Positions 1-64,000 of a stretch of 64,000 nt of DNA are shown here, piece by piece. The notes below the pieces were generated by a model, which ran no database searches, was not told where the DNA came from, and saw only the letters and a list, made by a program, of their open reading frames with translations. The DNA is from Dictyostelium discoideum (lineage: Eukaryota), in the NCBI GenBank assembly GCA_000004695.1, contig CM000151.3, positions 6,304,001 to 6,368,000 of the forward strand, in the 5' to 3' direction. The position numbers were made by a program, and so were the translations under genes. How positions within the stretch are numbered: position 1 is the first letter of the stretch; every line of letters starts with the position of its first letter.

Positions 1-1656
1 CATACTCAAGTAGTTTCCAAACGTTCCTTTGCCACTAAATATATTCAACAACTTTTATCCAATTGTGTCTCTGCTGGTTTAAATATTGCCACATCACCAG
101 AGGAATTATTACCAACACTCATGAGTGGTAGAGTATTATGTGAATTGATCAATAAAGTTTACCCAGGCACTATAGATGAACGTGTAATTCAAAAGACTCA
201 ACAATTTTGTAAAAAGAATTTAATGTTGGCTTATAATGGTGCTAAGGCACTTGGTGCAACATCAGTACCAGATATCGTCTTCTTATCCGATGATAAAGAT
301 ACCATTTCATCCACTGTATTACATAATTTAACTTGGTCAATCGTTGAAACTTGTCTTCTTCAATCAGCTGATCCAACAAAGAATCGTCATCTCTTCCATC
401 TATTGAGAGCTGAGACCAGAACAAGTTTCATGAAGTTAGAGAAAGAAAAGATTATGTTACGTTGGTTCAATTATCATCTAAGAAAAGGTAGTAGTCGTTC
501 CATCAATAACTTCACTGACGATCTTGAAGATTGTGAAAATTATGCCTATCTCTTTTCAATTATCGCTCCACAACATTCTTTGAAATCTGAAATCCTCAAA
601 GAAAATGATTGGGAGAAGAGAGCAGAGATGGTACTCTCAATGGCTGCTAAAATCGGTTGTATGTCATTGTTAAGTCCACGTGATATCGTTGAAACTGAAA
701 ATAGTCAACTCAATCAATTATTCGTCGCCGATATTATGAGAGTTGCTCACGGTTTACCAGCTTATCAATTCCGTTTAGATGTTGAACAATTGGATGATCA
801 AGTTCAAAAATCAAAGGATCAAGGTAACAATGATGTTGAACTCCTTCAATGGGTAAATGGTTTAGCCATTGATGGTGTCGATGCTAAACATCTCTTGGAG
901 GACTTTAAGTCGGGTTATCTCTTTTTAAAGATCTTTGAAAAAGTTACACCACCTGGTACTTTGGATGCAAAGAGATTCAAAACCAATCCAACCAGTGTTT
1001 TCAAAATGGTTGAACTATGTAATTATACAATGGAAATCTGTCATAAATTTAAATTAAATGTTGCTGGTACAGCTGGTACCGATTTGGCCAATGGTGATAT
1101 TCGTTCAAATCGTGCCATTCTCAATCAAATTCGTCGTGTTATCGTTGGTGAAAAGACTGTTGTTGATTCAGTCATTGCCAATCAATCTGCTGTCTTAAAA
1201 TGGGCAAACAACAAGATTGGTTTGGATGTAAAAGTAAAGAGTATTCAAAGTTTCAAAGATCAATTCCTTCAAGATGGTTTATTCCTCTTGGAATTATTAT
1301 CCTCTATAGAGCAAAACTCTGTAGATCGTAAAAATATCATCACTAATTGTTCCAACGAAGAACAACAAGAATCAAATTGTCGTTACTTTTTATCTTGTGC
1401 TTGGTCAACTGGTATACCTTTAAATGTAGTTTGGGAAGATGTTCAAAAAGTTAGATCAAAATCAATCAAACATATTGTTGAAACTTTACAATCTTGGGAC
1501 TTATTAAAATCTCAACATCAAAATTTAATTAATAATAATAATAATAATAACAATAATAATAGTAATAATAATAATAATAATATTAATAATAATAATAATA
1601 ATAATAGTAATAATAATAATAGTAATAATAATAATAATAATAGTAATAATATATAG
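1..1656 (+). CDS. Fimbrin/plastin-like actin-bundling protein with tandem calponin-homology (CH) domains; 5'-partial (frame open from base 1), ends in a poly-Asn tail
   Basis: The frame runs without stops from nt 1 through the 121..1656 ORF. Repeated CH-domain signatures are visible, including '...LMLAYNGAKALGATSVPDIVFLSDDKDTISSTVLHNLTWSIV' and 'LLRWFNYHLRKG...NFTDDLEDCENYAYLFSIIAP'. Codon usage is Dictyostelium-like and the C-terminus is (AAT)n-encoded poly-N. The fimbrin family assignment is inferred from the presence of at least 3 CH-like segments. Confidence 0.55.
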   Translation, partial: HTQVVSKRSFATKYIQQLLSNCVSAGLNIATSPEELLPTLMSGRVLCELINKVYPGTIDERVIQKTQQFCKKNLMLAYNGAKALGATSVPDIVFLSDDKDTISSTVLHNLTWSIVETCLLQSADPTKNRHLFHLLRAETRTSFMKLEKEKIMLRWFNYHLRKGSSRSINNFTDDLEDCENYAYLFSIIAPQHSLKSEILKENDWEKRAEMVLSMAAKIGCMSLLSPRDIVETENSQLNQLFVADIMRVAHGLPAYQFRLDVEQLDDQVQKSKDQGNNDVELLQWVNGLAIDGVDAKHLLEDFKSGYLFLKIFEKVTPPGTLDAKRFKTNPTSVFKMVELCNYTMEICHKFKLNVAGTAGTDLANGDIRSNRAILNQIRRVIVGEKTVVDSVIANQSAVLKWANNKIGLDVKVKSIQSFKDQFLQDGLFLLELLSSIEQNSVDRKNIITNCSNEEQQESNCRYFLSCAWSTGIPLNVVWEDVQKVRSKSIKHIVETLQSWDLLKSQHQNLINNNNNNNNNNSNNNNNNINNNNNNNSNNNNSNNNNNNSNNI

Positions 1657-2372
1657 TATCATTACAAATTAATATAAATAAAATTTTTTTTTAAATTGTA
1701 TAAAAAATGTTTCCTATAAATTATGATTAAGTTTGTTGTATTTAATTTCGTTATTAAAGTTTTATTAGATTGGACTGAATTAATTTTTTTTTTTTTTTTT
1801 TTTTTTTGGTGTTATTCAATTTTATTATTATTTTTATTTTTATTCTCAAAACTATTAGTTTTATAATAAATAAAAACCAGTTTGTATACCTCTTCTTTTA
1901 TTATGTAAATATTAATTTGATTTTGTTGGTGATTATTAAATATTTAATTTCATATTTATTTTAGAGTTGATGGAAAAAAATAAAAATGAAAATAAAAATT
2001 TTCAACACAAACCCTCAATGACAGATTTTAATAATAAACAAATAATTTTAAATTATTAAATAGAATTAAAAAAATGGAAAAAACAACCAATAACAATATA
2101 AAGGGATTGCAGTTAAAAAATAATAGTAATAATTTTAAAAAAAAAATTAAAAAAAATAATAAACAAATCCAATTAATTATAAAATATTATATTAATATAA
2201 TATATTTTATAATATCTTTTTAAAAAAAAAATAAATAAATAAAAATATTTTTAAAAAAAAAAAATTTTTTTTAAACAAAAATTTTTTTTTTATAGGATTT
2301 TTCGTTCGTTTTTTTTTTTTTTTTTTCAAGATTAGTCTAATTATAACCACGGAAAAAAAAAAAAAAAAAAAA

Positions 2373-2610
2373 ATGGAGTTGAATAATATAGTGGATGATG
2401 AATACTTTAAAAGTTATTTCAATTTAAATGTTCATGAAGTAATGTTAAAAGATAAACCAAGAACTTTAGCTTACAAAAATGCAATAGAGTTAAATTCGAT
2501 TGATTTTCAAGATAAAGTGGTAATTGATGGTAAAAAAAAAAAAAAATAACCCATATAATCAGTCAATAGAAATAATTATTTTTTTATTAACATTTATTTT
2601 AAATAAATAA

Positions 2611-2683
<73 letters not shown>

Positions 2684-3707
2684 TAGTTGGATCAGGTACA
2701 GGTATATTATCAATGTTTGCAGCAAAAGCAGGAGCAAAAAGAGTATATGCAATTGAAGGATCATTAATGGCAGGATATTGTTCACAATTGGTTCAACATA
2801 ATAAACTTGATTCAATTATAAAGGTAGTTCATAAGAGAATGGAAGAAATTACAGATGAAATTGAAGATGAAAAAGTTGATATCATTATTTCAGAGTGGAT
2901 GGGATTTTATTTATTTCACGAATCAATGTTAAACAGTGTATTGTATGCACGTGATCGTTATTTAAAAGATAATGGTATAATGTTTCCATCTAGAGCAGAT
3001 ATATTTTTAGCACCAGTAAATATGAATAAATTAATGGATAAAAAAATAAACTTTTGGAATGATGTATATGGTTTTGATTTTTCAATTTTATCTGAACCAG
3101 CTCTTCAAGAATTACCAGCTCCATATGTTGAATATTTAGAAAAAGATCAATTAGTTTTAAAAGAAAATAAAATTTTATCTGTAAATTTTAATAGTATGTA
3201 TATATATATATAATTAAAATTTATTAAACCACCCCCATACAAAAAAAGAAAAATTTTATTAACACTATAGATTATTTAATTAATATAAAAATAGCAATTA
3301 CATGTGAAGAATTAGAAGATATAATAATAAATAATATAGATTTTAAATTTCCAGAAAATATTAAACCAAAAACTATTCACGGATTTGGAATTTGGTTTAT
3401 TTGTTATTTCGACGGATCAAAAGGTACTGTCGAATTATCAACAGCACCAGGTGATCCAGAAACTCATTGGAAACAAACTACAATCCTTTTACCATCAGGT
3501 ATTGATTTAGAAGGTGGAGAAACAATGACTTGTAGATTACAAATGACCCAAGATTCTTTGAATAAAAGAATTTATGATTTAAATTTAGAGTTTCCAGATG
3601 ACGAAGAACAAGAAATGGAACAAGATGGTGATGACGATGATGATGAAGAACATGAAGAATCATGTGATTGTTTAAAATGTAAAATCATTAGAGAACATTC
3701 AAAATAA
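2373..3707 (+). CDS. prmt1: Protein arginine N-methyltransferase, type I (PRMT1-like). Three exons: 2373..2529, 2687..3193, 3295..3707
   Basis: Exon 1 ends '...VVID'. Intron 1 runs GT(2530) to AG(2686) and contains an (AAT)n microsatellite. Exon 2 begins with the SAM-binding motif 'VGSGTGILSMFAAKAGA' (split across the junction as VVID|VGSGTG) and carries 'SEWMGFYLF' plus the 'YGFDFS' motif. Intron 2 runs from the GTATGT donor at 3194 to the AG at 3293-3294. Exon 3 carries the PRMT signature 'THWKQT'. Frames are continuous across both junctions, giving about 358 aa. Confidence 0.85.
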
Positions 3708-3784
3708 ATTTTTATTAAATTTCTTTTTTAAATATTAAGATTAAAATTGTTTTTAAAAAATTATTTTATTATGAGTTTTAATGT

Positions 3785-6700
3785 TTAATCAAATAAATTT
3801 TCCACATTTTTAGCTTTTGGTTTTGATTTCGAAGGAGTTGCTTTTGTTGGAGTTGCTTTTGTAGTTGTGTTGGTATCATCATCGAATAAATTATCAACGG
3901 CTTTAGTTGATTTTGCTTTAGTAGTAGTTGTTGTAGTTGTTGTTGTTGTTGATTTTGAGGTTGTACTAGTAATATCATCGAAAATATCATCAGAAATAAC
4001 TGGTTTAGTAGTTGATGATGCTTTTTTGGCTGCAGCACTTTTAACTGAAGCTTTTGGTCTTGAAATAATATCTGGGATATCATCAAAGAATGAATCTGTT
4101 TCAGATTTAGTTTCAACTGCTTTGGTTGATTTCTTGGTTGTTGTAGTTTTTGGTGTTTCTTTTGGTTGTTCTTTTTCTTTTGTTTGTTCTTTTTCTTTTG
4201 GTGTTTCTTTTGGTGTTTCTTTTGGTGTTTCTGGTTCAGATTTTTTAGGAGCAGAGGAAAGAGCAGCTTTGGTTTCAGAAGCAGTTGGTTTAGTAGTAGT
4301 AGATGCAAAGATATCACCTAATGGGTCAATTGTAACTTTTTCTGATGTTGATTTAATAGTTGGAGATGGTGAAGATTTACCACTAGAAGTTTTTTCTGAT
4401 GGAATATCATCAAAGAATGATGTATTTGAAATAGTCTTCTTTGTTGGTTCAGAAACAACTGGTTTGGTTGTAATTGGTGAAGAGGATCTGACTTTTTCAG
4501 ATTCTGAATCGGATTTTTGAGTTGGAGTTGGAGATTCTGATCTATTTGGAGCAGAAGTACCAGATTTACGAGTTGGAGGTCTACGACCACCAGATTTTGG
4601 TCTACTTGCAGTTGCATGAGTCAATTCTTTAACTGGTTCACTTTCTTCAGAGTCATTATTATTACGAGACGAAACTGTATTTCTACGTGGTCTACCACCA
4701 GATAGGGTTGGAGAAGTGACAGATGGTGATGATCTACCAGAATCTGATAAATCAGTTGCAGATGAATCATTATCATTATTTGTACTACTATCATCTTCAT
4801 TTTCTGATTCTTCTTTCTTTTTCTTTGGCATTTTAGATCCTGGTAAAAACATATTTGGATTTAATGATAATTTATTTTGAAGTGACGAAATATTTGATGT
4901 TTTCTTTGTTGGTTCAGCTTTTTCTGATGTTGGTGATTCTGATCTATTCTTTTCTTGTTGTTGTTGTTGTAGTTGTTGTTGTGCTTCAAACATTGATCCA
5001 ATTGATTTAGTTCTATTCTTTGTATTATTACTTGTTAATGGTGATGGTACATCCTCTCCTAATGGTGATGGTGGTGGAGGTGGTTTTGCATTATTATTAT
5101 TGTTGTTATTTGTGAATGTTGGTAAACCTAATGAAAGTGGATCATCAGATTCAATATTTGCTGTTGTAGATGTAAGTGGTGGTGTAGTAGTTGTCTTTGA
5201 TTTTGGTTTTGTAATTCCTAATGGATCATCACTACCAGAGAAGAAACTATCAAAATCTGATGATTTCTTTTCTTCAACTTTTTTATTACCGCTACTAGTA
5301 TCCAAATCACCAAAAAAGTCTTTACTTGATGTTGTTGTTGTTGTTGTTGTTGTTGATTTCTTTGTTGTTGATGAGAAAATATCATCATCATTCTTTTTAT
5401 TTGATGATAATGGTGAATCTGTGTCTTCAAAATCGAAAAAGTTTGATTTAGTTGATTTTTTAACTGCTGGTTTATTTTCAGTAGCAGTTGTTGATGATGA
5501 TGTTGTTGGATTTTTTTTAATTGAGAAATCACCAAATACTGATTCTTCGTCACCACCACCGAGTGGGTTAGATTCTTTCTTGTCTGATTCAACTTTGGTT
5601 GGTTCAACTTTTGCTGGTTCAACTTTTGTTGGTTCAGCTTTGGTTGGTTCGACTTTGGTTGGTTCAACTTTAGTTGGTTCAGATTTTGCTGGTTCGTCTT
5701 TTGTTAAATCACCATCAAAGAAATTAGTTTTCTTTGGTTTTTGAGCGACTGGTTTTTTAATATCACCAAATAATGGGTCTGATTCAATGGTTGAAACTGG
5801 TGATGCTGGTGAAATAGAAGCTTCTGATGGTTTTTTGATATCAAGTCCACTAAATGGATCAATTGATGGTGTTGTTGTTGTATCTTGTTTCTTCTTTGGT
5901 TCCTCAGTGATTGGTTGTTTCTTTGTTTCTGTTGTTGTTTTACTTGAATCAAAACTAAATAAATCATCATCACCACCACTCTTTTTATTTGATGATAATG
6001 GTGAATCTGTATCTTCAAAATCGAAAAAGTTTGATTTAGTTGATTTTTTAACTGCTGGTTTTGTGGTTGTTGTTGTTGTTGCTGTTGTTGGTGCTTTTGG
6101 AATATCAAGATCATCATCAGTAGTAGTTGATTTAGTTGGTTTAGTTTCTTGTTCTTTTTTAGAATTTGCTTTTGGAATATCAAATGAATCATCATCATTA
6201 CTACCAGCAGCACCAACTCCAAATGGATCTTGAACTTTTGGTTTATTTTTATCACTAGAGATTGAATCAATTCCAAGTACATCACTATCGACATATTTCT
6301 TTGGATCATGTCTTTTAATTTTCTTTTCTGGTACATCTAATAAGCCACCTTCTGAACCAAAGATTTCAGCATCCTTCTTGGTTGCAGATGTTGATTTCTT
6401 ATCTGATGAGAAAAAGTCATCCTCTGATGCTTTTGACTCTGTCTTTGGTGCTGGTGATGGAGATGATTTACCACCAGTGCCAACTTTCTTTCCACTGAAT
6501 ATATCACCACCAGCAGCATCGAAATCAAATAATTTAACACCACCAACTGGTTTCTTTGGTGCTGGACTACTTTTACCAGTTGTTGACTCACTACCTGATG
6601 CATCTGAATCAGGTATTGGAGTTGGTGGTTTGGTAGTAGTTGCTGTTGGTGCTGCTGATGTTGTAGTTGATTTTGGTTTTGGAGTACCAAATAGATCATC

Positions 6701-7287
6701 TTCATCCATACCATCCAAAAAGCTAAGTGATGATGATTTCTTTGTTTCTTTTTTGGTTGCTGGTGTTAGATCTTCATCAGTGAATAAATCATTTAATGTT
6801 TTCTTTTGTTGTGGTTGTGAAGAGGTAGTAGTTGAATCTTTTTTAGAGGTTGGTAAAGCTGTTTCATCATCACCAAATAATGAATCATCAAATGTAACTT
6901 TTCTACTAGCACTACTTTTTGGTGCAGGTGTTTCTTCAGAATCACCGAATAAATCATCATCAAACATTGATTTCTTCTTTGGTTTTGAAGTGGTTGTAGT
7001 TGAACTACTACCACCGAATAAATCATCGTCACCTCCTTTATTCTTTGAAGATAATGTATTATTAAGTTCATCAGCGAATGGATCTTTCTTTTTAGTTGGT
7101 TCATCACCATCTGCATCTTCTTGTTGTTGTTGTTTCTTTTTACTACCACCGAATAAATCATCTTCATCATCACCACCTAAAATATCTGATAATGAAGAAG
7201 TGTATGAATTTGATGATTTTTTACTTGCGACTGGTTTATCACCGAAAATATCATCCTCATCTTCAAATAATGATTCAGACTATAGTA

Positions 7288-7321
<34 letters not shown>

Positions 7322-8017
7322 GAATTAATAAAAATCATTATAAAAAAAAAAAAAAGAAAACAATAATGAATAACTACCTTCTTATTTGCATTATTTTCAG
7401 ATGTAGCATCTTCATCTTGGAAGAAAAAGTTTTGTTGTTTTGGTTGTTCATCAGTGAGGAACAATGTTGATTGTTGTTGTTCATCTTTTTCATCATCATC
7501 ATCACTACTACTTTCACTTGAAGATTCATCACTACCATCCTCAGCATCAACATCTTCCTCATCTTCTTCATCTGAAGAATCAGAATCAGAATCTTCAATG
7601 AATAAACCACAGAAATCATCTTGATGAAATTGTTGTGAACCAATGATATGTGGTAATGGGTATCTTAAATAGTGATCTAATTTCTCTTTCTTCTTTTCTG
7701 TATTTGCTGATGGTTGTGCATCAGTACCTGCTTGTTCACCACCTTCAACTAAACCGCCTTCAGCTGATGATGCTGCAATACTACCATTCATTTGTTGTTG
7801 ATAATCATTATTATTGTTATTACTATTTGATTGTTCTGAAATTTCCAATGCTGCATTTACAAAGTTTGCTTTCTCTAATGCTTCCAAACCAATTAATATT
7901 GCTTTTGAAAATTTTGGTATTAATATTTCTTCTGTAATCTCTTGTTGTTGTGGTTTATCTGTTTGTTCATTTTGCTCATTATTTAATTCTGAATTATCTT
8001 CATAAACTCTCTGTTTG

Positions 8018-8060
<43 letters not shown>

Positions 8061-8539
8061 TTTATATTAATAATTATTCTACTTTAATGAAATAATAATA
8101 ATTTATATATATATATGAGTATAGTCATACATTTTCAATGAATTGAGTATTTGATAACATTAAAAATTGATCAAATGTATTATGAACTTTAACATGAATT
8201 GATTTTGAATCTTTAACTAATTCATCAACTTGAAATTCTAATTCTTTAGTTTTATAGATAAGTTTATTTGCAAAATCTTGCATATAATTTAAAAGCTGTA
8301 TTGATATTTTGAAAAAAAATTTTAAGATTTTATTAGTGATCACTTTAAAAAGAGGTATATTAAAAAAAAAATAAGTATAGTAAATAAATACTTACACCTG
8401 CATCTGATGATAAATTCCAATCCTTTGCAGAATCTCTCATTTCATTGATTGTCCATACTTTTTTCCATGGTACATCATCTGGGTTCGATGGTTGTTCACG
8501 AACTGGTTGTTGTTGTTGTTGTGGTTGTTCTTCAGGCAT
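3785..8539 (-). CDS. fam21: WASH complex subunit FAM21 homologue. Four exons (minus strand): 8539..8396, 8295..8131, 8010..7378, 7279..3785; about 1478 aa
   Basis: The N-terminal head is strongly FAM21-like: exon 1 'MPEEQPQQQQQPVREQPSNPDDVPWKKVWTINEMRDSAKDWNLSSDAG', exon 2 'LLNYMQDF...[18 protein letters not shown]', exon 3 'RVYEDNSE...PLPHIIGSQQFHQDDFCGLF'. For comparison, human FAM21 has '[24 protein letters not shown]' and 'PLPYLIGSKLFMEQEDVGL'. The long last exon is a disordered D/E/K/S/T-rich tail with more than 25 dispersed acidic-Phe motifs (DDDLFG, DDIFDD, DPFG, NFFDFED), resembling FAM21 LFa motifs. Introns: GTAAGT donor at 8395 with AG at 8297-8296; GTATGA donor at 8130 with AG at 8012-8011; a weak GTAGTT donor at 7377 with AG at 7281-7280. 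All junctions are frame-consistent. Confidence 0.8.
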
Positions 8540-9320
8540 TTTATTTTATAGCCTATTAATATAATTTATAATCCTATTTTAAACAAACAAACAAACAAAA
8601 AACAAAAAGGATGTAAAAATTATAAATTAATACTTTATATAAAATAAAAAACGAAAAACAATTATTTATATACAAATAAAATAAAAAAATAAAAAATGAC
8701 AAGATTTTTTTTTTTTTCAACAAAAAAAAACTTTTTTTTTTTTAATTTTTATTTTTAATGAAATTTATGTAAACTTTTCAAAAAAAAAAAAAAAAATAGA
8801 AAATTGTTTTTTTTATTTTAATAATTTAATTTTTAATCTTGTTTTTTTTTTTTTAATTTCTATTAATAAACAAAAATATTGAAATTTTAAAAAAAAATAA
8901 ACCAAATAAACTAAATAAAAAACAATTATAAAAAATGATAAAAAAAAATAAATACTAAAAATAAAATTTTTGATTAAAAAAAAAAAAAATGGATTTAGTC
9001 GTTTATCATTTTGTATATTTTCGAGTGCCCTATTTATCCATAATTCTAAAATAAAAATAAAAAAAAAATAAAAAAAAAATTCTAAAATTAAAAAAGATAA
9101 AAATAAAAAAAAAGAAATCTTATTGTTTGGTTTTAGAATTACATGAAATAATACAAAATTTTATTATATCTTAATTTAAAAATTATTTCTATTATTAATT
9201 TTTTTTTTTTTTTTTTTTAAATATTAAAAAAAAAAAAATTTAACATTTGTAAAATATATTTTTTTTTTTTTTTCTTTTAATTATTATAACTTAATTTAAA
9301 AGAAGATAAAGTTCCACCAT

Positions 9321-12300
9321 TTAAATTGATAAACCTTCAATTGGATAAACTTTTCTTGGAGTTCTTGGAGTTCTAATTTTTGGAGAATAAGCGTGATAAC
9401 GAATATTATCTTCAGCATTCTTTTTAGCTTTTTGTTCAATTATATTTTGAATACGAGGATTAACGATGGATTCAATATCCAATTTCAAGAGAATAGTTGG
9501 ATCAATGGCAGTGGCAGTGAAAGAACGAGTTGGTAGGAAATTACTATCTTCATTTGAACGTCTGTAAGCGGTTTCACCGAAAAAGTCACCAACATTTAGA
9601 TAACGAATGATATTTTTATTCTTTTTACTATGAATTCTAACTCTACCTTGTTTAATGATATACATAGAGTCACTTGTATCACCCTCATTGAATATGACTT
9701 GATGATGAGCAAATGAAACATCCTTTGAACCATTGGCAATGCTATCGACCTCTTCTTTATTGATATGTTGAGTGATATTATGTTGGAATGCACGAATGAT
9801 AGCATCACGACAAGAATTGATATGAGATAAATCCATATGCACCTTGGAGATAAAAGTATTTAGATTTGAATGGAATTCAGTACGAAGATCCATAGTTTTC
9901 CAAACCAATAAGCAAACGTCAGTCTCTGCAATGACGGTTGCTGAAGCATCGATATTCTTATCCAATTGTAAAGCACTTTCACCCAACGTTTCACCAGCAC
10001 ATAATTTAATAGTTGGGATTTTAATTGCATCAGTTTTAACGGTGGTTGTAATTGTAGTGGTATCAGTCACAACTGTACCCACCGAAGTTGTAGATTTGAT
10101 TGGTTCATATTCATTCTCGTAAACCAATACTTTGCCACTAAGAATGATATAAAACATATCGGATGGCGAGCCTTTCTTAATGATAACATCATTACGTTTA
10201 ACCCAAATTTTCTTACATAAAAAGAATACTCTTTGAACTTCAGCTGGTGATAATTTTGAGAAAACACTACAATGATTTAAAGCTGTTTGAATTTGAATAC
10301 ACTCTGCCACTCCTTTATATTTTCTATCAACTTTAATGATTTCAGTATTCTCTAAACCTTCTTTTGGACGTATAATCTCACCTTTAGTATCCACTGAACT
10401 ACTACAATGAACGACTCTAATCTTCTTCCTTATCTCTGATGGTAACTCCAAAAGGTTTGCCATTGGTGTATGAATTGGTGCTACACCACTTTCATGAATA
10501 ATCATATCAGCATCAAATACAAATGATTTCAATCTTTCAATTCTCTTTTTTGATAACACACCTTGATCTTTTAATTGTTTAAACTTTTGTAAATCATAAA
10601 ATGTATCTGCTGAATAACTTATCTTTTTATTATAAATTTCTAATTTAAATCTAATTGTTGGTATAACATGAAAACTATAATCAAATTCAAATTCTAAATA
10701 AAAAAAAACCAAACCAATTATTAGTATTAATTTAAATTAAATTATTATTTATGTAATTAAATTACTACTTACCAGCACCTAAAATTTTAATTTTATTACC
10801 AATTGTAACTGGTACCCAAGTATAATAATTTTTTAAACTTTGTTCAGGTAAACCAGTTAATGCTTTTAATTTTCTCATATAAGATTCATTGATAGTTTTA
10901 GTAGTATATAGGGTAACTTTATTTCTTTCAATGATTTTTTGAAGGATACCACTATCATGATCTGCATGACAATGTGTTAAAATGATATGTTCAACTGTTT
11001 TACCATAGATTCCATTTGTTTGAAGATATGTTGTATTACCAACTGGTGGATCAACAACAACACCACTACCATTAATCCAAATGATGAAACCAGTCGTATG
11101 TGAACAATGTGTAAAATCTAAACCATGACTAACACCCAAAAATGTTACACCTAAAATTGGTGCTTTAAATTTCTTTACTTGTTCATGATCATTACCAAAT
11201 GGTAACACTGGTACATATTGTGATTCAATAGTTGAATCAATTACTGAAACTGTATTATTCTTTAATATAATTCTATTACCACTTGTATTTATCATTTGTT
11301 TATCAGTAGTTGATGATGATGATTTATCTTGTTGATCTTGTTGTTGTTCTTGTAATTTTAAATGTAATTGTTTTTGAACTACATGATAATCTTCATGAAA
11401 ACTAATTAAACCTTTAGTATTTCTAATTCTAAGGTTAATTAATTTTGTTGGATCACTTGCAGATGGTAAATCAATATCAACCACACCAAAGGTATCAAAA
11501 GTTTTAAAGATAACATAACTATCTAACTTTTCGTCATTTGCTCTTGGATCAATTGCTAAACGTTCAGTTAATAAATCAATTTTATAATCTGGTATGGTGA
11601 TCTCTTCATCAGTGTAGATGTGTTCAGGAGCTGGACCAAAGATTGACTCACATAGGATGGTTTCAATTCTTTGTTTTTGTTCCACTGTACAAATGATTAC
11701 AACCTTGGTTTTACCTTTTTGTACGAATTTGTTATAGAAAATTGGGAATTCAACCTCTGACAATGAGACATCTTTTGATATTAAGAAATGGGGTACAATG
11801 AAATGACAAATGCTTTGATCCCTTTTCAATGTGTCTGGTGGAATACCAACCTGAATAGACACATTACAATCCGATGGTGTGAACACATACGATGGTCCAC
11901 TAACTTGCATGATCTTATCTTTTGAATAGAATGGCTCTTTATTTTTTTGTAAATACTGTTGTTGTTGTTGCTTTTTTTGTTGCTCAGTTGTGCCATTTCT
12001 TTGTTGAGTTCTTGGTGAATCGTTTATTATCATTTTAGATGATGATGATGATGCTTGTTGTGATTCTAATATATTTAATAGTGATTGAAAATCATTGATC
12101 AATATTGAAATGTTTGAGTCGGGTGACTGGTTATTCTCATTGGTTAATTCTGTAAAGAATCTTTGAATGTCGGTATAATCATTTTCGTTGAACACGCCAC
12201 TGACACTATTATCCAACTGGTTCACTGGTGCCGATAGGTATGCCAATAGCTTTTGTTTTTCATTTGATCTATCGATGGTTTGAGAAACCTTTTCAAAGGT

Positions 12301-12522
12301 GTCCAAGAAATCAATGGTGACTGTAATGGCTTCAATGATCTCTGATACTGTGCCATTGATTTCACCAACTTGTTCAACTATCTCTACATATAACTCCTCA
12401 TAGGAAAGGTAGGGTAAATGTTCAAGCTCTTGACCTAAAAATTCTTTTAATAATTCAGAGATTTCAAAAATATCATCCTCATTTATGAAATTACTTCCAA
12501 TTCTTGCTGAAATCACTGCCAA
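9321..12522 (-). CDS. Class II cyclic-nucleotide phosphodiesterase of the GbpA/GbpB (PdeD/PdeE) type: metallo-beta-lactamase fold followed by two cNMP-binding domains. Two exons (minus strand): 12522..10773 and 10693..9321
   Basis: The beta-lactamase HxHxDH motif 'THCHADHDSG' lies in exon 1 and continues in exon 2 ('DADMIIHESGVAPIHTP'). Two cNMP-binding modules follow: 'FFLCKKIWVKRNDVIIKKGSPSDMFYIILSGKV' and 'VIFNEGDTSDSMYIIKQGRVRI...GDFFGETAY'. The intron runs from the GTAAGT donor (10772..10767) to the AG at 10695-10694; it is phase 1 and completes a GAA codon. The N-terminal 500 aa is a Q/N-rich extension. The true start may lie upstream of the first Met, because the frame stays open 5' of 12522. 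Confidence 0.7.
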
Positions 12523-12740
12523 TAGAAATTTTGATAAATTTCCAAAATAATCTTTATTTCTTGGATATAATAATGATTTAATATCAAAAGTTTTAAATTC
12601 TTCAATCTTATTATCTTTTGTTAAACTTTTTACAAATTTTTCTAAACTATTTTAAAAAAAAAAAAATAATAAAAAAAAAAAAAAAAAGAGAATTAATTTT
12701 AAATTTTAGTAAATTATTTATTTTATTTTTTTTATTATTT

Positions 12741-12771
<31 letters not shown>

Positions 12772-13238
12772 GAGAAAAATTATAAAAAAATAATAATTAA
12801 GATAAACAAAAATAAATAAAAAATATGTGAAAATATTATATACATACTATCTTAGAAAATCTATAATGTTATCCCCATATTTAGAATTCATTTTTTTTTA
12901 TTTTTATTTTTAGTTTTTTTTAGTTTTTTTTTTTTTTTTAATAATAAATAAAAAAAATAAATAATATTATACAATCTAATAAATAAAATTAAATAATTAT
13001 ATAAAAAATAAATAAATTAATTAATTATAAATAAATAATAATAAATTGAAAAAGATAACAATGTAATTACAGGAAAAAAAAAAAAAAAAAAGGTTTATGT
13101 TTTTTATTTTTTTTTTTATTTTTTTTTTATGGTTTTTATTTTATAATTTTTTTTTATTTTTATTTTGTAATGTTAATTAAAAAAAAAAAAAAAAAGTTGA
13201 AATGATATGATAGGTGAGCACTATATAATATTTTAATT

Positions 13239-13334
13239 GTGGGTTTGAGTGAATGGGGGTGTGTGAAGTTTTTATCTTTATATATCAATTTTTTAAAATA
13301 ATAAATTTTTTGGGTGTTTGAAAGGTGTGAATGA
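13239..13334. promoter_or_regulatory. Cluster of GT/G-rich 'G-box'-like elements (GGGTGTG-type) in the PDE/NSF divergent intergenic region. Further copies lie at 13791..13809 and 14361..14377
   Basis: 'gtgggtttgagtgaatgggggtgtgtgaagttt', 'ttgggtgtttgaaaggtgtgaatg', 'ttttgggtgtgtttttttg' and 'gattgggtgtgaagttt' are conspicuous GC-containing islands in about 90% AT sequence. 'ggtgtgaagttt' recurs. The pattern matches Dictyostelium G-box/CAE-type (GBF-bound) promoter elements. Confidence 0.35.
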
Positions 13335-13756
13335 AAAAAACTGAATCAAAATGGCCAAGATTTCTTTTTTTTTATTTTTTTTAATTTTTTTTTATTTTTT
13401 TTTTTTTAATGAATTATTGATTTGGGGTATATAACTGATAAAAAAAAAACTATTTTTTGTTTTGTTTAATTTTTTTTTTTTTTATTGTTTTTCAACACTG
13501 GTTTTGTTTGAAAATTTTGATGATCCAAAAAATATCAAAATCATACACCCACCACTACCCAAAAATTTACATATTTATATAAATTAATCACATATATATA
13601 TTTTTTTTTTTCAATTTTTTTTTTTTAATTTTTTTTTTTATTTTTTTTTTTATTTTTTTTTTTAATATTTTCCCAATTCATTGATTCATCTGTATTCTCT
13701 TAAAATTTAAAATCTCAATCATTGGATCAAAAAATGTTTTAATCTTTTTTTTTTTC

Positions 13757-13789
<33 letters not shown>

Positions 13790-14753
13790 GTTTTGGGTGT
13801 GTTTTTTTGATATGAGGAGACAGACAATCAATGTTTTTTTTTTTTTTTTTAATATTATTTTTTTTATTCCCAACATTATTATCTAATTTTATTTTTATTT
13901 TTTTTTTTTATCTTTTTTTCTTTTTTTTTTTATTTAATCATAATTTTACATACACCACAATTGATTAAAAAAAAAAAAATATATTTATTTTAAAAAAAAA
14001 ACAAAAAAAAAAAAAAAATAAAAAACACTGAATAGATATATTAAAAAAAAAAAAATATCCATACATTGCTAAAATTTAAAAAAAAATTGCCAAAGTCATT
14101 AATCTTTAATCCTTAATCAATATAGTTCAATCTTTATTTGTTAGAGACTCAAAACTAATTTTTTTTTTTATGCAATTTATTATTACCACGGAAGTTGATT
14201 ACCATTTTTTAAAAAAAATAAAAATAAAATAAATAAAAATAAAAAAAATGATTATTAATAAAGTAAATTATAAAAATAAAAAGATATATTATGAAAAGTG
14301 GATTGTTCCCTTTTTTTTTTTTTTTTTTTCAGATTAAGATGTGACTGAAGAAAAAAATTGATTGGGTGTGAAGTTTAAAAAAAGGAAAAAAATATTTTGA
14401 ATTCAGTTACCATATGATAACTTTTTCTGTTGTGAGTCATTATTAATGAGAATAACCACGACTGCAGTTTTAAATTAAATATTGAATTTTTTAAAAATTA
14501 AAAAAAAATTAAAAAAAAAGATTTTTTTTTTTAATTTTTTTTTTTTAATTTTATTTTATTTTTTTATATTCTTTTTTTTTTTTTTTTAAAAATATATATT
14601 ACAATTTATTTATTTATTAAACGAATATATTTTCTTAGTATACAAAAAAACAATCAATTAATAGTACTATTACTTTAATTTTTGTGTATACATATTTTTA
14701 CAAAAAAAAAAAAAAAAACACACACACAAGAATAAATATATATATTATATAAA

Positions 14754-17098
14754 ATGAGTTATCCACCACCAGTAGGAGATTCAATTAAATTAAAGGTTCA
14801 AGCCTCAAATGATCCAGAAGAAGCTTTTACAAATAGAGCATATTTACCAATTTCATCATTCAGTTTTTTATTCCCAAATGTACAATCAAATCTTTATACA
14901 ACCAATACAAATTATATTAAAATTAGAGTTGGAGCAAATGAATATATTTTATCTGCATCGTAAGTAACATACAATATATACATACTTATATACATAAATA
15001 ATTTATAGATATATTATAATTTTAAAATTAAAATAAAAATAATAATAATAATAAATAATTAAATTAATTATTTATTATTTATAAAAGACCAAATAAAAAT
15101 ATGAAACCAGATTCAATTGCATTATCAAAAGCATTAAGAGGATGGATGTATGTTAGTAATAATGAAGAAGTTTATGTTGAATTTTATGATCCAAATCCAA
15201 ATATTTGTGGTTCAATGAAAGTTAGTATCGATTATTTAACCAAAGGTAAACAAGGACCAAAACAAGATTCACAAGAGATCATTGGTAAAATCATTGACAA
15301 TTTCAATAGTCAATACTTTACATTTGGTCAATTATTTTATATAAAGAATAGTAATTCAACATTTGAATTAAGAGTTGAAGCAGTTGAAACCAATGAAGTT
15401 CCAACCAAAGATAAAGGTTGGGCTATCATTTCACCAGCCACCAAGATAATTTTACAAAAAATGCCAGGATCATTGATTGATATCGAAACCAATGGACCAT
15501 TGGTTGTAAATCAAATTTTCACTTCAGATTGGGATTTCGAAAATATGGGTATTGGTGGTTTGGATGCAGAGTTTAGAGATATTTTCAGACGTGCATTCTC
15601 TTCACGTATTTTCCCACCAGCAATCGTAAAGAAATTAGGTGTCAATCATGTTAAAGGTATGCTTTTATATGGTCCACCTGGTACTGGTAAAACTTTAATC
15701 GCCAGACAAATCGGTAAGATGTTAAATGGCCGTGAACCAAAGGTTGTCTCTGGTCCATCGATTTTAAATAAATATGTCGGTCAATCCGAAGAGAATATTA
15801 GAATGTTATTTAGAGATGCAGAGATTGAACAAAAGGCAAAGGGTGATGATTCAGGTTTACATATTATCATTTTCGATGAATTGGATGCAATTTGCAAATC
15901 ACGTGGCTCAAGACAAGGCGATTCAGGTGTTGGTGATTCAGTGGTAAATCAATTATTAGCAATGATTGATGGTGTCGAATCTTTAAATAACATCTTGGTC
16001 ATTGGTATGACCAATAGAAAGGATATGATCGATGAAGCTTTACTTCGTCCAGGTCGTTTAGAAGTACACGTTGAGATCTCATTACCCGATGAACATGGTA
16101 GAGAACAAATCTTTAAGATTCATACCGCTAAAATGAGGGATCAAAATGCATTGGACAAAGATGTTAATCTCGCCAATTACGCTCATACAACTAGAAACTA
16201 TAGTGGTGCTGAGATTGAAGGTGTTGTGAAATCTGCTGCATCCTATGCTTTCAGTAGACAAGTCGATACTAAAAACATTAAAAACGTTGAAATCAAACCA
16301 GAGGATATTAAAGTTTGCGATCAAGATTTCAAGAGAGCCATCACCGAGGTCACTCCATCATTTGGTTCCACAGATAATCAATTCGAATCCTATGCAGAGA
16401 ATGGTATCATCAATTATGGTCCAGTCTTTGATAAACTCTTACAAAGTGGTAATGCCTTTGTTGAGCAAGTAAAGAAATCAAATAGAACTCCAATGATGTC
16501 GGTCCTCTTGTCAGGTAGACCAGGTTGTGGTAAATCTTCTTTGGCTGCGACCCTTGCCAAGAGTTCAGAATTCCCATTCACTCGTATCATTAGTCCAAAT
16601 GATTTACTTGGTTACAATGAATCTGCAAAGGCATCAAAAATCACAAAGGTTTTCGAAGACTCTTATAAATCTCCAATGAGTTGTGTCGTTGTCGATGAAA
16701 TTGAACGTCTCATTGAATATGTACCAATTGGTCCACGTTTCTCAAATCTTATCCTTCAAACTTTGGCAGTTCTCTTTAAAAGAACCCCACCAAAAGGTCG
16801 TAAACTTTTAGTGATTGCAACTACTTCCAATCCTGATATTCTCAAAGATATGGATATTATGGATTGTTTTGCTACAGTTTTATCCGTTCCATCAATCAGT
16901 ACCGCTAAAGAATTCCAAACCGTTTGCTTTGAACTTGGTTTCACTCAAAAAGAAGCCTCTGAAGCTGCCTCCTTCTTTACTTCACCAATCACTATCAAAC
17001 AAATCATTATGATTGTCGAAATGGCAAGACAAGAAGAAGGTAATTTCATTGATAACTTTAAAATGTGTTTAGAAGATTTTAATATACGTAATTTTTAA
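14754..17098 (+). CDS. nsfA: N-ethylmaleimide-sensitive factor (NSF), an AAA+ ATPase. Two exons: 14754..14959 and 15088..17098; 738 aa
   Basis: The NSF-N domain is followed by D1 ('GVNHVKGMLLYGPPGTGKTLIARQIGKMLNGREPKVVSGPSILNKYVGQSEENIRMLF...LHIIIFDELDAICKSRGS') and D2 ('LLSGRPGCGKSSLAA...CVVVDEIERLIEYVPIGPRFSNLILQTL'). These are near-identical in pattern to metazoan NSF. The intron runs from GTAAGT at 14960 to the AG at 15086-15087; it is phase 2 and restores a TCA codon. Confidence 0.9.
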
Positions 17099-17256
17099 AT
17101 AAATTAATAGTTAATCAACTTTGAATTAATTATTTGATAAAATAAATAATGATTTTTTTTTATTATTTTATTTATTTATTTTTTTTTTATAGAAATTTTG
17201 TACAATTTATTTTTAATTTACTGTTTTAAATTATTTAACTTTTTTTTTTATTAATT

Positions 17257-20200
17257 TTAATCACTTGAATCACTTGAAATATCATCATCATCTTCTTCTT
17301 GTTCAGATTGTTCAGATTCTTGTAAACCATGTTGTTTTAATTTTTGTGAAGCATAATTTAAAGCCTCTTCGAAACGTTGAGATGGAGTTTCTTCATCAAT
17401 ATCTGATTCCTCTTGATTAGATTCTGTTTGTTTTTTCTTTGATTCATCGTCAGAGGTTTCAATATCTGAAGTATCTTGAGAAGGTGATTTTCTTTTTGGT
17501 GGTGATTTTTGTTTTGTGGTTGATTGGTCAGTATCTTTCATTTCAGTATCTGAAGTTTGTTGATTATTATCTTTTTCTTTTTCAATATTTTCCATTTCTT
17601 TATCTTGTGGTTGACTTGATTGACTTAATTCATCATCACCTTGTTGCTTAATGATACCACCAAAACGTATGAATCTCTCTTTTACTTGATTAAATTCAGC
17701 TGCTCTAAGAAGATATTCTTTATGAAGTTTTTCAAATATTTTCTTGTCATGTTTAAGTTTTTCAGAGGAATCAGCATTTGAATCTTGATTAGCCTCATCT
17801 TGAACCATTATAGCGCAGGCCTCTTCAGCTTTAGCCAAAGCTTTGAGAGCCCTCTTTTTAGCACGTTTAAATTCAAATGCGACGAGATGTTTATTTTCAG
17901 CAACACCCAAAACTGGTCTATCTTGATTAAACTCTTCTTCTGTAATACCTTGATAAGAGTAATCGAAAGCACTACCATTATCCAATTGTTTAATAACGTT
18001 AAGAGCATCTTCAGTTGAACCTGGTACTAACTTAGAACCACCTTTATTGAAAACAACAATCCAATTTTGATTAGCATCCATGACAAACTCTGGACCAAAA
18101 GTAGTGGCAATGAATTGAATCTCTCTTGAATGTTTACGAATCATCTTTGATACGGCTACTCTATAGTTATGATCGAGTGCAGCATCAATTTCATCTAAAA
18201 GATAGAATGGAGCAGGATCAGTACGTTGAAGTGCGAAAATTAAAGCCAAAGCTACCAAAGTTTTTTGACCACCACTTAATTGTCTCATTGAACATGGTTC
18301 ATGACCTTCACCAAATGAAACTTGAATACCAATACCAGTGAAGGTTAATAATCCTTTTGGAGTTTCACCATCGGCCCATTCTTTTGGATCTTCACCCTCG
18401 CCTTCATCTTCGTCCATTTGACGTTTCATTACTAATTTAGCACTGCCACCTGGAATCAATTCTTTAAATACTTGAGTGAAATTCTTTGCGACACCACTAA
18501 AAGTTCTAGCGATAGCTTCATCTTTTTTATTATCAAGTGTTTTAATAAGTAATTGAATTGAAGCATTGGATTCATAAAGTTCATCTCTTCTTGCCTCTAA
18601 ACTATTGTATTGATTTGTAAAACTATTGAATTGATCATTTGCTTTTTGATTTACATGTCTCAATGAAGCCAATGATTTATTGATCTTATTTAATTCTTCA
18701 ACTGATTGATCTTTATTATATTTCTTCAATTCTTCAAAATTGAATCTATCACCTTTTGATAGTACTCTTAGCTGTTTAGCATCTCTAACTTTATTAAAAC
18801 TTTGAATTTGTGCAAGGAGGGATTCCATCTTTTTACCATCGGCAACCAATTGATCAGCGATTGTAGAGGTTTGTTGTTTCAATGCATCGATTGATACTTT
18901 AATTGGTTTAATTTCAGCGTCTTTTTCATTCAATGATTGAACCAATGATTCTAATTTCTCACGAACACCATCAATCTCTATATTGATCTCATCGATTTCC
19001 TTTTGTTTAAGTTCAATTTGTAATTTAGAGTTTTCAGGATTAAGTGATTTAATCTCACCTTCGATTTCCATTAAACGTTTACCATAGTTTTGATTGAGTT
19101 GATTGGTCATTTGATTCTTTCTAGATTGAAGTTTCATAACGTCTGAAGAGATTGAAATCTTTTGTTCCTTTAATTGAATCGATGATTCACTCAATGTTAA
19201 AAGTAAATTACTCTCTTCTTCAGTTAATTTAGTATTGAATGCTGTATTGATTTGTTTTTGATAACCATCGATAGTATCTTTACAATTTTGAATATCAATC
19301 TTTAATTTCTTTAAGATGGTTTGTTTCTTCTCAAGAATTTCAATGTACATAGTACGTTCAGAGATGATTTTATCCAATTCCACTCTACTATTATCATTGT
19401 TTGATAAGATTTTATTCTTTTCATCCTCTTTGGTTCTAATGGTTTTTTGAATGGATAAAAGAGATGCTTGAAGTTTCTCCAATTCAGATTCCTTCTCAGT
19501 TAATTGAGTTTGAAGTTGTTGATATTGTTGACGCCAATGTTTAATTTGTTGATAACTAGAGAGTTTTAATTTCTTTTTACTATAGTAACCACCGGTTACA
19601 GCACCTTTTGAATGGAAAACATCACCTTCAAATGTAATACAATCGACATGACTTGATTTTCTAACTTGTTCAGCTGTGGCTTCATCTTTACAGATTAAAG
19701 TTTTACCAAATACCAATTTCATTGCCTCTGTATAGATTGGATCGAATGAGATCACCTTAATCAATGGACAAACTAAATCATTCTCTAGTATTGGGAATTT
19801 TGGTGGTTTAGTTCTTACACGATTCAATGGAATGAATGAAAGACGACCAATGTTTTCAGTGTTTAAGATCTCCAATATCTTTGAGGCGGTATCATCAGTG
19901 TCGACCACCACATGGAATAAACCATTGCCACCTACAACCTCCAATGCTAAAGTTGCCTCTGGCTCAACGATATCAAAGAGTTCAACCAATGGACCATGAA
20001 TACCCTTGATTTTACCCTCTTGTCTAATTTGATTCAATCTTGTCAAACCCTCACTCAATGGACGATTCATAATGGTTTGAAGGTTTCTTTCTGCTTTCTT
20101 CCATTCATTTCTATGCTCTGTTAGATTGGATTTCATTTCATTGATCGATTGGAAAGTTGAGGAAACTCGTTGTTCAATTTGATCTTTCTCCAACTTTAAT

Positions 20201-21661
20201 TCATGAACTCTCAATTCTGCTGTCTTTACAATCTCTGCTTCTTTATCTTTTGAAGCCATACTATTATCAAATTGTTTACCCTTTGATTGCTGAATTTGTT
20301 TCATATCCTCTACATCCTCCTCCAATGATTGAGCTTGTTGTTCATATTGGTTAACTATATCCTCAAGTTTTGAACTTTCATCACCCAAATATTTATCTCT
20401 CTCTGTCTTTGATTTAAATTGAAACATACCTTGTTTAACATACAATTCTTGTAAATTTCTTTCAGTACTTGACAATTTATTATCAATATCATCCTCTTGG
20501 CCTATTAACTCCTCTAGTTTTGGTTTAATGATTTCAATCTCTTTCTCTAATTTCTCTTTACTACCACTCAATAAATCTTGTTCCTTTTGTAACTTTTCCA
20601 ATTTAGCTTGTTCCTTTGATAATAACTTTTTAAAATGTTTTTGTTGTATAACTAATTGTGCTTTTTGTTTATCAAATACTTCATTTAATTTTTCTACCAT
20701 AATTTTTTCATTATCAATTTTTTTAATTTCACTTAAAAGTTTATTAAATTTACTTTCATCCTCTTTAAAAAGAAATAAATAATATTAGTATATATATAAA
20801 TTATAAATATTTAAAGTAATAAATAATAAATAAATAATTACTTTTTAATTCATCAGTAAATCTTTCTAATTTTTTAGATTCTTTTGAAGAATGAATTAAA
20901 TATTTTTCTTTTTCTTTTTCAAGATCTAGAATTCTATCATTTGATTCATTTGCTTCTAAATGAATGATATAGGCTTCAAATTGTTTTTTCATTTCAATTT
21001 GAGTTTGATATAATTGTAATTCTTTACGTTCTTTATCTAATACTTTGATACGTTCATCAATGTATTTTAGAAATTCTTCAATCTTTATTGATTTACTCTC
21101 AGACTCTATCATGATTGCAACAGACTCTCTCTTACGTTCTTCATAAACGGTTGCACCTGCTACCTCTTTTAACATATCCAATCTATCAGAATCTTTCATT
21201 AATGCTAATGTATTGATTTTACCTTGTTGTACGATATAGTATGGATTACTACTTGAGAAACCGGCTGCTTCAAACATATTTCTAACATCTGCTTTAGATA
21301 ATTTATTATTACCAATACTAAATTCATCTTTTGATGTACCAAATGTTCTACGTAATGAAAATTCAGTTTTATCAATCTAAAATAATAATAATAATTAGAG
21401 ATTATTTTAATTTTATTAAAAAAAAAAAAAAAAAAAAAAAAAACTTACAGGGAATCTATGATCACTATTATCAAATACAATCTCTACATAACCAGTTTGC
21501 ATTGTATTACCACCATAACTGTGTAATAGTTTTAATCTATCTTCTGAATTATTACCAACATTAAGATCACCTAATAGAAATCTAATTGCTGCAAATAAAT
21601 TACTTTTACCTGCACCATTTCTACCAGCTAGTATTTTATTTTATTTTATTTTTTAAATTAA

Positions 21662-21734
<73 letters not shown>

Positions 21735-21878
21735 GTAAAAAAAAGAAATATTATTATTATTTTTTTAATTTAAACTATACTTACTAACAACATTAAAACC
21801 TGGGTGTAATGTAATAGATGTAAAACCTTGATCTTTATAACTTCTAAAACCTTTTATAAATATGAATTTTATAAACAT
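17257..21878 (-). CDS. smc3: Cohesin subunit SMC3. Four exons (minus strand): 21878..21785, 21627..21449, 21376..20842, 20762..17257; about 1436 aa
   Basis: Exon 1 is 'MFIKFIFIKGFRSYKDQGFTSITLHPGFNVV', compared with human SMC3 'MYIKQVIIQGFRSYRDQT...HNVIVGRNGSGKSN'. Exon 2 carries the Walker A motif 'GRNGAGKSNLFAAIRFLLGD...VEIVFDNSDHRFP'. Exon 3 has 'FEAAGFSSSNPYYIVQQGKINTLALMKDSDRLDMLKEVAGATVYEERKRES'. Exon 4 has the hinge, coiled coil and the ABC signature 'LSGGQKTLVALALIFALQRTDPAPFYLLDEIDAALD'. Introns are at 21784..21628 (contains (ATT)n), 21448..21377 and 20841..20763. All use GTAAGT/GTAATT donors and AG acceptors with consistent phases. The C-terminal tail is long and acidic. Confidence 0.85.
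21661..21735. repeat. (ATT)25 microsatellite inside SMC3 intron 1. Similar (AAT/ATT/TAT)n tracts occur in the PRMT intron (2612..2682) and in the introns of GTPase-like paralogs 1 and 3 (25660..25692, 30790..30887)
   Basis: Perfect trinucleotide runs are visible in the sequence. Confidence 0.9.
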
Positions 21879-22633
21879 TTTTTTTTATAAATGAAAAAGA
21901 GAAAAATATTTATATATATAATATATACATATAATTAATTTTCTTTTTTTTTATTTTTTTTTTTTTCTATTTTTTTGAATAAAATGAAATTAAAATTATA
22001 AACGGATAAAAAATAAAAAATTCCAATGGAAAAAAAAAAAAAAATTAAAAAAAAAAAAAAAAAAAATTTGGCGCCAATTTCGTGGAAAATGAAAGAATTA
22101 TTGAAAAAAAATAAAGACAAAAATAATCCAATTCTATTTTTTTTTTTTTTTTTTTTAAAATTATATTTTATTTCTATTATTATTATTTTTTTTAAATTAT
22201 TATTTATTTTATTATAATTTTTTTTTAATAAAATTTTTAATTTAATTTATTATTTTATTTTTTTTTTGTTTCAAAAGATTGAAATAAATAATTAAAAAAA
22301 AAAACTATTTTTAAAATTTTATGTTTAAGGTATTTTGACTTTTTTTTTTTTTTTTTAATACTTGTAAATGTTGCTATTTCATATAATGTCATGTGATGTC
22401 AAAATACCTCTTCAAAAAAAAAAAAAAAAAAAATAAAAAAATAAAAAAATTTAGTTGGAAATAAATAAAAACAGAGTAATCAACCAGATATTTAAAAAGG
22501 ATTGATATCACGCAATGTTTTTGATAAAAAATAAAAAAAAAAATTTTTAATTTTTTTTTTCTAATTTTTTTTTTTTTATTTCAAATTTTTTTTTTTTTTT
22601 TTTTTTTTTTGTAATTTATTATTTTTTTTGTAT

Positions 22634-22671
<38 letters not shown>

Positions 22672-22679
22672 GTAAAGAA

Positions 22680-23530
22680 ATGGAAAAATTTCAAAGAGAA
22701 TTAACAGATCAAGCAATTAAAAAGATTGTTTCAACATTAAGATCAATTTTATATAGAATAGAAACTAAAGACTGTAAAGATGTTGTTGGTTTATTAGAAC
22801 CATATATGGATGAAGAATCTTATCAAAATATTAGAGAGACATTTTTAAGATATCAAGAGAAACATAGATTAAATGAATTTGCAGATGATGAAGAGGATAT
22901 TTTAGAAGATGAAGAAGAGGATGAAGATGAAGATAATATAAATAAAAATATAGATGATAACACCACCTCCACCACCAACAAATGTGGTGTTAATGGCATT
23001 GAAAATATATCAAATAAATATTTATTACAAATTCAAGATGTTGCAGCAAGATTGGTTTCATCATCAACTGCATCAGCATCAACTTCAAATGGTAGTGGTT
23101 CCAATGGTGAAAGTGGCACCACTCGTTATAATAGAATTGCAGATAGACAATCACGTGAAAATAGCTCACAAAGCTCAAATGGTGGTGGTGGTGGTGGTAG
23201 TGGTGAGAATGGCACACGTAAAAAGAGAAGAGGTGCTTCAAAGGGATTCCCATTGAATTGGGGTCTCATCATGTCAATGGCCTCAAATATCACACTCGAT
23301 CAAGTTCAATCAATGCTCAATGTACTCATTATGGTTTTATCTCGTACTCCAATCAACGTACTCTTCAAACAATTCCATGAATATAAATTCATCATCTCCT
23401 CTGTTTTCGATCTTTTAAATGCAATACTTCGTGGTGATATCAAAGATATTGGCACTTGTCTCATCATTGCTGTCATTGGTGTCATTCGTTTCTCTCAACG
23501 TAAAAATTTAACTTTAATTACAAGTATGTA

Positions 23531-23565
<35 letters not shown>

Positions 23566-23810
23566 TTTGTAATTTAAAAATAACTTTTTATTAATAAATT
23601 TTTAATTTTTTTTTTTTTTTTTTTTTTTTTTTAGCTTTGGAAGTTGCAAAATATCTTTACAATTCTGGTAACAAAAAGAAGTTTGGTTTAATCAGATCTG
23701 TTTCATTGGTTGCTTTCCTTTCCAACCTTTTCAAACTTGTAAATCCACCACCAGTAACTCCATTAGATGTTATACAATTAGTTAAATCCCAAATTCAATC
23801 AAGATTATAA
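22680..23810 (+). CDS. Uncharacterised protein with an acidic D/E run, a Gly/Ser-rich linker and a helical C-terminal region. Two exons: 22680..23523 and 23635..23810
   Basis: The long ORF has Dictyostelium codon usage. A GTATGT donor sits at 23524 (phase 1) and an AG acceptor at 23633-23634 after a poly-T tract. The joined frame runs to TAA at 23808-23810. No family could be recognised by eye. Confidence 0.5.
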
Positions 23811-23850
23811 ATCCTTCTTTTTTTTTAAAAAAAATAAAATAAAATAAAAT

Positions 23851-23883
<33 letters not shown>

Positions 23884-24018
23884 CAAATTTAAGAGATCCA
23901 TTTAAAAATAAGAAAAATAATATTAAATTTTAATAAAATCTTTTTTTAAAAATACCAAATTAGATTTATGAATTTGTGATTTATATATATATATTTTTTT
24001 TTTTTTCTTTTTTTAAAA

Positions 24019-24125
24019 AAATAAGTTTCCAATTGGTCGGGTATTCATCGACTTAATAATCTTAGAAAAAAGAAAAATAAGTTTCCAATTGATAGGGTAT
24101 TCATCGACTTAATAAACTTAGAAAA
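24019..24125 (+). repeat. Two tandem copies of a roughly 51-bp unit ('aaataagtttccaattgRtMgggtattcatcgacttaataaWcttagaaaa'), about 170 bp upstream of GTPase-like paralog 1. Also a 29-bp direct repeat 'aaaagaatttagatttttaaaaaaaaaaa' at 24189 and 24243
   Basis: This is a direct reading of the plus strand. The units differ at 3 positions, and a third degenerate copy ('aaataaagtttcca') lies at about 24168. Confidence 0.7.
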
Positions 24126-24287
24126 CTAAAATTTTTATAAAAAAAAAAACTAAAATTTTTAAAAAAAAATAAAGTTTCCATAGAAAAAAAAAGAATTTAG
24201 ATTTTTAAAAAAAAAAAAAAAAAAAATATAAATAGTTAAAAAAAAGAATTTAGATTTTTAAAAAAAAAAAAACATTTTAATTTTAAA

Positions 24288-25647
24288 ATGTCTTCAAATA
24301 CTCAAACTGTTCCTATAAATCAAACTCAATTTTCACACCCTCCACCGCCTCCCAGTAATTTTGGTTGGATATTTGCATTATTTGGTGCTATAATTGGTAT
24401 TCCATCTTCAATTAGAAATTTAGCAATTAAATTGATTCTAACACTTATTTTTGTTCCTTTGCTAACAATAATTGCAATACTAAATCCATCATTACAATTA
24501 TATTTAACAGAAAGAAAGATTAGTATATGTTATTACTGGTCGTCTCCATGGTTTTGTACTTCCCCAAAACAACTTTTACCAATGAATTATAGTGTTATAA
24601 TTGATATTAAATCAATTTTGTCACTTAAAGATGGATGGGAAATAGTATCAGATGGTGGGCAATTTTCAAAAAAATTTTTAAACCAAGATGCTGAATATCA
24701 AAAAATATTAATAGCTATAACAGGGGATTATAATAGTGGTAAAACTTGGTTTTTAAATAATTTAGAGAATACTAATTATCAATCTTCATACCAAAATGCT
24801 ACACCTGCATTCTCATTTGTTGAATCATCAATTTCTCCCTATGTTTATATGGATACTCAAGGTTTAAAACGATTAGCATCTTCTTCAATTCGTGATGATA
24901 GCAGTAGACATAGTATCAAGGATATCAAAGCCCTTGATAGTTTGGTTTCAGATTCATACAATGTTCCTAGCATTATTTTTGAAGTTAGAGATACTGGTAA
25001 TAATGATGATTATTGTACTCAGGAACAAAGACATGAAGAGTATTTTCAAGATCAAGTTATTCCAAAAAAAGTTGTTGTTGTTCATAATTTTAAAAATTTG
25101 GAAACAATATCTGAAGTTGAAAAATACATTCGTGACGACATTATTAATCCTGAAATTGGGGGTCAATTAGTCATTAGTTCAACTCCAGGAACCATTGGTT
25201 GCCAATACTGGTATGTTGGTAGAATTTACCATTTCGTTGTTGCTAAAGGAGGATCAAAAGCAGGAAAATTTTATAACAAATGTACATTTGATCTCATTAG
25301 ATCAACTATTCTTACCAATCAAGCTTATGTACCAAAAATAAATATTTTAAATTCTCTCATAATAAATATAGAGCAATCTCTAAGAAATAATTTAAGAGAT
25401 CCAAATTTACCAAAAGATGGATTTGTAAATGTAAAGAAGGATTCATGGAAACTCTTTAGTTTTGTAAGAAATATTTATAATCAATTTTCTTCCAAACCAG
25501 ATCCTGATGAACCAATTGACATTGAAACTAATCCATTTAAATTAATAATAGAAAATAACAAAATTAAATTAACCAACTCTTCATTTGATTTGGAATTTGC
25601 TTTTAAAGATAGCTGTGGATTTAAAAATATTGATTTTAATCCACAAG

Positions 25648-25688
<41 letters not shown>

Positions 25689-26094
25689 TTTATAGATTTT
25701 ATTTCTCAAACATATTAAATACCACTAACTAATTCAATTTTATTTTTTTTAGTGTGACGTAACTTTTAATGAACTTGAAAATAATTTCGGAATTACATGT
25801 GATCTTCCAAATTCATATATAAACTGGAGTTGCTCAAAAAACAATCCTAACATAGTTTTTCTCTATTATGAAAGAAAATCTCCAACATATTCAACCTCAC
25901 ATATTAAAAATAAAATTAATCGTAGAACATATATTAAACATAGAAAATATTTTGTAATTCCAACAAAGCATTGGATTACTTGTAAAAGTTTAATTTCAAC
26001 TGCTGTATATAAAGATGGTACTGCCCATGTATCACTCTCTGAAGATAGTACTGTTGTTGCTGGGTCTCCATTCCCAAAAGATGATAATAATTAA
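24288..26094 (+). CDS. Paralog 1 of a tandem family: N-terminal Pro-rich segment plus a TM helix, then a P-loop NTPase domain with GBP/atlastin-like motifs. Two exons: 24288..25646 and 25753..26094
   Basis: The domain carries Walker A 'AITGDYNSGKTWFLNNLEN', 'YMDTQGLKRL' (DxxG) and 'IIFEVRDTGNN' (RD motif), in the order and spacing of GBP/atlastin G1-G3-RD motifs (compare 'GKSYLMNKL', 'DTEG/DTQG', 'RDF/RDW'). The intron runs from GTAAGT at 25647 to the AG at 25751-25752 and contains a (TAT)n run. The exon 2 product 'CDVTFNELENNFGITCDLPNSY...' is conserved with paralog 2. Confidence 0.6.
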
Positions 26095-26313
26095 AATTAA
26101 AATTTTAAATAAACTAAAAATTCAAATAAATTAAAAAATATAAAAACAATAAAATTTAAAAAAAAAAATAAAAAAAAATGTGTAAATTTTTATTTTTATT
26201 TTTTTTTTTAAAAATTAAAAATTTGATTTAACCAACTTTAATATTAATTTAAATTTTTAATTTAATTTATTATATCAATAATTAATCATTTGATTTGGTG
26301 TGGGTCTTGGTCA

Positions 26314-26344
<31 letters not shown>

Positions 26345-26377
26345 AAAAAAGCCCAGGTTCTATATAAACAAAATTTC

Positions 26378-26430
26378 TGAATTTGCAAATTTATAGTAGC
26401 TCTAACAGGTGATTACAACTGTGGTAATTA
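26378..26430 (+). pseudogene. Roughly 50-bp relic fragment of the same GTPase-like family, covering the Walker-A region
   Basis: '...tagtagctctaacaggtgattacaactgtggtaa...' is homologous to 'ttagtggcattaacaggtgattacaacagtggtaaaac' (ALTGDYNSGKT) in paralogs 1-3. It sits in the intergenic region with no open frame. A flanking motif 'aaaaagcccaggt' recurs at about 26348 and about 26682. Confidence 0.4.
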
Positions 26431-27144
26431 ATTTAGAAAAAAAAAGAATTATAAATTTCTAATTGTTGATGGTTTGGAAAAACCCAAAAAAAAAAAAAAA
26501 AAAAAAAAAAAAATAAATCTGTTTCTCTTAGTAAAAGTTCCCATTTTTTTTATTTCTCAAATTTATGAAATATTTTTTTTAAACTCATTTCTTAAAAAAC
26601 AAAAATGCTAAATTTTCCATATCTGCCTTATCTATTATATTTTTTGTTTTTTATTACCTTTTAAACTTTTTTTTTTAAAAAGCCCAGGTGGTATTTTATA
26701 AACAAAATTAATTCTGGTGTATCGAAAACTTAACTTAATAAAATATATTTATGCATTTAATTTAAAATCTTTATCTCTTTTTATTTTTTTATTTTTTTAT
26801 TTTTATTTTTGTTTTTTTTTAGTTCCAAAATAAATAAATACAGATAATTGATCACCATATTAAAAACATTTGAATTTTTAATAAATTTTTTGTAAAATTT
26901 TACAATAATTCTTTTTAAAATCCCATCAAAGTAGCTCGGAATTATCTAAATAATTTTTTTTTTTTTTTTTTTTTTTTTTCGTAAAAAAATAAGCATTTAC
27001 AAGATATTTGTTATTGATCCAAAAATTTTTTTAAAAAAAAATAATTTTTAAAGCAATCTTTTGAAAAAAAAAAAAAAAATTTCAAAGCAAACTTTTGAAA
27101 AATAAAAAAAAAAACGAAACCAAACAAGCAGTATAACATTTAAA

Positions 27145-28882
27145 ATGCCTGATTCTCCTCTCACTGAACCTCGACAGCCTCCACAGCCTCCACAGCCTCC
27201 ACATTTTTTAAGCTGGAGAAATTTTTTAAGCTTTAGAAAATTTATAAGCTGGAAAAATGCTTTTTTAATTTTAATTCCAATTTTATTAGCGATAGGAATA
27301 GGAAACTATGAACAAATAATTCAATATTCTTCTGGCCCTATATTTATTGAAAAATTTGATCAATATAATGTTATAATTAATATTAAATCCATTTTGGCAA
27401 TAAAAGAAGGATGGGGAATAACAACCGATGGTAGCCAGTTTGCATCTATGTTTGTAAATCAACAATCTGAATACTCAAAATTATTAGTGGCATTAACAGG
27501 TGATTACAACAGTGGTAAAACTTTTTTGATCAATAACTTGGAAAACAAGAATTTCCCATCTTCATATCAACATGCAACACCTGCATTTGGGTTTATACAA
27601 TCATCAATTTCAGATTATATTTATATGGATACTCAAGGTTTGAAAAGATTAGCATCATCTTCACTTGATTCCGATAGGGGTACCCATAGCATCAAGGATA
27701 TCAAAGCCATTGATAATTTAATCTCTCAGTCTTATAAAGTTGCAAATTTAATTATCGAAGTCAGAGATACAGGTAACAATGAGGATATTTGCAATACTCA
27801 ACAAAGACATGCCGAGTACCTCCAAGATAGCAAAGCCAATGGATATCAAATCCCTGTTATGGTTGTTGTTGTCCATAACTTTAAAAACATGAGAACCGTT
27901 GCTGAAGTTGAAAAATATATTCGTGATGATATTACAAATCCAGAAATCGGTGGTCAAGAAAAAGAAGTTGATTCAAAAACTGGAGATAAAAAATGCAAAT
28001 ACTGGTATGTTGATAGCGTATTACATTATGTTATTGCCCAAGAAGGCTCTGAAGCTGGTAAAGTTTATAACAAATGTACATTTGATCTCATTAGATTAAA
28101 AGTTTTACAAGATCAAGGTGGTATTCCAAAAGTCAACTTTTTAAATAAACTCACTCTGGTTATGGAACAATCTTTAAGAAATTATATTAAAGATCCAAAT
28201 GTATCAAAAGATTCATTTGTAAGAGTAAAGAAGGATGAAACAATCGTTAGTTATGCAAGTTATCTCAAGTCTTTTTTTTCTTCCAAATCAGATCCTGAAA
28301 AACCTGATCAACCTACCCTTATTGAATCACATCCATTCAAAGTTTCAATACAAAATAACAAAATTAAATTGGTTAACTCTACTTTTGATTTACAATTTTC
28401 TTATAAAGATTGTTGTGGATTTAAAAACATTGATTATTCTCCACAAGTATGTATTATTATTATTTTTTATTTTTTTTATTTTTTTATTTTTCAAAAAAGA
28501 TATCAATTACAACATACTAATTAAATTTTATTATTATTTTAATTTTTAGTATGATGTAATCGAAACTTCAGATTCTTTTTCAATAGTAGTTGATGCACCA
28601 AATTCAATTGTCAATTGGTTTTGCTCGCCAAGTGAATCACACACAATTAGTTTTTATATTGAAAGAAAATTCCCAACATATTTAAGTTCTCATCTTAGAA
28701 GAAATATTAATCCAAGAACATATGGTGAAATCAAGAAAGAGTTTCAAATTCCATCTAGACCATGGATTGACTGCCTAAGATTAATTCCAACTGCTAAATA
28801 TATAGACGGTGTAGCATTTGTATCACTAACTAAAGATAGTACTGTTATTGGTGGTTCTCCATTTCCAGAAGATAAAAAATAA
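27145..28882 (+). CDS. Paralog 2 of the GBP/atlastin-like P-loop family (intact). Two exons: 27145..28446 and 28550..28882
   Basis: 'PQPPQPPQPPHF' N-terminus, then a TM helix, 'ALTGDYNSGKTFLINNLENKN', 'YMDTQGLKRLASSSLDSDRG', 'IIEVRDTGNNEDICNTQQRH' and 'VMVVVVHNFKNM'. The intron runs from GTATGT at 28447 to the AG at 28548-28549. The exon 2 frame runs to TAA at 28880-28882. Confidence 0.6.
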
Positions 28883-29534
28883 TATTTTTTAAATTGATTA
28901 AATAAATAATAAAAAAAAAAAATAATAAAAAAAAATAAAATAAAATAAAATAAAAAAAAAAAAAAGTAATTATTAAATTACCCTTTATTGTATATAATAA
29001 AATTAATAAATCTAAAAGGATTGGTTTGATTTTTTTTTTTTTTTTTTTTTACTTTTTTTTTATTTTCATAACAACTCCCCTTATTTTTATTTTTTTATAA
29101 TTAAAAAAAATTTGGTTATTAGTGATAGGTGATCTCTATTTTTGGATTTTAAAAAAATAGTGTTTTTCCTTTATCCATTTTTGGATAAAAAGTATCTTTT
29201 TAGATTATCTTTATCCATCCTCATTTTTTACCCTTTTGAAAATTTTTTTTTTTTTTTTCAAAGATATTTTTTCAATCATAAAAAAAAGTGTTTTAATTTT
29301 ATTAACTAATGTTTTTTTTAAAATCTAATCAAATTTTCCAAATTATATTATTTTTTTATTAAAAGATATTTTTTCAAAAGATATTTGTTTTGATTAAAAA
29401 TTTTAAAAATAAAAAAAAAAAAAATTTTAAAAATTGTTTTTTTTTTTTTAAGACAAAAATAAGATTTTATTTTTTTTTTTTTTTTTTAAAAAGTAAAAAA
29501 ATTTTGAGACTGATTCAACAGTATTATTTTTAAA

Positions 29535-30801
29535 ATGTTACCGCAATCCATGTCTCCTCCCTCTCAACCATCAGGGTTTTATCCCTCTCAACAGCCTGAA
29601 TCTTCTTCCTCTCAAAGTCAACCAAATCCTCGTATTTCAGAATCACAATCTAAGTCTTCTTCCTCTAAAATCCAATCTCATAATTATCTGAGCTGGAAAA
29701 ATTTTTTTTATTTTATTTCAATACTTTTAATTTCAATTTTCACATCAGTATTTTTAGTTGGGAATTTATATCCAGAGTATCAACCATATACTCCATTTCT
29801 TTGGCAGCCTATTTGCATCTATGTTTATAGACCTACAATCTGAATACCCAAAATTGTTAGTGGCATTATCAGGTGATTACAACAGTGGTAAAACTTATTT
29901 GATGAATAAGTTAGAAAACAAGAATTTCCAGTCGTCATATCAATATGCAACACCTGCATTTGGATTTATACAATCATCAATTTCAGATTATATTTATATG
30001 GATACTCAAGGTTTGAAAAGATTAGCATCATCTTCACTTGATTCCGATAGGGGTACCCTTAGCATCAAAGATATCAAAGCCATTGATAATTTAATCTCCC
30101 AAACTTATAAAGTTGCAAATATTATTATTGAAGTAAGAGACACAGGTAACAATGAAGATATTTGCAATACCCAACAAAGACATGCCGAGTACCTTCAAGA
30201 TAGAATAACAAGTGAAAACCAAATCCCTGTTATGGTTGTTGTTGTCCATAACTTTAAAAATTTAAAAACAATATCTGAAGTTGAAAGATACATTCGTGAT
30301 GATATTACTAATCCTGAAATTGGTGGCCAATTAACAGTTAGTTCAAAACCTGAAACCAAAGGTTGCAAATGCATGTTGATAGCATATTACATTATGTTAT
30401 TGCCCAAGAAGGTACTGAAGCTGGTAAACTTTATAACGAATGTACATTTAGCCTCATTAGATTAAAAGTTTTACAAGATCAAGGTGGTATTCCAAAAGTT
30501 AACTTTTTAAATAAAATCATTCAAATCATGGAACAATCATTGGGAAGTTATATTAAAGATCCAAAAGTATCAAAAGATTCATTTGTAAGAGTAAAGAAGG
30601 ATGAAACAATTGCAAGTTATTGGGGTTCTTTTTTTTCCAAAACGGAACCTGAAAAACCTACTCTTGTTGAAACACATGAATTTAAAATTACAATACAAAA
30701 TAACACAATTAAATTGATTAACTCTTCTTTTGATTTAGAATTTTATAAAGATAGTTGTGGATTTAAAAGCATTGATTATTCTCCACAAGTAAGTATTATT
30801 A

Positions 30802-30887
<86 letters not shown>

Positions 30888-31279
30888 TTTTCGATTTTAA
30901 TTTTTTAAAAAAAGATATTAATTACAATACTAATCTAATTTTTATTTTTAGTATGATGTAGTTGACAAACCAGATTTTTTTTCAATTGTATATGATGCAC
31001 CAAATTCATATGTACAATGGCTTTGCTCACAAAATAATTCTCACATAATTGTTTTTCAAAGTGTAAGAAAATTCCCAACATACTTACGTTCTGATCTTAG
31101 AAGAAATATTTATCCAAGAACATATGGTAATAACAAAAAAGAGTTTCAAATTCCATCTAAACCAGGGATTGACTGTGCAAGATTATCTGTGACTGCTAAA
31201 CATATAGACGGTGTAGCATTTGTTTCTCTCGCTAAAGATAATAATGTTATTGGTGGTTCTCCATTTCCAAGAAGATAAA
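29535..31279 (+). pseudogene. Paralog 3 of the GBP/atlastin-like family, disrupted by frameshifts
   Basis: The sequence is about 85% identical to paralog 2, but coding homology is split over three frames (ORFs 29535..29843, 29758..30465, 30363..30908). An ~80-bp deletion plus a point change near 29790-29830 removes the 'NIKSILAIKEGWGITTDG' segment and shifts frame. A 4-nt deletion near 30370 ('tgcaaatgcatgttgatagc' versus 'tgcaaatactggtatgttgatagc') shifts frame again. A 1-nt insertion near 31268 ('ccaagaagataa' versus 'ccagaagataa') truncates exon 2. The intron carries an expanded (ATT)n tract. Confidence 0.55.
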
Positions 31280-31482
31280 AAATAATAATTTTAAAATAAA
31301 AAATAATAAATAAAAATAAATTTGAACAATGTAAATTAAAAAAAAAAAAAAAGTAATTTTTAAATTACACTTTATTATATATAATACAATTAATAAATAA
31401 ATAAATGGTCTGGTTGGGTTTCTTTAATTTTAAAGTTTTGTTTTTGATTTTTTTTTTTTTTTTTTTTTTTTTTTATTTGGAA

Positions 31483-31651
31483 TTACATAATGTTACAACC
31501 ACCACCGTTTGCACAAATTAAAACACCCATATTCACAGTTATGTTATTTTTTGTTTGATTCGAAATTTCATTATTTACATTATTAATTTCAATATTGTTT
31601 TTTATATTATTGGTATTTGAGTTTATTGAAGTAATTGATTCTAAGTTTTTG

Positions 31652-31687
<36 letters not shown>

Positions 31688-31752
31688 AGAAATAATAATT
31701 TTAATTTATAATCAAAAATTTTTATTAAGCACTACTTACTAATAATAGTCAT
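31483..31752 (-). CDS. Candidate very small 2-exon gene (57 aa) ending in a CAAX-like box 'CNIM'. Exons (minus strand): 31752..31740 and 31640..31483
   Basis: An 'aaaATG' start at 31752 is followed 13 nt later by a consensus GTAAGT donor (31739..31734). A 93-bp T-rich intron follows, and the acceptor 'cttag' (AG at 31642-31641) restores a frame that stays open for 52 codons. The product would be 'MTIIKSITSINSNTNNIKNNIEINNVNNEISNQTKNNITVNMGVLICANGGGCNIM*'. The 3' end (ggtggtggttgtaacattatgtaa) is distinctly GC-richer than the surroundings. This is speculative. Confidence 0.25.
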
Positions 31753-32675
31753 TTTATATGTATATTGATATTACAATGTTTTTTTAGTGTTACAAATATT
31801 TAAAATTATTACAATTTGATGTTTAGTATTGTTATTTATAAAATAAAAAAATGATTTCAATTTTTTTTTTTTATAATAAAATTTTTTAAAATAAAAAATA
31901 ATTAAATAATTAAATAAATAATAAAATACATATTTTTTTTTAAAAAATTTATTTAATTAATTAAATATTTAAAAATTAAATAATAATTTTATTTTTTTTT
32001 TAAAATTTATTTGTTTTTTTTTTTATTATTTTTTAAATAAGAAATGGTTAATTCAATTTTATAACTGAACGAAATTGGGTTTAAGAATAAAAAAGGTAAT
32101 AAAAAATTTTGATTGTTGGGTATTTTTCAAAAAGAAGGTTGATTTGTTTTTATATGGTTTATTATTTTTGTGTGCGATTAAACAATTTGGATTGTGTGTG
32201 TGTGAAAGTATAAATAATGCGTGTGGTTGTATCCATTATCATAATAATAATAATATAAAAAAAAAATCATATAAAAAATAAGAAAAAAAAAAAAAAATAA
32301 CTGTCATAGTCATTGATTTTGTGTACGTGGGAGTAAAAATATATACATATTATACTATTTTACACCAATAAAAATACTTTTAATGTTTTTTTATAAATTA
32401 ACTAAAAATGTATTATATAGATAATGTCAAGATGTGTAATAAGATTGATATTATTAAAATCATGTGCTATTTTTCTTTTTTTGTGTGTAGGTTTGTGGTT
32501 GTTGTTATTGTTATTGTGGGTGTGGTTGTGTTTGTCTTTAATTATTGATATAATAATTATTGTAAATTTAAAAAAATAAAATTTGAAAAAAAATAAAATA
32601 TTCAATTATGTGGTAATTGTTTTTATAAATTTTGAAGCTTATTTTTATTAATCACAAGGTTTAGTATTAGTAAAA

Positions 32676-32730
<55 letters not shown>

Positions 32731-32854
32731 ATAATTAAAAAAGTAGAAAAAAAAAAAAAATAATAAAAATAATAATATTAATATTAATAATCAATTTAAA
32801 TTAAGAATATCACTATTTTTAAAAATAACAATTTATTTAAAATAATTAACATTA

Positions 32855-32896
<42 letters not shown>

Positions 32897-33992
32897 GAGA
32901 GGTAAAATAAATGAATAAAATAGTATTATTACTAGTTACAACCAATAAAAAATGAAAAAACATATTTGTAAAAAAATAAATGATTTATTTGAAATGTAAT
33001 TAGTGTGTATTATAAAAATATTTTTAATATTTTCAAATAACTTGATTATTAAAATTAAACATATTATTATAATTGAAAACAAAGAATATGGAATTTTTAC
33101 TACTTATTAATATTATATAATTTCCTTTTTATATCTATATTTTGTGTTTTTAACCTTTTCAGATTTTAAGGAAAATAAAAAAAACAAGGGAAATTCAATT
33201 CAATTCTAATGTTGGAATTTTTTGTAGTTGATTTTATATTAGTGATTGTATATTCACGACGAGTTTCATACAAATAAAAGTACAAGTCAAAATAAAAAAT
33301 TAAAAATAGAATTGGAATTTTTTAAAAAAAGAAAAAAAAAAAAACACACACCCCCAACCTAAAAATAAATTCATTTTTGTGTTTAATTTTAAAAACATAA
33401 GTGAAGTTGGGAAAAAAAAAAAAAAAGAAAAAAAAAAAAAAAAAAAAAATATTTTGGCAATCAAAAATTTAATGGGGAAAAAAAAAAAAAAAAAATGGGC
33501 GTTGATATTTTAATTAATTATAATTTTGGAAATTAAAGAAAAAATTTTAGATTAAAAAAATAAAAAAAAAATAAAAAAAAATAATAAAAAAAAAAATTAC
33601 AATTTTCAATGCATTTTTAAAAATAATATCGCAATTTTGCAAATCTTTTTTTTTTCCAAAAGATTTTTATTTTTTTTTTTATTTTTGTTTTCATTTTCAA
33701 ATTCCACATGATTTAAAGGGCGTAAAATGAGAACATAAATGTTGACATATAAAAAAAAATATAATAGGCAACTATCTCAAAATATATCACACGTTTTATT
33801 TGAAAACTTCACTTCCAAAAAAAAAAAAAAAAACAGGGTGAAAATGCACTTTTAATGTGGTGTTGTTGTTAATAGACTCATTTATTGTGAGTTACACAAA
33901 AATAAGACGCAAAATTAAAAGTCGTGAAGTTGTTAATTGAGGGTTTCGCCATTAATGTCGTTCTAAAAATATCCAGTCTTAAAAATAATTTT

Positions 33993-34036
<44 letters not shown>

Positions 34037-35086
34037 GGATGATTCTGTGATTTTTTAATTTTATTTCATTTTTTAAAAATTTTGTTTTTATTTTTTTTTT
34101 TTTGATCAATTCTAGATGAAATAATATTTAAAAAAAAAACATTTTGGAAAAAAAAAAAAAAAAAAAAAAGATATATAAAAAAAAAAAAAAAAAAAAAAGA
34201 TTAAAAGTTTTTTTGTTTTCAACAATTCTAATTTTTTATTATTTATTTTTTTTTTTTTTTTTCGGATATCCATGTTACCAAGATTATAAATATAAGGGAT
34301 TCTATTTTTAATAAATATATACTCTTCTGTTAAAAAAAAAAAATACAAAAAAAAAAAAAATAAAAAAAAAATAAAAAAAAAATAAAATAAATTAAAAAAA
34401 AGAGGTTTTATTTTTAGTAACTCTAGATATATATTTATTAAAAAAAAAAAAAAAAAAAAAAAACCCAAAAAAAAAAAATTTAAAAATAAATCAATACCCT
34501 CAATTAAATTTCTAAAATAAAAATAGTTTTTTTTTTATTTTAATCACTAATAATCCTTCTTGTTCCACAAACAAAACAAATAAATGTTTTTCTATATATA
34601 TAAATAATATAGTTGTTTAGATATTGTAAAAATTAATTTTTTTATTCACATTTATTTGTAATTTATTTTTATTTTTAGTTTTTATTTGTTTATGTGTATT
34701 TCATTTGTTTTTCTTTTCAAATAATTAAATCTTTCATAACAAAATAAAATAAAAAAAACACCCCTTTTCAAAATTAGCAATCCATTGTTTTTCCTTTTAC
34801 ATTGGTTTGTCAAAAAACACAACACTCTTTTTTTAATTTTTTATCACCCAATTGTACTATTACTCATCAAATAATTCCATTTTTAATAATTTACAAATAA
34901 AATTTATAAAATATAAAAATAATAACATTAAAACAAAAAAAAAATAAACAAAGATTATTTTTTTTTTCCAAAAACTATTATTTCAAAGATTTATTTTTTT
35001 TTTTTTTGTTTTTGTTTTCCAAATAATTAATTCTTTTTTTTTTTTGTTTCCATAAAATTAATAATAGTTTTATATAAAAATTAAAA

Positions 35087-37662
<2,576 letters not shown>

Positions 37663-38029
37663 TTATTTTTAAAAAAAAAAAAAAAAAAAATTGCGACAAC
37701 AATGGTTGTAATAAATTTAGTAATGACATCATTTCTAAAATATTTAGAAAGGATTTCTAAGCATCTAAATTTACAATTAATATAAGTTGATTATAGAAAA
37801 ATCAATTTATATTTAAAAAAAAAAAATAATAAAAAATAAATAATAAAAAAAAAAAAAAAAAAAAAAAATTTATTTGTATGATTTATATTTGTTATAAAAT
37901 ATTATATTATTATTTTTATTATTAGATTTTTTACATTACCTGAATGAATTTTCAAACCACATGTTTGTTATTTTTTTTTTTTTAAAATATTATATGGAAT
38001 CAATTTTAGAAAAAAAAAAAACTTTTATC

Positions 38030-38064
<35 letters not shown>

Positions 38065-38810
38065 TTATTTTTTTTTTTTTTTTTTTTAAATCAAAAAATC
38101 TATTTTTAGAGTTTTTTATTAAAAACTATAAAAAGGATTCTTGTTTTAATACTAAAAATAGAGATCATTTGGATGAAAACCAGATTTTTTTTTTTTTAAA
38201 AATAAAAATTGCTCAATTTTATTTGTACCACTGCATTGATGAAAACTGTGTGAAAATTATAATTTTTCTAAACACTTATTTATTTTTTATTTTATTTTTT
38301 TTTATTTTTATTTTTATTTTTATTTTTTTTTTTTTTTCAATTAAAATTTTTTTATTGAAAAAAACCCACAGAGGGGTGGGTGGAAACAATAAAAAAAATA
38401 AAAATAAAAAAAGTGAACAACAATAACCCAATCAATTTGTAAAATAATAAATAATTTATTAATTATAATAAATTTGTATTATCATATACAACATATGTGT
38501 TAAGATGTAGAGCGAATTTAATTTTTTTTTTATATTTTATTATTATTTTCATAATAAAAACAATTTAATTTTTATTATTATTTATTTTTATTATTATTAT
38601 TTAATTTATTTTTATTTTAATTTTTATTTTTTATTTTTATTTTTATTTTTATTTTTATTTTTATTTTTTATTTTTTTTTTATTAATTTTTTTTTTATTTA
38701 TTCAATAAATTTAAATTTGATATGATAATTAGTTAATCGTAATATTATAATATTTACATATAAAAGAAAAAAAGAAAAAAATTAATTAAAATAATTGAAA
38801 AATAAAAAAA

Positions 38811-41121
38811 ATGTCATTTAACATACCCACAATTCATACAAATAACTCCAAAAACGATAATAATGATGAAAATAATAATAATAATCAACACACAGAAAAT
38901 CCATACATTTCAATAAATAATAAAATCACCCCAGAAAATAGTATCTCATCAAATCTTAATCAAATCGAGAAAGCTGTTAAAGTTGCCAATTCTCAAAACC
39001 TTGATTTAGCATTGATTGGTAATTGCTCATTTGGTGCTCTTATTGATAAGAAATCATGCATCAAATGGTGTTGCATTCCAAGATTTGATGCAGATCCAAT
39101 ATTTTGCTCATTAGTTAGAAAATCAAATGATTCAGGTAAATTTACAAATATTCTAAAAAAAAAAAAAATAAAAAAAAAAAAAAAAAATAATAATCCATTC
39201 TAACTCTATTATTTTTTTTTTATTTTTATTTATTATTACAGGTTTTTATGATGTTGTGGTTGAAAACTTTGCATTCAGTGAGCAGGTATATATAAAAAAC
39301 ACAGCGGTTTTATCAACAAAACTGTACAACACTAATGGAGGTGGTGTTGAAGTAATTGATTTTGCACCAAGATTCAATATGTTCTCTCGTCCATACAGAC
39401 CATCAATGATTATTAGAGTCATTAAGCCATTGGGCCATTGTAGAATTAAGATTAGACTAAGACCAACATTCGGGTAAATTTTTAAAAAATAACTTAATTT
39501 TCTATAATTTTTTTTTTTATAAATTATATTTCCTTTTCAAAAATATATTAACTTTTTTTTTTTCTTTTTTTTTTATATTTTTATTTAATAGTTATGGATG
39601 GGGTGCACCAGAAAAAACCAGAGGTACAAACCATATAAGATATATATTACCATCAATGGTAATGAGACTTACAACCAATGCTCCAATTTCATATATTGTT
39701 GATGAAGTTTTATTTGAAGCTGATGAAACATTATACTTTGTATTTATGGCTGATGAAAGTTTAAGAGAATCCCTTCATGATGTTACCAATACTTATTTGG
39801 ATAAAACAATTGAATATTGGCAAGAATATACTAAATCATTAGCTGTATGTAATATAATAATTTATTTTTAAAGTTTTAACAATTTTATTATTAATTTTTT
39901 TTTTTTTTTATTTTTTAAAAAAAATAGATTCCACTTGAATGGCAATCACAAGTTTTAAGAGCATGTATTACTGTAAAACTTTGCCAATTTGAAGAATCTG
40001 GTGCCATTATTGCATCATTAACAACATCAATCCCAGAAGAACCAACTAAAGAAGGTTATGATCTTAGATTTTGTTGGATTAGAGATACTTCTTATATTGT
40101 ACATACATTCAACAAACTTGGTAATACAAAGATGATGGAAGATTTCCTTACTTACATTTCAAACATTGTCTCAGGTTCATTGGAAAGAGGTGGATTCCTT
40201 CAACCAGTTTATGGTATTTCATTAGAAACAAAACTCTATGAAAAGTCAATGTATAGACTTGCAGGTTACAGAGGTCTTGGTCCTGTTAAAATTGGTACAA
40301 GAGATTATAAAACAATTCAAAATGATGTTTATGGTCAATTAATTTTAGCATCTATTCAAATGTTTTTTGATCAAAGATTAAATAAACCAGGTGATATTCA
40401 GTAGGTAATTTAATTATTTTAAAATAATAATATTGGTTACTAAATTTTTTTTTTTAAAATAAAAGTTTATTCCATAAATTAGAAGGTTTAGGTATGCAAG
40501 CATATACAAATTATAATAAACCAGATTGTGGTCCATTAGGTAAAGGTTCAATTGAAGATGGTAAAATTTATACATTTTCATCATTTATGTGTTGGACAGG
40601 TTGTGATAGATTAGCAAAGATTGCAAAGAGTTTAAAGATTCCATTACGTGCACATTTCTGGCAAGAATCTGCAAATAAAATCAAGGAAGAAATGATGGAA
40701 CGTTGCTTCAACAAGGAAAAGAATTCATTTGTATCAACTTGGGATGGAGATGATGTTGATCCTTACCTTTTATTGATTGCAGAATCTGGATTCACTAAAA
40801 TTGATGATCCAAAATTCATTGGAACCGTTGAATATTTAGAGAAAAAACTTAGAAGAGGCAAATACATTATTCAATCACCAGACAGTGTTAGTGCATCAAC
40901 TACATTCACTCTCTACTATATTTCTTGTATTGCTAAAATGGGTAGAAAAGAAGAAGCAAGAGAACTTTTTGAAAATATCCTTAATGATTGCACTCCATTG
41001 GGTTTAATTAGTCAAGATGTTAACCTTGAAACCAAAGAAATTTGGGGTAACTTTCCAAAAACAACTTCAATGGTTGGTATAATTAATGCTGCTATTTGTT
41101 TAAGTAAACCATGGGAATCTG

Positions 41122-41129
<8 letters not shown>
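38811..41129 (+). CDS. Glucoamylase-like six-hairpin glycoside hydrolase (GH15-type). Five exons: 38811..39135, 39242..39473, 39592..39844, 39928..40400, 40466..41129; about 648 aa
   Basis: Exon 4 carries the GH15-like 'YDLRFCWIRDTSY' and 'NDVYGQLILASIQ' motifs, and exon 5 has 'EIWGNFPKTT'. The introns are 39136..39241 (GTAAAT), 39474..39591 (GTAAAT), 39845..39927 (GTATGT) and 40401..40465 (GTAGGT), all ending in AG and all phase-consistent. The in-frame stops at 39475 and 40402 are bypassed by splicing. Confidence 0.65.
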
Positions 41130-41164
<35 letters not shown>

Positions 41165-41318
41165 AACAAATTCCATTATTTTTCATTTTCCAATTTTTCA
41201 TTATCTTTAGATATATAATTAAAATATTTTTTTTTTAGTATTAATCAAATAAATAAACAAAACAAAATTTAAAATTTAATACTATTTAATTTTTTTTTAT
41301 TATTATATATGTTGTATT

Positions 41319-44300
41319 TTATTTTAAACCACCTGAAGTAATAGCAATCCAAATTGGTAATATTGTAGTTTTAAATTTAATTTCAATTTCTACATGAGAA
41401 CCATTAGTTTTCTTATTTGATATAAAAGCTATTTTGTTATTTGAAATTGATACTTCATTTGAAAAGGTTGAACCATTAAATCCACTAGTGTCAAGTAAAA
41501 ATTGATATGAATTACCTTGGTATTCAACTTTGAAATTACATATTGATGTATTAATTGATATTGGGTGAGAAGACTCTACCGAAGTCCAACTTGTTCCAAA
41601 ATTTTTGTGAATATTGAGTTGAGTAGAATGAGATTTAATATTTACTGCATGCATAGCCTTAAAGAAATTAAATGATGGATTTGGTGGATCTCTAAATTTA
41701 ACTAAAGGATGTTTATTGTTAAAGAATAATTCAAAGGTTTTACCACCTTGAGGAGCACCACCAATCTTAATATTGAATAATTCCATACCACCAATCGAGT
41801 ATCTTAAAGCTGGTTCGAATGAATTAACTTTTTCATGACGTGATGTTAAATTTTGAGGTTCAATAAAGAAAAATGGAATACCACTTGGTGATCTAATCTT
41901 TAAAAGTGTTTTACTTGAATCTAATAATTTTGAATAAGATTGAAATGTGAGCTTTGAGCATTTCATTAAATCTAACTTTATTAATCTTAGTTTTGAAATT
42001 GATTCTGAAACAATTAAATTATCAACAAATGGTGGTAATGCTAATTTAACAACCGATGGACATCCTTTATAAAGTTCATTAAAATCTTCTCCTAAGATAC
42101 CACTACAACCACCTAAATCCAATACCTCTAAATCTTTACAAGTTGAAGCAATAAGTTTAACTATTAAATCTGTAAGTGTTGGTATTTCATAAAGTTTTAA
42201 TTTTCTTAACTTTGGAGTGATTAAATCTGATAATACCCATTCATTGATTCCATTTTGATTATTACCAAAATTGAGATAGGTAATATTTGATAGATTAGAT
42301 AAACTTTTCAATTTACTACAATCATTAATTTTTAATTTTCTTGAAATAAATGATTGAATATCTGGTTTAATCTTTGAAAAAACTTCAATACTATTACTAT
42401 TGATATGTTCATCGAAATAAATCTTTTCAACATTTATATTTTCAAAGTAATCTAAATCCTCTACTTCAAATTGAATATTTAAAGGAATTGTAAACTTTTC
42501 TTTTTTAATTGAGTATTTTTCTTCCAATGAATTCTTTACAATTGATCTTAATTTTGGAACAGTTCTAGAGGTTTCAAAAAATATCCATGGACTAAAATCA
42601 ATTAATGGTTTAATTTTATCAATAATTGATTCAATATTTTTACTAATACTAAATGCTTTAGTAATATGTTCTGATACTTTTTCTTTTGAAAAATTTTTAT
42701 TACTACCTTGAGTTACCAATAAAAATAATGAAATACCAATATGAGCTTTTTGATAATTTGGATCAATTTTAAATATATTACTAAATTAAAAAAAATGAAT
42801 TAGTTTTTTATAAAAATAATAATAATAATAATAAAAATAAAAATTAAAATAAAATAATTTACTTACTTATAAGCAGTTAAAACTTTAGAGTAATCAAATT
42901 TTGAATTATATTTATATAAATGATCAAAGAATTTTGCCAAAAGGTAACTTGGATATGCTTTATCTGGTGATTGTTCAATAATTTCATTTAAAACTATTTC
43001 AATTTCTTCAATTTCTTTAGGAAGAATAAATCCTTCAAACTTTAAATGTGATAGAATAGTTTTAACTCTACAAATTTTTAAAAGAAGTACTTGACTTTGA
43101 ACAACTCCAATTGTATCAAATGTAGAGAGTTTTTTGTTTGCCAACACATAGTAGAGTTGTTTCTTTGTATAATCTTGTGAAGTTTTTGCCAACAAAGTTA
43201 AAACTTTAGCCAATTGGATAACAATTTGGAAATTATTATTCATGGTGAGAATTGATTGCTCTAAACGTTCCCTTGAAATTGTTAATAGTCTATGTTTACT
43301 TGTATCACTTAAACCTGAAGCCATAGATTTATAATATAAACTCATACCATCTGCATAATCAATAACATTTAATCTAGTTGAAAGAGTTTTAATCTCTTTA
43401 ATATCTGTATCTACAAATACGAATGAATCAGAATTATTAAATTGAGAAATTGCAATTTTACTAATTACCAAACCAATTGATTTACAAAATTTTTTTAAAA
43501 TCATTTCTCTGGTTGGAAGAGTTGTCAATAAATTTTTAATAATTTCTTGTGGAGTAACTGGTAATTTTGGTGAATTTTCATTTAACTCTGGCTCTTCTTT
43601 TTCGGTATTTACATTATTGAAAATATTTTGAAATTTCTTTTCCATCTTTTCTAATATAATTTTATTCCAAATATATTCAGTTTTATCTTTATATTCATCA
43701 AATAATAAATTTAAAAATTTTAATAATAAACCTAAATTGAAATAATAATAATATTAATATTAATAATAATAAAATAAAGAGAATTAATAAATTTTATTAT
43801 ATAATAATTTAAAAATTATTAATTATTATTATGTTTTTTTTTTACTTACTTCTATATGGATAATCAGATGGTAAATGAATATTTCTCATTTCTCTTCTTA
43901 ATAATTCTCTTGCTAAACTTTTAAGTGTTCTAACTATTGCTTCAATTGTAAAGAATCTTTTATAACCAATACTTGTACAATGACTTGCAACTTCACCAAT
44001 ATATCTAATATTAATACCTTCAGCATGAAGTAATTTTGAAACATCTGTAATCTTGTCAGAAATATTTGATAGTAAATCTTGTAAAAAATTTGTTTTTAAA
44101 CCAATTTCATCTCTAGTTTGAATATCTTTAGAGAATTTTGGAATGATATTATTCATTAAATCATCATATGCCTCTTGAACTTCCACATTATGTTTATTTG
44201 AATCAATTGTTGACATTGGCGAAAATGCATCACTACATAATGGTTTTTGATATTTTCTAACCAATTCTAGTCTTAATAGTTTATAAAGATATGAACCACG

Positions 44301-45860
44301 ATGTTTTGGTGGTTCTGGTGGTGATAATCTTGCGAAATCTAATAAATAGAAACGATTATCACCTCCTAAATGACCCTCAATATCAATTGGCCCACTGATT
44401 GATTTAATATCACCACTGATATCTTCTACAAAATGTTGTTTTAAATTGATAACTTTTGAAGCATTTAAAAAGAGATTATTGAAAATATTATTACTTGTGT
44501 GTACAGTTTGACCAGCGTCACAACTACCATAAATTAAACTTTTCTTTGAAATTGGTAATAATGACATTGCCATCAACCGGAAGCCTCTATAATCGATAAA
44601 TGCCATCAATGGTACATGTAAACCTTTGACACCACAATTTAAAAATGAAGCACAACCATTTAATTCATGTGCTGCTGTTTTCATTGCATTCTCATCATTG
44701 CCATATAATCCAAATGCTTCATTCTCCAACGCAAATTTGAATAATATACCTTGAACGATATACTTTTCACCACCAGCAATACCTCCGACACTAACTGGTT
44801 TAATTGTTTTCAATTCATTGGCCAAGAAATTCTCAGAGATAATAATTCTACCATAACTTTCAGCTGCATAAACAAAATCATGCTCTAATGAACTAAGTCT
44901 TTCAAATTTCTCTAAACAATCATCCATTTCTAATAATCTTTGAAATTCTGAACTCCAATAATATAATGCTATATTATCCATCTTTTTCCCAGTAATTGAA
45001 CTACCGCTACTACCACTGCTAAAACTTGAAGAAGCATTTGATACATTTAAATTATCATTTGTAAGGAATTTTGGATGTGAATAAGATGAATATGGATTGG
45101 ATTTAATATTATCATCTAAATATCCACTTTGTAATACTTGTAATCTTTGTCCAGATGGTGATGATGATGATGATGATGATAATGTTGTTGATATATCACT
45201 AATATTATTGTTATTTTCATTTTTTGGTAGTTCTAAAACTTTATTGTATCTTACTAATGATTCTAATACTAATAAATCATTTTCACTAATATCATGCATA
45301 AAATAAGGCTTTTTTAAATCAATATCATGATTATCTTCATTTCCACCACTATTAGTAGTTTTACTACCATAAATTGAATATGGATCACTACTTTGACTAT
45401 CTTGAACATTACAAATTCCATAAATTGATTCACTTTGATCGCTACCTTTATAACTATAAAAATTACTTTCACTTGATGAAAAGTCTTGTGTAGAATTTGA
45501 AGTGTTATCATATCTTGCTTTATTTGATGAAAATGAATCTGATATAGTTGGTGAAGCATTATCATATCTATTATTTGATTGTGTTGTTAAAGAAGAGGAT
45601 GATGAAACTGATTCTGATTTAATATCGTCTTTATTAAAATTATCATATCTTGATGATGAAGAAGATGATGATGATTGAACAATATTTGGTGAAGCATTAT
45701 CATATCTATTATTTGGTTGTTGTTGTTGTGTTATTGGCTGCACATTATCATATTTTTGTCTTAAAATATCTGGTGAGACCTTTAATCTTAATAATCTTTG
45801 CGAAAGGGCATTTTCTTTTTCTCCCAAGTATGAAAAAACTTCATTATAATCATAGCCCAT
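41319..45860 (-). CDS. CLU (clustered-mitochondria/TIF31-like) domain protein, paralog A, with an LRR-like C-terminus. Three exons (minus strand): 45860..43850, 43731..42867, 42780..41319; about 1445 aa
   Basis: The central Clu-domain signature reads 'AMKTAAHELNGCASFLNCGVKGLHVPLMAFIDYRGFRLMAMSLLPI...GHLGGDNRFYLLDFARLSPPEPP...LHAEGINIRYIGEVA'. Introns run from GTAAGT (43849..43844) to the AG at 43733-43732 and from GTAAGT (42866..42861) to the AG at 42782-42781. They join three ORFs in the same order and with the same junction sequences ('PYR|SLLLKFLNLLFDEY...', '...TAYN|NIFKIDPNYQKAHIG') as the single continuous ORF of paralog B. The C-terminus has 'LEVLDLGGCSGILGEDFNELYKGCPSVVKLALPPF' (LRR/F-box-LRR-like). 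Confidence 0.65.
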
Positions 45861-46254
45861 TTTGTTTGGATTTGTTTTTTTTTTTTTTTAGTAATAATAC
45901 AGAAAAAAAGATTTTTTTTTTTTTTTTTTGTGTTGTGTAAAAAAATGATTTATTGATAACAAAAAAAAAAAAAAACTAATCTCTTTAATAGTTTTTTTTT
46001 TCTTTTTTTTTTTTTCTATTTGCTATTTTTTAAAATTAATTGAAACAATGGAAATAAAAAAGAAAAAACATCATTTTGAAATATCTTTTTTTTTTTTTTT
46101 TTTTTGATTTTTTTTTTTTTTTTTTAGATATTTTTTAAAAACGTTGTTTTGGTTGCCTTTCTGTGAAAAAAGTAAATTTTATTTTTAATTTTTTTTAATT
46201 TTTTTTTTTTTTTTTTAACCAATTTTAATTTTAATTTTATTTTTAAAAATTTTA

Positions 46255-49200
46255 TTAATTTTGGATACCTGTGGCAATTGCAAAGAAAATTGCAAATGGA
46301 GAAATGATTTTACTAGTTTTAATATCAGCATCAACACTTAATCTCATAGTTTTTGCATTTGAAACGGTTAAGACAGCATTTAAATTTGATCCAATTGAAA
46401 CATTTGAAGTGAAAGTAATACCTTGAAGACCAGATTGAGCGATATTTTTAAATTGATAAGAGATACCTTGAGATTCGATTTTAGTTGCAAAAGTTGGTGA
46501 ACTTGACATTGGTAAAGTTTGAGTGGATTCAATAGTTCTCCAATTTCCATTCATAGTGATATCATTGTAAACTGTTAATTTTGTAATTGGTTTATCAATG
46601 ATATTGACATGAGCAACTTTAAAGAAACCTGAAGAATTGAGTAAAGCATTTGGTGGATTTCTAAATCTTACCAATGGATTCTTATTATTATAAAATAGTT
46701 CAAAATTTCTACCTGAAGAAACCATTATACCATGACCAATCTTCAAATAGAATAATTCCATACCACCAACTGAATATCTTAAACATGGTTCATTTGGAGC
46801 TACTTTAGCATGACGAGCTGTAATATATTGTTGGTCAAGATAGAACATTGGTACACCAATTGGATTTCTAACTTTTTTGAGTGTACTACAAATATCTAAT
46901 GCTTTTGAGTATGAATGATGAGTAACTTTTGAACATTTAATTAAATCCAATCTAACCAATGGTAAAGTACCATTTAAAATCTCTGAAACACCATCATTCT
47001 CTATGAATGGTGGTAATGCTAATTTAGCAATTGATGGACAACCTTTATAAAGTTCATTAAAATCTTCTCCTAAAATACCACTACAACCACCTAAATCCAA
47101 TACTTCTAATTCTTTACAAGTTGATGAAATTAATTTAACTGTTTTATCTGTAATATCTGGTAATTCATATAATTTTAATTTCTTTAATATTGGTGTAATT
47201 AAATTTTCAATCATTTCATCTTTAACACCTTTTGAAAAACCTAAATTTAATTTTATAATATTTCTAAATTTACTTAAACTTTCAAAAATTTTAAATTCAT
47301 TTTCATTATTATTATTATTTTCCTCTTCTTTTACTTCTTTTTCTTCTTGATTATTTTCTTCTTCTTCTTCTTTTTCTTCCTCTTTTTCTTCTTCTTCTTC
47401 TTTAATTTTACTAAATTTACTAAATCTAATTATAATTGATTGTGAATTTGATTGAATTTTTGAGAAAACTTCAATATTTTTAGCATTTGAATGATCATCA
47501 AAATAAATCTTTTCTAATTTAATATTTTCAAAATAATATTGATCATTAAATTCAAAATGAAGATCATGTGGAATTAAAAGTTTATTATTATTTTTTTCAA
47601 CTTTTAATTCTAATGCACTCTTTACCATTGATCTAACTTTTGGAATTGATCTTGATGATTCAAAAACTACCCATGGATTAAAATCAACTAATGGTTTAAT
47701 TTTGTTTACAATTGATTCAATATTACCAACTTTGAATGCTTTTACTATATGATCAGAAACTTTTTCAGGTGAAAATAGTTTATGAAGATGTTGAGTTTTT
47801 AATAAAAATATTGAAATACCAATATGAGCTTTTTGATAATTTGGATCAATTGTGAAAATCGTATCATAAACATCGGTAATCTTTGAATAGTCATACTCTG
47901 CTGAACTACCTTTTGAACAAATGAAATAGAATTTTGCTAAAAGATAATTTGGATAAGCTTTATTTGGTGATAGTTCTATTGTATCCTTTATGATTTGTTC
48001 AATTTTTTCAATTTTTTCTGCTTGGAAGTATTGAATTCTTAAATGTGATAATGAAATTTTAATTCTTTGAATTCTTGAAATTAATAAAAGATTTTGATCA
48101 ATTCTTAATTGTTCCAATTGAGAAACTGTATTTTCAGCCAATGTGAATAGTTCTCTTTTAATATTATCATTATCAGTGGTTTTAGCTAATAAACGAATAA
48201 CATTTGCCAATTGAAACATTGCATTATGATTGGTACTCATTGAATGAATTGATTCCTCTAAACGATCCTTTGAAATTGTTAATAGTCTGTTCTTACTTTT
48301 ACTATTTAAACCAGTTGCCATTGATTTATAATATAAACTCATACCATCTGCATAATCAATGATATTTAATCTTGAAACTAATGTATTGATTGCTTTGATA
48401 TCTGGATCAACGAATACGAATGATGATGACTTTGAAAATTGTTCAAGTGAAACTTTGCTAAGTACAAGACCAATTGATTTACAGAATTTAGTTAAAATCT
48501 TTGATCTTGTATATGGACTTAATAATAAATCTTTAATCAACTCTTGAGGTGAATATTTGAAATTTTGAGGATCCTCAACAAAATCATTTGGAATTGAATT
48601 GAATCTACTAAATGATTCTTTATCTTTATAGGAATCAACGAAAGGATTTATAAATTTCTCTTCGAAATGGGTTGCTTTATTGACGAAAATATTTTGAAAT
48701 TTCTTTTCCATCTTTTCAAAAACAATTTTTGACCAAAATAATTCAGTTTTACCTTTATAATCATCAAATATTAAATTTAAGAAATTTAATAATAAATTTC
48801 TATATGGATAATCAGATGGTAAATGAGTTTTCTTCATTTCTCTTCTTAATAATTCTCTTGCTAAACTTTTAAGTGTTCTAACTATTGCTTCAATTGTAAA
48901 GAATCTTTTATAACCAATACTTGTACAATGACTTGCAACTTCACCAATATATCTAACATTAATACCTTCAGCATGAAGTAACTTTGAAATATCTTTAATT
49001 TTATTATTAGCTTGTCTTAGAATTTCAACTGATGAATTTGTTTGGAAACAAATTTCATCTCTAGTTTGAATAAATTTAGAGAATTTTGGAATGATATTAT
49101 TGATTAAATCATCATATGCTTCTTGAACTTCTACATTATGCATATCAATATCAATACTTGACATTGGCGAAAATGCATCACTACATAATGGTTTTTGATA

Positions 49201-50489
49201 TTTTCTAACCAATTCTAGTCTTAATAGTTTATAAAGATATGAACCACGATGTTTTGGTGGTTCTGGTGGTGATAATCTTGCGAAATCTAATAAATAGAAA
49301 CGATTATCACTTCCTAAATGACCCTCAATATCAATTGGCCCACTGATTGATTTAATATCACCACTGATATCTTGAACAAAATGTGGCTTTAAATTTACAA
49401 TTTTGGCAGCATTTGAAAAGAGATTATTGAAAATATTATTACTTGTGTGTACAGTTTGACCAGCGTCACAACTACCATAAATTAAACTTTTCTTTGAAAT
49501 TGGTAATAATGACATTGCCATCAACCGGAAGCCTCTATAATCGATAAATGCCATCAATGGTACATGTAAACCTTTGACACCACAGTTTAAAAATGATGTA
49601 CAACCATTTAACTCATGTGCTGCTGTTTTCATTGCATTCTCGTCATTACCATATAATCCAAATGTTTCACTCTCCAATGCAAATTTGAATAATATACCTT
49701 GAACGATATACTTTTCACCACCAGCAATACCTCCGACACTAACTGGTTTAATTGTTTTCAATTCATTTGATAAGAAATTCTCAGAGATAATAATTCTACC
49801 ATAACTTTCAGCTGCATAAACAAAATCGTGCTCTAATGAACTAAGTCTTTCAAATTTCTCTAAACAATCATCCATTTCTAATAATCTTTGAAATTCTGAA
49901 TTCCATGAATATAATGAAATACTTTCCATTTTTTTTGTACTTAATGAACTTGCTGATGATTGAGTAATTGTTCTACCACTACCACTACTTTCTGATAAAG
50001 CTTTATCAGTAAGGAATTTTGGATGTGAATAAGACGATATAAATGCATTATTACTACTAATATATGGATTTGAATTAAAATTATTCTCTTCTTCATATCC
50101 ACTTAATGTTAATTTTGGTCTTGATGATGTTCCACAAGTATCATCATCATCTTTGTCATCTTCATCTTCTTCAAATTCACCTATTTTTGATTTAGATTGA
50201 ACTAATGATTCTAATAATAATAAATCACTTTCACTAATATCACGTTCACTATATGCTCTTTTCTTCTTTTCATTACCACTACTTGTAGTTAAATCAGATT
50301 GTTCATAATCTTCGTCTTCTTCATCTTCACTATATGGTTCATCATTTCCATTAGCATTGTAAGCACTATAACTTGATGAGCCACCATAACTTGAAATATT
50401 ATAATTACTTGAACCACCACCAACTAAACTACCACCATATTGACTATAATTACCACCAGCAACCATATTACCACCATATTGACTATAAC

Positions 50490-50524
<35 letters not shown>

Positions 50525-51144
50525 CCTTGTTCACTATATTGTGAAAAAGCATTATATGAATTATTGTTGTTATTTTCAACATCACCAGACACTAATGGTG
50601 CATTATCATATCTTGAAGCTGTTGATGAAAATGATGATGTTAAATTATTTCTTCCTGTTAATTCTTCATTTTGATTTGTTGTAGATTTTGACTTTTCATC
50701 ATTTGAATTTTCATATCCTGATTTACTTGGAGTAGATTCATCTTCATTTTCATATGATGATTTAATTGGAGTTTGTGAATTTGTTGTTGTGGTTGTTGTC
50801 TCTACTACATTCTCTGATTTATTTTGATCATTTTCAACTTCAGTGTTAGCGACTGTTGTATTTGTATTTGTTGTTGTAGTTGTTGTTGTTGTTGTTGTTG
50901 GAGCATTAGTTGGTGAATTTATTTCATTTACTAATTTATTTTCTTCTCCCTCACTTTTTATTGGTTGTTGTTGTTTTGAGGCTTCATCAACTACTGTTGT
51001 TGTTGTTGTTGCTGTAGGCTGTTGAGTTGGATTTGGTTTGGGTGCTACTTTTGCTGGTCTTTTAAACCTTGCTGGTCTTTGAGAAAGAGCTCTTTCTTTT
51101 TCACCCCAGTATGAAAAAATTTCACTAAAATTTTTATTTGTCAT
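46255..51144 (-). CDS. CLU-domain protein, paralog B (single 1629-aa ORF), tandem to paralog A
   Basis: The ORF is collinear with paralog A throughout: N-terminus 'MTNKNFSEIFSYWGEKERALSQR' versus 'MGYDYNEVFSYLGEKENALSQR', an identical Clu-domain block, and an LRR-like C-terminus. It has additional acidic and E/K-rich insertions ('KEEEEEKEEEKEEEEENNQEEKEVKEEE'). Confidence 0.7.
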
Positions 51145-52045
51145 AGTGTTGTGAGATATTTAAAAGGTTATTTTTAATTCTACCTTTTGTTTTATTTATT
51201 TTTTTATTTTATTTTTTTTTTAACTAATAATAAAAAAAAAAAACAAAAAAAAAGAAAAAAAAGTGTTAATAAAAAAACATTAAAACACAATCAAAGAAGA
51301 TAACTTACCAATATATACACTTTTAAAAGAATTATATTAAATATACACAGAAATAATTTGGAAAAAAAAAAAAATAAATAAAATGGGAAAAAAAGTTTTT
51401 TTTTTTTTTTTGTGAATCAAATTCAGTTAAAAAAAAAAAAAAGATATTTTGGTTGATTAAAAAAAAAAAAATAAAATAAAATAAAAATATTTTTTTTGAT
51501 TCACAAAAATATCAAAAAACGTTTTATTAAAAAAAATCTTGTTTAAAAAAATAAATGAATTTTGGGTATTAGTTAATATTAATTTATTAATGTTTTTCCT
51601 TTTATGGCATTCAGACGAACGTTTATGTTGCGGATTTTATTCACCACTGACTTCAAGACGTTGTTTATTATTTTTAAACGCTTACTTTTAAAAAAAAATT
51701 TTGAATGACACAAAAGAGAAAAAAGCAAATAAAAATAAAAAAATAAAAAAAACTAATAAATCATTATTATTTTTTTTTTTTTATTTTAAAATAAAAAAAA
51801 TAAAAAAAAAAAATAAAATATTTTAAGGGTATCAAATTGGAATGTTTTTGTCAGTAAAAAATCTATAAATATTCACTTAACAATAAAAAAAAAATAAAAA
51901 ATAAAAAAAAAATAAAATAAAAATAAAACAAAAAACGAACGAAACAATTTTTTTTTTATTTTTTTTTATTTTTTTTTATTTTTTTTATTTTTTTTATTAT
52001 TTTTCATTTTTTATAGATTTTATTAAACAAAAGGAAAACCTCAGA

Positions 52046-52222
52046 ATGGATAATTTATTAGTTTCATATAATGACAGCGATGAAAGTGATGTTGAAGAGA
52101 ATATAGAATCTTATAAAAATGAATTAGAATCAAGAGCAAGCACAATTTTAAAAGAATCAATTGAAAATCACGAAATTTCAATAAATGAAAATGGTGAAAT
52201 AACAATTGAATTAAATAAACAC

Positions 52223-52312
<90 letters not shown>

Positions 52313-53627
52313 GTAAATGAAATTAATAATGTAAATAGTAAAAAAAGAAATATAGATTCACTTTATAAAGATGACTCTGAAACAACCACCACCACAACAA
52401 CAACAAATAATGAAGAAAATAATACAAAAATTGGAAAGATTGGAGATATTTGTAATGTTTGTACTATAGAGAAATCAAAATATAAATGTCCAGGATGTTC
52501 AATTTTATTTTGTTCATTAATATGTTCAAATAAACATAAAATCGATACAAAATGTACAGGTGTTAGAAAAGATAATCATTTTATACCTTTAAATAAATTT
52601 AAAGATTCTGATATTGTAAATGGTAAATATAGATATAAATTTAAATTTTAAAAATTCTATTAAAATATATTAATGATATTATTTTATTTTTTTTAATTCA
52701 TTCCTATAGATTTTAACTTTTTAGATAAAATTAATAGAGTAAATGAAAATGGTAAAGCAATTGTTGCAAATTCTTTCATTAAATTTAAATCTAAACATTT
52801 ACAACAATTTGCATTTAGAAAAAATATAAACCTTTATATCATGCCAAAAGAAATGTCAAGACATAAAGAAAATACAACTTCTTTTAAAAAACCGTTTGTA
52901 TTAAATTCACTACAAATATTTATATATATATAAAAAAGTAAACAATCCATTAATTAATTTATTATTTTTTTTTTAAAAATTTAGTAAAAATTTATTACTT
53001 TGGAGAATTGAATGGTTATTTTTAGATGATGATTTTAAATGGTCAGATCCATCAATTCAAGATTCAATGATAATGAATGACCTTTTACAAAAACATATTG
53101 ATGATCCTGTAAATATATATAACCTTAAAAATAATTTAAAAAAATTAAATTCAAATAGAGATTATAGAAATCCAAATGAAAATTTCACTGTTTTAATGAA
53201 AAGAGAAAGAGATTCTGTATGTATTATTTAATTTAATTTAATTTAATTTAATTTAATTTATTTAAAATACTTAAATATTAATTTTATAAAAATAAAAAAT
53301 AAAAAATAGAAAAATCAATACTATAGATTTGATTTAACAAAAACATTTGATGAGAATTTTCAATTTAAAGAGATAATAGAATTTCCAACATTACTAGTAT
53401 TTACAAATAATTCAAAAAATTTATCAAATTATAATATTATTTCATTGGAAGATCAATCAATCATTGAAAAACAACAACTAGAAATTATAAAAGCAAACCT
53501 TTCTTTTAAAACTAAATATGACCCAAATTTAACAAATACTGAGGACCAATCAAAAAGATTTAAACCTAATAATAACAATAATAATAATAAAAATGGTAAT
53601 AAAAAAAATGATAGATTTAAAAATAAA

Positions 53628-53680
<53 letters not shown>

Positions 53681-53723
53681 TGATAATGATAATAATAATA
53701 ATAATAATAAAGATAATGAATAA
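52046..53723 (+). CDS. zf-HIT / BCD1-domain protein (box C/D snoRNP assembly factor BCD1/ZNHIT6 homologue). Four exons: 52046..52622, 52710..52893, 52985..53216, 53310..53723; about 468 aa
   Basis: The HIT zinc finger is 'CNVCTIEKSKYKCPGCSILFCSLICSNKHK'. Exon 3 carries the BCD1-domain hallmark 'LLLWRIEWLF'. Donors are GTAAAT(52623), a weak GTTTGT(52894) and GTATGT(53217), with acceptors at 52708-09, 52983-84 and 53308-09. Phases are consistent and the in-frame stops are removed. The C-terminus is N/K/D-rich. Confidence 0.6.
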
Positions 53724-53974
53724 AGTAATAGGAAATTATGAGAAATTAAAAAAGATTATCGGTTGTTTTTTCGAGATGTTTGATGAATGTCGAGCTTTTA
53801 TTTGAAAAAAAACTAATATTATTATTTTTATTTTTTTTTATTTTTTTTTTATTTTTTTTTTTTATATGTGAAAATAATAACCATGAATATGTGGTTTCAT
53901 TTTAAAACAATTTTATTAATATTTTTTTTTTTTTGTTTTTATATAAAAAATGAAAGTAGAATTTAATTAAAATA

Positions 53975-54021
<47 letters not shown>

Positions 54022-54068
54022 TTAAACATTCTTTTTGCAACATTCATTCTTTAATTTTATATATAAAT

Positions 54069-54105
<37 letters not shown>

Positions 54106-54504
54106 TGTGAATAACAAATTCTCACACTCGCATATCACACTTCCCACTATTTTAAGTAATTTAATATTTTAATATTAATTTCTTTAAAATACCACACTCT
54201 GACAATACCACACACAACTACTTTTAATTAACACGAATAAATTTTCCTTATTCAACAACAACAACAATCTCTGTCAAATATCCATTTTTAGATACATACA
54301 TAAAATCTAAAAAATATTGTTGTTTATTTCTTTTTTTTTTTTTTTTTTTAAATATTTTTTTTTTTTTTTTTTTTTTTTTATTAAACATTTTTATTAAAAA
54401 TAATTTTAATCTATATAACATAACCCACTAACAAATAATAAAAATTAAAAAAAAAGATAAAAAAAATAAAAAAAATAATACTATCACATACCCACTTCTT
54501 TCCA

Positions 54505-54551
<47 letters not shown>

Positions 54552-54674
54552 ATAAATTAAAAATAAACAAATAAAAAAATAAAAAAAAATTTTTTTTTTT
54601 TTTTTTAATAAATCGGATATAACCATTATTATAATTTTTATTATTAAATTTTTTTATAACAAAAATTAATAGGA

Positions 54675-54705
<31 letters not shown>

Positions 54706-54796
54706 TTTTAGTTTAATTTCTATTCTTTTTTTTTCTTTACAAATTAAAATATATAAAAAAAAAATAAAAAAAAAATAAAAAAAATAAAAAATAAAA

Positions 54797-56131
54797 ATGA
54801 AATTGATTTCAGAAATATCATTCTTTAAATTTATAAATAATAAATCAAATAATGGTGAATTTGAATCAGCAACTCAAGAATATAGCGAAACTATAATTGA
54901 AGAACAAAATATTTTAAAAAATCAAGAAGAGGGAGAAGAAATAGTTGAAAATGAAAATGAACCAGAAATTGAAAAGGAATTAACAGAAACAATAATTATA
55001 AATGAATCAATTGAAAATATTAAGTTATTTGGTAATAATAATAATAATAGTAATAATAATAATAAAAAGAATAATAATAATAATAAAAAATCAAGAAAGA
55101 AAAGAAAAGTACATGAAAATAATAATAATAAAAGTGTTGATGTTCAATATAAAAAGGGTTATTTTATAAATTCAAGAGGAATGAAATTAGTTTGTCAAGA
55201 ATGGATACCACATAATCCAAGGTATTATTAATTAAATTTTATTTTTATTTTTTTTCATTAATTTTAATAAAAATATATATATTAATATTATTATTATTAT
55301 TATTATTATTAAAAAAAAAAAAAAAGAGGTATTGTTATAGTTTTACATGGATATGGTGATCATGGACAAACTACATTAGCAGAAGATTGTAAGATTATGG
55401 CAAGAAATGGATTTGCATCATTTATTTATGATCAACAAGGACATGGATTAAGTGAAGGTGTACCAGCGTATATTAGGGATTTTGATGATTTAGTAGAGGA
55501 TTCATTATTGTTTATATCAGATATTAAATTTAGATTTCCAAGATTAAAGAGATTCGTTTGTTGTACAAGTATGGGTGGTGCAGTTGGTACATTGGTTTCA
55601 TTAAGAAAACCAGAAGTATTCGATGGTGGTTTAATTCTATTGGCACCATTGATAAAGTTGGATGAAAATATGATACCAAATCCAATATTAGTTTCATTGT
55701 TAACATGGGTTTCAAAATCATTTCCAACATTAGCAATTGTACCAGGAGAGAATGTTTTGGATCGTTCGATCAAAGATCCACAGAAAAGGGTTGAACATGC
55801 AAATCATCCATTAACTTATAAAGGTAGAGCACGTATTGGTACTGGTTTAGCAATTCTAAAGGCAACAAGTTTTCTTCAATCCCATTTGGAGGATATTTCA
55901 GTTCCTCTTTTAATTTTACATGGTTCATTGGATAGAGTTTCTTCTCCAACCGTAAGTGAAGAACTCTACAAGAAAGCAATCAGTGCCGATAAAACTTTAA
56001 AATTATATCCAACTTTTTGGCATGGTATAACCTCTGAAAAAGATGCTGATATAGTTTATAATGATATTATTAATTGGATGATTGAAAGATTAAATCCTAA
56101 AAAAGATTTTGTTGGTTCAGCCAGTTTTTAA
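54797..56131 (+). CDS. Monoglyceride-lipase / lysophospholipase-like alpha/beta hydrolase (hydrolase_4-type). Two exons: 54797..55221 and 55327..56131
   Basis: Exon 2 begins at the oxyanion motif 'GIVIVLHGYGDHG'. The nucleophile elbow is 'CCTSMGGAVG' (GxSxG variant) and 'LILHGSLDRVSSP' holds the Asp and His acid/base region. The intron runs from GT at 55222 to the AG at 55325-55326 (phase 2, AG+A gives Arg). The N-terminal 140 aa is a low-complexity extension. Confidence 0.7.
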
Positions 56132-56210
56132 AATTCAAAAATTTGTATAAAAATAAACTCCAAAAAAAATTAAAAATTAAAAATTAAAAAAAAAAAAATA
56201 AAATTAATTC

Positions 56211-56246
<36 letters not shown>

Positions 56247-56341
56247 GAACGAATGAACGTTTAACTGAATTTTTTTTTTTTTTTTTTCATTATTCATTTT
56301 CATTACCCATTCATACACATAAATATATTTACTTATAAATA

Positions 56342-58780
<2,439 letters not shown>

Positions 58781-59099
58781 AACAAAAACAAAATAAAAAA
58801 AAAAACAAAATAAAAACAAAACAAAATAAATAAAAATAAATATATAAATTTAATTTTTGTATTTTAAAATGTAATTGTTTGTGGAAAGTGTTTTTTTTTA
58901 CTTATTATATCTCAGTTTTCAAATTGTGTTTTATTCGAAATCTTTTGTATTATTTTAAGCTCCCTGTCCAAAAAAACTTTTAAAATTTTTTTTTTTTTTT
59001 ACCTGTGATCAGACCTTCAAGGAATGTCCTTGTGTCTTTTCGGCGGTGTTTGTTAAACGATTTTATTTTTATTATTCAATTGTATTAAATTTTTTAAAC

Positions 59100-59106
<7 letters not shown>

Positions 59107-59147
<41 letters not shown>

Positions 59148-60450
59148 ACTACTTAAATTGGAAGAGGGTTCGGAACTGCTGGGGTTTGCCAGGCTTTGTT
59201 GAATTTGTATTTGTGAAGATCTTGATTGGTGTTTTTTAGACATATCAAAATACAACAGAACTGAGAGAATCTTCCCCAATCTCATAGGAATAATAGCACA
59301 CCAATTATGGAAGATAATCTGTCACAAATTGTTCAACACTGATGAAAGCAAACCAGAGCCAAAATTCGAACAAAAGGTCATAGAAACAGAATTACTAAAT
59401 CTCATAAAAAAAAAATTATAAAAAAACACCAATCAAGATCTTCACAAATACAAATTCAAAGCCTGGCAAACCCCAGCAGTTCCGAACCCTTGGTATCCAT
59501 TGACCATCTGTGGATTTTGATGAATGATAATTTGTTAACTGTTGATATGATGGTTTTTTCAATATCTAGGATATCTTGGCATAGAGTGAAGAGGTGAGAA
59601 TAAGGGTCTCTGAATAGATGGCCACAGATCTTGCATCTGGTGTCTCTTTCGTGGTTGATACCTGGAAGTGATCTTGAGAAGAATCTGAAGAGGGTGTTTC
59701 TACCTTTTTGGTGAGAAATGCTGTTGATGTTTATGAATACTTTGGGTATTGCTGTGTTGTATCTCACCGCCCATAACTTCTGCCATTCTGTTCTTCTTGG
59801 TGTTGGGTGTCTGTCTTTGATCATGAGTTCGTAGATTTCTTTCAGTTTTAGTGGTTCGTCATTGTCGTTTCTTATACAGTCTGGAAGTTCATTTATCTTT
59901 GGATGGTTTTGGTAAAATTTGACTCTGAATACACCCCAGTGTCTGCACATATCGTTGAGGGTTGAAGTGTGGGCTTTTTTTCTACTTAATTGCTCCATGT
60001 ACCATTCTTGTAAAGTATTGTTGTTGTTGTTGTAGTTGTTATGGAGTAGCCTGTTCATGTACCAGATTTTGAATGCTATATGTCTTAGTTCTATATCCCA
60101 TAATTTTATGCCTCCTTCTTTCCAATCTGCATATGCTCTGTCTATTTTCATCATAGTTTTGTATTTTCTCTCTTCTGTATATGTATTCTTAACTGAGGAG
60201 AATAAGAACCATCTGGTCATGTTATTGATTTCCTCAATTTGTTCTTCATTTAGATTATCCATGTATTGATGGTATGTTAATTTGGATAGAACGTATGTTT
60301 TGAGAATTGTCATCTTTGCCTTCATCGTTATTGCTTGTGATTTCCATTTGATAAGATTGTTTTTCATTTCTTGGATTAAAGTGTTGTATTTTGAATTTAA
60401 ACCTGTTTTGGTGAAATTGAGGCCAAGATATAAAAAACTTTTAAAATAAT
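59107..60450 (-). mobile_element. 5'-truncated non-LTR retrotransposon fragment (TRE-family, probably TRE3-type given its position downstream of a tRNA gene). It retains the ORF2 C-terminus, the 3' UTR and poly(A)
   Basis: The minus-strand ORF 60447..59456 is '...LGLNFTKTGLNSKYNTLIQEMKNNLIKWKS...CKICGHLFRDPYSHLFTLC...GSELLGFARL*' (RT-distal region with a Cys/His knuckle). Its 5' end is cut by in-frame stops about 70 bp from the tRNA 3' end. A poly(A) tail (seen as T36 on the plus strand, 59110..59146) ends the element. The 3' region contains a 70-bp perfect inverted repeat. Confidence 0.55.
59161..59481. repeat. Roughly 70-bp near-perfect inverted repeat (arms 59161..59230 and 59412..59481) separated by about 180 bp
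   Basis: Plus-strand 59161-59230 is 'ggaagagggttcggaactgctggggtttgccaggctttgttgaatttgtatttgtgaagatcttgattggtgtttttt'. Plus-strand 59412-59481 is 'aaaaaaacaccaatcaagatcttcacaaatacaaattcaaagcctggcaaaccccagcagttccgaaccc'. This is its reverse complement apart from a 3-nt indel. Confidence 0.8.
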
Positions 60451-60518
60451 ATAAAACAATTTAAAAAACTGATTCGAGTATTTCCGGAACTTCGGATTTT
60501 GATATAAATACTAAAAAG

Positions 60519-60591
60519 TGGTTCTACTGAGACTCGAACTCAGATTACAGGATTCAAAGTCCTGGGTGCTAACCAATTACACTATAAAACC
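60519..60591 (-). tRNA. tRNA-Gln (anticodon UUG)
   Basis: The minus-strand sequence is 'GGTTTTATAGTGTAATTGGTTAGCACCCAGGACTTTGAATCCTGTAATCTGAGTTCGAGTCTCAGTAGAACCA'. It folds as a 7-bp acceptor stem (GGTTTTA/TAGAACC), a D-arm, an anticodon arm CCAGG-A-CTTTGAA-TCCTGT with TTG in the loop, and a T-arm GAGTTCGAGTCTC. It is 73 nt long. Confidence 0.85.
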
Positions 60592-60636
60592 TTATGATTT
60601 TCAATATTTTAAAAATAAGACATCGTTTAATTTTCA

Positions 60637-60898
60637 CAAAAAAACAAACAACAACAACAATCTCTTTTTTTGATTATTTCATTTTTCATATAAAAAAGAC
60701 TTAAAAAACAAATAAATAAATAAATAAACTATTTTAAAAAGCCATCTTTTTACTTTATTGTAATTTATTATTTGTTTCGTTTTGAGAATTTTGCGTAGCA
60801 AAATTTTCAAAAAAAAAGCAAAAAATAATCAGATCGAAAAAAACAAACAACAACAACAATCTCTTTTTTTGATTATTTCATTTTTCATATAAAAAAGA

Positions 60899-60978
<80 letters not shown>

Positions 60979-62684
60979 GGAACCAAGTTAATTAGAAAAT
61001 TTCCAGATTTTTAACTTTTTAAAGAAAAATAAAAAAGATAGAAAGAAAATAAAATGAAAATCACAAACAACACCACAAATATTAAGCAACACAAATGCCT
61101 ACAAAAAATAAGCGAAATTGTGGATAAAACTCAATTAAAAAAAAAACAATTCAAATACGTCATAAACATCAATCACGAACCAGACGATAAAATAAAAAAA
61201 GATTTAGAAAAAAGTTTGGACAAAAAAGATGTTTTAATCAAAAGTAATAATACATTCAAAATTCTCACAGACAGTATTAGTACAGTAATCTATTTTGTAA
61301 ATATGTTTGATGCAGAATTAAAAGGACAATTTATAACCACTATAAGACCAAAAAATATGTATACAGATTTTGATTGGTATAAATCACTCACAGAAATAGA
61401 ATGGGTAATAGAAAATGAAGGATGTAAACTAATTAAATCAGAAATTAAAGGCGAAACTCTAATTATCAAAACAGTGAAAAGAGTCGTAGAAGAATTTGAC
61501 ACTATCATTGAACTAGACAATCTAACATTAATTGGACACTCCAACAAAGGATGGAGAGATCAAACCTCATTACCAGAAAATCAAGAAGAAAACAAAAATA
61601 AAAAACAATCAGATGAACAACAACCACAATCTACATCAGAACAAATACCAAAACAAGGAAAAAGAACAATCATTATCCCACCAATCACATCCTCATCTAA
61701 TGATAAAACATTTATGGCCCTAGATGATACAGCTCAAAAGGTAATAGAAGCATCACTAGAAAACGTAGATGAACTAACAAGAATAGAGAATGAGATCAAT
61801 ACACAATCGATAAACAATCAAGAAATTAAAACAAAATCAGAAAAACCTATCGAACCACCATCTCCATACAATACACCAATAAAACAACACGGCGAAACAA
61901 AGGGACTAACAACGGAAGAAAAACTTAGAGAGGCAAATGATATCTTCGACTTCACCAGCCCAAACACTGATGCAATAAGAAAAATAGAATTCCCACTTTC
62001 AATCCCTTCAAATCAATGGTTCTTCTCCTCTCCAATAAAACATATCATGAGTTTCAGCCCAACCTATGGTACACCATCGAAAATTATCGATTCACCAAGT
62101 AAATTGTTAAACACACCAAAAAAGAAACAACAAGACAAAACAAACAAGACCAACAAAACACCAGTCAAACCAAAATTGGGTGAATATGGACAAAAAAGCA
62201 TAAAAACAAAAATGGATGAAGATATAGACAACTTCAACAAGGAAATTCTAAAACAAATCAATAAATCAAAAAACCCCACAAACACACAAGACCAACAACA
62301 CAACGAACAAAGTAAAGATCAGTTAGAAGACAAAATAAACCAGAAACTTCAAAAGGTAGATAAAAATCTACCCCAAATAAAACTATAAAGAAAAACACAA
62401 TAAGAATAGGTGTTTGGAACGTCCAAGGATCCAACACCATCCAATCTGCCAGCATAATAAACACCGTTTTAGACAACAACAAGCTGGACGCAGCACTTCT
62501 AACTGAAACAAATATAAAAACAAATAAAATTTACTCAATAAATCAACAATATAAAAACAAAATAACACACCACGCACCAATTGATAAAACAGGACAAGGG
62601 GTGTCACAAATCATCATCAACACCCGCAATAGAACTTCCTAAACATCTCAAAAAATACAATAATTCACTCAGTACTTTCTATAA

Positions 62685-62742
<58 letters not shown>

Positions 62743-63061
62743 CAAGTTAATCAGAAAAATAAAAAAGATAGAAAGAAAATAAAATGAAAATCACAAACAA
62801 CACCACAAATATTAAGCAACACAAATGCCTACAAAAAATAAGCGAAATTGTGGATAAAACTCAATTAAAAAAAAAACAATTCAAATACGTCATAAACTTC
62901 AATCACGAACCAGACGATAAAATAAAAAAAGATTTAGAAAAAAGTTTGGACAAAAAAGATGTTTTAATCAAAAAGACCCTGTAAAAAAAAAAAAAAAATA
63001 AAATGAGATCTAGCATCTCAAGGAGAAGCAAATAATAATTGCGTTATCCAATTCAAAAAAA
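60637..63061 (+). mobile_element. Composite tRNA-gene-targeted non-LTR retroelement of the TRE5 type. It has 5' repeat modules, an intact ORF1, ORF2 truncated after the AP-endonuclease N-terminus, internal poly(A) tracts and a partial second copy. It is bounded by a 15-bp target-site duplication
   Basis: The element starts about 45 bp upstream of the tRNA-Gln 5' end, the classic TRE5 position. Two copies of a 72-bp module sit at 60640-60712 and 60838-60912. Poly(A) runs at 60905..60973 and 62688..62740. A 5' leader 'ccaagttaat..agaaaaataaaaaagatagaaagaaaataaaATG' recurs at 60974 and 62741. ORF2 begins 'IRIGVWNVQGSN' (APE-like) and is then truncated. The direct repeat 'atcgtttaattttca' at 60622-60636 and 63062-63076 flanks the whole block. 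Confidence 0.6.
61054..62388 (+). CDS. TRE5-like ORF1 protein (444 aa)
   Basis: An intact ORF sits directly after the repeated 5' leader. Its first 66 codons are duplicated almost identically at 62784..62984 (VININHEPDD versus VINFNHEPDD). It has the K/E/N/Q-rich ORF1 character typical of TRE elements. Confidence 0.55.
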   Translation: MKITNNTTNIKQHKCLQKISEIVDKTQLKKKQFKYVININHEPDDKIKKDLEKSLDKKDVLIKSNNTFKILTDSISTVIYFVNMFDAELKGQFITTIRPKNMYTDFDWYKSLTEIEWVIENEGCKLIKSEIKGETLIIKTVKRVVEEFDTIIELDNLTLIGHSNKGWRDQTSLPENQEENKNKKQSDEQQPQSTSEQIPKQGKRTIIIPPITSSSNDKTFMALDDTAQKVIEASLENVDELTRIENEINTQSINNQEIKTKSEKPIEPPSPYNTPIKQHGETKGLTTEEKLREANDIFDFTSPNTDAIRKIEFPLSIPSNQWFFSSPIKHIMSFSPTYGTPSKIIDSPSKLLNTPKKKQQDKTNKTNKTPVKPKLGEYGQKSIKTKMDEDIDNFNKEILKQINKSKNPTNTQDQQHNEQSKDQLEDKINQKLQKVDKNLPQIKL

Positions 63062-63654
63062 AAAAAATCGTTTAATTTTCAAATTTTTTAAAATAAATTT
63101 ATAGAATTGATTGGAATTATTTGAATATGCAGAAGTAAAATTTAAAAGAGACTTCAATCTTAGACCCAAATAAAAGGTTGTACAATATATCTATTGTACT
63201 TTTTTCATGATGATATTTAATAGTTAAACCGGTTTATATATTAAGTATTAAGAAATTTTTTTTTTATTTATTTTTTTATTTTTTTTGGGTTGAATAAAAA
63301 TAAAAGTTCTTTTGGTAATTAAAAAGGTTATTAATAGTCTTAATTATTGAATTTTTTAATGTTGGGCAAATTTTAAATATTTTACAAAAAAAAAAAATTT
63401 AAAATATTTTTTTTTTTTTTTTAAAAAACTTTTCTTTGATTTGTTAAATTATTAGAAATTTTTTGATTTGTTTGATAATATTTTTTTTTTTTTTTTTTTT
63501 AAAAAATAGATATTTTAACAAATCAAAAAAAATCTCGCAAAAGAAGCCCAAATTTTAAAGATAAAAAAAAAAAAAAAAAATTTATTTTTAAAATTTTTTT
63601 TTTTTTTTTTATTTTGTAAAAAATTCTAAAAATAAATAGAAATATATAAATAGA

Positions 63655-64000
63655 ATGAAAATTCAATTAATTTTAATTCTTTGTTTATTTTATTTTATAA
63701 AATTAAATAATTCACAAGCCACTATTTTTGATACATACACATGGACAGGTGATGTTGGTAATTATTCGATTGTACTAACTGGTACGGGTTTTTCAACAGA
63801 GGATAATTTTGTGAATGTTAACGGTATAGCTTCAATTTGTTCAAGACCAACAATTGTTGGTACATATCAAAGACTTGTTTGTCCTCCATCAACAATCAAT
63901 ACAAATGTAGTAGAAGGAGGAGATTTAGTAGTTTTTATGAGAACTTATATTGGTGGTCCAAATTCGAATACTCAAAATTGGAAATTATTTAAAAAAATAA
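63655..64000 (+). CDS. Secreted protein, 5' part only (runs off the window end). Signal peptide plus an IPT/TIG-like segment
   Basis: The ATG at 63655 opens 'MKIQLILILCLFYFIKLNNSQATIFDTYTWTGDVGNYSIVLTGTGFSTEDNFVNVNG...'. This is a hydrophobic signal peptide followed by a 'LTGTGF' motif typical of IPT/TIG domains. There is no stop before 64000. Confidence 0.35.
   Translation, partial: MKIQLILILCLFYFIKLNNSQATIFDTYTWTGDVGNYSIVLTGTGFSTEDNFVNVNGIASICSRPTIVGTYQRLVCPPSTINTNVVEGGDLVVFMRTYIGGPNSNTQNWKLFKKI

Follow-up and report, generated by a model that had tools for sequence, protein, structure and literature searches.

The GBP proteins GBP1, GBP2 and GBP5 (Pfam PF02263) carry a large G domain with an N-terminal β extension, Arg-Asp at G4, a C-terminal helical domain and a CaaX box, while atlastin, Sey1 and RHD3 are membrane-anchored large G domain proteins, atlastin being held by two transmembrane (TM) helices and an amphipathic tail that lie C-terminal to a helical bundle. 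The P-loops of GBP1 and atlastin hold a catalytic arginine (R48 and R77, respectively) at the position of an asparagine in the family described here. A P-loop asparagine has a role in cation-dependent GTPases, and GxxNxGK[ST] is the signature of the Era/EngA/MnmE/EngB group; MnmE, Era, EngA/Der, EngB and FeoB (Pfam MMR_HSR1) are activated by dimerisation. SMG9, which like SMG8 has a G-fold, belongs, as a soluble subunit, to the SMG1 kinase complex of nonsense-mediated decay; its G4 and G5 are non-canonical, and through them its nucleotide specificity is altered and it binds ATP (PMC7334022). The alpha-crystallin domain belongs to the small heat-shock proteins (sHSPs), with subunits of 12-43 kDa that form oligomers, and it also forms the C-terminus of Get3d/All4481 of cyanobacteria and plastids, a P-loop ATPase of the SIMIBI class (ArsA/Get3).

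The locus analysed here lies in a stretch of 64,000 nucleotides (the window) from chromosome 2 of Dictyostelium discoideum AX4, and comprises DDB_G0276097, DDB_G0276219 and DDB_G0276095 (paralogs 1 to 3) together with a 53-nt P-loop relic (Table 1). The best explanation, to which we give a probability of about 0.6 as a whole, mechanism included, is that this is a young tandem array restricted to the D. discoideum species complex, with two functional genes, a third in decay and a fragment, and that its proteins would join a membrane-anchored, dimerisation-activated large TRAFAC G domain, with a predicted GBP/atlastin/SMG9-type fold, to a crystallin module. All three paralogs lie head-to-tail on the + strand, and each carries one phase-0 intron, placed identically behind the '...PQ' codon. 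Paralog 1 reads without a stop through 566 aa and matches DDB_G0276097; paralog 2 gives a stop-free 544 aa, and the two-exon model proposed for it in an earlier note on this DNA is exactly DDB_G0276219. Paralogs 2 and 3 share 80.6% DNA identity over 1707 nt, paralogs 1 and 2 share 71.5% over 1629 nt, and tblastn E-values among the copies range from 1e-141 to 1e-148. Gene models, DNA identity and tblastn agree that the three two-exon paralogs, with one copy decayed, and the additional relic are real, as that note had described. It had matched them to no named Dictyostelium gene; they were in fact already annotated, as hypothetical proteins, one with the label 'G domain-containing'. The 56-bp tandem repeat upstream of paralog 1 may be a duplicated promoter element.

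Table 1. Features of the array, in window positions; residue numbers are those of paralog 2, and fractions give conservation among 54 family sequences.
Feature	Positions	Strand	Remarks
56-bp tandem repeat, 1.9 copies, 94% matches	24017..24125	.	just upstream of paralog 1
Paralog 1 exon 1: Pro-rich tail, TM, G domain, linker	24288..25646	+	DDB_G0276097
Paralog 1 intron, GTAAGT...TAG, phase 0, (TAT)14 inside	25647..25752	+	
Paralog 1 exon 2: alpha-crystallin domain and conserved GSPFP tail, including stop codon	25753..26094	+	
Fourth-copy relic, P-loop fragment 'VALTGDYNCGN*', in-frame stops	26351..26434	+	
Paralog 2 exon 1	27145..28446	+	100% identity, 100% coverage to DDB_G0276219
Paralog 2 predicted TM helix, residues ~38-56, AFLILIPILLAIGIG	27256..27312	+	
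Paralog 2 large G domain, residues ~74-347	27364..28185	+	AF2 model, Foldseek, profile search
G1 P-loop GDYNSGKT	27499..27522	+	N122 conserved in 51/54
G2 switch-I threonine T145	27577..27579	+	53/54
G3 DTQG	27628..27639	+	D162 53/54, G165 51/54
'RD' of the earlier note, R207-D208, end of β4	27763..27768	+	Dictyostelium-specific
True G4 position, H244-N245, directly after β5, then F or L	27874..27879	+	invariant 54/54
β6/G5-region signature HxxxAxEGSEAGxxYN	28024..28071	+	H294, N309 invariant 54/54
Paralog 2 intron, GTATGT...TAG, phase 0	28447..28549	+	
Paralog 2 exon 2: alpha-crystallin (sHSP-type) domain and GSPFP tail, including stop codon	28550..28882	+	
Paralog 3 N-terminal remnant ORF, Pro/Ser-rich tail and TM, ending in stop	29535..29843	+	
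Paralog 3 G domain and linker, split over two frames	29803..30788	+	
Paralog 3 intron with (TAT)31	30789..30951	+	
Paralog 3 exon 2, alpha-crystallin domain	30952..31278	+	70% amino-acid identity to paralog 2

Several lesions mark paralog 3 (29535-31278). The conserved hairpin that precedes G1, residues ~55-97 in paralog 2 numbering, is gone; loss of 4 nt at 30370/30371 has caused a frameshift, and a 1-nt insertion at 31269 has altered the C-terminus; the database model, DDB_G0276095 (438 aa), spans these lesions by added introns. In the relic, the core (26376-26427) matches the P-loop region of paralog 2 (27466-27518) with 83% identity across 53 nt (E 2.6e-8). Divergence within the array is fast, as had been supposed, with a dN/dS of ~0.5 overall that climbs to 0.98 in the last exon, the crystallin exon being the least constrained part in the comparison of paralogs 2 and 3, and orthologues from different strains are merely 87-88% identical. 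Tandem, rapidly diverging paralogues with a pseudogene among them, characteristic of immunity-type GTPase clusters (IRG/GBP/GIMAP-like), are present here.

The proteins consist of a Pro-rich N-terminal tail, one or two TM helices, a G domain of ~275 residues, a helical linker of ~90 residues and a C-terminal alpha-crystallin domain. The full-length AF2 model is moderately confident (mean pLDDT 60.4), the G-domain core reaching a pLDDT of 70-89 with a canonical order of strands and helices: an N-terminal β-hairpin extension, β1-α1-β2-β3-α2-β4-α3-β5-α4, a hairpin insert, β6-α5 and one more helix. The top ranks in fold and profile searches were taken by SMG9, RNF112, GBP1/2/5, atlastin and Sey1, with GBP5 and SMG9 leading in Foldseek, the comparison proposed in the earlier note, and these matches point to a large GBP/atlastin-type fold. 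A divergent P-loop GTPase-fold family unlike Ras or EF, as first proposed, is upheld, the GBP/atlastin branch being best in both structure and profile searches; the N-terminal β extension, the inserts and the neighbours GBP, atlastin and Sey1 are the features of that branch, whose G domains run to ~280-300 aa. Among PDB sequences the family profile matched GBP2 (9e-7) and GBP5 (6e-6) best, and Der/EngA at 4e-5 to 2e-4. A profile from the Dictyostelium sequences alone matched nothing in the PDB, so that the links to GBP and to sHSPs depend on predicted structure and on homology traced stepwise by way of distant relatives. Pfam GBP (PF02263) gave no match at E<=10 for the two intact window proteins and matched 5/54 family members (best E 6.9e-7), while MMR_HSR1 was the commonest Pfam match in the family (44/54) and scored the window proteins at 21.5 and 16.8 bits, below its cut-off of 21.9.

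Likeness to the GBP proteins extends to sequence detail. The P-loop helix reads GK[ST](Y/F)L(M/I)N(K/N)L here and GKSYLMNKL in GBP, G3 and G4 are ~82-84 residues apart in both, and G4 stands in the same context of a hydrophobic strand, a basic residue, Asp or Asn, and an aromatic or aliphatic residue (TLRDF in GBP, VVHNF here). With atlastin the array proteins share the DTQG of G3 and a membrane anchor. They differ from GBP in having His-Asn at G4, Asn for the P-loop arginine finger and an N-terminal TM as anchor, and in place of the C-terminal helical domain or CaaX box they have the crystallin domain; compared with atlastin, Sey1 and RHD3, they again lack the RD motif and the arginine finger, and end in a β-sandwich. 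No helical middle or effector domain follows the G domain in the model, only two helices, a low-confidence linker and the β-sandwich. SMG9, the closest neighbour in structure, has ~11% sequence identity and neither a TM nor a crystallin domain.

GDYNSGKT, YMDTQGL and EVRDTG occur in all three copies. Counted over 54 sequences, 50 of them distant homologues, the P-loop consensus is GxxNxGK[ST]; the site of the catalytic Arg of GBP and atlastin (GxxRxGKS) is occupied by N122, Asn in 51/54, and this Asn is that of cation-dependent TRAFAC GTPases. The earlier note had read EVRDTG as an RD motif in place of NKxD, and had made its reading depend on conservation of that motif in orthologues. In the 50 distant homologues R207 is never Arg but always V, I, L or F, and D208 gives way to Gly in 46, staying Asp in the other 4, so this part of the reading fails. 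As a candidate for G4, EVRD was rejected because it lies on β4 in the model; the G4 site after β5 (residues 239-246) holds H244-N245-[F/L], and neither NKxD nor the [TV][LV]RD of GBP and atlastin was found there in any of the 54 sequences.

The second exon encodes, with exact boundaries, an alpha-crystallin domain that had been overlooked. Its profile matched HspA (5.8e-10) as well as 15 other sHSP sequences, AF2 models residues 428-544 at a pLDDT of 83.6 as the expected β-sandwich, and the 'PG/PN' and 'DG(V/I)L' landmarks are retained; some relatives are named 'HSP20 family chaperone' in IMG. Pfam HSP20 scores 1/54 family members. Unlike in sHSPs, the domain is the C-terminal module of a multidomain protein of ~550 residues (~62 kDa), outside the sHSP size range, and no conserved C-terminal I-x-I motif (I/V-x-I/V in sHSPs) was found; all members of the Dictyostelium clade have a GSPFP tail instead.

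A large set of non-dictyostelid relatives, likewise overlooked, shares the G-domain-plus-crystallin core. At E<=1e-3 the family comprises 2,533 cluster representatives, of which 443 reach E<=1e-30, and outside the D. discoideum complex it was found only on AT-rich eukaryotic contigs from cow-rumen metagenome, other metagenome samples and one assembly; the source is probably ciliates. These relatives have a coiled coil in place of the TM anchor. The family signature is G1 GxxNxGK[ST], the switch-I Thr, G3 DxxG, His-Asn at G4 and HxxxAxEGSEAGxxYN after β6. Pfam has no dedicated model for it, and a published description was not found.

The Pro-rich N-termini and predicted TM of the earlier note were borne out by hydrophobic segments in a Kyte-Doolittle scan (19-residue window), which peaked at 1.97 in paralog 2 (residues 34-59), at 2.72 in paralog 1 (residues 47-65, with a weaker hydrophobic stretch at 25-40) and at 2.5 in P0003 and P0004, orthologues of paralog 3 from other strains; their TM sequence FFYFISILLISIFTSVFL recurs in paralog 3 of the window. 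A basic repeat, FLSWRN/FLSFRK/FISWKN, precedes the paralog 2 helix. dictyBase notes on the array genes give 'one' and 'two transmembrane domains' (PMC6902447). A C-terminal TM pair with amphipathic helix, as in atlastin and Sey1, was not found, hydrophobic segments being confined to residues ~25-75.

In the mechanism that we propose, intact G1, G2 and G3 would let the G domain still bind and hydrolyse nucleotide, and it would probably be activated by nucleotide-dependent dimerisation, as are MnmE and its relatives. The role of the arginine finger would fall to a monovalent cation that the P-loop Asn recruits, on the pattern of MnmE, Era and FeoB. Specificity for the base is doubtful since the guanine-reading Asp of NKxD or RD is Asn, and SMG9, as noted, binds ATP by way of altered G4 and G5. 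The crystallin domain may provide dimer or oligomer contacts or bind clients, and the whole protein would act as a membrane-tethered module, gated by nucleotide, for assembly or as a holdase. M. marinum and B. subtilis, as bacterial and membrane stressors, appear to switch paralog 1 on.

The RNA-seq comparison suggested in the earlier note showed bacterial induction of one copy, DDB_G0276097, by M. marinum in two studies: log2FC was +2.20 at 2.5 hpi (padj 9e-8; PMC6902447 Additional file 2), and +2.11 in a sheet taken as M. marinum, with +2.73 in one taken as B. subtilis (PMC7078664 Table S2). DDB_G0276219, listed in the tables of the former study only, responded weakly at 2.5 hpi (+1.13, padj 0.039; PMC6902447 Additional file 2). 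K. pneumoniae is also an inducer; Legionella gave no induction. Induction is modest and expression low (AveExpr 1.2), and paralog 1 rises along with hspF and the genes for ubiquitin and the proteasome.

Several other explanations bear on the same evidence. The G domain could be an enlarged cation-dependent TRAFAC GTPase of the Era/EngA/MnmE/EngB type fused to a crystallin domain, its GBP likeness being convergent or an artefact of modelling. That group's P-loop signature, the sole near-threshold Pfam match of the window proteins (MMR_HSR1) and the Der/EngA profile scores all fit this possibility, which we nevertheless consider unlikely, as the best profile matches are GBP2 and GBP5, NKxD is absent, G3 and G4 are 82 residues apart (84 in GBP1 numbering), and the domain is ~100 residues larger than in those enzymes, with the N-terminal hairpin and insert of large G domains. 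Alternatively, the G domain may be a nucleotide-bound scaffold, binding ATP or not hydrolysing, as in SMG9, in a protein that is mainly a membrane-tethered, sHSP-like holdase. Consistent with this are the ATP binding of SMG9, a G4 that is neither NKxD nor RD, the well-supported crystallin domain, the rise of paralog 1 together with hspF, ubiquitin and proteasome genes, and the precedent of Get3d/All4481, although the NTPase part of the latter is SIMIBI rather than TRAFAC and non-homologous. G1, the switch-I Thr and DxxG are, however, near-invariant across a very divergent family, which argues for retained hydrolysis, and the crystallin exon is the least constrained, making the scaffold quite unlikely.

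It is very unlikely, in our estimation, that the Dictyostelium proteins are type II membrane proteins with luminal or exterior, disulfide-stabilised G and crystallin domains and a nucleotide cycle lost or repurposed. The charge around the TM (+3 on the N-flank and -1 on the C-flank in paralog 2; +2 versus -1 or -2 in paralog-3-type proteins) and five cysteines, invariant in the Dictyostelium clade and missing from 50/50 distant homologues, would point to a luminal or extracellular G domain, a poor fit with a cytosolic GTPase cycle, and the sequon N411 (N-x-S/T) is kept in 8/8 sequences; but P-loop, Thr and DxxG are still intact in this clade, distant relatives have coiled-coil N-termini of cytosolic type, and paralog-1-type proteins lack the charge bias, in any case a weak predictor. 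Lastly, the proteins might be, as the earlier note suggested, cell-autonomous immunity GTPases, functional analogues of the IRG and GBP clusters that assemble on pathogen vacuoles. Tandem duplication with a pseudogene and relic, divergence between strains, the high dN/dS, the GBP-like fold and induction by M. marinum (in independent studies), B. subtilis and K. pneumoniae speak for this, yet it is doubtful: fold changes are modest amid a general stress, proteasome and ubiquitin response, Legionella has no inducing effect, relaxed constraint in a decaying family explains the dN/dS equally well, and the array genes are missing from the published D. discoideum dynamin-superfamily/GBP gene list.

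The membrane-anchored GBP-type G domain with a crystallin module is the reading that we prefer. The fusion of the two domains is a combination that has not been studied before, and, as judged from this comparative analysis, an immune or stress role of the array proteins is plausible.

The tandem array proposed in the earlier note, with its decayed member and relic, was confirmed in this AT-rich part of Dictyostelium discoideum AX4 chromosome 2 by gene models, tblastn, DNA identities and lesions. With paralog 2 as the tblastn query, three copies and one short fragment were found within the window, and nothing further. The exons proposed for paralog 2 were exact, their product being 100% identical to DDB_G0276219 over all 544 residues. 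No named gene had been matched to the family; all three genes are in fact already annotated, though as hypothetical proteins, and it is in this form that they were known. Their IDs were found in the literature in one paper only, on intron gain. In both intact copies the coding sequence is interrupted once, at phase 0 behind the same '...PQ' codon, by an intron with GT...AG ends. At the DNA level, paralogs 2 and 3 are 80.6% identical over 1707 nt, and paralogs 1 and 2 are 71.5% identical over 1629 nt.

Features of the array and its surroundings (window positions)
Feature	Gene	Position	Remarks
Paralog 1	DDB_G0276097	24288-25646 + 25753-26094	566 aa
Paralog 2	DDB_G0276219	27145-28446 + 28550-28882	544 aa
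Paralog 3	DDB_G0276095	29535-31278	damaged; database model 438 aa
Relic, between paralogs 1 and 2		26376-26427	83% identity over 53 nt to the P-loop region, E 2.6e-8
Duplicated sequence just 5' of the relic P-loop		26336-26375 and 26667-26709	86% identity over 43 nt
56-bp tandem repeat		24017-24125	1.9 copies, 94% matches; immediately 5' of paralog 1
34-bp tandem repeat		27033-27114	2.4 copies, 89%; immediately 5' of paralog 2
(TAT)14		25652-25693	paralog 1 intron
(TAT)31		30794-30887	paralog 3 intron
Micro-repeats	DDB_G0276219	27169-27258	N-terminus of paralog 2
Upstream neighbours (CDC48-like ATPase, SMC protein)		15101-17098 and 17257-20700	
ORF		22680-23594	no Pfam match
ORF		36028-37662	no Pfam match

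Paralog 3 is damaged at several points. Its N-terminal ORF, which encodes the Pro/Ser-rich tail and the transmembrane (TM) segment, meets a stop at 29843; the segment for the family-conserved hairpin before G1 is missing; a frameshift results from a 4-nt deletion at 30370/30371, and a 1-nt insertion at 31269 changes the tail. The database model spans the missing segment and the frameshift by means of extra introns, and thereby loses the TM segment and the invariant H294-N309 motif. At 30370 the reading frame is intact in the orthologues of other strains (such as P0003), so this deletion is either specific to AX4 or a reference error. The intron-gain study (PMC4683709) traces a new intron of DDB_G0275263 to the third intron of its own DDB_G0276095 model, which it names as the source sequence; it found no RNA-seq reads across the source region. 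The relic translates as 'VALTGDYNCGN*'. The sequence just 5' of its P-loop ('aaaaagcccaggt...taaacaaaat') is present twice, and the remnants between paralogs 1 and 2 may represent more than one lost copy. The tandem repeats upstream of paralogs 1 and 2 may be duplicated promoter elements of inducible genes. The upstream neighbours, a CDC48-like double-AAA ATPase (Pfam AAA 1.4e-52, CDC48_2) and an SMC protein (SMC_hinge 1.4e-27), are housekeeping genes and offer no hint on array function.

Motif conservation in the G domain was assessed in an alignment of 54 sequences, comprising the Dictyostelium clade and 50 distant homologues (residue numbers are those of paralog 2). G119, G124-K125 and S/T126 of G1 are invariant, T145 of G2 and D162 of G3 are each present in 53/54, and G165 of G3 in 51/54. 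Position 4 of G1 is asparagine (N122) in 51/54. The pair H244-N245 occurs in every sequence, always followed by F or L, and beyond β6 both H294 and N309 are found in 54/54, with A298, S/T302, A304, G305 and Y308 nearly as conserved. An AlphaFold model computed from a 16-sequence alignment (mean pLDDT 60.4; 70-89 in the G core) gave the canonical order β1(113-119)-P-loop-α1-β2-β3(158-164)-α2-β4(202-208)-α3-β5(239-246)-α4-hairpin(270-289)-β6(292-298)-α5, with two additional N-terminal strands (76-79, 90-94) ahead of β1. The G4 site follows β5 in all TRAFAC GTPases and, given the strands of the model, it is therefore His-Asn in this family. The earlier note had taken 'EVRD' for an RD motif standing in place of NKxD. 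In the model these residues end β4, and they are not conserved in the 50 distant homologues, where the R207 equivalent is V/I/L/F in all 50 and the D208 equivalent is Gly in 46 and Asp in 4; position and lack of conservation together rule out 'EVRD' as G4. The likeness to GBP was real, although the residues matched to it were the wrong ones: the G3-to-G4 distance is 84 residues in GBP1 (D97 to R183/D184) and 82 here, and the local 'VVHNF' resembles 'TLRDF'.

Exon 2 of each copy encodes an alpha-crystallin domain, which had been missed. The whole-family profile matched HspA (7.9e-6) as well as Hsp16 and Hsp26, while a C-terminal profile of ~120 residues, from 4 Dictyostelium and 24 distant sequences, matched HspA at 5.8e-10, Hsp16 at 3.3e-7, and 14 more small heat-shock proteins (sHSPs). 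Residues 428-544 of paralog 2 were modelled by AF2 with a pLDDT of 83.6, and some relatives are labelled 'HSP20 family molecular chaperone IbpA' by the IMG pipeline. Unlike sHSPs, which carry an I-x-I tail motif, the family showed no conserved tail of this kind, and in the Dictyostelium clade the tail is instead an invariant GSPFP. Get3d/All4481, which was among the matches, is an architectural precedent: its crystallin domain lies at the C-terminus of a Get3-type ATPase. Pfam has no dedicated model for a G domain plus crystallin architecture, and no literature on a GTPase-crystallin fusion with a His-Asn G4 was found in the searchable library. The array is thus richer in structure than first described, and its GTPase-crystallin architecture with a His-Asn G4 is without a curated family.

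The type of G domain was approached by structure and by profile. Foldseek placed GBP5 first and SMG9 second, and the family profile against PDB sequences gave GBP2 (9e-7) and GBP5 (6e-6) as best matches, with Der (4e-5) behind. The Pfam GBP model was matched by 5/54 members (best 6.9e-7) and the generic MMR_HSR1 by 44/54. Single-sequence Pfam searches with the window proteins gave MMR_HSR1 (21.5 bits vs a cut-off of 21.9), Roc and Dynamin_N, all sub-threshold, and phmmer against PDB sequences gave Rab7 and mitofusin at E>0.2. A Dictyostelium-only profile had zero PDB matches at E<=10, so that placement of the clade needs its distant relatives. No search result pointed towards a kinase or ABC-type P-loop, and that reading was rejected. 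With moderate confidence, the fold can be assigned to the 'large G domain' type of GBP, atlastin and SMG9, and to this extent the earlier classification stands. The proteins lack an RD motif at G4, an arginine finger in the P-loop and a helical domain at the C-terminus, three features that define GBP and atlastin, and should not be classed as either.

Asparagine at P-loop position 4 is a hallmark of cation-dependent GTPases such as MnmE, Era, EngA and FeoB, in which it is conserved as it is here, whereas GBP1 and atlastin have an arginine (R48 and R77, respectively) at that position. Asparagine in the place of the arginine finger suggests, by analogy, that K+/Na+ would provide charge compensation in a dimerisation-activated GTPase. 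The same residue, together with the widespread MMR_HSR1 matches, would also fit a rival account in which the G domain is of Era/MnmE-type origin; the Foldseek ranking and the position of Der behind GBP2 and GBP5 favour the large G domain type. Base specificity is in doubt, because asparagine replaces the guanine-reading aspartate of G4. SMG9, one of the best structural matches, binds ATP through a rearranged G4/G5 (PMC7334022), and a further alternative is that the G domain is an ATP-bound scaffold.

The predicted TM helix was borne out by hydrophobic N-terminal segments in both intact copies. In the Kyte-Doolittle analysis, hydrophobicity peaked at 1.97 in the single strong segment of paralog 2 (residues 34-59) and at 2.72 in that of paralog 1 (residues 47-65), which has a second, weaker segment at 25-40; this agrees with the dictyBase descriptions of 'one' and 'two transmembrane domains' in the supplement of Kjellin et al. 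2019 (PMC6902447). The paralog-3 orthologues P0003 and P0004 from other strains have one segment (peak ~2.5), whose sequence is shared by paralog 3 of the window. The N-terminus of paralog 2 is made of micro-repeats, in one of which a 9-bp CCTCCACAG unit (PPQ) is repeated 3.9 times. An 18-bp unit (3.1 copies) encodes the basic six-residue triple repeat FLSWRN/FLSFRK/FISWKN directly before the TM helix, and with this repeat the charge is +3 in the N-terminal flank and -1 in the C-terminal one, which predicts an N-in/C-out orientation by the positive-inside rule. The cysteines at paralog 2 residues 216, 311, 424, 459 and 509 (~27790-28774) occur in every member of the Dictyostelium clade, and these positions are never Cys in the 50 distant homologues, and the N-x-S/T sequon N411 is kept in 8/8 sequences. 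Taken with the charge bias, these sequence features hint at a lumenal or extracellular orientation, and a lumenal topology is accordingly a rival to be weighed for the clade. The distant relatives have coiled-coil N-termini where the Dictyostelium proteins have the TM segment. One distant family member, P0132 (781 aa), continues for ~330 residues beyond the crystallin domain and has a hydrophobic segment at the end of this extension; membrane anchors have thus been gained in other lineages too, at the opposite end.

The first homology search returned 11 proteins from D. discoideum, D. cf. discoideum and D. citrinum, as well as metagenome relatives of ~25% identity that share the whole core. 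Distant relatives are very abundant (2,030 matches in one search), and an exhaustive profile search returned 2,533 cluster representatives at E<=1e-3, 443 of these at E<=1e-30. The AX4 members are these three genes only, other matches being to other D. discoideum isolates, D. cf. discoideum and D. citrinum. Among the homology-search matches listed there were no named eukaryotes outside the D. discoideum complex, and the 54-sequence profile search added no named relatives among its matches listed. The distant relatives derive from the cow-rumen metagenome PRJEB21624, other ENA/JGI metagenome samples, and NCBI assembly GCA_016648615.1, on contigs of 19-22% GC that are mostly 2-6 kb, with a few of ~10-12 kb. 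Their neighbours in GCA_016648615.1 are eukaryotic genes (RabGAP-TBC, PP5, aspartic protease). The cow-rumen origin of PRJEB21624, the low GC content, the gene-sized contigs and the eukaryotic neighbours indicate that the hosts are probably rumen ciliates. Telomeric repeats were absent from two distant-relative contigs, among them the cow-rumen contig L001 (ERZ931368, 5715 nt, 22% GC), whose ends had none. On L001 the family member P0203 adjoins a 924-aa gene with no recorded Pfam match and a Cys-rich zinc-finger-like fragment. As the family lacks any other named eukaryote, the D. discoideum complex may have acquired it from a ciliate-like lineage by gene transfer; the data do not separate this from vertical descent with loss.

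Published RNA-seq data show induction on exposure to some bacteria. DDB_G0276097 was up-regulated by M. marinum at 2.5 hpi (log2FC +2.20, adjusted P 9.4e-8), and DDB_G0276219 less strongly (+1.13, adjusted P 0.039; Kjellin et al. 2019, Additional file 2, PMC6902447), but neither responded to Legionella at 1 or 6 h (file 6 of the same study). In the tables of Lamrabet et al. 2020 (PMC7078664), DDB_G0276097 was raised by K. pneumoniae (KpGe; log2FC +1.36, adjusted P 0.0045; Table S1) and in two sheets of Table S2, one taken as B. subtilis (+2.73, adjusted P 1.6e-7), on account of its place after the Bs header and its many proteasome genes, and one taken as M. marinum (+2.11, adjusted P 6.8e-5), because its ~113 up-regulated genes match the stated Mm count. 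Expression there was low (AveExpr 1.2), and DDB_G0276095 was absent from all the tables cited here. Nei-Gojobori dN/dS was 0.49 for paralogs 1 vs 2 and 0.52 for paralogs 2 vs 3; split by region, the latter comparison gave 0.30 for the N-terminal half of the G domain, 0.66 for the remaining half together with the linker, and 0.98 for the exon of the crystallin domain. 'Same-species' orthologues share only 87-88% identity. These values match diversifying pressure and relaxed constraint equally. That the proteins are dedicated immune effectors would be in keeping with the induction, and less so with the silence towards Legionella.

The best reading is that the array products are membrane-tethered proteins which combine an NTPase of GBP-like fold, probably cation-assisted and dimerisation-activated, with a domain of sHSP type for assembly or client binding, and that paralog 1, at least, takes part in the response to bacteria by which membranes are stressed or damaged. 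The G domain would hydrolyse nucleotide with the help of a cation, activated by dimerisation, and the crystallin domain would serve assembly or client binding. The analysis establishes gene structure, paralogy, decay, TM segments, motif conservation, the placement by fold and the crystallin domain, and from these nucleotide hydrolysis, cation dependence, oligomerisation, topology and biological role are inferred. A wider reading, to which we give roughly one chance in five, is that the Dictyostelium genes and thousands of probable rumen-ciliate relatives form a new branch of GBP/atlastin-like large GTPases, whose cation-type Asn P-loop and His-Asn G4, coupled to alpha-crystallin, would make an sHSP-like assembly machine gated by nucleotide; a membrane anchor would have been added to this module in the D. 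discoideum complex, where it would have joined the response to vacuole-damaging bacteria.

A 2021 review counted at least eight D. discoideum dynamin-superfamily proteins, with a single GBP homologue (gnbp), and the three array genes are not among them (PMC8565484). If the fold assignment holds, D. discoideum has an additional, lineage-specific and infection-responsive set of GBP-like proteins, in a genetically tractable amoeba that is in use for studies of mycobacterial infection. The patchy distribution, in the D. discoideum complex and probable ciliates, poses a small question of gene transfer. The architecture joins nucleotide-driven dimerisation and sHSP-type oligomerisation, both well studied, in a directly testable form, and raises the question of whether nucleotide state may gate the assembly of the crystallin domain.

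Follow-up and report, generated by a model that had tools for sequence, protein, structure and literature searches.

An intact tRNA-Gln(UUG) gene of Dictyostelium discoideum with a TRE5-A.2 element upstream and, very probably, a truncated TRE3-family copy downstream

Retroelement sequence lies on both sides of a tRNA-Gln(UUG) gene in the 64-kb stretch of Dictyostelium discoideum DNA analysed here (the window). Is this block a nested structure that was built up at the locus, as an initial annotation proposed? Our analysis makes it very probable that one intact tRNA-Gln(UUG) gene is flanked by two independent insertions, a complete TRE5-A.2 element upstream and a 5'-truncated copy of the TRE3 family downstream. 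The two family names are based on published structural descriptions and on the behaviour of the elements, not on alignment to type sequences.

The tRNA gene (60518-60591, minus strand) is called by ARAGORN and matches the Rfam tRNA model RF00005 with 67.4 bits, which confirms the gene and its anticodon as first annotated. A T5 Pol III terminator, read from the sequence, stands directly at its 3' end, and the spacer on this side measures 71 bp (60447-60517, minus strand). The general layout proposed at the outset is also supported, with a TRE5-type element 45 bp 5' of the gene in the opposite orientation and a TRE3-type element 71-86 bp 3' of it in the same orientation. Published insertion sites are 44 to 54 bp from the tRNA gene in the opposite orientation for TRE5 and 40 to 150 bp downstream in the same orientation for TRE3 (PMC5911963).

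[quoted passage not shown] It opens with the A-module region (60637-60901), recognized as a 199-bp direct repeat with one full unit (60638-60836) and a partial second unit (60837-60901), and this region is 100% identical to eight other copies over 263 nt. The A-module of about 200 bp has been reported as a promoter module (PMC3159450). An A73 tract (60902-60974) marks the junction to the 5' B-module of about 290 bp (60975-61264), which scores 97.7% against the 3' B-module (4955-5294) of a full-length TRE5-A.1 (L003) and carries the ORF1 start codon at 61054. ORF1 (61054-62388) is intact in the list of open reading frames and encodes 444 amino acids (51.3 kDa); an identical protein is encoded at at least nine other places and in several AX4 genes, and identity to multicopy D. 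discoideum AX4 proteins is 99 to 100%. A Pfam search with the ORF1 protein found no domain. For TRE5-A, a 51-kD ORF1 product and an ORF2 in the -1 frame have been described (PMC5911963).

What is left of ORF2 is a remnant of 92 codons in the -1 frame (62364-62642) whose translation begins '...IRIGVWNVQGSN' and consists of the putative endonuclease N-terminus and a frameshifted tail, with the stop at 62640-62642. The sequence is collinear with the full-length L003 up to its position 1763 and resumes at 4897/8, placing the junction of a 3.1-kb deletion at 62625|62626. Against Exo_endo_phos, the N-terminus of the full-length ORF2 scores 20.6 bits, a weak match that stays below the Pfam threshold of 24.5 bits. 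The initial annotation had ORF2 cut after the endonuclease N-terminus; the short ORF2 is real, but the cut was not made at this locus and is the family-wide deletion that defines TRE5-A.2.

From the end of ORF2, an A54 tract (62687-62740) leads to a shortened 3' B-module (62741-62973; 233 nt versus 269 nt, with one mismatch and indels at its start). The duplication of the leader and ORF1 start that had been noticed earlier, with a poly(A) run before each copy, is therefore correct as an observation: 61023-61243 and 62753-62973 are 100% identical over 221 nt, the indel-tolerant repeat extends over 60975-61243 and 62741-62973, and the A73 and A54 runs precede the two copies. The element closes with an 81-nt remnant of the C-module with predicted 3' stem-loops and a terminal A12-13 tail (62974-63066); relative to L003, about 70 nt are deleted at the B/C junction, and the predicted fold of the remnant has a z score of -2.4. 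For TRE5-A.2, a deletion of 72 bp at this junction that leaves 87 bp of the C-module has been published (PMC3159450).

The resulting plan (A-module, partial A-module, A-run, B-module with the ORF1 start, ORF1, deleted ORF2, A-run, second B-module, shortened C-module, and poly(A)) shows no structural difference from TRE5-A.2, formerly DRE-b. Both have the module order A, B, ORF1, B, C with a 199-bp A-module, a B-module that includes the ORF1 start and recurs in the 3' UTR, the 3.1-kb ORF2 deletion, and about 70 to 72 bp lost at the B/C junction. They also share some 81 to 87 nt of C-module with stem-loops, an ORF1 of 444 amino acids and 51 kDa, the -1 frame between ORF1 and ORF2, a poly(A) tail, a target-site duplication (TSD) of 13 to 15 bp, and a head-to-head position 45 bp upstream of a tRNA gene. 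The tRNA-Gln copy differs from other copies in its A/B-junction A-run (73 nt versus roughly 35 to 40 nt in nine others), in one extra C at the extreme 5' end, and in the number of A-module units (one full and one partial versus 2 to 22). We conclude that 60637-63066 is a single complete TRE5-A.2, the known non-autonomous deletion derivative of TRE5-A (DRE).

How, then, did the repeated leader and the long A-runs arise? They could suggest a composite made at this locus, either by nested or tandem reinsertion of TRE5 or by template switching during one insertion, with each poly(A) run as the 3' end of a partial copy. Sequential tandem insertions of TREs at one tRNA gene are indeed known (note to Table S2 of PMC5006619) and were also seen at L002, L003, and L011. 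However, 60638-63067 (2.4 kb) aligns end to end with nine other loci, which share the internal A-runs and the deletion junctions in the same arrangement in spite of different flanks, and outside homopolymer runs the copies are nearly identical (0 to 2 mismatches per 1,712 nt). Six of the nine lie 45 to 50 bp from tRNA-His, Val, Ser, Val, Ala, and Gly genes; ARAGORN finds no adjoining tRNA gene at the other three, whose neighbours are other TRE copies. Because their flanks are unrelated and the tRNA genes differ, these copies are not segmental duplicates of the tRNA-Gln locus. An A-run of variable length is found at the same A/B junction in all of the other TRE5-A.2 copies, and the full-length TRE5-A.1 (L003) has both the second A-run (around 4960-5000) and the 3' B-module. 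The presence of the B-module in both the 5' and the 3' UTR has been published as the defining structure of TRE5-A (PMC3159450). With no internal TSDs in the block either, assembly of a composite at this locus is highly improbable, and neither the nesting or tandem reinsertion nor the composite origin given in the initial annotation is supported. The A-runs are fixed internal tracts at module junctions, as in L003. A composite event may have taken place in an ancestor of TRE5-A, but it did not happen at the tRNA-Gln locus.

The TSD of the TRE5-A.2 element agrees with one insertion of the whole unit. An exact 15-mer, ATCGTTTAATTTTCA, occurs exactly twice in the 64 kb (0 expected in shuffles), at 60622-60636, with the element starting at the next base, and at 63067-63081. 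The direct repeat flanking the block, and with it a single TSD around the entire block, had been annotated correctly, except that the second copy was placed at 63062-63076. None of the other copies has this 15-mer at its termini; it is therefore not internal element sequence, which favours a genuine TSD. Directly outside the same termini, seven of the nine other TRE5-A.2 copies are bordered by TSDs of 13 to 15 bp that differ from this one.

Published work on the TRE5-A family suggests how such a copy would have moved. The A-module promoter would drive transcription, and the ORF1 protein would contact TFIIIB on the tRNA gene. A full-length TRE5-A.1 would supply the ORF2 protein in trans for target-primed reverse transcription of TRE5-A.2, a step that would require the C-module stem-loop.

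The element on the other side is the expected 5'-truncated ORF2 fragment on the minus strand, in the orientation of the tRNA gene, with corrected limits: it extends over 58986-60431 rather than 59107-60450. The T-run near 59107 (59109-59144), previously taken for the tail, is an internal A36 tract just past the ORF2 stop; it is followed by 108 nt of distal 3' UTR (59001-59108; ...GACATTCCTTGAAGGTCTGATCACAGGT) and the real A15 tail (58986-59000), and the same A-run and element end are present in three sister copies, L010, L011, and L012. The distal 3' UTR is 95 to 97% identical to L010 7714-7964, L011 8347-8613, and L012 9265-9506. A 15-bp TSD, AAAAAACTTTTAAAA, borders the element on both sides, next to the A15 tail (58971-58985) and next to base 60431 at the other end (60432-60446), where 71 bp separate it from the tRNA gene; it has exactly two copies in the window, with 0.1 expected by chance. 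This TSD and an internal inversion had both been missed. The part nearest the tRNA gene, segment X (59492-60431, minus strand), is a 5'-truncated ORF2 from the region behind the reverse transcriptase, beginning with YLGLNFTKTG and containing a C-x2-C...H-x4-C zinc-knuckle motif. Its nucleotide identity is 98.9% to L010 6553-7491 and 98.4% to L012 8103-9042.

A Pfam search with the downstream fragment itself found no domain, and the LTR element Skipper-2 is known from the literature to target the region downstream of tRNA genes as well, so one might think of another repeat class that lies here by chance (Skipper-2, DGLT-A, another LTR element, or an unrelated non-LTR element). The chance of this is very small. 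The fragment ends in a poly(A) tail, is flanked by a TSD, lacks an LTR and an integrase, and is 98% identical at the amino acid level to an L012 ORF with RVT_1 in its upstream part, a domain that the longer relatives carry. It is also homologous to, yet distinct from, the C-terminal region of TRE5-A ORF2 (28% amino acid identity, E = 1e-23). The three sister copies, 98 to 99% identical, show the same behaviour at other tRNA genes: they lie downstream of tRNA-Ser (L010), tRNA-Val (L011), and, in D. citrinum, tRNA-Gln (L012), each in the tRNA's orientation and with its own TSD. Assignment to the TRE3 family (TRE3-A to -D) thus agrees with the orientation, a distance within the published range, the 5' truncation, the tail and TSD, and an ORF2 homologous to TRE ORF2 with a C-terminal zinc knuckle.

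Within the downstream copy, but in none of its three sister copies, a segment is inverted; 73 nt are present as an inverted duplication, and 53 nt have been lost. The canonical order of its segments is X-S-M-T. Segment T (59145-59239, minus strand) holds the last ~30 ORF2 codons (...NKAWQTPAVPNPLPI*) in normal orientation, collinear with L010 7714-7806, and the C-terminus of ORF2 is seen in P0007. Between T and X lies a block on the plus strand (59240-59491) that matches L010 7788-7492 and L011 8421-8125 only in reverse. In this block, S (~59237-59405) is joined through 13 nt of filler (A10TTA) to T' (~59419-59493), which repeats the first ~75 nt of T in inverted form; M, a segment of 53 nt, is absent. 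The arms of the inverted repeat (59165-59237 and 59421-59490) match at 96%, and a transcript is predicted to fold back on itself in an extended stem (-156 kcal/mol, z = -15). The copy is dead, because it lacks ORF1, endonuclease, and reverse transcriptase, and because the inversion and inverted duplication have disrupted its ORF2 at the C-terminal end.

The inversion is present in this copy and absent from its three sisters, and the k-mers across its junctions were found in the window alone. Assembly is prone to errors at long homopolymers and at inverted repeats, and A-run lengths vary among otherwise identical copies; the block, and perhaps the long A-run lengths too, could be assembly artefacts. 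We consider this unlikely, since the junctions are clean, one arm has a 3-nt indel relative to the other, the flanking TSDs are intact, and the missing M together with the filler is not what one would expect had reads from canonical copies simply been joined wrongly. A real rearrangement recalls the twin-priming inversions of mammalian L1 insertions that Ostertag and Kazazian reportedly described in 2001. As in L1, an inverted internal segment adjoins a normally oriented 3' end, the junction has a 3-nt microhomology (TAA/TTA), and the two parts could stem from two cDNAs with annealed 3' ends. In L1, however, the inverted part is said to be the 5' end of the insertion, adjoining target DNA, whereas here the inverted block is preceded by ~940 nt of ORF2 in normal orientation. 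A DNA-level inversion with staggered breaks would account equally well for the exact reuse of one inversion breakpoint. No comparable internal rearrangement is described in the TRE literature cited here.

In summary, the TRE pair around this tRNA-Gln gene is an already described and ordinary arrangement in Dictyostelium, neither new nor nested, and the inversion with its inverted duplication in the TRE3-type copy is the sole unusual detail. Neither insertion has damaged the tRNA gene or its T5 terminator, and this sparing of the gene corresponds to the "safe haven" strategy described for TRE elements.

The block upstream of the tRNA gene (plus strand, 60637-63066) is, as read from its sequence, one TRE5-A.2 element, a family name that we take from published structural descriptions. 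TRE5-A follows the plan AB-ORF1/ORF2-BC, in which a 200-bp A-module serves as the promoter, a 290-bp B-module containing the start of ORF1 is duplicated into the 3′ UTR, and the C-module forms the 3′ end (PMC3159450). TRE5-A.2 is nonautonomous and carries a large deletion in ORF2; in addition, it lacks 72 bp of the BC region, so that of C only the terminal 87 bp remain (PMC3159450). The published mass of the ORF1 protein is 51 kD, and ORF2 is reached by a −1 frameshift (PMC5911963); the type sequence of TRE5-A is GenBank X57034 (supplement of PMC5006619).

The element in the window shares these modular UTRs, with an A-module unit of 199 bp, B-modules in both UTRs (the full 5′ B-module lies at 60975-61264, the 3′ copy at 62741-62973) and a C remnant at the 3′ end (62974-63054), and it terminates in an A13 tail. 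The C remnant is 81 nt long compared with 87 nt in L003, a locus that contains a full-length TRE5-A.1 used here as the reference, and the gap is a run-length difference. The remnant is predicted to fold into 3′ stem-loops (z = −2.4), and the stem-loop of the C-module has been shown to be essential for retrotransposition. The element also shares the ORF1 of approximately 51 kDa: an ORF of 444 aa at 61054-62388 has a computed mass of 51.3 kDa, is 99 to 100% identical to a multicopy set of D. discoideum AX4 "hypothetical proteins," and has an identical product encoded in at least nine other places in assembly GCA_054883475.1 (loci L001 to L009, which contain other TRE5-A.2 copies). A Pfam search with this ORF1 gave no significant match; the ORF1 of TRE5-A is not known to contain a recognizable domain. 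ORF2 is in the −1 frame with respect to ORF1, whose end it overlaps; the ORF2 translation begins with '…IRIGVWNVQGSN' and reaches a stop after 92 codons. Full-length relatives would be expected to have an ORF2 with endonuclease, reverse transcriptase and zinc finger domains. In the full-length ORF2 of L003, RVT_1 was clear (116 bits), the N-terminal endonuclease domain was weak (20.6 bits versus a Pfam cutoff of 24.5), and the zinc finger was recognized by eye; a comparison of the ORF2 N-terminus with PDB sequences returned no meaningful match.

The initial annotation had interpreted this block as a nested or tandem reinsertion within a composite insertion. Both underlying observations hold. 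The leader and the ORF1 start are duplicated (61023-61243 and 62753-62973, 100% identical over 221 nt), with the repeat reaching 60975-61243 and 62741-62973 when indels are allowed, and each copy is preceded by an A-run (A73 at 60902-60974 and A54 at 62687-62740). The interpretation itself is wrong here, because this layout is the published TRE5-A module plan, the full-length TRE5-A.1 in L003 also has the A-run and the 3′ B-module, and an alignment of positions 60638-63067 to each of the nine fetched loci spans the full length. Outside homopolymers, the other copies differ from the one in the window by no mismatch in the 263-nt A region, by 0 to 2 mismatches in the 1,712 nt of B-ORF1-ΔORF2, and by 1 mismatch in the 313-nt BC region. 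Compared with L003, the element is collinear as far as 62625, where 3.1 kb are skipped (junction CACCC/GCAAT at 62625/62626), and about 70 nt are absent at the B/C junction (62973/62974), corresponding to the large ORF2 deletion and the 72-bp deletion described for TRE5-A.2. The earlier observation that ORF2 is cut after its N-terminus is borne out, with a 3.1-kb deletion relative to L003. The near identity of the copies, with 0 to 2 differences in 1.7 kb, agrees with the published view of a still-active family.

The copies vary in their repetitive parts. At the A/B junction, the nine fetched TRE5-A.2 copies have a run of roughly 35 to 40 nt versus 73 nt in the window, and the lengths of both runs in the window (73 and 54 nt) are unlike those of the otherwise near-identical copies; this could reflect real homopolymer instability or assembly noise. 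Two A-module units, one full and one partial, are present in the element in the window and in five further copies, and long tandem arrays of the 199-bp unit are present in L006 (22 units, 1627-5900), L001 (9 units, 4225-5900) and L007 (9 units, 4215-5900).

The ends of the element are marked by a target-site duplication (TSD). The 15-mer ATCGTTTAATTTTCA is present exactly twice in the window, where none is expected by chance, and it had been read as consistent with a TSD from the outset. The first copy is at 60622-60636, and the second, which had been placed 5 bp off, is at 63067-63081. Both lie directly outside the termini defined by the other TRE5-A.2 copies, seven of which have their own, unrelated duplications of 13 to 15 bp at the same termini; hence, the 15-mer is a true TSD and not internal element sequence. 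[quoted passage not shown] TRE5-A is known to integrate 44 to 54 bp upstream of tRNA genes in the opposite orientation, with the 5′ ends facing each other (PMC5911963, PMC3159450), and the spacer and the orientation match this pattern; the terminal poly(A) and the TSD of variable sequence are the signature of a non-LTR insertion. In six of the nine other copies, too, a tRNA gene is found on the opposite strand at a distance of 45 to 50 bp (His, Val, Ser, Val, Ala and Gly). For the TRE5-A.2 copies of L003, L008 and L009 (approximately 5600-8000), which are located in or beside other TREs, ARAGORN called no tRNA gene closer than about 50 bp to the 5′ end. The copy in L009 is between a tRNA-Ser gene (8522-8603, minus strand) and a minus-strand ORF of 1,059 aa encoding a reverse transcriptase, an arrangement that would fit an insertion into a TRE3-type element.

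The tRNA-Gln(UUG) gene (60518-60591, minus strand) is the single tRNA call in the 64 kb, on which ARAGORN and Rfam agree, and a T5 Pol III terminator can be read immediately 3′ of it. On its other side, a minus-strand element (58986-60431) is a TRE3-type copy by the published criteria of position and orientation and by the similarity of its ORF2, an assignment that is made from the sequence. TRE3 elements share the orientation of the tRNA gene and are located 40 to 150 bp downstream of it (PMC5911963). Here, the TSD starts 71 bp past the 3′ end of the tRNA gene and the first base of the element is at 86 bp, both tRNA gene and element being on the minus strand. Sister copies in other loci are likewise in the orientation of the tRNA gene and have their own duplications, at 72/87 bp downstream of a tRNA-Ser gene in L010 and at approximately 50 to 65 bp downstream of a tRNA-Val gene in L011 and a tRNA-Gln gene in L012, the latter from D. 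citrinum.

A Pfam search with the fragment itself gave no significant match; longer members of its family contain the reverse transcriptase domain RVT_1. The fragment is 98% identical at the amino acid level to the ORF in L012, whose upstream part runs into RVT_1, and 66% identical to a second family (P0007). A third family shares 34% identity with it and the ORF2 of TRE5-A 28% (E = 1e−23), with the values of 28 to 34% for other TRE ORF2s extending over about 290 aa. These identities indicate a TRE-type ORF2 other than that of TRE5-A; by pairwise identity, the fragment groups with the non-LTR ORF2s of the TREs, and a C-x2-C…H…C motif is present. A search for the hallmarks of LTR elements such as DGLT-A and Skipper-2 (long terminal repeats, integrase, RNase H and the lack of a poly(A) tail) showed that neither insertion is bounded by long direct terminal repeats and that both have poly(A) tails, and the relatives found were of the RVT_1 non-LTR type only.

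A 5′-truncated TRE3-like ORF2 fragment on the minus strand, about 70 bp from the tRNA gene, had been proposed; the strand stands and the target site lies at 71 bp, but the limits had to be redefined. In a comparison with L010, L011 and L012, the truncated start falls on 60431 ('YLGLNF…'). Rather than being the tail, the T-run at 59109-59144 represents an internal A36 tract directly after the ORF2 stop; it is followed by a UTR of 108 nt (59001-59108) and the real A15 tail (58986-59000). The element is bounded by a 15-bp duplication of its own, with copies of AAAAAACTTTTAAAA at 58971-58985 and 60432-60446.

This succession of an ORF2 stop, a long internal A-run, a conserved UTR of ~110 nt with …CACAGGT at its end, and finally the genuine poly(A) is the layout of the family (window, 59001-59144; L010, 7806-7963; L011, 8441-8610; L012, ~9350-9506), and it is shared by a related family in L011 (7560-7800). 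At positions 5847-8630, L011 contains two TRE3-type elements of different families (68% nucleotide identity) in tandem downstream of one tRNA-Val gene, each with its own TSD (GTTTTGAGGTTGAT and TTGATGTTGATGATGT), which illustrates the sequential targeting of one tRNA gene. The D. citrinum copy (L012, 7169-9520), 98% identical to the fragment in the window, is also downstream of a tRNA-Gln(UUG) gene; the flanking genes differ, and hence the two loci are not orthologous. In L012, ~30 nt beyond the tRNA gene, there is a perfect external B-box-like motif, GGGTTCGAATCCC. For the tRNA gene in the window, the candidate external B box ACTCGAATC (~60472-60480) is a weak match by eye (7/9), and we do not claim it.

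The only curiosity of the locus is an inverted duplication within this dead TRE3 copy. In the sister copies of L010, L011 and L012, the 3′ part of ORF2 consists of four successive segments, X-S-M-T, and ends with '…PNPLPI*', the internal A-run starting about 10 nt further on. In the window, the order is X, an inverted second copy of the start of T (T′), a 13-nt filler, inverted S, and T. The inverted block spans ~250 nt (59240-59491), and the 53-nt segment M is absent from the rearranged region (59145-59493). The first ~75 nt of T exist in two copies, at 59165-59237 and 59421-59490, which form a 96% inverted repeat with a 3-nt indel between its arms; this is a 73-nt inverted duplication of the C-terminal coding end of ORF2. 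X ends exactly where S starts in the canonical copies, and the junction between inverted S and T has a 3-nt TAA/TTA microhomology. A transcript of the region is predicted to form a long stem (−156 kcal/mol).

How did this arrangement arise? None of the fetched loci carries the rearranged junctions, and we consider it quite improbable that the inverted block is an assembly error. The outer duplications of the element are intact, and hence the rearrangement arose during the insertion or as a later local change: either by a process such as template switching or twin priming at the time of insertion, or by a subsequent local DNA inversion with staggered breaks. We regard as unlikely the more specific proposal that template switching or a twin-priming-like accident occurred in the course of target-primed reverse transcription and left a product whose double-stranded RNA could feed RNA interference. 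Searching the literature for twin priming in Dictyostelium brought up one unrelated bioinformatics paper and no such case. If true, this would be the first twin-priming-like or template-switching case noted for a Dictyostelium TRE within the literature searched, and a read-through transcript would contain a ~73-bp double-stranded stem that could supply the RNA interference machinery against this TRE3 family.

The tRNA gene and the two insertions occupy the intergenic gap between two protein-coding genes, both of which are undisrupted. On one side, a low-complexity ORF of 812 aa (56342-58780), related to Naf1/Gar1-domain proteins (PF04410 in homologues), ends 190 bp from the TSD of the TRE3 copy; a homology search with it gave distant dictyostelid matches only and was dominated by low-complexity words. 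On the other, an ORF with a signal-peptide-like sequence starts at 63656 (63656-64000 in the window). A search for further TRE-related sequence across the rest of the window found none.

According to published work, TRE5-A is transcribed from the A-module and its ORF1 protein binds TFIIIB at the tRNA gene, TRE5-A.2 is mobilized in trans by the ORF2 protein of TRE5-A.1, target-primed reverse transcription requires the C-module stem-loop, and TRE3 targets regions downstream of internal or external B boxes. These mechanistic steps come from that work; our analysis contributes the anatomy of the elements, the identity of the copies, the TSDs, and the distances and orientations relative to tRNA genes.

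In summary, the outline of a tRNA gene between a TRE5-type and a TRE3-type insertion was right from the start, and the distances, orientations and TSDs fit published patterns. The arrangement is the ordinary, well-described and already known state of D. discoideum tRNA genes, 61% of which have at least one TRE and 13% both kinds, and its significance beyond correct annotation is small. Annotators face two traps: in TRE5-A, internal A-runs together with a duplicated B-module imitate nested insertions, and the internal A-run of this TRE3 family imitates a poly(A) tail. Hence, TSDs and the comparison of copies, rather than homopolymers, should decide where such elements end. Both insertions leave the tRNA gene and its terminator untouched. 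The locus is a clean textbook case of how Dictyostelium retrotransposons, in a gene-dense genome, use tRNA genes to land safely.
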